A DNA stretch of 64,000 bases, from assembly GCA_965113315.1 (NCBI GenBank), contig OZ220379.1. One strand, 5' to 3'. The stretch comes from Podarcis vaucheri (lineage: Eukaryota). Within the stretch, counting starts at the first letter, position 1; every line of letters begins with the position of its first letter. Of this stretch, positions 1 through 64,000 are shown piece by piece. The position numbers were made by a program, and so were the translations under genes. The notes below the pieces were generated by a model, which saw only the letters and a program-made list of their open reading frames with translations, searched no databases and had not been told where the DNA came from.

Positions 1-797
1 GCAGTGAGGGTAAAAAGACAGTCACCTCAGAAGACGCAACTTCAATCCTCTTTAAGCAACCTATGAAATTTTATGGCAGTGGCAATAAAATTGCAAAATA
101 GGAATATCTATACCTCCCTCCCTCTGGTGGCTATAACAAACATGATTATTCAGCCGATAATGTTTTCCAGTGTCAATATAGCCATTGAGAAGTCAATGCC
201 ACCAACATTGTTCTTTGAGCTCAAGCCACACAGGAAGGGATTGAACAGGTGCAATACGTTCATTTTTACTGCTGAGACGGGACCTAACCATGTGAAATGA
301 ATGCCTTTCCACCATTTCTGAAGCCAGCCATCCCTGGGGCTTTCAGTCTTTTCATTTTTTTTTATAACCTCATGCATTTCCTTTTTATCTACTGGACCAT
401 TAAGAAACATCATGTGTTCATGAGTCTTACCATGACTCAATTATTATAAACAATAATTGTCCCGACTCCCAGTGGATGATGAAGAATTCAAATTCAGAGT
501 ACAGTTTCTGCCCAAACCCTTGAATGCTCAGATCCAGTATGGTTCATAGACAAAACAGGGTTCAGACGCACAACGGGTGCTGTGCATGGCAAACTAAGCT
601 GAGATTTTGACCCAACAAATGACACATTTCCTTATATCCCATTATATGGGAATGGGGCAGGCAAGTTGACTATCACCATCTTTGGTGTGCGGTTAAAATA
701 TTACCGCACTCCAAGGAAACACGATTACAGTTTATACTTGAGAATCGCATGCATAAGATTATAGATAATTTTTGATTAATGTGGAGTCTTGGTATAG

Positions 798-822
798 ATA
801 ATACTAATACTAATACTAATAC

Positions 823-857
<35 letters not shown>
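798..857. repeat. (ACTAAT)n/(AAT)n microsatellite
   Basis: Seen directly. Confidence 0.9.
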
Positions 858-1806
858 GAGGAAAGAGTGCTGGAAACTTGTGGCATCTTTGTGACATTTG
901 CTTTATTTACAAATATGCAAACAGAGCATAGTGAATAGATGATTTGTTTATGCGTGGACACATCATGGGTATCAAGAAAATACTCTCCCCCACCCCCACA
1001 GAATCCTGAAACATATATCAGGAAATTGAACAATATCAATCTGAGCATTTTAAAAAAAAATGTGATCAATGCCGTAGTTCATCACAACAAGCTGAATAAT
1101 ATTTGAGATGTTGCGGCTATTTCTGAAGCCAGTTGCTGGCTCACAAATACATATGAGGAGTTATTAGAAATTGGACAAGCTGACAGTAATTAGGAAATGC
1201 TCTCTTGAAGCCTCCATGGAGCTAATTAAAAAGTTTGTGTTTGGAAAACGTAACTTGTAGACATGAGCCTGATTTAGATGGATGCTGAGTCTCTCTAGCT
1301 TGTATTAAATTTGAAGGGCACCAGCTCATTTCTTCCACTTCCAGGATGAAACCCTGAAGACTCCAGGGCCTTGTTTATAGCTATGGATGATGAAAGCCTT
1401 GACGTGATGCGTTTCACCATTAGCTTCCTAAGCAAGCTCCCAGTGCAGGGCTTGCCAAGGGAGCCTCTGACCTCTGAGAAAACACTGCGTTTTGCACCCT
1501 GAAGACATCACCTCGATGCAAAGCAGCATACAGCAAAGGGTGCAGAAGGTATAAGATTCCTCAGAAAGTGACAGAAGATGAGGGGGGGGGGACACATCAT
1601 CCTCTCCCCACCCCCCGCAAAGAGTGGACTGATATATTGAAGTCTGTGTGTTTTCTTACGTCCCATCTTGAAAGAGTATAGAAGAAATGAAAAAAAAAGC
1701 AAACCAGGGCAGATTGCAGGGACACTTGTGGGTTGCTTAAGAGTTTGGTGCAAAGGGACATCAGCAAAGAGAAGAAGGCTGTGAAGATGACTTACTAGTG
1801 ATGGGA

Positions 1807-2051
1807 TGTTGTTGTTGTTTAGTCGTGTACGCCTCTTCGTGACCCCATGGACCAGAGCATGCCAGGCACTCCTGTCTTCCACTACCTCCCGCAGTTTGGT
1901 CAAACTCATGCTGGTAGCTTCGAGAACACTATCCAACCATCTCGTCCTCTGTCGTCCCCTTCTCCTTGTGCCTGCCATCTTTCCCAACATCAGGGTCTTT
2001 TCCAGGGAGTCTTCTCTTCTCATGAGGTGGCCAAAGTATTGGAGCCTCAGG
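1807..2051 (-). mobile_element. RTE-BovB LINE 3' fragment
   Basis: LRLQYFGHLMRREDSLEKTLMLGK...RWLD and a (CAA)n tail. Confidence 0.88.
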
Positions 2052-2447
2052 ATGTAGACCATGTCAGTCATGTACTGAAAATATTATAGATTGCTTTTCA
2101 TCATGAGGTTACCCAATGTGCTGAATCCTATTCATTGCTAGGAACCAGGCACTGCACTAACCCTGAAGGAGATCAGCAGGATAATTATAAAGGTGGAAAG
2201 CAAAGGACATGACACACAGCTCTCTTCTGCAACAGAAGGGTATGGTCAGGGCGCTCAGGAGGAAGAGCTGAGCAGCACCACTGCCTCCTAGCACATGCTG
2301 CCTGAGGCAGTCAGCTCACCCTGCTTAATGGTAGGACCAGCCCTGGGTAAACTACAATACCCAGAATTCTTTGAGAGAAAGAACGTGCCTTAAAGGTTTA
2401 GCGTACTCTGGGTGACACCCAGGTGGTTGTGTCTTCACAAGCAAAAC

Positions 2448-3129
2448 TGTTGGGTGTACTGAAGGGTTAACCTTCTGTGCCTCAAGCCTGAGAGGAGGCG
2501 CTTACAAGGGAAGTAAGCCAGGACGTGATGAAAGCAGCTTGGAATGCTGTGAGCTGAGTGAAAAGCGAAAGCAGTTTGTTGCGTAGCTGCAAACAGAGGG
2601 AGAAGATGCAGCTTGAATCTGATGGCTATTATGAATTGTAAATATGCTACTTTTGAGCAAATAAAGGGATAGTAGGACAGAAGAAACGTGTGGGACTTGT
2701 TTACTGCCCTTTCAACACGGACGCTGTGTAATTCTGCTAATTGCTTTACGATCTACAGAGGCTCCCAGGGGAAGCGTGGCTGGGCGCCAAACAATAAAGC
2801 AATAAATCCACTGGACAAAAACTGGCCCTATCTTTTCAGCAGCCCTGACTACGTTTGTAGAGGCAGCTCTTGAGCGGAAAGGCAGGGAAGATTTCTGTTT
2901 GAATCCAAGGCTGCAGCTATGGGAGAAACAAGACCCTCTTGGGGTGTTAATGCTGCAAACCCCTTCATCATAGGTTCAGGTTGTATATATGTGTGTAGAT
3001 AAATCATATATCATAAAGGCACCATAGTCTCTGCTGTGCCTCATTTCTGAAAGAAAACATGACTCCTAGGTGAACGCCTGGAACCTCTGGAATCTCGCAC
3101 CACTCAAAGACTGGAGTGGAGTGCAACAA
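2448..3129 (+). mobile_element. LTR-like repeat (copy 1)
   Basis: Shares gaatcca.g.tgcagctatgggaga...gaccctcttg...tggaatct...tgcaaca with 11100-11521. Boundaries uncertain. Confidence 0.45.
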
Positions 3130-3738
3130 TATTCTAGACTCGGGGTTATTGTGTGGTTTAAGTGTATATACAATTTGTTTATACACAAGCTAGGAATTAT
3201 GGGTTATTTTTTTCCTATATGCTGGGAGAAAGTCTTGGAAAAGCTCACATGCTAGTCCCCCAATCTAGCAAGCCCAGTATGTGGAACTAGGCTTTGACGT
3301 ACGCATCCCTGTCTTGAGCCAGTTCCCCCATGCAGAAAAAGCTGCTCTGTACAGGGAATGATAACTAGCAGCCAAGAGTGCACAGAAATAGCTCCTTATC
3401 AAGTTGGGGCTGCAAGGGCACCCAGTGAAATAGATAGCTATAGCTGTTAGTGCGGATCCCTTATCTGGGGACTCCAGTTCCATTTGCCATTTCCAGTTTC
3501 CTCTCCAATGAGTGGCAGTATCAGCTTTCTGTTCAGTGGAGAGATCCCTGCACACAGCATAGTTCAGCGCTGCATATCTGAAACCAGCTGCCTTTTGGCC
3601 CCTCCCATTCCATTCTCGCTGGTCATTGTAAGTTTAAGTATCTGATTAAGCACTGGTGTCTAATCTGCTTGTTTTTCCTCTACCCTTTCCGTTCCATTTT
3701 CCTTTTGTGTCATGTCACATAGATTCTAAGTGTACTTC

Positions 3739-4421
3739 TGTGGTGTTCGTATGGAGCCCCTGGTCATCTCACAGACTATTGACCCGTACACCACTAATCC
3801 GCTGCCACCAACCAGGTCCTCCCCGGTAAATCACTTAGTCTCAGTCAGGTTCTTAAGTTAACAATGAAGATTGTAGTTTATTGCAAACACAATTAAACTT
3901 TAAATGCATTCGAAAAGCTGTTACCCATTACCCTCTTAGTTTGACAGTGGTACCTCGGGTTACATACGCTTCAGGTTACATACGCTTCAGGTTACAGACT
4001 CTGCTAACCCAGAAATAGTACCTCAAGTTAAGAACTTTGCTTCAGGATGAGAACAGAAATTGTGCGGCGGCGCAGCAGCAGTGGGAGGCCCCATTAGCTA
4101 AAGTGGTGCTTCAGGTTAAGAACAGTTTCAGGTTAAGAACGGACCTCCGGAACGAATTAAGTACTTAACCTGAGGTACCACCGTATTTTATTCTGTCTCT
4201 AACTCTTCTACCTCCCCTCACACAAGAACCAACTGCACTGTCTATTTCCATCAGTCTGCCAACTGCTTTCCCAACTGCCTTTTCCCAACTAACCAACTAA
4301 ACTTCGGGCTAAGCCCTTTTATAAACAGGTAGGCTCCGCCTCTGGCTTTTCTATTGGTCTACCAATTAACTCTTTCTCTCCCCCTGTACAGACATTTTCA
4401 AAAGAACGGGCAAACGCCACA
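3739..4421. mobile_element. Solo LTR with nested MITE
   Basis: Inverted termini TGTGGTGTT...AACGCCACA flanked by 5-bp TSD ACTTC. Confidence 0.7.
3945..4183 (+). mobile_element. Tc1/mariner(Tigger)-type MITE, CAGTGGTACCTC-TIR family
   Basis: Terminal inverted repeats; family repeated about 12 times in the window. Confidence 0.8.
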
Positions 4422-4469
4422 ACTTCTTTTTAAACTCACAATCCCTCATCATAGCCCTGATACAGAGAG

Positions 4470-4810
4470 ATAGTTTTTTTTAGCCTGGAAAAGAGGAGAT
4501 TGAGAGGAGATAGGATAGCCACCTTCAAATATCTGAAGGGCTGTCATATGGAGCAAGCTTGTTTTCTTATGCTCTGGAGGGCAGGACACGAACCAATGGC
4601 TTCAAGTTACAAGACAGGAGATTCCAACTAAACATCAGGAAGAACTTTCTGACAGTAAGAGCTGTTTGACAGCAGAACAGACTCGCATGAGAGGTGGGGG
4701 CCTCTCCTTCCTTGGAGGTTTCAAAGCAAAGGTTGGATGGCTATCTGTCATGTGTGATTTATTTGAGCTTCCTAGATGACCCTTGGAGTCCCTTCCAACT
4801 CTATTATTCT
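4470..4810 (+). mobile_element. CR1 LINE 3' end
   Basis: agcctggaaaagaggagattgagagg...ggtcccttccaactc-type CR1 terminus. Confidence 0.75.
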
Positions 4811-5089
4811 TTTTCTTTCTGCTGCAACCCACCATTTTTTTAAAATAAATGTTAAAAAAATTACAGAGTTGTGGTCAGACGGATGCCAAGAAACAACAAC
4901 ATCAACAATAACAATAACAGAGATTGGTGGTCTTCCCAGCAGAGGTGAGTTTTTGAAAGCTGCAGGGAAGAAAGAATAAATTTGTTCATAAGTGAATGAA
5001 CATGCCTGCCCAGGTCACAACCACTGCTAGCCAATACCTCACCTGCCTCAGTATACCAATCACTGCATGTGACCTTCATGGGCAAAACA

Positions 5090-5338
5090 AAGAAGAAGAA
5101 GAGTTTGGATTTGATACCCCACTTTATCACTACCCGAAGGAGTCTCAAAGTGACTAACATTCTCCTTTCCCTTCCTCCCCCACAACAAACACTCTGTAAG
5201 GTGAGTGAGGCTGAGAGACTTCAGAGAAGTGTGACTAGCCCAAGGTCACCCAGCAGCTGCATGTGGAGGAGCGGAGACGCGAACCCGGTTCACCAGATTA
5301 CAAGTCTACCACTCTTAACCATTACACCACACTGGCTC
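5090..5338 (-). mobile_element. tRNA-derived CORE-type SINE (Squam3-like) with (CTT)n tail
   Basis: Head GAGCCAGTGTGGTGTAATGGTTAAGAG...GGTTCG and MIR-like GGGTGACCTTGGGC; near-identical to 59305-59546. Confidence 0.75.
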
Positions 5339-6099
5339 AAAGGTTGCCCATCTCCTGTTAGGCAAGACTAGCCTGACAACTTCTCCTCATGCTTCTCTTC
5401 ACAGCACTCAGACTGACCAAAGACAAAGTGACCATTTTGTTCCAGTGACTTGTGCTATAGCTACTGCAACTCCAGCCTCCTTGATGGCTCTTCATGCCAT
5501 GAAATTCTACTCAATATTTATCCAGAGCAGATTCCAATGTATAGTTAGCAGAGTAAAAACTTAAACACGTTGCAGGATTCCCCAAAAATAGACCAGAGGC
5601 AATTACTATGTCATCCAGCAGAGCTTTACTGGCATTGAAGGCAAATGAGCATAATGGTCACAAATGCAATACATTCAGGATTGGCACTGTCCATAAGAAA
5701 TCCAGTTGCAGCAGACTTAACTTAAATTTACAATAACTTATAATACGTCTAAACCTTAACACTAAGCATGCTATGTACAGAACACCACACCAGAAGGAAA
5801 AGAGATAGAAAGAGAAAGTGAAACCCTGGCTCCTTCTGGCCTCACTATTATAGTCAGAAGACATAAGAGAACCAGTTTAAGCCAGCTGTGCTCAGCTTCT
5901 AAGAAGGAATAACCCAAACATCATGGACCTTCTGCTTGTTTCTTTCACACAGAGAAGCTTCCGGAACCCTTTTGAATTAATTAGAATAGGAAACATCAGA
6001 TCAATACTTTCTGCACTAAGAAATGCAAACTGACACTTCAGGTCCTTGAAATCTACTGTGATTATGAATGTATCTTCAGTTCCTTACACTGCACAAGGC

Positions 6100-6783
6100 A
6101 AACAATTGTAACCCAATTCCAGGAGCCAAGATGCCAACATATAACAAACACATTTACACCCTTCTCTGAACCTGAGCCCCTTCAAGGAATTCATTGGGAA
6201 AGAAGCTGATGGATTTATCTGTCTATCCACCTTCCTGGCAGGAACCCAGGTACTCTGTCAAAAAGAAATCGCAGAACAATTACCTGTAACCCTGAATGAA
6301 ATCACTATTTGGAATCACTGCTTCTTCTCAGTGATGCCAGAACTCTTTAATTACCTGCAGATGGCCCCATCACTGCATCGATTTGGATTTGAAGGAAGCG
6401 TACAACTTGGTGCACATTTGGAAAAAAGGAGGCAGGGCTGGCAAATAGAAAAGTCCTTAAAACATGATATAGCCTTGTCCTTCTTTCTCTGCAGTGCTCT
6501 GGTAGTCTTTCAGGACTTTACGAACGGCATGTTCCAAGACATGCAAGATCAATTCATAATCATCTACTGGGATAAAATCCTGATCTACCCTGAGATATTC
6601 CAGCAACATATAGCAGCCGTCCATTGGGTCTCGCAGTGGCGCCATGAACACCATCTATATGCTAAACTGAAGAAATGCACATTTGATTCGGTCACCGTCG
6701 GATGCCTTGGCCTTGTGTTTTCCCCACACATCCCAATTTGTCCAGAATCCAGATGAACATCTCCCATGCATGAACCTCGTTGG
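6100..6783 (+). mobile_element. Degraded Ty3/gypsy pol (reverse transcriptase) fragment
   Basis: FQDF.N..FQDM.DQFIIIYWDKILIY (decayed YLDD) ...LYAKLKKCTF...LG. Confidence 0.75.
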
Positions 6784-7200
6784 TGTCAGGAGTGCATGCA
6801 GGAGCCAGGCCCTGTGACTAATAGGACTTTGCAGGACTGGGGCCTTCCTAAGTTTGTTCTGAAGAGGCAGGGTGTGGCCGCACAGGTGAGGCTGATTAGT
6901 AACTTACAGCAAGAGCCGGGAAGGGATATAAGGTCAGCATTTCCATTCGGCTCTTTGCCACAGCAACACGTTCCTGCCTTGCTGTATTTGGCTCCTTGAC
7001 TCCCTGCTTCTTGATCCCCGGACCCTTGACTTTGTGACTCTTTGCTTCTTAATCCCCGGACCCTTGGCTTCCTGACTCCTGGTTTCTGGACTCCTGTTCC
7101 TGCTCCAACCCCGCCATCTTGCTCCCGGTCCTGACGTCCCCAGCCAGGACTTTGATCGCCCATGAACTGGACCGTGCAGTTGGACCGGCAGATACCATAG
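6784..7200 (+). mobile_element. Probable LTR adjoining the gypsy fragment
   Basis: Starts TGTCAGGA; TATAA-like box; internal ggac(c/t)c/cttg repeats. End uncertain. Confidence 0.45.
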
Positions 7201-8391
7201 ATACAGAAAGATCTGTAGTGGTTTCTAAGTTCCACCTATTATTACCATTCCTTTCTTTAAAACTTTCTCCACTGTTGCACCACTCTTGAGAGCTCTCCTG
7301 AAAACCAGCCAGCCAATCCCATGGAGCCTTATTACCGCATTAAGGATTAGCAGGGCAGAACAACAGGTTCTTGCTCTGGAGAACTCAATGTTCATTTAAA
7401 ATGTTCTTTATCTCGTGGGTTTTTCTTCTTCCTTAAATAATTAATGGAAACAAAAATTAGTAAATAAGAAGCACACACAGTAACTCAACTCCTAAACCAA
7501 AGTTAATTGCAAGGCACTGTTAGTTACTAATATGAGACTAGTAAGAGTTGCTTTCACAGTTACTTCAGTTTTTAGCTGCTGGCTTCACTGAGGGCCGAAT
7601 GTTTTCAGAAGTCGAATGGACGTCCGGAACAGATTCCGTTCAACAACCAAGGTATGACTGTATACAACTTTCAGAAGGTTTTTTATGTTTAATGTTTTAA
7701 ATTTTTTTATACATGTTGGAAGTCACCTAGAGTGGCTGGGGCAACCCAAACAGATGGGCAGGGTAGCAATAGTAATAATAGTAATAATAATAATAACAAA
7801 GGAGGAGGAGGAGGGAAAGAACATCCCTACTTTCATCAGAGAAATGTTGAAGGGTATGTCACTGAACGATGTATCCCCTCCACTGCTTTCCTTTATCTTC
7901 TGAGATGCTTCCCTTCACATCTTCTGCTTCTCTCCCTTTATACATTCCATGTGCCTCCCTCTGCCAATAAATTGCCTTTGCAGGGGTGGTCACTTACAGG
8001 TCTTGGATGTTGTAGGCCTGGGGTCAGCTGAGCCTGAGCTCCACTGTGGCACCATGCCCTGGGTACCATAGCTCAGGATGGGGCATCACTCAGTAGAACA
8101 GCCCCTGCTTTGCATACAAAAGGTTCCAGCTTCAATTCCTAACATCTCCAGTTTAAAAAGAACCAGGAAAGACGTGAGGGTGGGGGGGAACCCTGCTCCA
8201 AACCCTGGAGACCTGCTGCCAATCAGGGTAGACAACATGGAGCCAAGTGAACACACAGCATGACCTCCTAGTATAAAGCAGCTTCTGATGTACCTTGTCA
8301 GTGGGTGGCCCTGTTTCAACTACATGGTAATACCAGCTTTGCAAGTAGGAGGTTGGAGGCCTGAGATGAAATGCAGGGGGGATAAAGGATA

Positions 8392-8732
8392 AATAATAAT
8401 AATAATAATTTATTATTTGTACCCCTCCCATCTGGCTGGGTTTCTCCAGCCACTCTGGGCGGCTTCCACAGAGACCAAAAATACACTAAAATGTCACCCA
8501 TTAAAAACGTCCCTGAACAGGGCTGCCTTGAGATGTCTTCTGAATGTCAGGTAGTTGTTTATCACTTGGACATCTGATGGGAGGGCGTTCCACAGGGCGG
8601 GCGCCACTACCGAGAAGGCCCTCTGCCTGGTTCCCTGTAACCTCACTTCTCACAGGGAGGGAACCGTGAGAAGGCCCTCGGAGCTGGACCTCAGCGTCTG
8701 GGCAGAACGGTGGGGGTGGAGACGCTTCTTCA
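8392..8732 (-). mobile_element. L2-like LINE 3' end with (TTA)n tail (related: 33076-33305, 34590-35240, 46561-46908)
   Basis: RAFSVVAP.LW..LP-type C-terminus (agggccttctcggtagtggcgccc) and a shared 3' UTR. Confidence 0.7.
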
Positions 8733-9517
8733 AGAACTGGTTAATTTCCACTACCCACAGTGCAAAAGCTTAAGGCTGCTGAACTTGGGGGCTAAATGAA
8801 TAACTTCCGGTTCACCTATTCCCCAAACTCAGCAATTTTCTACTGTTTAGCACAATAGCCTGATAAAGCTGGCGGCTGAGGTTTGAGGCTGGGTTAGAGA
8901 TCCAACTCTGATTGTCTGAGTCTGGTGCGGGAGCGTATTTCCTTCCTTCTCCTCCATCCTATGCTGCAGTGAAAGCTGGTAGGGATGGTTAAGGTCTGAC
9001 ACATCTCAGGTGTATCTTCTGACTCTATTTTCACCTCTCTCGTTCCAGAATACCTCTAGCTACCTGGGGCTTGATGAGGCCACCTCTCTCCTCCTATTCC
9101 TTTTTCTTTATTTATCTGTATACACACCATACATTTAATGCATCTGCCAAGAATCCTGGGAGCTGTAGCTCACCCCTCAGAAAGCTACAATTCCCAGCAC
9201 TCTGAACAAACTTCAGTTTCCAGGATTATTTGGGGTGAGTCATGCACTTTAAAGGACTTTAAATATATGGTACATGTACAGAGCCAAAGTTCTTCAGTTG
9301 ATGTTTAGCTGTTCTCAGCTTTGCATGAGGGTAATGCACATTCTCAGTCCTCCACAAGCTGTTTGGGTCCACTGCTCCATTATTATTTTTCATTTACAAG
9401 CTAATACTTTTCTACATACCTGGGTGTCCCTTAAATATATGCAACCCCCTACCTTTTTGCTTGTAAGGTGGCCCCATTTGACTGCATTTGATAGGCATAG
9501 GACTATCAAGTTTAGTA

Positions 9518-9743
9518 CAGTGGTACCTCGGGCTACATACGCTTCAGGTTACAGACTCTGCCAACCCAGAAATAGTACCTCGGGTTAAGAACTTTGCTTC
9601 AGGATGAGAACAGAAATCGTGCTCTGGCGGCTCGGTGGCAGCAGGAGGCCCCATCAGCTAAAGGGGTGCTTCAGGTTAAGAACAGTTTCAGGTTAAGAAC
9701 GGACCTCCGGAACGAATTCAATACTTAACCTGAGGTACCACTG
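9518..9743 (+). mobile_element. CAGTGGTACCTC MITE
   Basis: TIRs with TA flanks. Confidence 0.85.
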
Positions 9744-9959
9744 TATTAGGTAAATGATGAGGAGGATGTCATAGGAAACATCCACTGGGTGGCAGCACAG
9801 CTCTGTAATATCAGAAACAGAAAAATGGCAAGACAGCCTTCGCTACAGGTCAATAACTAAGAAAGCATGCATGTCCTGTTTCAGAGGTGAACAGGGCCGA
9901 ATAATGGCACAGGTGCGTGTTATCAACAGTTCAACATGGAAAAGTGGGAGGCATCTACA

Positions 9960-11100
9960 GAAATTGGTGTGGCTGCATAAGGAGCTTACAGATGAGCTGA
10001 GATTTAAGATGGGCATGTACAGTGGTACCTCAGGTTAAGTACTTAATTTGTTCTGGAGGTCCGTTCTTAACCTGAACCTGTTCTTAACCTGAGGTACCAC
10101 TTTAGCTAATGGGGCCTCCCGCTGCCGCTGCGCTGCCACCGCATGATTTCTGTTCTCATCCTGAAGCAAAGTTCTTAACCTGAGTACTATTTCTGGGTTA
10201 GTGGAGTCTGTAACCTGAAGCGTATGTAACCCGAGGTACCACTGTATAAGAAATGGAAGAAAGGGGGAAACCCAAAGGAAGAGTATACATAAGTAGCCAA
10301 CAGTTGCAGGGAGAAGATCAGGTGGGCCAAAGCTCAGAATGAGCTCAGGCTTGCAAGAGAGGTCAAACATAATTTTTAAAAGGTTTCTTCGGCTATGTTC
10401 AAAGCAAGAGGATGAACAAGCAAGTAGCAGGTCCTTGGCACGGAGAAGACTAAGAAATGCTACTGGGTGACAAAGAAAAATCAGAACTGCTCAACACCTA
10501 CTTTGCCCCGTCTTCACCGAAGATAAGAAAACAGGTGGTAGAGGAACACTTAGCTACTTTAAATGAATTCAACTCTCCAAGACCTGATAAGCTGCACCCA
10601 AGGGTACTAATGGAGCTTGCGGATGTAGTCTCAGAGCCTCTTGAGAATTCTTGGAGAACAGGTGAGATCCTCGCAGACTGGAGGGGGGTAAATGCTGTCC
10701 CCAACTTCAAAAAGGGGGGAAATAAGACCCAGGTATCTACTAACTGGTGAGCTTGACATTAATACCAGGAAAGGTCCTAGAACAGATAACAGTCAGTCTG
10801 TGAACACTTAGGAAAGAATGCTGTGATTACTATGACCCAGCATGTGAAACGGATCTAAGGATTTTAGCAGAACACAAACTTAACATGAGAAAACAGTGTG
10901 ATACTATTTAAAAGCTATTGCTGTTCAAGGCTGCATCAGCAGAAGTATAGTGTCCCCAATCAAGGGAAGTAATTGTACCGCTCTATTCAGCCTTGGCCAG
11001 ACCACACCTGGGGGTACTGTGTCGAGTTCTGGGCGCCACAATTTAAGCAGGATATTGACAGGCTGGAATGTGCGCAGAGGAGAACGACTACGATGATAAA
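9960..11100 (+). mobile_element. Degraded CR1 LINE ORF2 with nested MITE
   Basis: EKSELLNTYF, SPRPDKLHPRVLMELADVVSEPL, DWR...PNFKKG and EFWAPQFKQDIDRLE.QRR peptides. Confidence 0.8.
10020..10244 (-). mobile_element. CAGTGGTACCTC MITE inserted in CR1
   Basis: TIRs with TA flanks. Confidence 0.85.
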
Positions 11101-11521
11101 GGGATACGTGCCAGACACTTCTAATCCTTTAATTAAGCCAAGTTTTAAAAGCTAGTTGTGAGTTAGAAGCTTAGGGTAGGCAGTGGAGAAGCAGGTAAAC
11201 AGGAGGTGCAGCGCAATGGCTGATGTATGTCTGAATCCAGGGATGCAGCTATGGGAGAAGGCAAGAGACCCTCTTGGAATGTGATGCTGGGAACCGGCTC
11301 AAGTTGTAGATACATAATAATAATAATAAATTTTATTTATATCCCGCCGTCCCCAGCCGAAGCCGGGCTCATGTAAGATACATGTAAGTAAACCATATAT
11401 AGTAAAGACACCACAGTCTCCCTCTGTGTCTCATTTTCCAAAAGGAAACACTAATTGAGTAAGTGTACCTGGAACTCCCTGGAATCTTGTACTGCTCAGA
11501 AATTGGGGGTGGCATGCAACA
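11100..11521 (+). mobile_element. LTR-like repeat (copy 2)
   Basis: Similar to 2890-3129; contains a short (AAT)n-tailed insertion near 11315-11370. Confidence 0.45.
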
Positions 11522-12247
11522 ATATTGTGGTGACCAGTTCTGGTTTTCTATGACTAGCATAAATATTTTAGCAGTATTTAAATAAAATAAATTATGGACA
11601 CGCTTATAAACGCTAAAGTCAGTATCTTATATTCTGAGGCCCTTGGGAGCTTTTAGGGCCAAACTGTATGTGATGTCCCATCACATGTTTTAAAAAAGAA
11701 CAACTGGTTGCTTTTATTTTGGAGGGGAGAAAGAACTGGAGAAGCTTTAATCTGGAATCTAAGTCGACCCTGCACTGGTTTTATGTTAAAAATCACCTCC
11801 TACCTGACTGCTATTTGCCCATAAATGTGCTGTTATTTTCATAAGAAGGTTATATAGAGAGTTGAACTGTGCCCAAAATCCAGACAAAATTTAGGGAATG
11901 ATAAGTTTTCTTGGGGGTGGGGAACTGTTGCCTAAAGACAAACACATTTCATCTATGTCATAAATTGCCTCTGGAAAAGCAATCTCTCTCACCACTGTGC
12001 TGGCATGCAAGCATTCAACAGGATGGCACATGATTAAATTAGGATTGATTGGCAAGAATTTGAAACTGTTGCCTGCAGCAGAACAGCTCAATTAACTTTC
12101 ATTTTTGTATGGAGTGAGCAGCTGCATGAGGAATACAAGATGTGCTTCAAAATCAGCGGAAGTTGTTATTCTCCTTTTGAGTGTAATTTATCAGGAAGTT
12201 TTCTCTGGGTAAACCCTGTCCATGGATTGTATTGGCATTGTTTAGAG

Positions 12248-13702
12248 CACCTGTGGGTTGCGACCCCTTTGGGGATCAAATGACCTTTTCACAGGGGTCG
12301 CCTTAGACCAGGGGTCAGCAAGCTTTTGGGGGGGGTGGGCTCCTCTGCCGCCAACAGCCTCTGCCACTCGCAAGGGAATTTCCTTATTCCGAATAGGATT
12401 CCTTGCAAGAAAAGGGAAAAGTTGACAGCTATGGACATCACCGTGCCAACCCCATCACACACACCCCGTACAAATACAGGTGTATGTGATAGGATTGGCG
12501 CCATAATGTACTTATGCGGACCCATCACAGCTACTGTGTAGAACAGCTACAGAGAACAGCTACTGTGCAGAGAGCAGCTGCTGTGTTGAAAGCAGCTACA
12601 GTGGTACCTCAGGTTACATATGCTTCAGGTTACAGACTCCGTTAACCCAGAAATATTACCTCAGGTTAAGAACTTTGCTTCAGGATGAGAACAGAAATCG
12701 TGCATCTTTGTCATCTTGAGTGAGTTAAATTTATCACTGCAAGGACCAAATTCAACATGCCTCGATTTGTCTGAAAAGATCCGATCATTCCAAATGAAAC
12801 TTCAGCTTTGGCAAAAAAAGAAGAAGGATGAAAATAAAATTAAATGTTGCCTACCTTATCTGCTTCCTTTGAGGAACATGACATTGAACCAGACAAAAGG
12901 ATTACGATGATAATTTCTGTGAAAGAACACTTGCACATGCTTGCAGGCAAAATGTCATTGAACGTTCCAAATCTACCTGACACCCCATTTGCACTTGTCA
13001 GAAGCCCATTCACAGTCAAAGTTGAAGGTGTTCCTGAGACAGTACAAGAGGAGATCATTGAACTTATTAACAGCGATGCAGCGAGAACTGATTTCTCTAC
13101 AATGCCAGTTACAAAATTCAAGTGTTTGCAGTCATATCCTGTTCTGTCTGAGACTGTGTTGGCCTCCTTCCATTTCCAACAACATATCTTTGTGAAACAG
13201 GGTTTTCCAGCTTGTTGGTTATCAAGTCTAAATACAGAAGTAGACTTGTTGTGGAAGATGATCTTTGTTGTGCTCTTGCAAAGATTGCCCCGAGAATTTC
13301 TGATCTGGTGAGAAAGAAGCAATCTCAACCTTTGTACTGACGTTGGCTTTTTACGCATACTGTCACAAAATGTAGCAATGTAGTTTACTGTTGTTATATT
13401 AAGACTGTTACCCATGCTACACCATGCTTCAAGACAAAATTTCATTTATTTGTAATTAGAAATAAATATTTCACAATTTATAATTACATATTGTTTTTGT
13501 GATTAATCACTATGCTTTAATTACGTTCAATTTGTAACGATGAAAATACATCCTGCATATCAGATATTTACATTACGATTCATAACAGTAGCAAAATTAC
13601 AGTTACGAAGTTGCAACGAAAATAATTTTCTGGTTGGGGGATCACCACAGCATGAGGAACTGTATTAAAAGGTCGCAGCATTAGGAAGGTTGAGAACCAC
13701 TG
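12248..13702 (+). mobile_element. SPIN (Space Invader) hAT DNA transposon, internally deleted, with degraded transposase C-terminus (~12703-13340)
   Basis: Perfect 8-bp TSD GTTTAGAG (12240-12247, 13703-13710); 3' TIR AGGTTGAGAACCACTG; 5' end CA..CCTGTGGGTTGCGACCCC; frameshifted ORF ELNLSLQG...LQLWQK...ELINSDAARTDFSTMPV..KCLQSYPVLSE from the hAT dimerization region. Confidence 0.88.
12599..12702 (+). mobile_element. Half CAGTGGTACCTC MITE nested in SPIN
   Basis: Left TIR only; truncated at the junction with SPIN transposase sequence. Confidence 0.75.
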
Positions 13703-16596
13703 GTTTAGAGAAACACAAACAGTGCTGTCATAAGCATGTTCATACAAACTATGTACCATGGAGATTATTCCCAGGTGAATGCACACTGGATTGTGGCGAA
13801 AGGTGCAATCATATGCACACTTAGTTGGCAGAAAATTCAGTGGGACTTAACTACTAAGGGGGGAAATGCACAGGTCTCCATGAAATACATTTCAGTCTCT
13901 CTTGTTCTTTTTTATTTACTAGAGGAAAGAATTTAGAATAGTAATCAAATATCTGCTGTTGGCAGTCAATGTCAGGTTTACATTTGTATTGGCGACTTAT
14001 ATAATGCAAAATCAATATAAGTCTCGTGTGTAGAAACGTCCTAGGATGTGATTACCTAAAAGGGGGATGAGTTGGAGAACATAAAATTCACGGCATCCTT
14101 GATGTTTTATCCCTCCTCTTTTCTTTAGTAATCACCTCCTAGGGTATTTTAAAAAAACACCACGTGTATTTCTTGAACCTGAACTCTTTTATTTAGGAAC
14201 ATAATACAGTTTGTTGCTCAGCTGGAATACATATTATTCTTCACTGGACTGAATCAAATGGGCCTTTTCAAAGTTCTACAAGGAAATGGCTGGGATTGAA
14301 TCTGGGATCCTTTGCAAAAGCAAATCACATGTTCTCCTACTGAGCGAGAGCACATACTGCTGTAAGAACATCTTCTCTAGCAATTAAATGTCCAAATTTA
14401 TTTAATGTTGGCTATTTCAACTGATGACTATGGCCACCTATGGGCTAGCATCAGCAAGTTTCCCCTTATCTTGACAGATGCTGATTGCATTGACCTTCCC
14501 ACCCACCAATATATTGTTACAAAAGTTGGGTGCCACCCCTGCTCTCTGCTGAAAGGTAGCAAGATTCCAGGCGGTTCCAGGCACTCAGCCAGGGTCTGTG
14601 CTCTTTTGGAGAATTGAAGGCGAGACGGAGACTTGTCATAGCTTTAAGAAATAGGATTTATTCACATCTTTGCACCTTCAGCCTGCATGGAGGGAGTCCC
14701 AGATCCTACAGCACGGCCATTTCAAGAAGGGCTTGTTCCCCACAGAAGTGCAACACTCAGTCTCTAAGGCATCTCTCCTGATTTCTGCTGTTTCTGACAA
14801 CTAAGCCTTCTTTATTCAGTTGCATTTTAATGGCCAGTCCTTTTGATGCTTTGCAGTACTAATAGTTAATCTCCCCAGGCCCTCACTGAAAAAAGGAGTT
14901 CCGGACTTCATCAACACTTGTTGATTGACTAGGATTAAAGACTGGTACACACTCAAGACATTGGCCTAGGTTAAGTAACTCTTCCCATGCTAATTGCTGA
15001 TCCTCAGAAGTAGGTCCAGACATTCCAATGCACATGGATCTTGTTAACATTCTCAAGGTCTGACACACAGTCTTCACACATCAACACAAATTAAACACCT
15101 CACACCCCTTGCATAACTCCCTTTCTAATACACATAGAGACTGTCTTATAACATATCCCAGTTATACAAGTTCTAATTGAATCCCAGTGTTTACTAAACC
15201 TAAACATTTAGCACAATATATCTATTATATCATTGTTCCATTTTTTAATGTTGTAACCTGCCCCTGGGAACTTAGGATGAAAGGTGGGTAGTGAATAATA
15301 ACAAAAATAAGAATAATTCTAGAATCTAAACCTTTTGAGGACTGAGTTTTCTTGCAATATTTGCTCAAAGGGTATAAGTTGTCTAAGAGCACTTACTGTT
15401 TTATAAGTAACAAACTTGATGTACATTCAGCCAATTTACCTGTATTCCTTGAAATGGACCCCAATTCTTATGTTCTTGTTCTTGGTTATGCAGCTGGCTA
15501 AAAATCTGACATTATCTATCTATACATGCAGACATAGCACTAAACCTTCTGCAGCGTGGAAAGTCCATTGCCTTTCCACTTGTTGTTTATAGCAGAGGAA
15601 TCGGGATTGGGTAACATTAGGAACTGCTTGCAATGAAGCACCCCATCTCTTCTCAGTGCCATCCCAGGACATATTGCTGCCTAGAATGGAGCCCAAATGG
15701 TACCCCCATTTCCTGGCTAGAGGCACTACTGTCAAAAGTGTCTTTGCATCTTTCAGATTTCAGCACCTGCCTTCATGCATCTTCCCTACCCCCAATGATT
15801 CTGCCTGAAGCAGGTTACTTGCTTCACATTCTGCAGCATAGCAGTGCTGGCCATGCCTGTTCTTGGGAGCTTGAAAAGGCCCTAAGCCACCACGCAAAAG
15901 AGCTGCCATCTGCAGTTTACTGATAAAGAATAAGTCAGCTGATAACAGTTTTTGTGACGTCTCTTTCACTGCTATACCTCTGGCCCTCTCAGTGGCTAAT
16001 AAAAATTCCCAGGGGGAAATAAGCTTCTAATTTGGATGTGCAAGCATTGCGTATTCTGTTACCCATTATTATCAACTCCAGACCCATGGCAAGATGATTT
16101 GCAACTGGAGACCATATATTGTTTAAGGCATGCAGCGGCTATCCATTCTACATCCTGTTTTAGTTAAGGCAACAATAAGGAAATGTTTCAACTCCCTTCC
16201 TGCTTAAAAGTTGAAACTTACAGAAGAACAAGTAGCTGTTAAGTACATTTGGCGGGAACCAAAACACACAATAAGGCATTACTTTTATCAGGGTCAACTG
16301 AACTGCCACAAAATAGTGAGCAAGTTTTCAAGTTCTCCAGAGCCCTTCATCAGGTAGAATGTTAAAAAGCAAGGAGTTAGGAGGGGTGCAGTTAATCTGA
16401 AGCCTGCAGTTTATAAGCATATTGAACTGGAATACAGATCTTTTGCAGTCATAACAGGATTTGCCTCTTAAGGTGAATTGTAGAGTGTAAGGATATCCTG
16501 GACTACTGGGACAAAAAATAAAATAAAATTGATCTTCTGTTTTTTAGAGCCTAAAAGATAGTGGCTATTTGGTTCTGGAAGTGCAGAATTATATTA

Positions 16597-16822
16597 CAGT
16601 GGTACCTCAGGTTACATACGCTTCAGGTTACAGACTCCGCTAACCCAGAAATAGTGCTTCAGGTTAAGAACTTTGCTTCAGGATGAGAACAGAAATCATG
16701 CTCTCGCGGCGCAGCGGCAGCAGGAGGCCCCATTAGCTAAAGTAGTGCTTCAGGTTAAGAACAGTTTCAGGTTAAGAACGGACCTCCGGAACGAATTAAG
16801 TACTTAACGCGAGGTACCACTG
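16597..16822 (+). mobile_element. CAGTGGTACCTC MITE
   Basis: TIRs with TA flanks. Confidence 0.85.
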
Positions 16823-17589
16823 TAGTAAGTTGTATGAATGGATCACATGGGTGAATCATTCTTTGAGACATTATACGGGCACATCACACTCAATTTTAAA
16901 TGGCAGGAAAGAACTGTATGCCAGTACACTGTCCCAAATTTTGTCAATGCAGGATTTGGTATAAACTGTACTAGTTGATCACAAGATATAGCTTGGGGAA
17001 CAAGCTGGTGTGACTGCATAGTCAGTAACTGTTCCCGCCATTCGCTCCTGTTTCTGTTCATTGTCTTAGTCTGAACCACTTCAGATTTCTTTTGCCTTAA
17101 GAAACAGATGTATTTGTATTTTTGCATCAAAGCACGAACTAGGTAAAGATTTGTTCTCTGGGTTCTTTGCACAAAGAAATCTTCTTCTTCTTTTTTTTTA
17201 CAGAACGTCAGTCACTCAGTTCTAACCCCAATATACGAGGAAGACAGGATGGGAAAGATAGATTGACCAAATGTTTGATTAAGGGCTTAACCACATTTCC
17301 TAGAAAGCATGGGCCTGAGTGGTTCTGCCTTTGTCCCGCTGCCTTCCCCTGGAAAACCCACTCTTTAGCAATAAATCAGAATAAGCATTAATCTGCAGGA
17401 AACCTTATTGTGTTTGCTCCAATTCACTGCTAAACCATGGGTTTTCCTGGAGGAAAGCAGGGATGTCATTGAGCCACACATCATTGCCAATGACATCAGA
17501 TAGGTGACCTGAACATAAGTGCTGATTGGATGCCACATCACCCTTCCACCTATAGTCTCTCTTTTGCACCCAATTGTGTGGTCAACCTT

Positions 17590-18490
17590 CTACCTCACCT
17601 TGTTGATTTTTGAGGGAGCTGGGATATCCCACCACTGACAACTCTCCAATAGTTTGTACCAGCTGATGGTCATTTGGGGGTAAAATCCATTAAGAGAGCC
17701 CAGTTCTGCAATGATGGCCCAGATGAGGTCTATGCCCTTCCTAGGACCAAGGTCATTCTCACCTTTCTGGATGACTAAGAGATCAGGCGGACTGGATGCC
17801 TTGATTTTGGATGGCAAGAGTGGCATCAGCTGCTCCCCTCGCATACCCCTGCAGCTGAACCATGTAATCTGGACATCTGATGGCAAACTGAGTCCATGGC
17901 CTCGGAAGGTGGATGCCCAATGAACAATGGCCGCCTATCCAAATTCTTTTGGCCGCCATACCTGAAAGTGAAGAAGTCAACAGGACATACTGAGTAACAG
18001 AAGGGAAGTGTGAATGTATTGCCTGTTGGATGCAGAGAGCCACCTGCCCAAAGCGTTAATTTCATCCCCTGGCAATTTGTGAGTGGATGCTATTGTTGCA
18101 GCACTGATTCTGAAGGAGTGGGGGGCAAAGTTGGCAGGTGGGAGGCTGCAAGCTGCTATGGCTTTACTGAGGATCCGAGAGACTTGGTGCCCGGCCAGTA
18201 GGGCCATTGTCAAATTCTCTCTTTACCATCCTCACTTTCTCCGGACTGGCCATTTCTCCTTCCTGCCATGATTACATGATGACTCGATGCTCTGTCTGTC
18301 ACAAACGGATGCACAATATTCACGAATATTTTGCTGAATATGGATGCCCGTCAAAGCAATGGGTTACACTGATATGGACCAATATATGCTGCACGTTTGC
18401 AAGGAATATCGGTAGTAGGTGGACTGGATTGCAGCAGGTGTAAACAAGCCCTTACACCTACATTAGTTCGTCAGGCTTGCCAGAAGAAAT
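17590..18490 (-). mobile_element. DIRS/Ngaro-type tyrosine-recombinase retrotransposon remnant (YR C-terminus plus SGNH-hydrolase-like ORF)
   Basis: HSFRISAAT...LGRWLS..QYI recombinase motif, followed by RIWIGGH...RGMR.EQL..PPDLLVIQKGENDLG. Boundaries approximate. Confidence 0.78.
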
Positions 18491-18669
18491 AACATTAGCA
18501 GGAACATGAAAGATCCTACAAAAGGGAAGGGCAGGGGCATGCAGATTGTTTTTCTTTTCCAAAATGTGTGTTACTCAAGGGCAGCCATTGCCGCAGTAAC
18601 CAAAACAAACAAACAAACAGCCGTTCAAAAACTATATAGCTACAAGACACCTAACTTTAGTCATAATTA

Positions 18670-19034
18670 CCGTATTTTTTGCACCATAACACTCACTTTT
18701 TCCTCCTAGAAAGTAAGGGGAAATGTCTGTGCGTGTTATGGAGCGAATGCCTGCGGGTGGCGGGGGGGATTTGCTGCAGTCGTGAGCAGAGGATCCATAG
18801 TTCCCCTTCCTTCCCTCCTCCGTGGTTACAAAGCATGGATCCACATGGATCCTCAGGATTTTTGCATTGGGCTACTCCAAACTCACTGTCAGATCACATG
18901 TCTGTGGCCACAGCATGAACCACAAAAATCATATATCCACTATTTCGTTTAGAATATTTTTTTTTCTTGTTTTCCTCCTCTAAAAACTACGTGCGTGTTA
19001 TGGTCTGGTGCGTGTTATAGAGCGAAAAATACGG
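18670..19034. mobile_element. Mariner/Tc2-type MITE (CCGTATTTTT TIR)
   Basis: TA|CCGTATTTTTTGCACCATAAC ... GTTATAGAGCGAAAAATACGG|TA. Confidence 0.78.
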
Positions 19035-20062
19035 TAAGTGCACTTGGAAATAATAAAACTTAAGGTTACTTGCAACTAACTTGTTTCGTGGGACCCAGTG
19101 ATGGAGGCAAATGCTGGGAGGTTGATTTTTCAGAAGCATTCTAGCAGCAATAGCTCCTGACTAGAAGTGTGTGAAAATAGTTCCTAGGTTGTGTTGCTCT
19201 GAGGGTGGCTTCTGCGTTGATCATTTAATTTAATATTTTACCTTTCATATATAAATCAGTCTTCCCAACCTGATGCCATCCAGATGTTTTGGGCTACAAT
19301 TCTCAGCTGCCGCTGTTAACATTTATATATGTAAAAAAAAATGTATTCTTTTTGCTTTTTTACAGGCATTTCTGTTTTGTCTCAAGCTTCAAGAATCCCT
19401 GCTTTATCTCGAAGATCAGCCCACATAATTTGTCAGTTTACCTCTTCAGAGGGCTTGAGTTCCAAATCCACATAAATGTTGCTGAAGCTCTTCTGCTTTT
19501 TTCCTTTTTTATTAGTGGGGAAAAAAAATCTATTCAAACAGTGAATATATTATCAGTTTTAAGTTGTCCTTTGACTAGTTTTCCTTTCTGTGTTAGGTTT
19601 TTTTGCCATTGCCAAAATACACAATTTTGAATGCTATTGTCAACTGTTGTTCCTTTAAAATCTTTCCAAAGTCTTGATACGATTAAGCTTGCTGTTGTCA
19701 ACATATGATTAATTATTTAATTTGGATATCGTAAGTATTTATCAAACTGGTGATAATTAATACATTTTGTGAAGTAATTTTCTTTCTTGAAACACCTTTT
19801 CCTCAAAATAAATAAACATTTGGACACAGCCATCATATGTGGTAACAGGTACCTCTGTAATACCCACACATCCAAAAATAAGTTATTTATATAGGAAAAC
19901 TCCTGCATTATACCACCTGTGGATGCATTTTAAATATTGTTTTTCATGTAGGTAAATACATTTCAAATATTTATCGTCCTAGATTGTTTTCTAGTCTTTT
20001 CTGCTAATTTCAGTTTCTAGATCCAAGTTCCCTTTTTTAGACTTTCCAGTGTACCTGTGTCT

Positions 20063-20421
20063 GGTAAAGGTAAAGGTACCCCTGCCGGTACGGGCCAGTC
20101 TTGACAGACTCTAGGGTTGTGCGCTCATCTCACTCTAGAGGCCGGGAGCCAGCGCTGTCCGCAGACACTTCTGGGTCACGTGGCCAGTGTGACAAGCTGC
20201 ATCTGGCGAGCCAGCGCAGCACACGGAACGCCGTTTACCTTCCCGCTGGTAAGCGGTCCCTATTTATCTACTTGCACCCGGGGGTGCTTTCGAACTGCTA
20301 GGTTGGCAGGCGCTGGGACCGAACGATGGGAGCGCACCCCGCCGCGGGGGTTCGAACCGCCGACCTTTCGATCGGCAAGTCCTAGGCGCTGAGGTTTTAA
20401 CCCACAGCGCCACCCGCGTCC
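20063..20421 (-). mobile_element. Sauria SINE (CpG-rich, probably young)
   Basis: tRNA-like head GGACGCGGGTGGCGCTGTGGGTTAAA...GGTTCGAA and (ACCTTT)n tail. Confidence 0.85.
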
Positions 20422-21203
20422 TTCCTGGTATCTATGTTTAAATATTTGCCTTTCTTCCAGTGCAGTAAGTTGAGTTGCTTATCAACTTGCTCAATTATGT
20501 ATACACTTGTCTTACATAAAAACCATGAGTGATATTCAGTGTTACAGTAAATCCATTGAAATAAATAAATTTGAGTCACACAATTCAATTGACTTCAACA
20601 GATCTATTCTTAGTATGATTAACATTAGATATCACCCAATTTGTTTGTGTCTCTTGCAACTTTTATCTAATTTCATGTATTGTAAATGGACTTGAATTAC
20701 ACACAAGCTGCTCTTGTTGTTGTCATCTGTTGCATTCATTTATTTCTGTATATGAAAAGATGTCTCAAAGTGACTAGAAAACAGTTAAAAAGCAATTAAA
20801 AAGCAAATAGCAAAGAAAACAAGACACAATAAGTAATAATAATAATAATAAAATAATTAAAGTGCTCATCCAGCAATACTATAAAAAGTACAAATCCTAT
20901 TCCATCCCACTAAAAGTGAGCACTACAGTAAAGGTCCAAATTATTCCAAGATATGATCCAAACTTATAATCAAAAACCTAGACAAACAACATCTTAAGGT
21001 CTAGCACTGAAAAGCTGGCAAGAGCATTCCACAAATGGGGAACCACAACTGAAAAAATCCTGTTTTTGTGTTGCCACCCTCCTCACTTCCCTCGTTGAGA
21101 AGGGCCTCTGATAAAGACTGTGGGGTCTAGGCTGCTTCATGTAAGGAGAGCTGTTCCTTGAGGTCCTTATCATAAATATGAAAACCTCAGTTGTGGAAAG
21201 GTA

Positions 21204-21429
21204 CAGTGGTACCTCGGGTTAAGTACTTAATTCGTTCCGGAGGTCCGTTCTTAACCTGAAACTGTTCTTAACCTGAAGCACCACTTTTGCTAATGGGGCC
21301 TCCTGCTGCTGCTGCACCGCCGGAGCACGATTTCTGTTCTCATCCTGAAGCAAATTTCTTAACCTGAAGCACTATTTCTGGGTTAGCGGAGTCTGTAACC
21401 TGAAGCGTATGTAACCTGAGGTACCACTG
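21204..21429 (-). mobile_element. CAGTGGTACCTC MITE
   Basis: TIRs with TA flanks. Confidence 0.85.
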
Positions 21430-21493
21430 TAATTGAGGGAGGAGAGTGGAGGAGAGTAGAAGTGAATGGGAGCATAAATAACCTTTCTCCACT

Positions 21494-21815
21494 CAGGGGC
21501 GGAGGAAGGTGGGTGCGGTAGGTGCAGGCCGCCCCGGGTGTCACCACTGGGGGGGGGTGACACAATGCCGGGCAGCACTCACCGCGGGGCCTGTAGCACG
21601 CGTCTCTCCTGGGAGAGATTTGGCAGCTTGTGCACGCGCAGGCTCTACGCTACACAAACGGTCCGTTCGCTGCCTCTCCCCCGGCTGTAGAGCGGCTGAG
21701 TGGGAGGAGGCAGGCAGACTCTGGAGGCCCCGCGGTGTGCTCCGCCCCCATGGGTGTTTTGCCCCACCCCTGGGTGCACCAGCCCCAGGTGCCCAAACAG
21801 CTTCCTCTGCCACTG
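21494..21815. mobile_element. hAT-type MITE
   Basis: CAGGGGCGGAGGAAG...CTTCCTCTGCCACTG TIR; 8-bp TSD (T/C)CTCCACT. Confidence 0.75.
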
Positions 21816-22235
21816 CCTCCACTTGCTATTTTTTCACTGCTATGTCTTCAACGTTCTACAGGTTTGCCACGAAATATCTGGTTTGGGTCTAAGCCCTCAT
21901 AAGGCTTCATCCAGAAGACATCAGATGTACACACCCTCCAACATTTCTCCAATGATTGCCTTCAGATGGCTTGGAGGTCAGCTAACTCCAATGAAAGTAG
22001 GGACATCCTAAGTTCAAGTGGGACATTCTGGGATCAAACCAGAAATCGGGACGGCCTTCTCTAAATCAGGGATGCCGCTGGAAAATAGGGGCACTTGGAG
22101 GGTCTGAGATGAGTGTTACTCTCTCTTATCTTTTGCTCTCTCTTATCTTAGCTGCTCACCTCTTCTGAATTGGTTGCCAGCAGTACTGACTTTGAGACAA
22201 ATTCACTATCGCATTTGCTATCCCTAGCAAGGGAA

Positions 22236-22420
22236 GGAGCCATAGCTCAGTGGTAGACCATGCACCTTGCATGCAAAAGTCCCTAAGTTCAATTCCTGAC
22301 ATCTCCAGGGAGAGAATTCTGTCTGAAACCCTGGAGAGCTGATGGCAGTCAGTATCATCTGCACTGAGTTAGTCGGACCAATGGTCTGACTCAATATAAG
22401 GAAGCTTCCTGTGTTCCTAA
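22236..22420 (+). mobile_element. Older tRNA-derived SINE (related copies ~8066-8292 and ~57328-57482)
   Basis: CATAGCTCAGTGGTAGA...TTGCATGC...GTTCAATTCC tRNA-like head with a non-tRNA body. Confidence 0.6.
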
Positions 22421-23359
22421 CACCACAATGGTTGTTAACCTTTAAAAAAACAACAATCAGGAAAATAATTCTGGCCTGCATACTGTTTTCACTTGCAGTT
22501 TTCTCAGTAAGTGATATGATCCATGCTCATCTCTATTTTTAGCAGTCTATGCTAGGGGTGTGTACTGGCTGCAAGATTCAACTTGCTTTGGGAAACGGCC
22601 TAGTTTGTTTCTTAGCTGCTCTGTGTCCAATTCAGTTTGTTAATAGGAACTAACTGCATTAGAGCTGGGGGGGGGGGGGAGGAACCCGAGGCAAAGTGTG
22701 TATTTCATTTTCTACCAGAATTTGATGCAATTTGCAGTCATTGTCACCCTTTCTGGGGGAATGTTCATGCATATCAAATTTCAGAATGATGGATGCAGTG
22801 GTTCTCCCCCTAGGGAAGATCATTTGGGGGTGAGGAAATGTCACCCCCCCAACAAGAACTCTGCTACCCCCAAATCGTTGGTGAGAGTGTGCTTCTCTCA
22901 CTCACCCCCCTCCCAAACATATTTTTGGGGTATACAGCCTGGGAGAGAGAGCTCTCTCTTTTGATTTGCATAGCAGGAGAAAGTGGTAGAAAAATTGCAT
23001 AAATCCACAGGAAAGGCAGGTGGGAAAAATATAGTTCCATTGACTTGTACAGGAGAAGGCACAGATCCACAGAAAAACATAGTTGTTAAGCCCTGGACCT
23101 GTCATGTTTTTAGGCTAGACCTGATCATCAAAACAAAAGATGCCCCCTGTCTCGCGATTCCCTTCCTCTTGAGCTCTGGCCATCTTGGTCTTGTTTCTCA
23201 GGCTTCACAAGAATATTTGCATATTGAAAATCTTGAAAAACCTATCCTGCACATAGAACAGTAGTCCGTCAGGGAGGAGAGTCCAGTCTGACCTCCCTCA
23301 GTGTGTTATTCTTCTTTATTCAGGGAGTATTCCCCCCCCCCAGGTATTCAAATAGACCA

Positions 23360-23638
23360 CAGTGGTGCCTCACAAGACGAAATTAATCCGTTCTGCGAGT
23401 CTCTTCGTCTTGCGGGTTTTTCATCTTGAGAAGCACGGCTATTAGCGGCTTAGCGGCTATTAGCGGCTTAGCGGCTTTAAGAAAAAGCAAACAAACTCGC
23501 AAGAACTCGCAAGACGTTTCGTCTTGCGAAGCAAGCCCATAGGGAAATTCGTCTTGCGAAGCGACTCAAAAAACGCAAAACCCTTTCGTCTAGTGAGTTT
23601 TTCGTCTTGCGAGGCATTCGTCTTGCGGGGTACCACTG
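23360..23638. mobile_element. Related Tigger-type MITE with internal ttcgtcttgcga and tagcggct repeats
   Basis: CAGTGGTGCCTC...GGGGTACCACTG termini. Confidence 0.75.
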
Positions 23639-24572
23639 CACTTCTCCAGAGATGCTGTTTTTGTGAACTGGCCTGTATTTTAGGGACTCTGAGGGAAAAC
23701 ACAAGGATCTAATGAGGCAAAAAGAGAACGACATCTGAGTTTCAACCTATCTGCCTAAAAAAGAATAATGTTGTAGGAAGAGTGCTTAATATAAAAACTG
23801 AGGCCTAGTTTCACTGAGGTGGTGAATTTCCATCCAGGCCGTACAATTTCGTGGTGCAGGGTTTGCATAATTGAATAGCCCTCCATTAAAAAATAATAAT
23901 CCAAAACCAAACTCCTTTCTCTGTCAGAAGATCAGATTCCATCTAGTTTTCTATGTACAGTAGTGTGATTTTTGTATGTGGAAAAGCATTCAACCCTAAG
24001 AGTTTCCAGCTGCCCTCTGAAGTGGTATTGCCAAGACAGTTTTACTGCTTCAGTGACAGCTACAAATGCCTGACTTAACCAATTTCCCCTGTGCTATCCT
24101 GCAAAGCTGCCTCAAGCTGCCATAGCTAAAAACAAAAACAGCAGCCTTTCTGAAAGTTATGCTCAGCATAGCAGACAACTGCCTGTATTTAATAGTAATC
24201 CTTATCTCGTAACCATAAAAGCCCAAGTTTCCATGTGCACTTTGAGGATAAGCACGTACTGAGAGGTTGGGAGGTGTGACCTACAACTTCTGCAGAAAAC
24301 AGTTAAATATAATCCTGTGCTTATTTGCTTCCGTGGAAGAGGTTTCTGTAAGAGATGCTGCATTTGCCAGACCATCCAAGCTCAAGGGGAAAGAGTATAC
24401 AACTTGACGCCTTCCTCAGGTTCAGGACTCCCAGAAGCCTTCAGTGTACTTATTGGTTCCAGCAACAGGTCTTATGAGACTCTTTCCATTGCAAATAAGT
24501 GGATTCACCCACACCAGGAAAACAAAACCCGCTCATAATGCTTTCAAAATGATCTTCAGAGAAGGAAAAGTA

Positions 24573-24817
24573 GAGTGGTACCTCGGGTTAAGAACTTAAT
24601 CCGTTCTTAACCTGAAACGGTTGTTAACCTGAAGCACCACTTTAGCTAATGGGGCCTCCTGCTGCTGCCGTGCCGCTGGAGCACAATTTCTGTTCTCATC
24701 CTGAAGCAAAGTTCTTAACCCGAGGTACTATTTCTGCATTAGCAGAGTCTGTAACCTGAAGCGTCTGTAACCTGAAGCATCTGTAACCTGAAGCGTCTGT
24801 AACCCGAGGTACCACTG
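24573..24817 (-). mobile_element. CAGTGGTACCTC MITE
   Basis: TIRs with TA flanks; three copies of the internal 17-bp unit. Confidence 0.82.
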
Positions 24818-24923
24818 TACAAAGAGAGGCTACCCAAATGCTGTATTTAATATTGTTTTTGGAAAGTATGCATACCCTTGAACATTTCTCCGATGGAAAT
24901 AGGGACATCCTATTCATCCTATG

Positions 24924-25283
24924 GAGCTGGAGAAGACTCTTGAGAGTCCCATGGACTGCAAGAAGATCAAACCTCTCCATTCTGTAGGAAATCAGCCCTG
25001 AGTGCTCACTGGAAGGACAGATCGTGAAGCTGAGGCTCCAATACTTTGGCCACCTCATGAGAAGAGAAGATTCCCTGGAAAAGACCCTGATGGTGGGAAA
25101 GATGGAGGGCACAAGGAGAAGGGGACAACAGAGGATGAGGTGGTTGGATAGTGTTCTTGAAGCTACCAGCATGAGTTTGACCAAACTGCGGGAGGCGGTG
25201 GAAGACAGGAGTGCCTGGCATGCTCTGGTCCAGGGGTCACGAAGAGTCGGACACAACTAAATGACTAAACAACAACAACAACA
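24924..25283 (+). mobile_element. RTE-BovB LINE 3' fragment
   Basis: Same RT C-terminal peptide; (AAC)n tail. Confidence 0.88.
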
Positions 25284-26370
25284 AGTTCAATCATCATCAT
25301 TGTCTTTATTCCCCGCCCATCTAACTGGGTTGTCCCAGCCACTCTGGGCGTCTTCCAACATATATAAAAACATAATAAAACGTTAAATGTTAAAGGTCTG
25401 CCTTTGGATGTCTTCTAAAGGTTAAATAGCTACTTTATCTCCTTGGCTCTGGGATTGCATAACTCCATACATGAGCCAGGATTTTTGTTAGGAGAGCAGA
25501 ACAGTTTGCTATGTATTTTTATTGATTTTTATAGATTTAGCTGCCCCTCCCTGCCCCCCCCGGCTACGCCCATGACTCCATACCCTCATTTCTTCAATGA
25601 AAATAGGGACATCCTAAGGAAAAGTGGGACATTCTGGGATCAAATCAGAAACCAGGGCAGCTTCTGTAAATCCGGAAAACCGGGACACTTGGAAGGTCTG
25701 GGTGATTGCATTTAGCTTATTACCCCTGCTTCTAGGGGGAGTGGAGGAGAAAAAGAAGGATCAATGGAATTCACACCTCCCATTTATTCCTACTTTGATT
25801 ATTAAAAGAGGCCTGAGGGCCCCATTGTAGCAGGTTGAAACAAGCAGCGTGCAGCAGCCCGTATATCAGACCAAAGCAGGCGCATGAAGCTGCGGCAAGA
25901 TGGGCAGGACTCAAGAGGCAGCAGAAGGATAGCACGAGCCACGGGCTGCCAAGGTATGAACGTCAAATGTTTGTGACCCACAAGATAATTGTGCACGGGA
26001 AGGAGAGGGGCAGGCAAAGGCTGCATGCAGTATTGAATCCATCCTGAGACAATGGAGTTATGCTGCAGGAAGAAGAAGGAAATGGTGGGCAGGGGGAAAA
26101 AAGTGGCTATGACCTGCTGTATGTTCCAGGAGGAAAGGGTGCTATAAGGGGAGGGTTGGAAGAAGCTTCCAAGTTCTGCTTTCTTGAAAGATGTTATTTT
26201 GACCAACCCTCTCTGCCTCTCCTCCTCCTTTGTGCCTCCAGCTAGGGAAGGGAAGGAAGGCTTTGTCTCTGATCTGGAATGATATTCTTTGCAAGCCCTT
26301 GAGGGGAAGGTGGAAGGAAGGAAGAAATCTTCAGGAGCACACATTTCGCTAGAGACTCTGCAGTGAAATC

Positions 26371-26388
26371 ATGAGGACTCCACAGCAG
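26371..26388 (+). CDS. KEL: Candidate KEL start-codon exon (MRTPQQ)
   Basis: ATG has A at -3 (gaaatcATG) and is followed by a phase-0 donor CAG|gtagta, compatible with the phase-0 acceptor at 28853. No homology support. Confidence 0.45.
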
Positions 26389-26815
26389 GTAGTACAAAAG
26401 CCAGCTTTCCTCTCTTTCTGTGCTTTTATTATTTTTACCCAATTGCGTTTCCTCTTCTGTTTGCTTATCTTCCCGGCTGGTACATGTCTACGTGCTCCAA
26501 AATAACTTGGGTCAGGGGTTACAACGGCTTTTCCTAGACTTCTGACATTAAGATTTTACGTTGCGAGTTTTGGAATGCAGAATTTGAAATTTCAAAACAG
26601 TATTTGTTTCCAGCATCCCGATCCACAGGTCAATAATGAATTTTGTGAGTTTTCAATGCCAGGCCCACCTTTTTAGGGCAGATTAATTAATGATTAAGAT
26701 GGTAGTGCATTTGAGCATGTACAGAATACCGTTCCACCCCCCTGGGTCATCTACAGCCATACTAGGCCAGAGGTCTCTCTTTTTAGAAATTAAGCAATGG
26801 GTATTCTTAGAATAT

Positions 26816-27172
26816 GGGATGCGGGTGGCGCTGTGGGTTAAACCACAGAGCTTAGGACTTGCCGATCAGAAGGTCAGCGGTTCGAATCCCTGTGACGGGG
26901 TGAGCTCCTGTTGCTCGGTCCCTGCTCCTGCTAACCTAGCAGTTCGAAAGCACGACAAAGTGCAAGTAGATAAATAGGTACCACTCCAGCAGGAAGGTAA
27001 ACGGCGTTTCCGTGTGCTGCTCTGGTTCGCCAGAAGCGGTTTAGTCATGCTGGCCACATGACCCGGAAGCTGTACGCCGGCTCCCTTGGCCAATAAAGCG
27101 AGATGAGCGCAGCAACCCCAGAGTCGGCCACGACCGGGCCTATTGTTCAGGGGTCCCTTTACCTTTACCTTT
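26816..27172 (+). mobile_element. Sauria SINE
   Basis: Full head with A/B boxes and TTTACC tail. Confidence 0.88.
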
Positions 27173-27281
27173 TATTCTTATAATAGTTTTGCTCCAAGAG
27201 ATATATGAATACAATGTTTTCTTTACTTTTTTAAAAAGTTGCCATTTTTTGTTGATGCACCTGTGCAGTCATTATAGAGTA

Positions 27282-27523
27282 CAGTGGTACCTCATGTTAC
27301 ATACGCTTCAGGTTACAGATGCTTCAGGTTACAGACTCTGCTAACCCAGAAATATTACCTCGGGTTAAGAACTTTGCTTCAGGATGAGAACAGAAATCGT
27401 GTTCCGGTGGCGCGGCAGCAGCGGGAGGCCCCATTAGCTAAAGAGGTGCTTCAGGTTAAGAACAGTTTCAGGTTAAGAACGGACCTCCGGAACGAATTAA
27501 GTACTTAACCCGAGGTACTGCTG
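27282..27523 (+). mobile_element. CAGTGGTACCTC MITE
   Basis: TIRs with TA flanks. Confidence 0.85.
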
Positions 27524-28852
27524 TAGTCTATTAAGTATCTTTAGTCCTAGTTTTCCAAAGATTTGATTTATGTCAAAGATACACTCCAACTGTCCCTGTT
27601 TATCTTGTTTTCTGGTACCAGTCTCTTGTAGAAGGCTATAACTCTTTTTCCGTTTGGGAAGATGCCAGAAATACCTTTTAACAATTTTGTTAGCAGGCAC
27701 ACACATGCACTTGAGTTTTTCAGGTTGAGCTTGCTTTCCCAGGTTCCTTGATGTTAGATATTTGAGTGGTGGGAAAGATGCACCTTGACTCTGTACATGT
27801 TCTCACACATGCGCACATACATGGTTACAAAATTCCAGTGTCCTGCCTCCCACCCTACAAAGTAGGGTCTTATCTGGACAGTAAATATTGTTGCTTTTTA
27901 TATGGTATTGCCAGATGATCCACGGTGGATTGTATTGGATATTAAATATTGCATTAAATGTCTTTGCATTTTAAAATGCAACTTTCAGAATAAAAGATGG
28001 AAATTCCAAAACGTGCAATTGCGGGAGAGAGAGCTCAGGCAGTGATCCTTGGGTATGAGAATGGGGTTTTAGAGATTCATAAGGGTATCCATATTTTCTT
28101 CTTTGGAAATGTTGCAGGGCGAGTATGAAAAAACTGCAAGTGCAACCCAAGGTAAGTTCTGGAAGTCTTGAAATCATTCAGATCTCTGTTGGGGCTGTCT
28201 GCAGTGCACTTGGGCATTGCTGATATTCTGGAGCTATTTATTTCTCTGAATGAGTGAAGGTACAGAATGGGTCACATACGGGAAACATAATTTTTGCATG
28301 AATTTGGACTTTTCTTCCTTAAATAATGTGTATCTGAAGAAGTGTGCATGCACACGAAAGCTCATACCAAGAACTAACTTAGTTGGTCTTTAAGGTGCTA
28401 CTGGAAGGATTTTTTTTATTTTAAATAATAAAAATGTAAGAATGTCACTGTGCAATCCCCCCTCCCACCCGTGCAGGGTTTGTAGTGCCTTATCACAATT
28501 CTGGATTTGCATGAAGTCAAGGAGGGGTTGGGGAGGAAAAATCAATGCAGTTTGCACAACAACAAACTATTGCACGGGAGTGTGAAGAAAAGACCTTAAG
28601 AGGGGGAAAGTGATTGTTTAAAACAAGAGCAGAAGTTTGAATGAAGCAGAGGTGATGATGACGACGACAACAACAACAACAACAACAACAACATATTGTT
28701 CTAAAAAGAGATGTTCCAAACACTGTAAGCATTCATGTAAGCATTTTCATGAATACATTCTATGTGATGTGAAGAGAAGAGCACAACCACATCCCCTAAG
28801 TGAGAAGAAGTGATGGCTCTGTTTTCACATACTTTTTTTCTTCTAATTTCAG

Positions 28853-28985
28853 GCATATGAGGACTCAGGAGAGGTTGTGAAAAGACATCAGAAAGCCAAA
28901 ATCATGTTCCTTTGTGCTCTGCTGTTCATCGCTTTCCTTGGCCTCCTGCTAGTCATTATCTTCACTGCTGTTACACGTAACCTAG
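28853..28985 (+). CDS. KEL: KEL exon (TM anchor): AYEDSGEVVKRHQKAKIMFLCALLFIAFLGLLLVIIFTAVTRNL
   Basis: Polypyrimidine tract plus tttcag acceptor; basic residues followed by a hydrophobic stretch; phase-1 donor G|gtact (alternative phase-1 donor after 28976). Confidence 0.85.
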
Positions 28986-31900
28986 GTACTAGAATACTCC
29001 TTCCCTCTGACTTACCCTTTTCTTGTCCATATGTGGGATTTCCCCTTATCACTTGTTCGCTCCCTTTGAAATGTAGGCAGCCAGTGGCTGGGACCAGTGG
29101 CTGTGTCCACATGTAATGCTAAACCATGGTTTTAGCACAGTGTTGGGGAAGCTGGGGCCATCCAGAAGTTGTTGGACTACAATACCCATCACACCTGACC
29201 ATTGGCCCTGCTGGCTGGGGCTGATGGAAATTGGAGTGTAACTGCATAGTTCCTCAACGCTGGTTTAGTGCTATTTTGACAAGTCAGCACAAGCCTGAGC
29301 AAAACATCGATTTTGCACACTTCCCTTGTCCTCCCTACAGCCGTTGCCTATTCTCTGCTAAACGTTGTCTCTACATTTCTCCAGAAACATGCAACACTAC
29401 AACATGCCTTGCGTTCCTGCTGAGGTTGCTGAATTCCCACAACAACACCATTGATCCCTGTGACGATTTCTACAGCTACACTTGTGGCAACTGGGAAGCT
29501 AACCACACGCGGGGGCTAAACATGCCGTTGGCGAATGTCTTTGATATGCTCTTGGAAGAAAACCAGCTGATCATGAGGCGGCTCTTAGGTAAGGAGAAGA
29601 GACAGATGGTGGCTGCTGTGTTCGGAATCCTTTACTATTGTGGTGGGGGGTGAGGAACCTATTCCAATAAGACGTGTCAAGACATCATCCATCACAAGAA
29701 CACATATGCACCACTAGCACGAATAATGTTCACCCTATGCCATCATAAGAAGGTTCATCCAACTGGTGCATCCATCCATCATTAATAGAACCATACCTTG
29801 CGCAGAACCATTTCAGATGTTAACTTTTGATGTGGTAATGCCACCACTAGGTAACATTTTCCTGCTGTTTCGATGTGCTGAACCAAAATGTACTTTAAGG
29901 GGAAAGGAGGTTGTTTTTAATATATACTGAGCCTAAGCACATGTGACTATACATACCCATATATCCATTCCTTTTAATTCCTGCTTATTTTGATTCCTCT
30001 TGCCCCCTTCCCTCCCCCTGATGTCTTCCTCACTGTCAAAAGTTATATTGCATGTTTTGCAGTTTAGGGACTTGTCCTTTTTTAATCATGGAACTGTGCA
30101 AAGTGTTGGCCACGTTGATTGCACTATTCTAAGTAAATGGCTAGAATTCTTATAGCTCATAAGAAATAGCTAATTAGTTCTACGCTACATTTGAAATTCA
30201 GCCCCATCATTAGCACCCACTGTGTTCTGGTTCTTGTTGCCCTTTTAGCACCGTCAGGTCACAAAACTACAGTGACAGTAGAAGCCACAACTGGCAAAAT
30301 TCCCCATCGGGGTCTAGACTTCAGAACTAGCCATGACACGTCCCCATACCTTCCTATTGCCTTCTTGCCAGTGTAGTATGCAGCCCATCTTTGCTATGTA
30401 TACTATATAAAGGTAAAGGTAAAGGGACCCCTGACCATTAGGTCCAGTCGTGACCGACTCTGGGGTTGCGGTGCTCATCTCGCTTTACTGGCTGAGGGAA
30501 CCGGCATACAGCTTCCGGGCCATGTGGCCAGCATGACTAAGCCGCTTCTGGCGAACCAGAGCAGTGCACGGAACAACAGGACAGAACAACAGGAGCTCAC
30601 CCCATCACGGGGATTCGAACCGCTGACCTTCTGATCGGCAAGTCCTAGGCTCTGTGGTTTAACCCACAGCGCCACCCGCGTCCCTTTGTATACTATATAG
30701 ACAGAGGCAAAAGAAAGACTGGCCAAGAAGCAGGATGACTAAGAGTGGCATTGGTTCTGCCTCTTGATCAAGCTGCCAGCATTGCTGTTTCACTGCGCAT
30801 TTTATCTTCTGCCATCTCCAGGTTAATTTGCTCTGCTTATTAACGTCCAACCGTTTTTTGTATGTTACCTGCCTTCTCTTCCTCAGAAGAGCCACACCTG
30901 GGGTCTAACAGCTCAGCAAAGGAGAAAGCTGTACAGTTTTACACCTCTTGCATGAATACAGAACAGATTGAAGCTCGAGGTGCTCAGCCTTTGGAGGAGC
31001 TCATAGATAAGGTGATGACTGCACACAGATGTGCACATATACCCCCCCTTGCACAGATACGTCCTTGAATATATCTAGGCCCATCCTCTTCCTACCAGCA
31101 GTAGAATAAAACAACAAGTAAGTTGGAAAAGCTCAACTCATAATCAACCTGCATCTCACGTCACTAATGAGCTGGTGATTGTTTGGTAGGTTGTATCAAT
31201 ACAATGGTACCTCGGGTTACGAACTTAATTCATTCCGGGGGTCTGTTGTTAACCCGAAACCGTTCTTAACCTGAGGCATGCTTTCACTAATGGGGCCTCC
31301 TGCTGCCGCCATGCCGCTGGCTCACGATTTCCGTTCTCATCTTGGTGCAAAGTTCTCAACCCGAGGTACTACTTCCAGGTTAGCAAAGTTTGTAACCTGA
31401 AGTGTTTGTAACCCAAACTGTTTGTAACCCGAGGTAGCACTGTATTCGTTTTTGGCATGTATCCATAAAACACCAGCATTCCTTACAATGTGCCCTATCC
31501 TATCTTTCTACCCTTATTTCCTGTTATATCTCAAGTTGAGGCTAATACACCTTTTGGCTTTTGCTCTCATTTGTCCTTGTTACCTTTATCTCTTCCCCTC
31601 CTTCAGCGCCTCCCACTACTGAAATTTAGATTGCAAGACCTTTGGGAAAGGATTTCTCAAATTTGGGTTTTTGCTAATCTGCAAAGTGCCATGCATATTA
31701 ATGGTGCTATAGTAATCACAAATCTTCCTCTCTTTTTCTGTAACTGATAAAGTGATCATAACATTCACATCAATCAAACATTGATTCCTCATACATCACT
31801 CAGGTGGAATTTATTCGAAATTGTGAAAAACAAAACCCAACTCTCTCATTTTGTATTTGCACAGATTGGTGGCTGGAATATCACAGGAACCTGGAAGGAG

Positions 31901-34900
31901 ACAGATTTTAACCAGACTCTTCAGATACTCATGGGAAAATACAATACGTTCCCTTTCTTCAAAGCCTATGTGGGACCTAATGCCTCTGATCCAAGCACCA
32001 ATATTATCCAGGTAGGGAACACCAGCAGGCAAAAGTTAGTTGTCAGAGTTGGATCATGAGAAGTACAGTCATACAGGGGAGCATTTTAAGAAAGTCTGCT
32101 GCTCAAAATCCTGTAGAGCTGCTACCAGTCAGTACATGCTGTGGGTGGGCAGAGTTCTGGATCTGTTTTGTGTTTTAGAGAATCCACAAACTGAGCCAAG
32201 TGCAAAAGACACAGAGCTAGAATTAAAGAACAAGGCACCACTGACAGGTCGTATTCAGAGTCTAGCTCTTTGTTTTTAGTACCCAAGTTGAACTAAGCCC
32301 ACAAGCCTTTCACCCAACACTCTACGCCTGGTTAGCTGCCTTCATTTCATCAGCCTTGTTTAGCCTTTAAACAACTGCAAATCAGAAACCAATGAGCAGG
32401 TCTAGAACTGTCTACCTTTTGGTGCTGTCCAATACACAGCCAAGCATACAGAGCGCTGAGAAAGTACAAGTTCTGGTACAATTTGGACTTGAGTTGATAA
32501 GGGAGCACTGGGGCAGATCCCACTGTATACATGTGTGCAATGTGCATGCATATCAAATGGCCACCTGTGCAAATGCAATTAAAAACAGCATGCGCTGACA
32601 TGGTAGACATTTGCTGCGGGCCCTGCTGTTTCCATTGGAGGGATTTCCATAGCGTTCAATATTCACCTTATTCCCCTCCCCTTATGAGTTGCAACTCTGG
32701 CATCATTAAACCCCCACAATCTTCTGGCTATTGTTTTTTTTTTGTTACCCCATCTATAATGACACTCATATTTATTCCGTCCATGTCTTCTTATCTCAGA
32801 TTGACCATCCAGAGTTTGAGCTGCCTCCAGAAACACAGTTCAAGAAAAAAGGGACTTATTCCCAGGTAAAAAGTCCTACATGACAGTTGGGTCACTGGTG
32901 GAGTATTTCCACAGCCAGCCTTCATTGGTGTGGTATGAGAAACCATTGTTTGGAAAGTTATGGAACTGCTGAGAATTGAGGAAGTGTATTTGCATGTGCA
33001 AACATATCCTCTGGACATGGACATAGCCAGGATTTTTTTTTTGGGGGGGACAGGCCTTTTGTTATGGGGGGCAGAACCTCAGGAGGAGCGCCTCCACCCC
33101 CATCGTTCAGCCCAGACACCGAGGTCCAGCTCCGAGGGCCTTCTAGTAGTTCCCTCACTGCGAGAAGTGAGGTTACAGGGAACCAGGCAGAGGGCCTTCT
33201 TGGTAGTGGCACCCGCCCTGTGGAGCGTCCTCCCACCAGATGTCAAGGAAATAATGAGCACAAAACTTTTAGAAGACATCTGAAGGCAGCCCTGTTTAGG
33301 GAAGTTTTTTTGTTTTTGTTTAATAAATTTTATTAAATTTTACACCGTGATAACACAAACCACAAAGCGAGATGATACACAATAACAGAAAAAGAAAAAA
33401 GAAGAAAGGGGGGGGAGGGGGAACAATAAACAGATAAACAATAACAACAAACTTAATTCTTCACAAATCCAACCTTTTAAACTTCTTGGTTGACTTCCCC
33501 AAATCCCTCCCTCCCTTCTGAGTTTCCTTGTAATTAAAAGTAACAGCTTTCCAATATCATTATTAAACTAAAACAATTTCCAATTATAGTCCATCTTATT
33601 CACTTTTCTTAACATTCTAAATCCCGTTTATTTATTTATGACTTAATTTAATCCTAGGCCTATTTGTTTCTTTCAAGTAATTTCTAATTTTTTATATTAC
33701 AATATTTATTCAAATAGTCCTTGAATTTCCTCCAGTCCTCTTGAAACTCCTCTTCTTTCTGGTCGCGGATTCTTAGGGAATTCTTAGGGAAACTTAGGGA
33801 AGTTTTTAATGTTTGATGTTTTATGATGTTTTTAATATTTTGTTGGGAGCCACCCAATATTATTATTATTATTATTGATTTAGGGTGGCAGGTGCCCCTC
33901 CCTGCCCCCCTTGGCTATGCCCATGCCTGTGTTCCAGGGCTGCTAGTCTGAAGATAAATAGAAATTCAAAAAGTGGCACATATGGGGAAATCAGGCCAGA
34001 GTCAGTTTGGTCTTTACAGGGCCAAATAGAACTGGATTGGCTGGGGGTGTCGCCTGGTGGATCTTGTATCTTCGGTGCCATCTTCTGGCCATCAGCTGTG
34101 GCAGTGCTGGAAGAGCAGGAGGTGGCAGGCTAGCTGCTCATCATTTAACAGGTTGACCTTGTGGCACAGAAGATAAGATGCTGGGGTCCAGGGGCGCCGA
34201 CTTATAAAAAATATTGGGGGAGCCCGCGAAAGCTCATGAATAATAAATAAGCTCATGAATATGCAGATAAAGTGGCGCCGCCTCCTCTTGAGCGAATAGG
34301 GGAGAGCATGCTGCGCCTATTAATCAGCTCCGAAGGAAATTGGGTGGAGCTTTTGCTCGGGAGGGAGGGCAGGAGGCATGCAGCCCGACCCTGTGCATTT
34401 TGGGCTGGGGGAGGGGTGGCGGTGGTGCTCTGCTGGAGGGGCGCCCGAGATTATTGGGGGGGCGGAGCCCCCCAAATGAATTTTTGAGGGGGCTCGGGCC
34501 CCCTCAGGCCCCATGGAGTCGGCGCCTATGCTGGGGTCCCACTGCCAGGAACTTGGTTTCAGACCCCAGGCAACATATGCTATATTATTATCTGTTTATT
34601 TTTACCGTGATGGGACTCAAGGCAATTTACAGATATAAACAAGATAGAAAAATCCATCGTTAAAATGCAATTTAACACTGGCAGAATTTAAACTATATAC
34701 ATATATAAAATCTGTTTAAAACATACCAATAATGACAATTAAAAACAGTACAGCACTCGTCCTGGAATTAAATGCAGCCAATTCTCAAAAGTCTGGTGGA
34801 ACACGGAAGTCTCTTCGCCTGTCTAGCTTCTCTAGGGAGTGAGTTCCAAATTCTGGGAGCAGCTATGTCCCCTCTTTTGTGACCCCCCCCCCAAGCATGT

Positions 34901-37900
34901 CTGGGAAGGTTGCGGGACCAAGAGAGGAACCTCCCCTGAAGATCTCAAAACCTGGGTAGCTTCGTATGAAGGAAGACGGTCTTTCAGATAGCTTGGAACT
35001 AAGCTGTGTAGGACTTTATAGGTCACAGCCTTCCCTTTGAATTGCGCCCGGAAACAGACTGGTAGCCAGTGAAGCTGTTCTCACAAGGGAGTCGTATGCT
35101 CCCTATAACCAGCCCTGGCCAACAATCCGACTGCAGCTCTTTGCACCGGTTGAAGTATCCGAGCACTTTTCAAGGGCAGGCCCACATAGAGCTCATTACA
35201 GTAATCCAAACGTGGTGTAACTAAAAGGCATGTGTCACCTTCCAATGTCTGCATTGATTCAAATAATCTTGGCCAGAGAAACCTACATTATATTTAAGAG
35301 TGATTAATCTTAAGTATAAGGACGCGTGTGGCGCTGTGGGTTAAACCACAGAGCCTAGGACTTGCCGATCGGAAAGTCGGTGGTTCAAATCCCTGTGACG
35401 GGGTGAGCTCCCATTGCTCGGTCCCTGCTCCTGCCAACCTAGCAGTTTCTAAGCACATCAAAGTGCAAGTAGATAAATAGGTACCGCTCTGGCGGGAAGG
35501 TAAACGGCATTTCCGTGCACTGCTCTGGTTCACCAGAAGCGGCTTCATCATGCTGGCCACATGACCCAGAAGCTGTACGCTGGTTCCCTCGGCCAAGAAA
35601 GCGAGATGAGCGCCACAACCCCAGAATTGGCCCTTTACCTTTAACCTTAAGTATGGGTTGAGTTCAAGGACAGGTGGATAGTAAAGGGGCCTAGGGAGCG
35701 GTAGGAGGTATCTGAAGAGTTTTATACTTTGGTCTAATGGATGCCTCAGAGATGGAGATTCTGTTTGACAGCAAGGTTTCATTTACAGGTTCTGCGTTTG
35801 TACTTCCAGTACCTCACAAAGCTAGGACACCTGATGGGAGGGCGTACAGACCTTACCACCACTTACATCGCCTTGGCATTCTCCTTTATCTCCAACCTCC
35901 AGAAGGCAGTTACACCCTTGAAGATGCGAAAGGAAAAACGGATGCTATTTTACTCCACTACCATCAAGGAGCTGCAGGTATATATACATCCTGCAGCCAT
36001 ACATGGCGCTGTGGTCTAAACCACTGAGCCTCTTGGGCTTGCCGATCAGAAGGTCGGCGGTTCGAATCCGAGCGACAGGGTGAGCTCCTGTTGCTCTGTC
36101 CCAGCTCCTGCCAACCTAGCAGTTCGGAAGCACTCCAGTGCAAGTAGTCAAATAGGTACCACTGCAGCGGGAAGGTAAACAGCATTTCCGTACACTCTGG
36201 TTTCCATCACGGTCTCCTGTTGTGCCAGAAGTGGTTTAGTCATGCTGGCCACATAACCCAGAAAGCTGTCTGTGGACAAACGCTGGCTCCCTTGGCCGGA
36301 ATGCGAGATGAGCACCGCACCCCATAGTCTCCTTTGACTGGACTTAACCGTCCTTTACCTTTTACCTTTTAGTGGAGAATAACAAATATGTCAGGTGGTA
36401 TTCACCTAACAAGTCCCATCAACAGATACTGTACCCTGCACAAGAATGTCTGGTTGCACAATGCGAGTTTCTCTTCATGTATCCCAGTGCCCCCCAAACT
36501 GGTTTGCTGTGTGTGTGTCCGGAGAACTCCAGAACAGTACGTGGGGAGAGAGGGCATCATTTAATCTGGCAAGCTGAATTTCTGGTGCTGATGGCACATT
36601 CAGCACAGTGTGTTGTTGAATCGCTCCCATCCAGTTCATTATGGAGATCTGATGAAGGCTGCCCTTACAGGACATACTGGTCTTTCCCCCCTGAAATGGT
36701 TCCATTTTTTGTTGTTCATGAGTAATCTATATTATAATGCACTAGGAGGTTTTTGAAATGTCTGGCACTGATCAGTTGAGTCTTCTTTATATCATAGACA
36801 GGCAGGCTAAGTAGAAGGGTGTCTGGTTGCCATGGAAGGAGAAAGAGGAGAAGCATGGGTCTGGGAAAAGGAGGAGTCAGAGGTAGCCTTCATTTGAAAA
36901 ACTGGAGTTAAGAGGCATACAGTCAGTGGAGGAGTACTACTGCCTTCATGCCTCGCTTGTGGGATTCCCAGAAGCATCTAGCTGGCCACTTCTAGATTAC
37001 AGTAGTACCTTGGGTTACAGACGCTTCAGGTTACAGACTCCGCTAACCCAGAAATAGTACCTCAGGTTAAGAACTTTGCTTCAGGATGAGAACAGAAATC
37101 ATGCTCCGGTGGTGCGGCAGCAGCAGGAGGCCCCATTAGCTAAAGTGGTGCTTCAGGTTAAGAACAGTTTCAGGTTAAGAATGGACCTCCAGAACGAATT
37201 AAGTATGTAACCAGAGGTACCACTGTAGAAGGATCTTTGGTCTGCTTCAGCAAGTTTCTTTTGGTTTTGCACTCATTATACAGTAAGCCTGCGACTTACG
37301 TGCATTTAACTTGTGTGCATTCAGCTTTATGCATACAGCAAAATATAAATATAAAAAATACAAATACAAATACAAATATAAATATGGGGGTGGGAGGGAA
37401 GTGGGCAGTGTTCTGGAAAAAAAATGACTTTGGCAATCCTGCCTGCCATTGAACCCAGTGGGTTTTGACTATATGTGATTTTGGCTTTAGGCACAATCCT
37501 TGGAGGCTAACCCTGGCATAAGTTATAGACCTACAGCATCTTACTGAGACACTTCCCAATAAGATTTTCATGTTCTGGTTGCGAGGGTTGGGTGGGTGCT
37601 TTCTATTTTATGGGTTTCATCCAACTAAATTCTACTTACAGTAGAGTAGACCCATTAATGGGCCTAAGTTCGTCATGTCCATGCACTTCATGGGTCTCCT
37701 CTGAGTAGATTTCCGTTTACCTCTCCCATTTGCCCCTACAAGGAAGTATGCACTATTGAACTTTCACATGAACACGGGCATAGGATCTGATTGCCCATTC
37801 CAGTGCATGGTATGTTCTTCATTCATTCATCCACAGTATGAGCCTTTCACTTCAACAACCATTACTAAGCAATGCTTACTGGGCATTTTGTAATTATTTT

Positions 37901-38854
37901 CCCCTGTAAAATCACTTAATTCTGTTTGAAACTCTTTTAAGGAAAAGGCTCCTGCCATTGATTGGCTGTTGTGCCTCCAGGCTGCTTTCTACCCGGTGCA
38001 GCTGAACATGTATCAACCAGTTGCTGTGCATGACATGGAATATTTGAAAGGGATGTCGCAACTAATTGGAGAATGGCGGCACAAAAGGTGAGGAGCTGGT
38101 GTGTGGTGCTACACAGTGGTGTGCAGTGATTTTTTTTGGTAAGGGAATAGTTAGGGCCAGAAGTACTATTGGATAACTTAAAACCCATTCTCTTAGGGTT
38201 CTGTAAACCTCATACCCAATTCTATTTTTTTGGAAAAAGAGGTGCTGGAACTCACCACGAACTTCTCCCTTGTTCTCTTAGAATGGCAATGGCGCCCACC
38301 TGAGAGGTGCTGGAGCTGAGCTCCTGTGAGCACTGGCTGAAAAAAGCTCTGCTCATACCTGTGCCTTCTTATTCTTGCACATTTGAAATGCACCTGTGAT
38401 GAAGTGAACCGCTCACATTCTATTTTATTTTATTTTTTTGCAGGGATGTACTACAGATCTACATGATACTCTATCTGGTTAGGAATCTGTCCCCAGCTCT
38501 GGACAGACAATTCGAGGAAGCTCATCAGGAACTGACAGACAAGTTGAATAGTAGGGCAACAAACTCAGAAACGGTGAGCTTAGTTCCCTTATCTCCCACA
38601 TTTTAACAGTGAGCTGGAAGTTCCACTTAGAAACTTCCACTTGGGCATTAGGGGGCATTGGTGCTCAAGGAAGGGACGAAAGGCTTAGCCACACTTCCTG
38701 TTGCCCCACTGCTTTCCCCCAGGGAAAACTGCTCTTTAGTGCTCAGTTGGAGCAAACAGCAATTTCGGTTTCCCCAGATAGATGTTTGCTCCAGTTAGCA
38801 CTAAGGAGCATGTTTTTGCTCAGAAAGGGGCAGGGCAAGGGGAAAACTGCTTGG

Positions 38855-38894
<40 letters not shown>

Positions 38895-39071
38895 CGCTTA
38901 CATACAAGGGGGGGCATTTTTAGTTCAGCATTTGCTCTCATTTTCCCAAGCTAGATATTTTAATGTCAGCGTTGTAGGGCGCATGGACAGCTGCAGCAGA
39001 CTCTTGTGTAGCTCTTATTCATCTTTGGACTTATTCAGGAGAGCTTCCCTGTGGATTGTGCCATAGTGTTC

Positions 39072-39120
<49 letters not shown>

Positions 39121-42100
39121 TCCATTTTAGGTAAGAGCTGAGCGTTGGAGAAAATGCCTACATGAGACCAGCATGTTCTTTGGCCCTATACTTGGGAAGA
39201 TGGTTGTGCAGGAGATTTTCCCCCAGAAGGCCAAGGATCTCGTAGGTATTCAACAATGCCAGACCTAGATTCGCTTTCCTTTATCCTGCTGCCCTTCTCA
39301 ACTAATATCCTACCTAAGTGCAATGGCTGCTCTTGACTCTTGACTGGTCAGGGGAGAACACATTCTGGCAGGGGGAATACCGCTGGAGAGTAAGGAATTC
39401 ACATCCACTACCCAGTAGTGATGTATGGAAGTGAAAGCTGGACCATAAAGAAGGCTAATCGCCGAAGAATTGATTATTTTGAATTATGGTGCTGGAGGAG
39501 ACTCTTGGGAGTCCCATGGACTGCAAGAAGATCAAACCTATCCATTCTTAAGGAAATCAGCCCTGAGTGCTCACTGGAAGGACAGATCCTGAAGCTGAGG
39601 CTCCAGTACTTTGGCCACCTCATGAGAAGAGAAGACTCCCTGGAAAAGACCCTGATGTTGGGAAAGATGGAGGGCATAAGGAGAAGGGGACGACAGAGGA
39701 TGAGATGGTTGGATAGTGTTCTCAAAGCTACCAGCATGAGTCTGACTAAACTGCGGGAGGCAGTGGAAGACAGAAGTGCCTGGTGTGCTCTGGTCCATGG
39801 GGTCATGAAGAGTCGGACACGACTAAACAACAACAACAATAACTCTATGCCAACCATGGCTTAGGGTCACCTTGATTACTCTGCTCCCAAGCATCTACAT
39901 CTCCCAGTCTTGTTTTTACAGCATTTCCTTCTCCTTTCCCCTCTGCTTCATATCTATTCTTTCTTTCTAGCTGAGCTTCTACAATCTCTCCATCTCCTGG
40001 CTGTTTCACCTGGGCTTTGAAAACCTGCCTGGTTTTCTCTGCCCACTCGCAAATCCCTCCATGCATCTCTTATTGCTTGTTCTGGTGGTTCCTGTAGAAC
40101 TGATGCAGGAAATCTATGTCTAGATAAAATATCTGTCCACAGCAATGTTATCCTGATGTGAGTCAGCTGTGCTACCTTTATGAGGACAAAGGGAAGTGCA
40201 CAGCGGGTTCTGCCATTGTTGGTGTTTCTGGAAGGTTTTAACATTGTATGGTAGGCCAGGCCATGTGGGCTGATATAGTACAGTATGATGTTGAATGATA
40301 TTGAATTGATGAGGCAGGTTAACGAGCTCACTAAAACAGGGTTCATTCCCCTACAGCAGTAGATAGGTTCTATGCTTATGAGAACATTTTATTCTTTTGC
40401 TAGTTATGCTGTTTCAAATGTTCCATTTATATTTGACTTCACTCAGTAATGCTTTCTTTTGAAAAGTTTAAGATATTTTTTTTGTTGACTTTGCTAAATG
40501 TGCATTCTACAACTGACCTCCTCTGTCGTGGTTTTTAACAAATGTTTAGGATATTTTAGTTTCCTGTTAATTATGTTTGAATGGATGTTAATTGTCTTTA
40601 AATGTATACTTTATATCTGACTTTCTTCAGTAATGCTTTGTTCTGGATTGTTTTGATATTTTAATTTAGGTTGTAGACTGATTTGAGATTGCCCCCCCCA
40701 AAAAAAATATAAAGCAGCATAGAAATTAAATTAATAATAATAATGTCAGTGACACATCATTTCTATAGCAATGCCTTTGGCTGAACCATAGTTTAGGGTT
40801 ATGTGCAATGGGAAGCCTCAGAATTATGGCTCCCCATTTCCTCTTCCTGTCCAACATCAAGCTTTTGCTTCCATTTTGACTAACCCCATTTTTTGTTATG
40901 TATGAACCCTGAACTGATGTTAATGTTAACTATGGCTTAGGGAAACCAGACAGGATCAGAAATGTTTGGCGCTAGTCAACTTAGTTTTATTTAGAGTAGA
41001 CCTGTTGGAATTAAGAGCCCTAAGTTAGTCATGTTCATTTATTTCCCTGGGTCTGCTCTGAATAAAAGTGAATTGAATATGATTTAAAGTTAGCTTCCCT
41101 CTCCCACAGAAGATTAACCACAATTTGTCCAGGTCTGTAAATAATTATAGTTATAATTATAAAATTTTTATTATTTATACCCCACCCATTTGGCTGGGTT
41201 TCCCCAGCCACTCTGGGCAGTTTACGGAATATATAAAACAAATAGCAGTTACATGAAAACTGAAGCAAAATCTTCCAGTCCTTTCCTCGCAGCTGCATGG
41301 GAGGCTTGTGAACCTGATATTTGTTCATGTAACACTAAACTATGGTGTAGCATTATGTCTAAATGCAACTGATGTGTTTCCTTAATTGTGCGATTTCTGT
41401 ACTTTCTCTGGCCAGGCTGAGCAGATGTTCTCTGAGATCCGAGATGCCATCCACAGCCATCTGGATCAAGTGGAGTGGATGGGAAGTCAGGCCCGCCAAG
41501 AGGCCAAGGAGAAAGTATGTATGTGTTCCCGGATGGCTATCAGGACTAAGGTGTGGGTATGTGGCTTCATGAGAATCCAAATCTGGAGAACAATCGTGTT
41601 CTCCAGCTCAAAGTCCTTGAGATCAGTGGTTGGGCCACAGATGGATCCATGAATGTAGCAGGCAGAAGGGTTAATTTACTGACAAGTCAAGAGCTGACCA
41701 GGCTCCTAGTATTTATACTAGTCCTCACTAGATGTCTGCTAGTCACAGGGACTGATATTACATACTTCCTTTTCTTCAGTATCTGAGCTTGAAGCTACAT
41801 AGCCCTAGATTGCTCACCAGCCTAAGTCCCAGCAACGGACTCTTAAGGTCTTTGGTTCAAGCCCCACAGTCCTTTGACAGAGGTCTGCGTACATCTGAGC
41901 TTGCATTATCCACCTTAGTGAAGGGATACGGGAGGTGTATTCTGGACCAGGCCTTGAGTAATAGTCACATATCTAAATCTCAGGAGGAAGAATTTGTTTA
42001 CATTCCACATTCATTGTCAGGGACTGGACTGAAGAGGAGGAGGAATGGTGGAGATCGCCCTCCCCTTCTCTTGTAGCTTCCAGAGAAGGGGAAAGCAGTA

Positions 42101-43308
42101 TCAAATTACAGTAGGGCTCTGAGGAAGATCACATCTCGGACACAAGGGAACAGCAGGGTTATGAGGTGTTAGGAGAAGGGGAAGGCAGAGCAGCCAGCTG
42201 ACACGTCACTGGAAAGCAAAACTGATGCCTCCTTCTCCCAGAACACAGCATTCGTTAAGAGTGCAGAATGCGGCGTTCGTTAATGGGGAATGACTGGATT
42301 TCTTTGTCTCCCACTGTGATGACTGAATAAACTCATTAGGAAGGACTATCTTGGTTTCCGCCCTGCTTCTTGCTTCCACCGGGGGAGGGAGAGAATTCCC
42401 CAAGCCTGACATTCATGTATATAATTTAAAAGGTGCCACTGGATGTTCAAAGCAAAACAACATCAGTCCTCTTGATAATTTTCCTGTATTTTTAGATTTC
42501 TAGCCTCCAGGTGGAGATTGGCTACCCAGAGAGCATCCTCCAAACAGATGAAGTTGACAATGAGTATCAAGAGGTGAGTGGATCAAACATTGCTTGCAGT
42601 TCCATGGTATTGCCTCCTGAAAGATGGTTCCCGTGGTACAGGAAGGTTTCAGTTTCACTGCCCTGGAACTCTGTTTCATGCTTCTCCAGTGACATTTGAA
42701 TCCAGCCTGTGGCTACTATCTCATTGGCTCCTCTCCAAGAGAGATGAGTTCGACATTTTCCTCAAATACTCCTCAACCATTTTTTACGGCGTCTGCCGTA
42801 CCTTCCCACCCACATATACACAGTAGGATGCTAGCTCTGGGGCACTGGGAGGGGGGTGCAAAATGGTGGCCAGACTGCCAACACAATTAGGGGGGAAGAA
42901 AGAAGCCATGTTGTTGCTGCTGCTACTGCTAATGGCGAGAGATCCTTTAGTTAAAGTTTCAAATCATCCAGCGCAAGAAAAACAGGGAGTAGGCATATTT
43001 TGTTCATGTGTGGCTGGATACTCCAGGAATTTACAGTGGATTTTTGGAAACTTCAACTAGAGCATGTTTTTTGCTTAGATCTTAACAGTCTGGTGATTGG
43101 GAGGATTTTCTCGCAGTATTTGCTTAAATCAGACGAACATGAAACCATATTCAGACAAGCCTGCCTGATAGACTGCGTACTCAGGTTCCACAGTGGAGCA
43201 GCTAATCTGCTTATTAATATTTGCCTTGTGAGTGAAACATGTTTGTCAGTTTACAAAGCAATCCAAACTTGCAGTTTGCTGTGCAGGGTGGGAGTTGGAC
43301 AAGGCAGT

Positions 43309-43344
<36 letters not shown>

Positions 43345-46300
43345 TACTACCATGGAACACCTGACTGTGCCCATCTAAACTACAGTGGTATCTTGGGTTA
43401 AGTACTTAATTCGTTCCGGATGTCCGTTCTTAACCTGAAACTGTTCTTAACCTGAAGCACCACTTTAGCTAATGGGGCCTCCCGCTGCCGCTGCCCCACC
43501 GGAGCACGATTTCTGTTCTTATCCTGAAGCAAAGTTCTTAACCTGAAGCACTATTTCTGGGTTAGCGGAGTCTGTAACCTGAAGCATATGTAACCTGAAG
43601 CGTATGTAACCCAAGGTACCACTGTATTTGATTGAAGCTACTGCAGGTGATATTCCCACTAGCATATACTCTGAAAATGGAGTGTTGAGGGGGGTGGGCT
43701 AGTCAAGGATCTGCTGAATGCAAAGTCAGCCCAGCTGCCCGCAAGTTGTGGAAATGGGCCCAGTCCAAGCCTCTGCATTGCACCAGCCTGCAGCAAGAGC
43801 TGCAAACCAGAGTTTTCATCCACTATGTAAGCTCCCACCAGGGTTTGGGATTGTGCCCTCAGGGTGCTATTAATCCACATCAGGTTGTTTTGTCCTTCTT
43901 CTGCCTGTCTTTCAGTCACTATTATATTTTATTATTGCGTTCCATAGTTTTTTATTTTGCCGTATTTTAAAATGACTCGTCTACAATATATTCAATAAAC
44001 TCTTGGTGCATTTTTAATGCACCTGACTTTTACATTTTGTCTGTATATTAAGAGTGCCAATAAATTTTGTTCCGTCTCCCCTTCTAATCCTATTGCTTGA
44101 TTTTTCTTTCAGCTGGAGATTTATGAAGATCACTTCTTCCATAATGTAGTTGCCTGCCTGAAGTCTCTGAGGAAGAGATTCTCCCTGAGACTCATCAATC
44201 CCCATCTACAGGATAAGTATGTTCTCTTTGTACGATGAAGGAGAGATTATGTGAATGCAAGACAGACAGTGATACATAACAAGGAGAAGTGACTTTGCTC
44301 CGTTCAGTCCCTTCTCTGTTTTGTGGATTCACTCCCATTCTACGTGTCTTGTTTTAATATAGAGAGTTTCAAAAATTAATCCAAGGACTGGCACATCACA
44401 ATTTGCTACAGCATTAATTATGCATCTTTGCACTAATCCACTACCACATATATGTGGTAGCATCAAGATCTTCTTTACACTGTAATCGAAGCAATGTACA
44501 TGTGCGGTACCCGGCAAAATCGTAGTTCATGCTCTGTGGTCTGAAGAAAGTCCAGCAGATTGCTAACTCAGTAGTGCAAGATCAAATAATTTGGAACTTC
44601 CAAAAGCAGCGAAGTTGTTTAGATAGGGCTCATTTTAGAAACATCCCTGAATCAGATTACTTAATGACTTAACACTTGGTGGCAGGAAGGGGAATATGAG
44701 AGAGGACTTCAATGAAAAATTGTTGCATATGAGATAATTTCCAGTGATATGAAAGCTCCCGTGATAGCTCATTCACAATTGCATCTCAACCCTTGGTGTT
44801 TTGGCTATAATGTAATGAGTGCATCTCTTTTTGAACCAGTACAGTGGTACCTCGGAATGCGAACAGGATCTGTTCTGGAGCCCCATTTGCATCCTGAACA
44901 CAACATAAGACGTGGCAGTGCATCTGTGCATGTGTGGGTTGCATTTTGGTGCTTCTGCGCATTCGTGTGACGTCATTTTGAGCGTCTGCGCATGCGCGAG
45001 TGGTGAAATCCGGAAGTAATGCGCTCAGTTACTTCCGGGTTGCCGCGGAGCGCAACTCGAATGCGCTCAACCTGAAGCACATTCAACCCGAAGTATGACT
45101 GTACTACAGTGTTACAGTAGTACCTCGGGTTAAGTACTTAATTCGTTCTGGAGGTCCATTCTTAACCTGAAACTGTTCTGAAGCACCACTTTAGCTAATG
45201 CGGCCTCCTGCTGCTGCTGTGCCGCCAGAGCACGATTTCTGTTCCTATCCTGAAGCAAAGTTCTTAAACTGAAGCACTATTTCTGGGTTAGCGGAGTCTG
45301 TAACCTGAAGCGTATGTAACCTGAAGCGTATGTAACCCGAGGTACCACTGTACTACAAAGGTGAGGCCCGTTGAGTAGATCAGGAGGAACGAGATATGGA
45401 ATAAAAATCATAGCCCAAGTCATTCCTTCCTTCACCATCTTTCTTTCTTTTTTTTAATGTTCTATTCCAGTTGGGAAGTTCCCCCGTGGTCTGTTCATTC
45501 ATACTATTCACTGAGGCGACACGCTGTCGTTTTCCCTGCTGGAATGTTCCGCAACCCTTTCTTCCATACCGAATTTCCCAGGTAAGGACTAAGTGGCGCA
45601 GAACTGCTCGCAGAACTGCTGCCCTTCCATTGAACCATGCTGCACATAGCAGTAAGAAAACCCCCAAAAACCCGCCAAAGCAGTTTGATCAGAAAGTCTA
45701 GTGAGACAGAAATGTGGGCACAAATAATGATGGCTCTCCCATGCTTATCTTCAACAATCTGAAAAAAAACCTGTAACCTTACTTAGAATACGGAGTCCAC
45801 GGGGAGGGAAACAAAACCTACATCCCTTTGCTGATGTTTTGCAGGCTTCCCACATAGAGAGCCTGTAGATTACAAGCCATGGAGGTTTCGCTAAGCCCTT
45901 GTCTTGTGTGTTTTTCAGCGCTGTGAACTTTGGAGCCATGGGGTTTTTCATGGCACACGAACTGCTGCACTCCTTCTACGATTATGGTATGTAGTGGGAG
46001 GCATTGTAGATAATCTGCTGCACCTTCCGTTATTTGAACTTGTGGGGTCTTACTTCCCTAAGTGCCAGAACAACTCATTATTGCCCAGCTGTTCTGTGTG
46101 CTGAAACCCAAGGCACCAATTTCTCAACTGCAAAGTGGCTTTGGAAGGAGGCAATTTTCATTGGAGAAGTAACAGGCAGGAGGGAGGTGCTTAACCCTTC
46201 TCCCAGCAATGCACCCTCAGGTTTTGTGTGCCCCTTCCACCCACCCACAGCCTCCTTTGCTCCAGCCATGTTTATTTCTTCACCAATGTGGACCTGGAAC

Positions 46301-46559
46301 CCTAGCAGTGGGGAATGTGACTAGGAGAGGTAAGGGGGGAAAGCAGCTTTCTCCTGGCCATCGCACATTGCCCCTTCCCAGTGCTGCTTTGCAAAGGAGA
46401 AGCAGAAGCCAAGACTTAAGTACATCGGGTAGCTAGCCAGGTAGCAATTCTTAACCAAAAGTGTAAAATGCAAACTGAAGTTAAGACAGAATTTAAATCT
46501 ACTGAAAAACCCAGCAAGTTCTGTATTGACTCCTTTGCCTCCCTTTTAGTTGAAACCCA

Positions 46560-46605
<46 letters not shown>

Positions 46606-49600
46606 TTATTTATTTATTTATTATTTATACCCCGCCCATCTGGCTGGGCTTCACCAGCCACTCTGGGCGGCTTCCAACAAAATATTAAAATACAGTAATG
46701 CATCAAACATTAAAAGGCTAAATAAGGCTGCCTTCAGATATCTTCTAAAAGTCTGGTAGTTGTTGCTCTCTTTGACATCTGGTGGGAGAGCGCTCCACAG
46801 GGCGGGTGCCACTACCGAGAAGGCCCTCTGCCTGGTTCCCTGTAACTTGGCTTCTTGTAGTGAGGGAACCCCCAGAAGGCCCTCGGCGCTGGATCTCAGT
46901 GTCCGGGTAGAAGCAATCCAGCTCATGTCCAAACCCTTAACCCATCCTAAGGCACATTTAAAGCTGCCCTGTTTTTGATGATGTCATAATAACTGAGCTC
47001 TGAATGGTAAATAGTTTGTGTAGACTCTATATTTGCCTAGGACCAAGGAGAAACGAAGTCCGGCCTTGACTTGTTTGTAACCACATGGATGATACAGTCC
47101 CCCCTACCTCCTTTTTAGGGACTGTAGAGTACAGAGCTTATCATGTCAGTCTTGCTTTACTAACATTCACTATGAAAAAAAACACTTAATCCAAACATGA
47201 GCAGTTAGTACCCAAAGTTTGCTACACACACTCCACATTCAGATAACCAAGCAGGGAGCATTTTTTCCTTCTTTGCCTTTTGCTGGTTGACCGAGGAACA
47301 GAGAGAGGGAGGGGGAGCAATCAAACAAATCAAAGAGCATTTTTTCTGGGCTTTGCTGGTTTATTTTGGCTTCTGGAGGGCAAAATTCCATGGACAGGTA
47401 CGCATTAATAATTTCCCCATAGGAATTAATGGAAATCACGGACTCATTATGTGAACTCTAGCCTAATGAACGATTCCCAAGGAACACGTTGCTGGTGATC
47501 ACCACTTGGGACTTAACTATCCTGGATTTCCTTTCGGTTCACAGTGTTACCCGAGAACTGTCTTGCCTGTGATATGAAAACACTGGCACAACGTATAGAC
47601 TGTCTTGTGAAACAGTACGAGAGCTACTCCTTGAAGGGCCACAGCATCAATGGCTCTTTCACCCTCCTGGAGAATGCAGCTGATACTGGGGGACTTGCCA
47701 TGGCTTACCAGGTACCAAAATCTGATAATCATCAGAGCTTGCAGGTACTCCTCAGTCCTCACTTGCAGCCACCATGCTGTTTTCTCTTTCCACATATCCT
47801 TGTTGCCACTGTCTCTTAGCTGGTCCTCTTCACATCACCCCACTATGGTCCGCCTTGTTTCTTCTTTTATATCTTATTGCTAAATCCATTTGAACTTACC
47901 TTTCTTAATTGTTTACCCCACAGTGAGTAGGGGGTTTTTGTGTCCCCATGCTTTCATGGATCATAATTTATCATCTTAAGCGTGTTAGTGCCTGCTCTCA
48001 ATGATGTTGTCCATTAGCACTGCTGCTAGATGTTTCACATTCAGCTTAAGAAAAACTGGGTGTGGGAGATTTCCATGCGGAGACACAATTTCACCCAAGT
48101 ACACATGTTCAGTGGTTTGGGTACAATGCTCTCTTGGAGTGAAAACTCCATGTAAAATACCAACTTCTTTGTAATTTTGAATTTATGCATGATCATTTTT
48201 AGTCTTTGTTTTTAGATCTTTTTCTGTTCTGTGGTGTAAATTGCCTTAAGACTGTGTGGTCAAAGGCAGTACATTGCTGTTGCTGGTATCTGCCTGTCTT
48301 GAGAGACAATGGAGTATGCCTACAGGGGTGAAGTCAAACTGCTGCCTATACAGTCATACAAGACATACAGTGATGATGATACAAAACGAAGATTGATTAT
48401 ACTGGGCAAGCTTATATGCAGATGTAATCAACAGAGCCGTGCAAAAGGGATGGAGCAGAGGAGAAATGGAGAATACCGTATTTTTCGCCCCATAGGACGC
48501 ACTTTTTCCCCTCCAAAAATGAAGGGGAAATGTGTGTGCGTCCTATGGGGTGAATGCAGGCTTTCGCTGAAGCCTGGAGAGTGAGAGGGGTCGGTATGGC
48601 TCTCCGCAAGCTGTGGGAGCCCGGCGCAAAGTTGCGCCAGTCTCCCAAGGCTTTTGGAGAGCTGCCTGCATTCTGAAGCCCGGGGCGCGCTGTGACGCGC
48701 GCTCCAGGCTTCGGGCAGCTCTCTGCAAACCTGGGGAGACCGACGCGACTTCCCGCGGGCTCCCTAGGCTTTTGGATAGCAGCCTGTTCTGGGGGCTGGG
48801 GTCGGGGGAAGCTCGGGCTTCCCCAGCCCCGCGTCTGGGGGGGAAATAATTTTTTTCTTTATTCCCCCCCCCAAAAACTAGGTGCTCCCTATGGGCTGGT
48901 GCGCCCTATGGGGCGAAAAATACGGTAAACCTGTAAGACTTAGCAAACAGAGGGCTATTTCTCACTCTGCCGATGGGCACTGTCTCCCTTGGGGAATGAG
49001 AGGTCATAACAAGGGGCTCTGCAATGATGCTGGGACCTCAGATCTTCCATTTCCCACTGGGCGTCTTCCAGCCAGACCAGGGAAGAGCAGAGTGCAACTC
49101 AGAAGATCCGGTGCCTTTCTGTTTATGGCAGGTGTTCCCTCCACAAAAGTCCCTCCTGCTGCAACAGGTAGGGGAAGACGACAACCAGAAGGATCGAGGA
49201 AAGAAGAGGCGGGAGCAAAACCCTGCAGAGTTTCTTAGTGCATTTCTCAGTAACCACTGAAGTTCCCTGGGTGTCCTAGTGCAAAGGAGGTTTCCCATTC
49301 AGAGGATGCTGTTGGAAAGTCATGCTTGAAATAGGGAAATGTATTTTGTAATCGAGAGTTCTTTTCTCCCCTTTTGCCCACAGGCATATAAGAACTGGTT
49401 GGAAAAACACAGAGAGGTGAAGAAGTTACCTTGGCCTGAGGTCTCACACCACCAGCTCTTCTTCATTAGCTTTGCCCATGTAATGTACCCTTTGCTACCT
49501 TTTCGCGTTTCCTCTGTTTTGCTCTGGCTGGCTTTTAGCCACATCAGTCCCATCTCAGCTCTCACATCCTTACACACTGCCTCCATTCTTTTTGGAAGCG

Positions 49601-50717
49601 AGTACAAAACTATTTTTTTGTAGGGCAACAGCAGTCGCTCTTCATTTCTCCTGGGCTTTTAAAGCTGTTTTTGCTTCCGATGTAGTTTGAGAACAATTAG
49701 AAGAGGCTGTATTTTATATGATAAAAATTATTTTTAAAAAAATAGTACAGCACACTAAAGTCAGAAAGGAATTAATTTCACTTGCTTTTCATCTCTTTAC
49801 TTATTTGAGAGTCACTGCATCAAATGTAGTGGGGTTTACTTCTGAGTAGATCTGCATGGAATTGGGAATTCTAATCTGAGGTAGTCATTGTGAAAACTGC
49901 AGCAGGGTAATCTTTATTCCAGATTAATGTAATGCAGAAAACCTTTTGTCTGCCCATTGTCAACTCTCGCTCTTCCCACCACTTGCATGAAGCTCCACAC
50001 AGATTACCCTTGAAAAAAATATGGTCCTCGACAGAAAAAAAGTTTGTCTACTTTGGACCCATACAAGCCACTGGACCTAACAGCATTTATACATGGGTGT
50101 TTTCCACCAGTGTAGGTTTTGCTGCTCAGAGCTGGCTTAACATCTTTTCGAGTAATGTTTGAAGCCTGATGAAAACCTGCAAGACTTATTTCTTTGACAA
50201 GAGACCATGGTGGAGCAGAAAACTAAAACGGACATGGACAACTGCCCCATAATACCACCCCAAAGAGTTGACAATTATTTGGGTGCTTCTCTCAAGGCTA
50301 GACTTTCCATGTAACGTAAAAGAAGACCTTAACTCGTGCAGCTATCAGGACCTAAAGGTCCTACGTTACGTTACATGGAAATTCCAGAAGCCAATTTGTT
50401 CTAGAATATGTGTGGTTCCGCTGCCCCCAAACTTTCTTTCCCACAACGAGAGCTGAGTGGAAACGTGACATAAACATGGAGGAGAAATGACTCACTTGTT
50501 AACCAGAGGTCAATTATTCACACCCCTCTCTTCTCTGCAGGCAATGTGTGGGCGCCAGAGCTCTGAAGGACTGCAAAGCTTCTTGCACAGAGATCCCCAC
50601 AGCCCCCCGCCACTCCGTGTCCTTGGGTCCCTAAGCAACAGCGAAGATTTCTCCAGGCACTTCCACTGTCCGAGTAAATCACCAGTGAATCCAGCTGTGA
50701 AGTGCCACATCTGGTAA
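28853..50717 (+). CDS. KEL: Kell blood group metallo-endopeptidase (M13/neprilysin family), spliced CDS of 17 exons equivalent to human exons 3-19
   Basis: Hand-spliced exons total 2151 nt (716 aa + stop). Every intron is GT-AG with matching phase. Has a type II TM segment, DPCDDFYSYTCGNW, the Kell-type zinc motif HELLH, ENAAD, DPHSPPPLRV and terminal CHIW. Exon-by-exon similarity to recalled human Kell. Confidence 0.93.
29385..29588 (+). CDS. KEL: KEL exon: ETCNTTTC...DPCDDFYSYTCGNW...ENQLIMRRLL
   Basis: ctccag acceptor and G|gtaagg donor; M13 N-terminal cysteine cluster. Confidence 0.93.
30408..30684 (-). mobile_element. Sauria SINE, internally deleted
   Basis: Head and tail present; flanked by the direct repeat tgtatactatata. 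Confidence 0.85.
30887..31011 (+). CDS. KEL: KEL exon: EPHLGSNSSAKEKAVQFYTSCMNTEQIEARGAQPLEELIDK
   Basis: cctcag acceptor (NAGNAG) and AAG|gtgatg donor; M13 KA..FY.SCM motif. Confidence 0.93.
31202..31442 (-). mobile_element. CAGTGGTACCTC MITE (diverged)
   Basis: Degenerate TIRs with TA flanks. Confidence 0.78.
31865..32011 (+). CDS. KEL: KEL exon: IGGWNITGTWKETDFNQTLQILMGKYNTFPFFKAYVGPNASDPSTNIIQ
   Basis: cacag acceptor and CAG|gtaggg donor; resembles human LGGWRISGKWTSLNFNRTL...FPFFRAYLGP. Confidence 0.95.
32800..32865 (+). CDS. KEL: KEL exon: IDHPEFELPPETQFKKKGTYSQ
   Basis: ctcag acceptor and CAG|gtaaaa donor; resembles IDQPEF of Kell. Confidence 0.9.
33306..33775 (-). mobile_element. 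L1-like LINE 3' end inserted into an L2 fragment
   Basis: The - strand reads RIRDQKEEEFQEDWRKFKDYLNKYCNIKN*, then an AT-rich UTR and poly(A). Flanked by the ttagggaagttttt duplication. Confidence 0.65.
34189..34530. mobile_element. hAT-type MITE
   Basis: CAGGGGCGCCGACT...AGTCGGCGCCTATG TIR; perfect 8-bp TSD CTGGGGTC. Confidence 0.82.
35319..35648 (+). mobile_element. Sauria SINE
   Basis: Same family as 26816-27172. Confidence 0.85.
35789..35977 (+). CDS. KEL: KEL exon: VLRLYFQYLTKLGHLMGG...TTIKELQ
   Basis: tacag acceptor and CAG|gtatat donor; 63 codons, phase 0-0. Confidence 0.92.
35999..36371 (+). mobile_element. Sauria SINE (second subfamily) about 20 nt after a KEL donor site
   Basis: TGGCGCTGTGGTCTAAACC head and TTTACCTT tail. 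Confidence 0.82.
37000..37225 (+). mobile_element. CAGTGGTACCTC MITE
   Basis: TIRs with TA flanks. Confidence 0.82.
37942..38087 (+). CDS. KEL: KEL exon: [49 protein letters not shown]
   Basis: ttttaag acceptor and AG|gtgagg donor; APAIDWL and VHD.EYLK.MSQL match Kell. Not in the ORF track. Confidence 0.93.
38444..38573 (+). CDS. KEL: KEL exon: DVLQIYMILYLVRNLSPALDRQFEEAHQELTDKLNSRATNSET
   Basis: ttgcag acceptor (phase 2) and ACG|gtgagc donor; LSPALD.QF motif. Confidence 0.93.
38857..38897. repeat. (TG)n(CG)n microsatellite
   Basis: Seen directly; alternating purine-pyrimidine. Confidence 0.9.
39073..39122. repeat. (TTTC)n microsatellite forming the polypyrimidine tract of a KEL exon
   Basis: Seen directly; ends about 8 nt before the exon start. 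Confidence 0.9.
39131..39241 (+). CDS. KEL: KEL exon: VRAERWRKCLHETSMFFGPILGKMVVQEIFPQKAKDL
   Basis: (TTTC)n tract plus ttttag acceptor; CTC|gtaggt donor; M13 RW..C motif. Confidence 0.9.
39411..39843 (+). mobile_element. RTE-BovB LINE 3' fragment in a KEL intron
   Basis: MYGSESWTIKKA.RRRID.FELWCWRRLL...YFGHLMRREDSLEKTLMLGK; (AAC)n tail. Confidence 0.9.
41416..41514 (+). CDS. KEL: KEL exon: AEQMFSEIRDAIHSHLDQVEWMGSQARQEAKEK
   Basis: ccag acceptor and AAA|gtatgt donor; WM...A..K motif. Confidence 0.93.
42496..42573 (+). CDS. KEL: KEL exon: ISSLQVEIGYPESILQTDEVDNEYQE
   Basis: ttttag acceptor and GAG|gtgagt donor; M13 IGYP motif. Confidence 0.9.
43310..43343. repeat. (GT)n microsatellite
   Basis: Seen directly. 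Confidence 0.9.
43383..43624 (-). mobile_element. CAGTGGTACCTC MITE
   Basis: TIRs with TA flanks. Confidence 0.82.
44113..44216 (+). CDS. KEL: KEL exon: LEIYEDHFFHNVVACLKSLRKRFSLRLINPHLQD(N)
   Basis: tttcag acceptor; the phase-2 donor AA|gtatgt matches the next exon. Confidence 0.88.
44842..45101. mobile_element. Related Tigger-type MITE
   Basis: CAGTGGTACCTCGG...CCGAAGTATGACTG termini with TA flanks. Confidence 0.7.
45115..45350 (-). mobile_element. CAGTGGTACCTC MITE
   Basis: TIRs with TA flanks. Confidence 0.82.
45471..45581 (+). CDS. KEL: KEL exon: WEVPPWSVHSYYSLRRHAVVFPAGMFRNPFFHTEFP(S)
   Basis: ttccag acceptor and AG|gtaagg donor; VFPAG..PFF motif. Confidence 0.95.
45919..45986 (+). 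CDS. KEL: KEL exon with zinc-binding HELLH (45956-45970): AVNFGAMGFFMAHELLHSFYDY
   Basis: tttcag acceptor and G|gtatgt donor; HExxH is HELLH as in Kell (NEP/ECE have HEITH/HELTH). Confidence 0.96.
46561..46908 (-). mobile_element. L2-like LINE 3' end with long (TTA)n microsatellite tail
   Basis: TRQRAFSVVAPALWSALP peptide; similar to 8392-8732. Confidence 0.7.
47545..47711 (+). CDS. KEL: KEL exon: VLPENCLACD...TLLENAADTGGLAMAYQ
   Basis: cacag acceptor and CAG|gtacca donor; third zinc ligand in ENAAD; Kell-type CLAC. Confidence 0.95.
48476..48925. mobile_element. Mariner/Tc2-type MITE (CCGTATTTTTCGCCCCATAGG TIR), GC-rich interior
   Basis: Near-perfect TIRs with TA flanks. Confidence 0.82.
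49384..49479 (+). CDS. KEL: KEL exon: AYKNWLEKHREVKKLPWPEVSHHQLFFISFAH
   Basis: cacag acceptor and CAT|gtaatg donor; QLFF.SFA motif. Confidence 0.92.
50541..50717 (+). CDS. KEL: KEL last coding exon: AMCGRQ...DPHSPPPLRVLGSLSNSEDFSRHFHCPSKSPVNPAVKCHIW*
   Basis: ctgcag acceptor; DPHSP and C..W C-terminus typical of M13; TAA stop. Confidence 0.96.
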   Translation, partial: AMCGRQSSEGLQSFLHRDPHSPPPLRVLGSLSNSEDFSRHFHCPSKSPVNPAVKCHIW

Positions 50718-51118
50718 AAAGAAGAAGATGCTGAAGAGCATGTGGGACTGTTGGTGCAAAAAGATGGAGACAGACACTGAGGGCTCATGAGGATTCAGTG
50801 GTGTCAGCGATGTTTGCAGTAGCCACTTACTCCATTCCTTCCATGTGCAATGCCCCTTCTTCCTCCGCTACGTCCATCCAAGTGGTCAAGGTGGAAGAAG
50901 ATTCCATCCTTCCATCAAGAAGGAAGAGAATACAGAGAAGATACTGTGTTGCAAAAAATTTGCTACTTCTTAAAAATAATAATATCCTCAATGGCCTTAT
51001 GGACGACTTGGAACTGAGGAACTGAAGATCAGTTGACAAGTCTCCGGTGACTGTGTTTAGTGGCTCTTTTCCAATCAAAGATGAAAAGAACAGTGAGAGA
51101 CTTTCTGAATAGTATAAC

Positions 51119-51250
51119 CCGTGCTATTTTTCTAGAAAAAGAAGTGTCAGAACCGTGAACGCCTCCTTTGTTCTCTTATAATGGCTATGGCGTCCACCTG
51201 AGAGGTGCTGGAACTGAGTTCTGCCAAGTTCTGGCTAAAAAAAAGCCCTG
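51119..51250. mobile_element. Short non-autonomous DNA element (related copies ~38218-38351 and ~62823-62945)
   Basis: Shared aatggc.atggc..ccacctgagaggtgc.ggaactgag core with poly-T/poly-A inverted ends. Confidence 0.55.
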
Positions 51251-51860
51251 ACTATAACCACATGGAACAATGAGACACTAAGATTCAATTCATGTCAAAC
51301 ATAGCTAACCGTAGTTTAGACACAAACCATGACCTAGTTCTTGGTGCCACAGGACTTGTTGTTTTTGCTGTGACAGACTGTCTACCCCTCTCATTAAGGT
51401 GGTAAATCTGTGTCTGTACTACTTCAGAATGCAAGCAAGGGTTCATGTGACTGCTTATTCTCCATACAAAAATTTATTTCCCTATAGAAAACCAGAACAT
51501 CTTGCCTTCTCCTTTACACGCTAGTTTCATAAATTCCAGGATTATTCTATATTTAAGAGTATTCCATCATCGAAGTCTGAAGTCGTACACTCAACACACA
51601 AGTTGACCACTTCATTGAGAACTAGGCCTGCCATGGTTTGATCTTCTAAATCCCCAAAGGCAAGCCATAGTTTAAAGTTGCTTATTTGCTTTTGTCCCCT
51701 CAGCTTCATATGTATTCCTCCACCTCCATGGTGTAGTGACCAAAAAATGGTGATAGCTATGGTTTTGTGAATTTGGACTGTGCTAAACTATAGTTAGGGA
51801 ACACCATGGTTTCCAAACCCACTTCAAACCATGGTTTCTAACTCTGGTTTGCTGACTGTT

Positions 51861-51866
51861 AATAAA
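51861..51866 (+). terminator. Candidate KEL polyadenylation signal AATAAA
   Basis: First AATAAA I noticed, about 1.1 kb after the KEL stop; no transcript evidence. Confidence 0.3.
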
Positions 51867-53400
51867 TTATCATCTGTCAATTTAGACATCGCACCAAAAC
51901 CATGAAAAGTTAAGGTTTGGTGTGATGTTTGACTTGAACCTAGATGAATGTACATTGTTTCCTAAATGTGTTTTTATTTTATACTTTATATATATATATA
52001 TGAGATACAGCCTTGAGATTTTGTATGTGTCAAAGGGAGTGAAATTGTGTTGTCTTTATTCCATCATCTGGAGGCCTAATCAACAGGGTGTCACCTGGCC
52101 TGTGGTCCATTAAAGATCTAGCAAATTTTAATCAAGGTGTAGTTCAAACAAACAAAAGGCTCACAGTTTCACTTAAAGGGAAAAATAGTCTTCATGTGTA
52201 TTTCATATGGATTCTATTGCATTGCCAACTCATGTTCATTCTGGGAAAAGGGGTGAAATTGTTGCTAATTTGCCTCTCAAGGCATTCTTTTAGGGAGCAA
52301 ATTATTTATTCAGCGCCACAGCCAAAGAACATCTGCTCTCCAAACACCTGTGTTCAATACTGCTAGATGACTGCAACTGTACTGTGGAACTTGCTGGGCA
52401 TGGAGCCTGAAACTCATGGGATGCAATCACAATACTGTCTGGTAACTCAGGTGGAGTCAAGGGGGGAGAGAACCTAGTAGTGGTGAAGGCAGAGGATGGC
52501 CCCAGGCAGTTCAAAAAAGAGCCTATTTGTGCCAGGAATGGAGCAGGTGGCAAAAAGCTATCTCAAAATAGTCTGCTCATGTGATTTGGCTTTTCACACT
52601 GGACAAGACAGGGGGCTGTGAGACATGAGGAGGCAGTTTAGCTCTTCCAGAAAAGAGTCATGGTGCCAACAAAAACCACCTCTCTGAAGCTGCTGTTTCT
52701 CCCCATCTAGTTTGGCCCTGACCTGAATTCTGAGAATTGTCTCCTGAGGACTGAAGAAAGATGGAGGAGCTGACCTCTAACTAATAATGAGAGTGAAGGA
52801 GATGTGACAGGCTGGTAGCAGGCCTCTCCCTTTTGTTTTCTACTGTAGTCTCACTTAGCTCTGGAGATGGCCTAGTAGCTGAGATGAGACATCTCCCGCC
52901 TCCTCAGTATAACTTCAAAGCAAGCTTCTCCAGGCAACTTCCCTCAGCAGTCAGGAGGGAGCCTTCTGAATTCTTAAAAGACTGAGCAAAGCTGCTTTTC
53001 AAATGGTGAGGCTTACATGGAGCCTTCAGAACTTAACACATTGTGGTGAAACTGGGAAGTGTCCCACTTCAGATTACAGGTGGGCGATTGCATGACTGAA
53101 AGCTTCTCCTCCAAAAATAAACATCAAACCCTTCTGCGCATAGAAAACTAGGATATCTGTGAGGAGGCTATGCTGGAATTCTCTCGGACGTTTGGTTTTC
53201 TATGTGCAGGGGGAAGATTAAAAAAACAAATCTGAGGTATTTTCCATCATGCAGTATCTTGCCTGCAATCAAACCGTTTTACCTCATGATTAGGTAGATC
53301 TTTCTAGAAAGCTTTCAAAGCCCAAGAGCCTGTGACAAGGTGTCACCAGGGGAGGATCAAAAGGCACACTTCTCACTTAGAACAAGCTTTGGTCAGAAGT

Positions 53401-53406
53401 TTTATT
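53401..53406 (-). terminator. Candidate poly(A) signal AATAAA for the LLCFC1-like gene
   Basis: tttatt on the + strand, about 190 nt past the stop codon. Confidence 0.45.
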
Positions 53407-53591
53407 GTTCTCAGGGGGCCATGAATGTGGAGGTGTGTGTAGCTGGTACAAAAGCCCCTGTTCTCCGGTGGAGCCCCCAAAGTCCCTGGACACGAGCGAT
53501 GAAGCCACAGCTGCTTCTCAGAAGGCAATCATGAAGCACAAGTAGATGTTCATGTTGTCTTCATCCATTACCATTGCTAAGACTTCGGGCT

Positions 53592-53776
53592 CTATGTCAC
53601 GCATAAAAAAAACAGCATGACACTGGCTGTGTTCAGAGAGACGGCTAAGTCCAGCAACATGTCCTTCACGGCCGCATTCCCCAGCAGTTGGGAGTCCTCG
53701 CTCTCAGCCATGTCGATCACCTCCATGCCTTCCCCTGTTGATGAAGCCACAAATGTTTCTTCCATCTTCCCCCCGC
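53592..53776 (-). CDS. LLCFC1: LLCFC1/SOF1-like exon 2: (S)GGKMEETFVASSTGEGMEVIDMAESEDSQLLGNAAVKDMLLDLAVSLNTASVMLFFLCVT*
   Basis: Pyrimidine tract plus tttaag acceptor (phase 1) and TAG stop. Collinear with recalled human LLCFC1 [20 protein letters not shown]...AAV...LASVMVF. Same position and orientation relative to KEL as in human. Only 58 aa from its internal ATG, so below the ORF-track cutoff. Confidence 0.82.
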
Positions 53777-54879
53777 CTTAAACATAAAGGGGGAATCAAA
53801 AATCTCTTTTCTATGATTCTCACTCTTTCATTCACTCTGTGTGCTGACACTCCATTCTGCCCCTTCCCCTGAAATGTGTTTACATTCCCTTCTTAGGCTA
53901 AATCTAGACATATAGTTAAAAAAGCGGTGTGGAAATGCTTTTTAAAGAAATGTTCTAAAATATATATTCAATTTCCCATTCGCTCACCATCGCCAACTAG
54001 TGTCACATTTGTATCATGCACTTAAAACACCCTTAAAACGTTATATTTGAGTCCCTTAGTTTATCCTGACACTACCTCTAGCATATTTGCATTGAGTTTT
54101 CATGAGAACCGGGTTTTCCTGAGAAAGTGGTTGTTTCAAGAGGAATGGAAATGTTTTGCAACACACGCACATGCTTGCTACTTTTGGTGCATTTGATATA
54201 GCTATTTGCAGACGTGTCTCTCAGACTGTTGCTGCTTCACCGCTGGAGGCTGATGTGGAGGAAATAATTCTCCCTGCTGTGCCACATTGTACTGGCAGTT
54301 TCATTGCTCTCCTGCACTGCGCAGAAAGCCTTTTGTCCAATCCAGCTGCAGTCAATGCACATGTATGCATGCCTATCTGAAAGCAATGCAGTGTGTGCTG
54401 ATGGCACCCATGGTTCAATGCACAAGGTGAATGCGCTCCCTCTTCCCCACCACATTGACACCTCTCCAGACAATCTTTGCCCCCTTGCAAACAGCTGTGA
54501 ACAAATTTATTTTATGGACAGAGCACCGCGCCCCACTTCTGCTGGGCATGCCTATTTAGTTTTCTATGCATTCTAGCAATTGCCAGGTACTGAGGAACCA
54601 CTGAATGCATCTCACGAAATCCTGGGGCACAGGAGAAATTCTGGGGCACAGAGTTCACACTTCACAATGGCTCTCCATTTCTAGGTAACGGGTGAGCAAT
54701 CTGTCTTTAACAAAAGCATGACTGCCACAATCAATCTCCTTGAGGATTTCTGGACAAACCTGGGGTTCTCGTAGATAGATCCTGGCTTTTGAAACCTTCT
54801 GCCCGGTAAACAAGCCCGCACAACTTGTGGCTCACATACCCTCCAACATTCCTCAGATGAAAATAGGGACATTTCTCAC

Positions 54880-54967
54880 TCCCCTGCAACTGACCCTCCG
54901 AGACCTCCTGTTTTTTGCCGTCCCCCCACAGAGCATTTCCTATCAGAAGAAGGGTGACTGCCACCAT
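54880..54967 (-). CDS. LLCFC1: LLCFC1/SOF1-like exon 1 (signal peptide): MVAVTLLLIGNALWGDGKKQEVSEGQLQG
   Basis: ATG in a strong context (gtgATGg); hydrophobic LLL core; phase-1 donor GGA|gtgaga exactly complements the exon 2 phase. Confidence 0.68.
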
Positions 54968-55395
54968 CACTACACCAACAGGACACAGCACACACCCCCT
55001 CCAACATCCTGAGAAAATCCCTTCATCCCAATTTTATTCCCAGGGCAGAGTTCCCTGGGAGGAGGGATTGTGAATCAAATAGGGGTCTCCTAGCAACTCA
55101 GCACCCTTAACAAACTGGGGCTCCAGGATTCTTTGGGGGAATTCACGACTGTTTAAAGGGATATGACCCTGCTTTAAGGGTATAGGGCCAGTGGGGCCAC
55201 TTGCCTATCCAAATCTATCCAAATGTTGCTGAATATTTTGGAACAGCAGTAGCTGTTCTGTAAGTGCCACACCATCCACTGTGAGATGAAACTTTCTATG
55301 AAACGTTTCAAATGATTTTTTAATAGGCAACTCTTTCTGCCCATTTACCAGCACATCCTGCTTCCACGTTCAGCCCAGGGAAAGCTATTGCAGAT

Positions 55396-55767
55396 GGTGG
55401 GTGGAGCTGTGGTCTAAACCACTGAGTCGCTTGGGCTTGCCGATCAGAAGGTCGGCGGTTCGAATCCCTGCAACAAGGTGAGCCCCCGTTGCTCAGTCCC
55501 AGCTCCTGATAACCTAGCAGTTTGAAAGCACGCCAGTGCAAGTAGATAAATAGGTACCACTGTGGCAGGAAGGTAAACAGCGTTTCTGTGCGCTCTGGCT
55601 TTTGTCACGGTGTCCCGTTGCACCAGAAGCAGTTTAGTCATGCTAGCCACATGACCCTGAAAGCTGTCTGTGGACAAGCGCTGGCTCCTTCAGCCTGAAA
55701 GCAAGATGAGTGCCGAAACCCTACAGTCGCCTTTGACTGGACTTAACTGTCCAGGGGTCCTTTACCT
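55396..55767 (+). mobile_element. Sauria SINE
   Basis: Same subfamily as 35999-36371. Confidence 0.82.
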
Positions 55768-57813
55768 ATCAATATATGAAGACAGCTGGTGGGGGAAGGG
55801 GGACATTCCACATTCGTGGTGTGGGTTTTTTAGGCACAGGTTTTCACTCTCACTGTTGCCATCTTCCTACTGCTATGTCACCACCTTCTGTCTGTTTTGC
55901 CTCCTTTCTTGACACCACTGATTTCTCAGGTTGCTATGCCCTGTGGCTCTATCATATTACTTACCTCCTCCCTGTCTCTTGTCCATGGTTGCTTGGAGGA
56001 CAGCTTGGCTGATGAAGCCATCAGAGTAAACAAGGAAGTGAGTTGTGAAGAGCACAGCCAACAGGCCGATGGTACCCTCCAGGGACACCATTGGGACCAG
56101 ATCACCTTTTCTCCACCTCTACCATTTGAGAGGACAGGAGACACCCCTCCTCATGGACCCCCTTGAGTTAATGAAGCACTGTGTCAGGTTTCTCACTCCT
56201 GAACAGGGCTCATGACATCACCAGACCTTTGTGACATAATACGAGCTCACACACTTCTTCTGCATGCCTCCAGTGAGCAGGATCACAAAGGGAAGGGGAC
56301 AACAAATAATGAAAACGCAGTTGTCTTTGAACAGAGAAAATCTCAGAACAAAGAATGGGGCTGAGGTTTGGGCCAGGAAGACAACTGGCTGATGTTTATT
56401 ATATGTAGATACCAATCCAACAGGAAGCGATCCAACATTTCTCCAATGAAAATAGGGGCACCCTATTCAATTGATATTAATATTATTATTAATAGCCTGT
56501 CCATCTGATTGGGTTGCCCCAGCCACTCTGGGCGGCTTCCAACAGATATAAAACATTAAACATTAAAAAACACCCCTATACAGGGCTGCCTTCAGATGTC
56601 TAAAGGTTGTATAGATACTTATCGCCTTGGTTTGGGGGTCGCTTAACTCCATACCCTCCAACATTTCACTGATGAAAACAGAGATGTCCTGGGGAAAGGG
56701 GGGCATTCCAGGATCAAATCAGGAACTGGGACAGCTTCTGTAAATCCAGGACTGTCCCTGGAAAATAGGGACACTTGGAGGGTCTGTGTTCTTATTAAAT
56801 TTTCAGAAACATGGAACTATAGCTGAACAACGGCACACATCCTGTTGATGCAGCTCCTGAAATCTCATAGAAAACTTGATGTAATCGTTCTACTTCTCAT
56901 GTCAGGAAGACCATCCCTCTACTAAATATCCCCACAACTAGGAGGCAGGGTTGTCCCCTGTAGTATTGCCATCTCTCAAAATAAAAGAATCTGGGGAGGT
57001 GCTGGTGGCAGCTGTTCATTTCCATGGGACTTGTGGAGGAAAGCATCTAGTTGGATGGTACCCATTGGGACTTTAAAAGACGAACACTTATTCACTAAGA
57101 TAGCCTCCAGATGGTGCTCTAACATAGTAGATACGTTAGTCCTGGGAAAGGAGACTATCAGCAAGTGAATCAATACAGTACTGCTTTTTATTTACATCTG
57201 ACAGACACCTCCCCTGTGATGCCTTGTTGCAGAGCATCATCTTTATTTTTTCGTGTCATCCCAGACAGAAAAAGATCTTGCATGATCTAGCCTAGGTCCT
57301 CTACTAAGCCTGTAGCCTAGGAAGACCCATAGCTCAGAGGGAGAGCATCTGTTTTGCATGTAGGCGGCCAGGGTTCAATCCCTCAGCCACCTCAGTTAGG
57401 GCTGGGGAAGACCCCTGCCTGAAACGCAGACAGCCCACTGTGAACCAGTATAGACTAGACAATACTGAGCTAGACAACCAATAGACAGGAGCTGCAAGAT
57501 ACACTTGGACAAAATTAGTTGAAAAACCCCCAAGACCACAAACTGGGTGGGAAGCTTCTCCAAGAGTCAATACTTTCTTTTTTTGTAAAAACATATATTA
57601 ATTTTTTCTGTTTTACATTTTAGAATGTTCATTTTAAAAAAGCTTAAAATATCAGTGACTTCGCTTCTTCTCTTTCCATGGTTCTTCTTGTTCTCTTCTT
57701 CTATATGTTAAGTCTGCAAGCTGCACATATTCCATCAGTTTAAGTTGCCATTCTTCTTTAGTTGGGACCTCACTTGTTTTCCATTTTTGGGCTAACAAAA
57801 CACAGGCCACAGT

Positions 57814-58186
57814 AGTTGTTGCTTAGTCGATTAGTCGTGTCCGACTCTTCGTGACCCCCTGGACCAGAGCACACCAGGCACTCCTGTCTTCCACTGCCTC
57901 CCGCAGTTTGATCAAACTCATGCTGGTAGCTTCGAGAACACTGTCCAACCATCTCGTCCTCTGTCGTCCCCTTCTCCTTGTGCCCTCCATCTTTCCCAAC
58001 ATCAGGGTCTTTTCCAGGGAGTCCTCTCTTGTCCTGAGGTGGCCAAAGTATTGGAGCCTCAGCTTCACGATCTGTCCTTCCAGTGAGCACTCAGGGCTGA
58101 TTTCCTTAAGAATGGATAGATTTGATCTTCTTGCAGTCCATGGGACTCTCAAGAGTCTACTCCAGCACCAGAATTCAAAAGCATAC
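57814..58186 (-). mobile_element. RTE-BovB LINE 3' fragment
   Basis: FEFWCWSRLLRVPWTARRSN...RWLD. Confidence 0.88.
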
Positions 58187-59304
58187 ATAAATAACCTTTT
58201 TTTTTTTTTTGACACCTGGGAATTCCCAAAAGTCAATACTCATAGCTTCTTAAAAATGCAAGCCTTCTTCCTTCAGTTGTGGTAACATTAACCTTGCAGT
58301 TTCAAGCATATTAGCATTTTACTTGGTTGACATGACACCAGGTCTCTGACTGACAGCTGCCGATCTCTGGAGGCTTCTCATACAACTCCTGTAAACAGGA
58401 GCCACATTGGAAAGGGCAGGGTAATTCTGAGCATCCCTCCCACCACCTATTGGTTCCTTCCATTCCTGTCACATTCATGGTACAATATGGAGCAGGGGTG
58501 CCAATTTGAATTAAAAAAAAATTGTGGAAGGGGGGGGGAGGTAAACCCAATCCTGCATAATCGATCACAAGATACAGTGCTCACACACTATTTGAATGGG
58601 AATACCCATCAACTTTTGGGGAGGCAGCCCCCTCAAATATTTTATTGGGGAGATGGTGAAGGCACCTCGGCCACTATGATATAGAGCCAGTTGGCACAAG
58701 TCCGTATTCCAAAAAACTCTTAACTTCCTTTCAATAGGGAAAAAATTATGAAATGAGGGTATCTCTAAATGGAGGACAAGCAAGGATCCCTTGACCAGCA
58801 AGGATTTGTGGGGTAGGTTTCTCAGTGCTCTAGGGGAGGGAGAAATTGTATTGGTTGGCTAAAATACGGCTCAGTTAACAGGAATATTTTGTTTCCAATT
58901 CCTAATTCAACCCCATATTTCTAAAAATCCTACAGGGTTTTTGCAGTTTGGTTTTCTAGCTTCCCCAAAAGACATCAGGCAGACATCACCTAGGTTGATT
59001 CAGGGGGACTCTGAGAGACATAAATATCAGAAAGAGACTATTTGGGTGATCTGGAAATCATTATCTGGCTATCCAGATATCAAGGAACACATAGGCCAGG
59101 AAAGTATCCGACATAGATGTTGCTGATTACAGTTCCCAGTATCCTAGACCTTTGGCCATGCTGGCTGGAGCTAATGGGACTTATAGTCCAAAGGATGGAG
59201 AGCACCACTATTGGTTATAGGCTTATCAGCTGCAAAGGAGGACGGGATTCTTGTACCTTTAATAGCCAAGGAGAGAAAACGGAGACGAATTTTAGCAAGG
59301 GGAG

Positions 59305-59546
59305 GAAGAGTTTGGATTTGATATCCCACTTTATCACTACCTGAAGGAGTCTCAAAGCGGCTAACATTCTCCTTTCCCTTCCTCTCCCACAACAAACACT
59401 CTGTGAGGTGAGTGGGCCTGAGAGACTTCAGAGAAGTGTGACTAGCCCAAGGTCACCCAGCAGCTGCATGTGGAGGAGCGGAGACGCGAACCCGGTTCAC
59501 CAGTTTATGAGTCTACCGCTCTTAACCACTACACCACACTGGCTCT
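59305..59546 (-). mobile_element. tRNA-derived CORE-type SINE (Squam3-like)
   Basis: Near-identical to 5090-5338. Confidence 0.75.
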
Positions 59547-59581
59547 CCAATTCCACTGGAATTGGTCTCATGCCTCCAAAA

Positions 59582-59717
59582 CAGGCATAGGCAAACTCCG
59601 GCCCTCCAGATGTTTGGGACTACAATTCCCATCATCCCTAGCTAACAGGACCAGTAGTCAGCGATGATGGGAATTGTAGTCCCAAACATCTGGAGGGCCG
59701 GAGTTTGCCTATGTCTG
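59582..59717. mobile_element. Fold-back hAT MITE (near-perfect hairpin)
   Basis: Inverted arms of about 55 bp; perfect 8-bp TSD CTCCAAAA. Confidence 0.88.
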
Positions 59718-60380
59718 CTCCAAAACAACCTGCCCATGCTGCCCTTCCCTCTTCTGTTCAACAATAAAAGGCATAGGAGCCTAGTTTTCATTTGAAGGTG
59801 GCCACTTTGCAAGCAACCCTGTTTGGCTTCTAGAACTTCTGCTCCAGATTTCAGGGCCAGCTTTCCCCCTCTTAATATCCGAAATGAGGTGTGTGCAGAT
59901 GAGGCAGATGGGTTAATGCTCCCCCCGCCAGGGCAAACAAGCAGTCACATGAGCCTGTCGCCTAATGCAGTTCTCCGGTCCAGCGGAGCACAGAAGAGGT
60001 TATCGCCCTCCGCATCAAAACACTGTCCCCATCCAGCTCCTTGGGTGTAAGCTCATTCCCAAGAGTGGGCGTGAAGACCCCCAGGCAAGAAGGAGCCAGT
60101 GAAGGGAAGAAGCAAATTGGAATGAAAGATCCTAATCGGCCTGCTTGCTAATCGGTGCCCAAGACTTGGCTCCTCGCAAAGGAGGAGGGGATTAGGCCAA
60201 GGAAAGACCTTTTCCACTTGCAGGGCAGGACTTGGGCAGAGAAGGGCATGGAGGACAAAGGAAGGGCAGGCAGAGAATTGCAGAGTTGGAAGGGATTAAA
60301 TCATCTAGTCCAACCCCTTGCAACCCAGCGCTGGGACAAAAGGGATCGTAGAAAAATCACAGGCAAAGCTATTCTGTGAC

Positions 60381-60719
60381 TAAAGATAAAGGAAAAGGAG
60401 CCCTGGATGGTTGAGTCCAGTCAAAGGCGACTATGGGGTTGCGGCGCTCATCTGGCTTTCAGGCCGAGGGAGCTGGCTAAACCACTTCTGGCGCAACGGG
60501 ACACCATGACGGAAACCAGAGCGTACGGAAACACCATTTACCTTCCCGCTGCAGCAGTACCTATTTATCTACTTGTACTGGTGTGTTTTCAAACTGCTAG
60601 GTTGGCAGGAGCTGGGACAGAGCAACGAGAGCTCACCCCGTCATGGGGATTCGAACCGCCGACCTTCTAATAAGCAATTCCAATAGGCTCAATGGTTTAG
60701 ACCACAGCGCCACCCGTAT
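60381..60719 (-). mobile_element. Sauria SINE
   Basis: Reverse-complement match to the family. Confidence 0.8.
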
Positions 60720-60953
60720 CTCTGTAAACTTCATCTGTGACTACAGGTTTACAGGACAGGTTTAAGAGCCTCCCTAAATCCAGGAAAGGAATGTTCTGAT
60801 GAACAGGGCAAGCCAGAGGTAGCAGCGCCTGGTTCCTTTGTAAAACTGGGATGGCGGAGGAGCAGGTGGACTCCACTCCACAATGCAGGCATTATTTGAT
60901 TCGAGTCCCCAGTGCAAATACCCAGTCGGGTACTGTCCACATGATCTTCCCCT

Positions 60954-61143
60954 CAGTGGCGTAGCGTGGGGGGTGCAGGGGGGGGCGGCCGTACCGGGCG
61001 CAACATCTGGGGGTTAGGGTTAGGGGGCGCAAATCCACGGGTTAGGGGGCGCAAATCCATGGGTTAGGGGCACAAATCCACGGGCTAGGGAGCACAAATT
61101 ACTTGCCTTGCCCCGGGTGCTGACAACCCACGCTACGCCACTG
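60954..61143 (+). mobile_element. hAT MITE with TTAGGG-containing minisatellite (4 units)
   Basis: TIR CAGTGGCGTAGCGTGGG / CCCACGCTACGCCACTG; perfect TSD CTTCCCCT. Confidence 0.88.
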
Positions 61144-62647
61144 CTTCCCCTGCTTTTTGAGTGGGAAGAATCACCCACAGTGGGCTTCCATGTGGCTTTT
61201 GTATCATTCCTCCACATCATGCTGTCGCAGCTGAATGTACAAACCCAGGCCCCAGCAAGGAACTGTTGTCAGTCAGAAAAAAGCAGAAGTTGTGTATTGT
61301 CAGGAGGGATGATAGTGCGGACATGCTTAGAATTCCCCCAGCGAAAGAAATTAGAATAGCCGAAGCAGAGGAACCTTCAGTGAGTTGCCCTGAGGCTGCG
61401 AAATGAGCTGCCAAAACAGATACAATCTCTGTCAGTCTCTTTAACACACTCGAAAAATGTATTTGCTTTTAACCTTTATAAATTGCCTTTCGGCTGATTG
61501 TATCCAAGACAGTAGAGAACAGCAGCGTGAAAACAGCTTGATAGTTTAAAATGGCAGCATGTCAGAACAATTCGTTAGAATAAATATTGCAACCGGATGA
61601 AAATCTGTAAATGGAAAGGTTAGTGTTCACCAGATGCTTGGAAATGCACAGAGTAGGGCACAGGTGGGCTTTTTATTTTTATTTTAAAGGGGAGCCTGTT
61701 TGTTGAGATGGTTTTGGAGATGTCTACTTTCTACCCAAATGGATCAAGCGTGCAACCTTAGTGGCTGGGGCAACCCAGTTAGATGGGTGGGGTGTAAAAT
61801 TATTATTATTATTATTATTAGATAGTACACCCCTGTTTTCATAGGAGAAATGTTGGCGTGTATGCAGGAGTGGCCTGGGGTAGGGAAAGGAACACAGACA
61901 TGGGCCGCTGCTGAAAATGTAATGATTTGTAGCGATTCGGCTGTTTTCTGCAATTGCCACCAACCTTACCACAACGTTCTGGAAAAATGTACAGCACAGA
62001 TAACTGGGAGTGGTGAGAGGTGCTGCCCCGCAGCACTGCGGCCGTTCTCATGTCACTGAGTACACTGCGAGGTCTCTGCGGTCATTCTTCCTGAGGCAGG
62101 CAGTCCCTCACATTTCTGCGTCTTGCTTATTACTATTATCAAGGTGTTACACACACTGTACTGCCAGAATCTATTTTTAATACCTGACCTGTGCATTCTA
62201 AGCCTTGCCAAACAGGCTGACTATTCCTTGTCTCGAGCAGAGAGCTTCGCTCCCTCCAGGCCATTGCAACATTAATGCTCTTCTTGGAGGAGGTTTGCGT
62301 CGCAGTTTAGTTGCCAAGTTTCCCTTATTTTATGCCAGAGATTACCACCTTGTATGTCCTCAGCAAAAACTCTAATCTGCATAAAACCGTTGGGGGGCTA
62401 AGAGTAATCAAGTTCTGCAAATTAGGTTGGAGTCTACGGGCAGTAAGGGGTTCTGGAGCACACAGATACATGCACAAAATCCACACAAGAGCTGTAACAC
62501 TGAAGCATAGACTATCTCTGTTTCCTAGTGTTCAGCTCTTCCCTATTAGGGAAATCACAGGCCAAGGCTTTACAACACATTGATTATAATTGACAGAACC
62601 TCCAAGAACCAGATGAATTCACTTCAGGGCTGGATCTCACCTGTAAG

Positions 62648-62814
62648 CAGTGGTGTAGTGTGGGGGGTGCAGGGGGGGCCGGCCGCACCGGGCGCAACAT
62701 CTGGGGTTAGGGTTAGGGGGCGCAAATCCACATGTTAGGGGGCGCAAATCCACGGGTTAGGAGGCGCAAATTACTTGCCTTGCCCGGGTGCTGACAACCC
62801 ACGCTACGCCACTG
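62648..62814 (+). mobile_element. hAT MITE with TTAGGG-containing minisatellite (3 units)
   Basis: Same family as 60954; perfect TSD CCTGTAAG. Confidence 0.88.
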
Positions 62815-63158
62815 CCTGTAAGCAGTGCTCTTCCTCCCCGCTCCCCAAAAAGTGCTGGGATTCTGCCCTTGTTGTTTTATAATGGCAATGGCCCCCACCT
62901 GAGAGGTGCCTTAACTGAGTTCTGGCAAGTTCCAGATGAAACCCCCCCCCCCCGGTAGAATGCCCCTTGTTTGTTCTGTGGGATTTCTGGAGTTATGCAA
63001 CCCCCGAGCCAAGGAGATAAGTAACTATACAGCCTTTAGAAAACATCTGAAGGCAGCCCTGTAGAGGGAAGTTTTTAAACGTTTAATGTTTTATTATGTT
63101 TTTATGTGTGTTGGAAGCCTCCCAGAGTGGCTGGGGCCACCCAGTCAGATGAGTGGGC

Positions 63159-63198
<40 letters not shown>
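63159..63198. repeat. (AAT)n microsatellite (L2-type tail)
   Basis: Seen directly. Confidence 0.9.
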
Positions 63199-63199
<1 letters not shown>

Positions 63200-63658
63200 G
63201 ACTTCCACATTTTCATTAGAAGCCCGATTCATTCTCACTCGCTCTCTTTCACTTACATGCACACAATTGGCCTGTCAGTATGATGTCAAGATTTATTTGT
63301 TCTACTGTACCTTTTCTGTTTTGTTCTAGTCCTGGCCCTCACCCCCCAACCCCCCTTTCGCTGTTTCTACATCCAAATTGGCTTTTACTGCTAGCTGATT
63401 CAAATGTTATTATGCAGCTTGACCATCCATGAGGTCTTCAATTTCTTCTGGCCTCAGATTAACATTGAGATGGTTATAATGGCCCCTGAAGGAGAAAGTA
63501 CTTGGCAATGCCGCCGCCTCCAAAACACTAATGTATGAAATCAACAAGAAATCACATCTGAGACCTCTCTCCTCGGCTGATGTGTGGTCGTTAATAGATA
63601 TTGAACTGGCAAAAGTGTACAAAATACGCTCCATATTTCTTCTAAATACCCTCTAGTC

Positions 63659-63903
63659 CAGGGGTCAGCAACCTTTTTCAGCAGGGGGCCGGTCCACTGT
63701 CCCTCAGACCTTGTGGGGGGCCGGACTATATTTTGAAAAAAATAATGAATTCCTATACCCCACAAATAACCAGAGATGCATTTTAAATAAAAGGACACAT
63801 TCTACTCATGTAAAAACACGCTGATTCCTGGACTGTCCACAGGCTGGATTTAGAAGGCGATTGGGCTGGATCCAGCCCCCGGGCCTTAGTTTGCCTACCC
63901 ATG
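63659..63903. mobile_element. hAT (Charlie-like) MITE
   Basis: CAGGGGTCAGCAA...TTGCCTACCCATG termini at a CTAG-type target; TSD degraded. Confidence 0.65.
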
Positions 63904-63919
63904 CCTAGCCTAAGACATA

Positions 63920-64000
63920 TATAAAATATATAAAAGGATGTCACATGGAGGAGGGAGAAAGGTTGTTTTCTGCTGCTCCAGAGAAGCGTACACGGAGCAA
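63920..64000 (+). mobile_element. CR1 fragment cut by the window end
   Basis: ggatgtcacatggaggagggagaaaggttgttttctgctgctccagag. Confidence 0.55.

What the first reader, a model, noticed from the sequence alone, without database searches (positions are those of the whole stretch)
53592..54967. Hidden two-exon reptile orthologue of the sperm-egg fusion factor SOF1/LLCFC1
Seen: two - strand exons joined by a phase-1 GT-AG intron encode a 90-aa protein, MVAVTLLLIGNALWGDGKKQEVSEGQLQG|SGGKMEETFVASSTGEGMEVIDMAESEDSQLLGNAAVKDMLLDLAVSLNTASVMLFFLCVT*. It has a signal peptide and a downstream AATAAA (53401-53406). Exon 2 falls below the ORF-track cutoff. Known: LLCFC1 (C7orf34/SOF1) lies tail-to-tail with KEL on human 7q34, is needed for mouse sperm-oocyte fusion, and is usually described as mammalian. 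My recollection of its sequence includes [20 protein letters not shown]...AAV...LASVMVF. Inference: motif similarity plus synteny indicate an intact lizard orthologue, which would date this fertilisation factor to the amniote ancestor. Such a small gene is easily missed by annotation.
Basis: partly seen in the sequence, partly recalled or inferred. Interest (0 to 1): 0.88.

Follow-up and report, generated by a model that had tools for sequence, protein, structure and literature searches.

The report
Lizard LLCFC1/SOF1 gene, already annotated

Summary
Exon 2 is real. Window 53595-53774 (-) hits Pfam PF15838 (LLCFC1) at E 3e-15, 56 bits against a cut-off of 27.

The true first coding exon is 56091-55965 (-), with donor g|gtaagt in phase 1. 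It encodes an M-V-S-L signal-peptide exon shared with other squamates, turtles and mammals.

RefSeq XP_053226440.1, 'sperm-egg fusion protein LLCFC1 isoform X1 [Podarcis raffonei]' (103 aa), is 100% identical to the window's exon 1 plus exon 2. Lacerta, Emydura, Sylvia and Manacus entries are also named LLCFC1. The 90-aa model is therefore wrong and the gene is already annotated.

Spliced, transcript-like contigs from three public runs join 55965 to 53734, not 53776. That gives an 89-aa short form without the conserved MEETFVASST motif. A Crotalus protein has the same junction.

KEL (HELLH motif, M13 C-terminus, stop at about 50717, + strand) lies tail-to-tail, as in human. No TRPV exon was found.

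One thing remains unexplained. A 28-codon tail (53604-53518) is conserved across amniotes. Here it sits in the -1 frame, just after a U_UUU_UUA heptamer.

The parts
55965..56091 (-). True first coding exon of LLCFC1. ATG at 56091-56089, then 42 codons plus 1 base (phase 1); donor g|gtaagt, with gt at 55964-55963. It encodes the signal-peptide region MVSLEGTIGLLAVLFTTHFLVYSDGF...
   Evidence: tblastn: 100% identity to residues 1-43 of RefSeq Podarcis raffonei LLCFC1 X1, 97.7% to Lacerta agilis and 57% to Gekko kuhli. Spliced contigs cover 55964-56120 and 55964-56161. Sequence read. The M-x-S-L-G start aligns with mammalian LLCFC1.
56092..56161 (-). Minimum extent of the 5' UTR
   Evidence: Contig X5 record 16 reaches 56161 and X1 record 1 reaches 56120. 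The transcription start itself is not defined.
53735..55964 (-). Intron as seen in transcript-like contigs (GT..AG, 2230 nt). In the RefSeq X1-type form the intron is 53777-55964.
   Evidence: Joint 53733/53734 to 55964/55965, ends CT..AC on the + strand. Seen in X1 (depth 1776), X2 (5038) and X5 (20), that is two organisms and two studies.
53592..53776 (-). With exon 1 it gives 103 aa.
   Evidence: Pfam PF15838 E 3.3e-15, 56.1 bits, profile 21-72/72. 100% identity to residues 43-103 of P0172.
53735..53776 (-). A 42-nt alternative segment (GGKMEETFVASST) that the RNA-supported acceptor acag|gg at 53735/53734 skips. The short form is in frame and gives 89 aa.
   Evidence: The only exon1-exon2 joint listed in four runs is 55965^53734. 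Crotalus adamanteus KAK9407912.1 (P0079, 87 aa) has the same junction (...QGK|GEGMEV). The short exon 2 still passes Pfam at 35.3 bits.
53399..53591 (-). 3' UTR, with AATAAA at 53406-53401
   Evidence: Contig X2 record 8 covers 53399-53669. Sequence read.
53518..53604 (-). Conserved 28-codon tail ORF (MRDIEPEVLAMVMDEDNMNIYLCFMIAF*) in the -1 frame relative to the main ORF
   Evidence: ORF listed. Tail-only tblastn: skink 86% identity, E 1.9e-13; tegu 78%, E 5.5e-11; Sylvia 46%, E 1.4e-7; vole-like mammal 39%, E 0.016. Every best hit falls at this place and in this frame. Alignment.
53604..53610 (-). U_UUU_UUA heptamer in the zero frame (ctg tt[t ttt tta] tgc). The zero-frame stop lies 9 nt downstream.
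   Evidence: Read directly from the sequence. No stable downstream structure was predicted (z -0.36).
54881..54967 (-).
   Evidence: No Pfam hit, no counterpart among the homologues compared and no joint at 54880. An unspliced low-depth contig covers 54839-55024.
50469..50717 (+). Last coding exon of the neighbouring KEL-like M13 peptidase gene (...KCHIW*), convergent with LLCFC1
   Evidence: Pfam Peptidase_M13 E 1e-9, profile 148-205/205. The HELLH zinc motif sits at 45956 (+). Three + strand ORFs hit M13.
55380..55795 (.). High-copy repeat inside intron 1
   Evidence: Summed contig depth is 900-55000 in all four runs, with many loose ends. There is no Rfam match.

Best explanation
The locus is the Podarcis (wall lizard) orthologue of LLCFC1/SOF1. 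It is a two-coding-exon gene on the minus strand.

Exon 1 (56091-55965) encodes a signal-peptide-like N-terminus. A 2.2-kb phase-1 intron follows. Exon 2 encodes the LLCFC1 domain: an acidic stretch, then the hydrophobic '...LDLAVSLNTASVMLFF' end that corresponds to the mammalian CFNLAS motif.

Two in-frame acceptors exist. Acceptor 53776 gives the 103-aa form annotated by RefSeq. Acceptor 53734 gives an 89-aa form without MEETFVASST, and this is the only junction seen in the transcript-like contigs examined.

Shown here: family membership, exon structure, splicing, convergent KEL neighbour, and amniote-wide distribution.

Inferred from mouse genetics only (PMC7261011): the product is a small secreted or acrosome-associated sperm protein needed for sperm-oocyte membrane fusion, possibly by stabilising the SPACA6/IZUMO1-type complex (PMC13319360). 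Nothing here tests expression tissue or function.
For: Pfam PF15838 at 56.1 bits against a cut-off of 27. phmmer finds sauropsid and mammalian LLCFC1 proteins. RefSeq P. raffonei LLCFC1 X1 is 100% identical over both exons, and L. agilis is 98% identical. A GT..AG joint 55965^53734 appears in contigs of three runs at depth 20-5038, against 0-29 in the unique parts of the intron; those runs total 37-77 million letters, far below the 1.3-2.0 billion letters of the runs that hold the whole stretch, which are probably genomic. The exon-1 start M-x-S-L-G aligns from lizard to mammals. The KEL-like gene has HELLH and an M13 C-terminus and ends at 50717 on the + strand.
Against: The runs are only guessed to be RNA, and tissue is unknown because the metadata are coded. 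Contigs drop minor isoforms, so the 103-aa form may also be expressed; contig X7 record 23 runs through 53734 to 53766. The literal 'LLLL' and 'CFNLAS' strings are not present (GLLAVLF and VSLNTAS instead). No TRPV5/6 exon was detected in 56200-64000. No functional data exist for any sauropsid.
Confidence: 0.93

Rival explanations
1. One reading: a 90-aa protein from exon 1 at 54967-54881 spliced at 54880^53776.
For: An ATG-initiated ORF with a hydrophobic start and a phase-1 a|gtgag donor exists there. Its 12-residue hydropathy maximum is similar to that of the true exon 1.
Against: No Pfam hit. None of the homologues compared matches it, whereas they match 56091-55965. No joint at 54880 appears in four runs, and an unspliced contig spans it. 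It lies inside the RNA-supported intron.
Confidence: 0.03
2. In squamates the functional product is mainly the 89-aa short form, which lacks the family's most conserved motif (EE.FVASS). That would imply divergence of function from mammalian SOF1.
For: The only exon1-exon2 joint listed in X1, X2 and X5 is 55965^53734. In X1 the depth over 53734-53776 is accounted for by one low-depth unspliced contig. The Crotalus adamanteus protein KAK9407912.1 has the same junction.
Against: The skipped 42 nt stay an intact ORF, and MEETFVASSTGEG is essentially invariant across lizards, turtles, crocodilians and birds, which implies it is translated somewhere. RefSeq calls the long form isoform X1. Contigs hide minor isoforms, and tissue is unknown.
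Confidence: 0.4
3. The locus is a decaying relic or pseudogene of LLCFC1 with no protein function in lizards.
For: The main ORF stops before the conserved tail. The dominant transcript skips the most conserved motif.
Against: Both exons are intact and 98-100% identical between lacertid genera. The core is 86% identical to the skink protein. Spliced contigs are very deep. The one difference seen in the core between relatives, at 53670, is synonymous (codon read).
Confidence: 0.03

Closest known systems
RefSeq XP_053226440.1, sperm-egg fusion protein LLCFC1 isoform X1 [Podarcis raffonei] (also XP_033029241.1, Lacerta agilis)
   Same: 100% identical to the translation of window 56091-55963 plus 53777-53595. 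Same two coding exons and same 103-aa product.
   Different: None at protein level. The transcript-like contigs laid here favour the downstream acceptor (89-aa form) rather than X1.
Mouse SOF1/LLCFC1 (Noda et al. 2020, PMC7261011)
   Same: Same Pfam family. Same architecture: signal-peptide exon, then an acidic EE.FVASS.GE region, then a hydrophobic C-terminal motif. Same convergent KEL neighbour as I recall for human 7q34 (my knowledge, not tested here). The intron sits in the same place, judged from genomic read-through ORFs of mammals.
   Different: About 45-50% identity in the core. 'CFNLAS' reads 'VSLNTAS' and there is no literal LLLL. A short isoform skips FVASS. Function is tested only in mouse.
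Ensembl/UniProt A0A670JYY2_PODMU (Podarcis muralis, uncharacterised, PF15838)
   Same: Exon 2 is 100% identical to the window.
   Different: Its 5' exon maps to intronic ORFs at 54202-54081. Its C-terminus jumps to the tail through a 44-nt GC-AG gap. This looks like an alignment-driven model, not a real transcript.
-1 programmed ribosomal frameshift sites of the U_UUU_UUA type (HIV-1 gag-pol; cellular PEG10 uses G_GGA_AAC) - my knowledge
   Same: The same heptamer in the zero frame, a zero-frame stop shortly downstream, and a conserved ORF opening in the -1 frame.
   Different: No stimulatory downstream structure was predicted. There is no experimental or ribosome-profiling evidence. In some lineages the tail is simply in frame.

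Membership tests
LLCFC1/SOF1 (Pfam PF15838) | Match to the family profile above the curated gathering score | tested here: met
   56.1 bits against 27, E 3.3e-15, profile 21-72/72. The short exon 2 still scores 35.3 bits.
LLCFC1/SOF1 (Pfam PF15838) | N-terminal signal-peptide exon homologous to that of known members | tested here: met
   Window 56091-55965 aligns with squamate, turtle and mammalian N-termini (M-x-S-L-G..., hydrophobic core). No signal-peptide predictor was available; only hydropathy was computed.
LLCFC1/SOF1 (Pfam PF15838) | Named motifs 'LLLL' and 'CFN(L/S)AS' (PMC7261011) | tested here: inconclusive
   The aligned positions read GLLAVLF and VSLNTAS. They are homologous positions but not the literal strings. 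All sauropsid members share this variant.
LLCFC1/SOF1 (Pfam PF15838) | Conserved EE.FVASS.GE motif | tested here: met
   MEETFVASSTGEG lies at 53765-53727 and is nearly invariant in alignment A2. The RNA-supported short isoform skips it.
LLCFC1/SOF1 orthology | Tail-to-tail synteny with KEL | tested here: met
   An M13 peptidase with the HELLH motif at 45956 lies on the + strand, with its C-terminal exon ending at 50717. LLCFC1's 3' end is at about 53399 on the - strand. That HELLH is specific to KEL among M13 members rests on my knowledge.
LLCFC1/SOF1 orthology | TRPV5/6 upstream, head-to-head | tested here: not met
   No Pfam hit in ORFs of 56200-64000 on either strand. Only 7.9 kb is available and small exons could be missed, so this is weak negative evidence.
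LLCFC1/SOF1 function | Testis or spermatid expression and a requirement for sperm-oocyte fusion | not testable with these tools
   Run metadata are coded and the library kind is only guessed. No sauropsid functional data were found in the literature search.
-1 programmed ribosomal frameshifting (novel case only) | Slippery X_XXY_YYZ heptamer in the zero frame, with a conserved -1 ORF downstream | tested here: met
   U_UUU_UUA at 53610-53604. The -1 ORF is conserved (E 1.9e-13 to the skink tail).
-1 programmed ribosomal frameshifting (novel case only) | Downstream stimulatory RNA structure | tested here: not met
   The MFE of the 136 nt from the site is no better than shuffles (z -0.36). Pseudoknots were not modelled.
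-1 programmed ribosomal frameshifting (novel case only) | A trans-frame protein product | not testable with these tools
   Needs ribosome profiling, mass spectrometry or a reporter assay.

The most novel reading that the evidence does not exclude
In this lizard, and by the shared 'FFLCVT*' ending in most sauropsids (perhaps some rodents too), the amniote-conserved C-terminal tail of LLCFC1 (...NIYLCFMIA[YF]) lies in the -1 frame. It would be reached by recoding, most simply -1 ribosomal frameshifting on the U_UUU_UUA heptamer that ends the main ORF. The gene would then make a short and a tail-bearing protein from one mRNA. In skink, oscine passerines and catarrhine primates the same tail is plainly in frame.
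Probability: 0.2. Interest if true: 0.75.

Novelty: already known. Interest (0 to 1): 0.22.

Why it matters
The main claim matters little as a discovery. The gene is already annotated under this name in the same genus and across sauropsids.

It is still worth stating that the fertilisation literature (PMC7261011, PMC8488580) treats SOF1 as mammalian. The databases show a clear amniote-wide family with conserved exon structure and KEL synteny, so reviews of gamete-fusion evolution should be updated.

Two details could matter more. First, squamate transcripts appear to prefer an acceptor that deletes the family's most conserved motif. Second, the conserved C-terminal tail changes its frame relation to the core between lineages. 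That needs either recoding or an explanation nobody has yet given. It might relate to the unexplained SOF1 protein doublet in mouse, which is speculation.

Tried and rejected

2. Internal splicing to bring the tail into frame. Enumeration of donor-acceptor pairs in the window gives only 32-56-nt pairings near the junctions used by the tegu and Podarcis Ensembl models (the matching ones are GC-AG, without a pyrimidine tract), or longer introns that delete much of the domain. The contigs are continuous over 53399-53733. I judged this unlikely in this lizard.

3. Stimulatory RNA structure after the heptamer: none by MFE.

4. AlphaFold2 of the tail-bearing skink protein with alignment A2: mean pLDDT 56.7, isolated helices, uninformative. 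No fold search was run on it.

5. TRPV5/6 synteny: no Pfam hits in 56200-64000.

6. Rfam on 53000-56600: nothing.

7. Literature on LLCFC1/C7orf34 recoding or sauropsid orthologues: nothing specific.

No DNA of other species could be fetched, so no codon-level (dN/dS, PhyloCSF-type) test of the tail or core was possible.

9. The joined 103-aa or 89-aa sequence was not built or searched, so the presumed RefSeq isoform X2 was not looked up.

10. The human entry returned was not fetched. P0129, a primate-like sequence of unnamed species from public contigs, was fetched and not used further. No human contig was handled.

11. In one search the two short exon-1 translations were typed into a script for a hydropathy calculation only.

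Full report
**Observation**

An acceptor ttaag|gc is followed by GGKMEETFVASSTGEGMEVIDM...SLNTASVMLFFLCVT and a stop. AATAAA is at 53406-53401. The ORF at 54967-54881 with a donor a|gtgag also exists in the sequence. So the letters are right. What needed testing was whether the two pieces belong together.

**Identity of exon 2**

The 60-residue translation of window 53595-53774 (-) matches Pfam PF15838 (LLCFC1) at E 3.3e-15. The score is 56.1 bits against a cut-off of 27, covering profile positions 21-72 of 72.

A profile-free phmmer scan of 1.84 billion representative proteins returned 69 hits. The short ones fall into two groups:
- A sauropsid group (MEETFVASSTGEGMEVIDM...LNTxS...FFLCVT): Gekko kuhli, Salvator merianae, Alligator, emu, Calidris, Turdus, Anas, Meleagris.
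- A mammalian group ([19 protein letters not shown]...CFNLASIMVFL).

These are shown. The long multi-stretch hits are repetitive proteins and were not pursued.

**The first exon is elsewhere**

tblastn of the Gekko protein placed its first 40 residues at window 56091-55960 (-), E 1.9e-9.

The sequence there reads as follows: an ATG at 56091, 42 codons (MVSLEGTIGLLAVLFTTHFLVYSDGFISQAVLQATMDKRQGG), one extra base, then a consensus donor g|gtaagt. This is phase 1, which fits the phase-1 acceptor of exon 2.

Further homologues settle it:
- RefSeq XP_033029241.1 (Lacerta agilis, 'LLLL and CFNLAS motif-containing protein 1-like') is 97.7% identical over exon 1 and 98.4% over exon 2.
- RefSeq XP_053226440.1 ('sperm-egg fusion protein LLCFC1 isoform X1 [Podarcis raffonei]', 103 aa) is 100% identical over both.
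- The Ensembl/UniProt model of Podarcis muralis (A0A670JYY2) is 100% identical in exon 2. Its odd 5' part maps to intronic ORFs at 54202-54081.

The window is therefore from Podarcis or a very close relative. In the alignment, the exon-1 start M-x-S-L-G followed by a hydrophobic core is shared from lizards to placental and marsupial LLCFC1.

**RNA evidence**

No run is on record as RNA. However, several small runs (37-138 million letters of contigs) hold 8-17% of the stretch's sampled words. The runs that hold 54-92% of it are much larger, 1.3-2.0 billion letters, and are probably genomic.

Laying four of the small runs gave one exon1-exon2 joint. It skips 2230 bases with CT..AC ends on the + strand, which is GT..AG on the gene's strand. 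It joins 55965 to 53734. It was seen in X1 (depth 1776, 157 letters on the shorter side), X2 (depth 5038) and X5 (depth 20, 198 letters), that is two organisms and two studies.

Depth in the unique parts of the intron is 0-29. No joint uses 54880. A low-depth contig runs unspliced across it (X2 record 10, 54839-55024).

The contigs reach 56161 at the 5' end and 53399 at the 3' end, just past the AATAAA.

Caveats: the library kind is a guess, tissue is unknown, and contigs drop minor forms.

**An unexpected acceptor**

The joint lands at 53734, not at 53776. Both acceptors are in phase 1. Acceptor 53776 gives the 103-aa RefSeq X1 protein. Acceptor 53734 (acag|gg) gives an in-frame 89-aa protein that lacks GGKMEETFVASST, the best conserved motif of the family.

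In X1, the depth over 53734-53776 is fully accounted for by one depth-29 contig that continues into the intron. The long form is therefore at most a small fraction in that run.

An independent annotation has exactly this junction: Crotalus adamanteus KAK9407912.1, 'putative protein C7orf34 like', 87 aa (...WQGK|GEGMEVINM). The short exon 2 still passes Pfam at 35.3 bits.

Because the skipped segment is invariant across sauropsids, it must be translated somewhere. Raw testis reads are needed to weigh the two forms.

**Synteny**

On the + strand, three ORFs between 42 and 53.6 kb hit Peptidase_M13. One carries HELLH at 45956. From my knowledge, that is the zinc motif of Kell rather than of NEP, ECE or PHEX.

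The last ORF (50469-50714...KCHIW*) matches the end of the M13 domain at E 1e-9. KEL therefore ends at about 50717, and LLCFC1 ends at about 53399 on the other strand.

No TRPV-type domain was found in the 7.9 kb upstream of LLCFC1 on either strand. That part of the synteny claim is untested rather than refuted.

**Novelty**

All sauropsid hits carry PF15838 in the precomputed annotation. Several are named by RefSeq:
- Podarcis raffonei, Emydura macquarii and Sylvia atricapilla: 'sperm-egg fusion protein LLCFC1'.
- Lacerta agilis and Manacus vitellinus: 'LLCFC1-like'.

The gene is not hidden, and its amniote-wide distribution can be read off the databases.

The literature lags:
- Noda et al. 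2020 call SOF1 conserved in mammals and rarely elsewhere (PMC7261011).
- Fujihara et al. 2021 say it lacks clear non-mammalian homologues (PMC8488580).
- Vance et al. 2022 ran PSI-BLAST on SOF1 and describe its distribution as similar to that of families found in mammals and select birds, reptiles and amphibians (PMC9482655).

**How it probably works**

Only mouse genetics speaks to function. Sof1-null males are sterile because sperm cannot fuse with the oolemma (PMC7261011), and SPACA6 is lost from Sof1-null sperm (PMC13319360).

By orthology I infer a small protein that carries a signal peptide, is associated with sperm, and supports the fusion machinery. This step is inferred, not shown, for any reptile.

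**Noticed: a conserved tail in another frame**

Directly after the main ORF, a 28-codon ORF (53604-53518, MRDIEPEVLAMVMDEDNMNIYLCFMIAF*) lies in the -1 frame.

The same peptide is the in-frame C-terminus in several lineages:
- the skink Lerista (86% identity, E 1.9e-13 for the tail alone);
- oscine passerines, including RefSeq Sylvia (E 1.4e-7);
- catarrhine monkeys;
- one vole-like contig.

Ensembl models of tegu, duck, turkey, kakapo, cat, sheep and peccary reach it through very small gaps.

The skink-lacertid identity of the tail (87% with the two preceding Phe, 86% for the tail alone) equals that of the core (86%) and far exceeds that of exon 1 (60%).

The zero-frame ending 'FFLCVT*' is shared by lacertids, Phrynosoma, Crotalus, Gekko, Alligator, Emydura and Calidris. 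The out-of-frame state is therefore old, yet the tail has not decayed.

In the window the main ORF ends ctg tt[t ttt tta] tgc gtg aca tag. That places a U_UUU_UUA heptamer in the zero frame, with the zero-frame stop 9 nt later and the -1 frame opening with AUG.

The contigs show eight U's, no indel and no internal splice. Near the junctions used by the tegu and Podarcis Ensembl models, only gaps of 32-56 nt could join the frames, and the ones that reproduce those models are GC-AG. No stable downstream structure is predicted.

I record this as unexplained. Candidate explanations are -1 frameshifting, a separate small ORF, rare slippage, or a non-coding constraint.

**Verdict**

Exon 2 and the gene's identity are right. 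Exon 1, the junction and the 90-aa product are wrong. The claim that the gene is unannotated is refuted by an identical RefSeq protein. Interest in the finding as stated is low. The isoform and tail observations are the parts worth a follow-up.

Noticed in passing
window 53518-53610 (-): A 28-codon ORF conserved across amniotes (...NIYLCFMIAF*) sits in the -1 frame, right after the LLCFC1 stop. A U_UUU_UUA heptamer in the zero frame precedes it. The same tail is in frame in skink, oscine passerines and catarrhine monkeys.
   Followed up: partly
window 53734-53776 (-): Transcript-like contigs of three runs use the downstream acceptor at 53735/53734. This removes 14 residues that include the family's most conserved FVASS motif. 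A Crotalus adamanteus protein has the same junction.
   Followed up: partly
window 55380-55795 and about 54835-54872: High-copy repeat inside the LLCFC1 intron. Summed contig depth reaches 55000 in all four runs from four organisms, with many loose ends. There is no Rfam match.
   Followed up: no
window 54081-54202 (-): The 5' part of the Ensembl/UniProt Podarcis muralis model A0A670JYY2 maps to intronic ORFs here, and its C-terminus jumps to the tail through a 44-nt GC-AG gap. The public model looks like an alignment artefact.
   Followed up: partly
window 45956 and 50469-50717 (+): A KEL-like M13 metalloprotease gene (HELLH motif; last exon ...KCHIW*) ends about 2.7 kb from the LLCFC1 3' end. 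Its other exons were not mapped.
   Followed up: partly
proteins P0003, P0007, P0011 and others: Long proteins of 600-2500 aa match the LLCFC1 core 3-9 times each at about 30% identity, with E down to 3.5e-16. They are probably repetitive helical proteins unrelated to LLCFC1. They were not examined.
   Followed up: no
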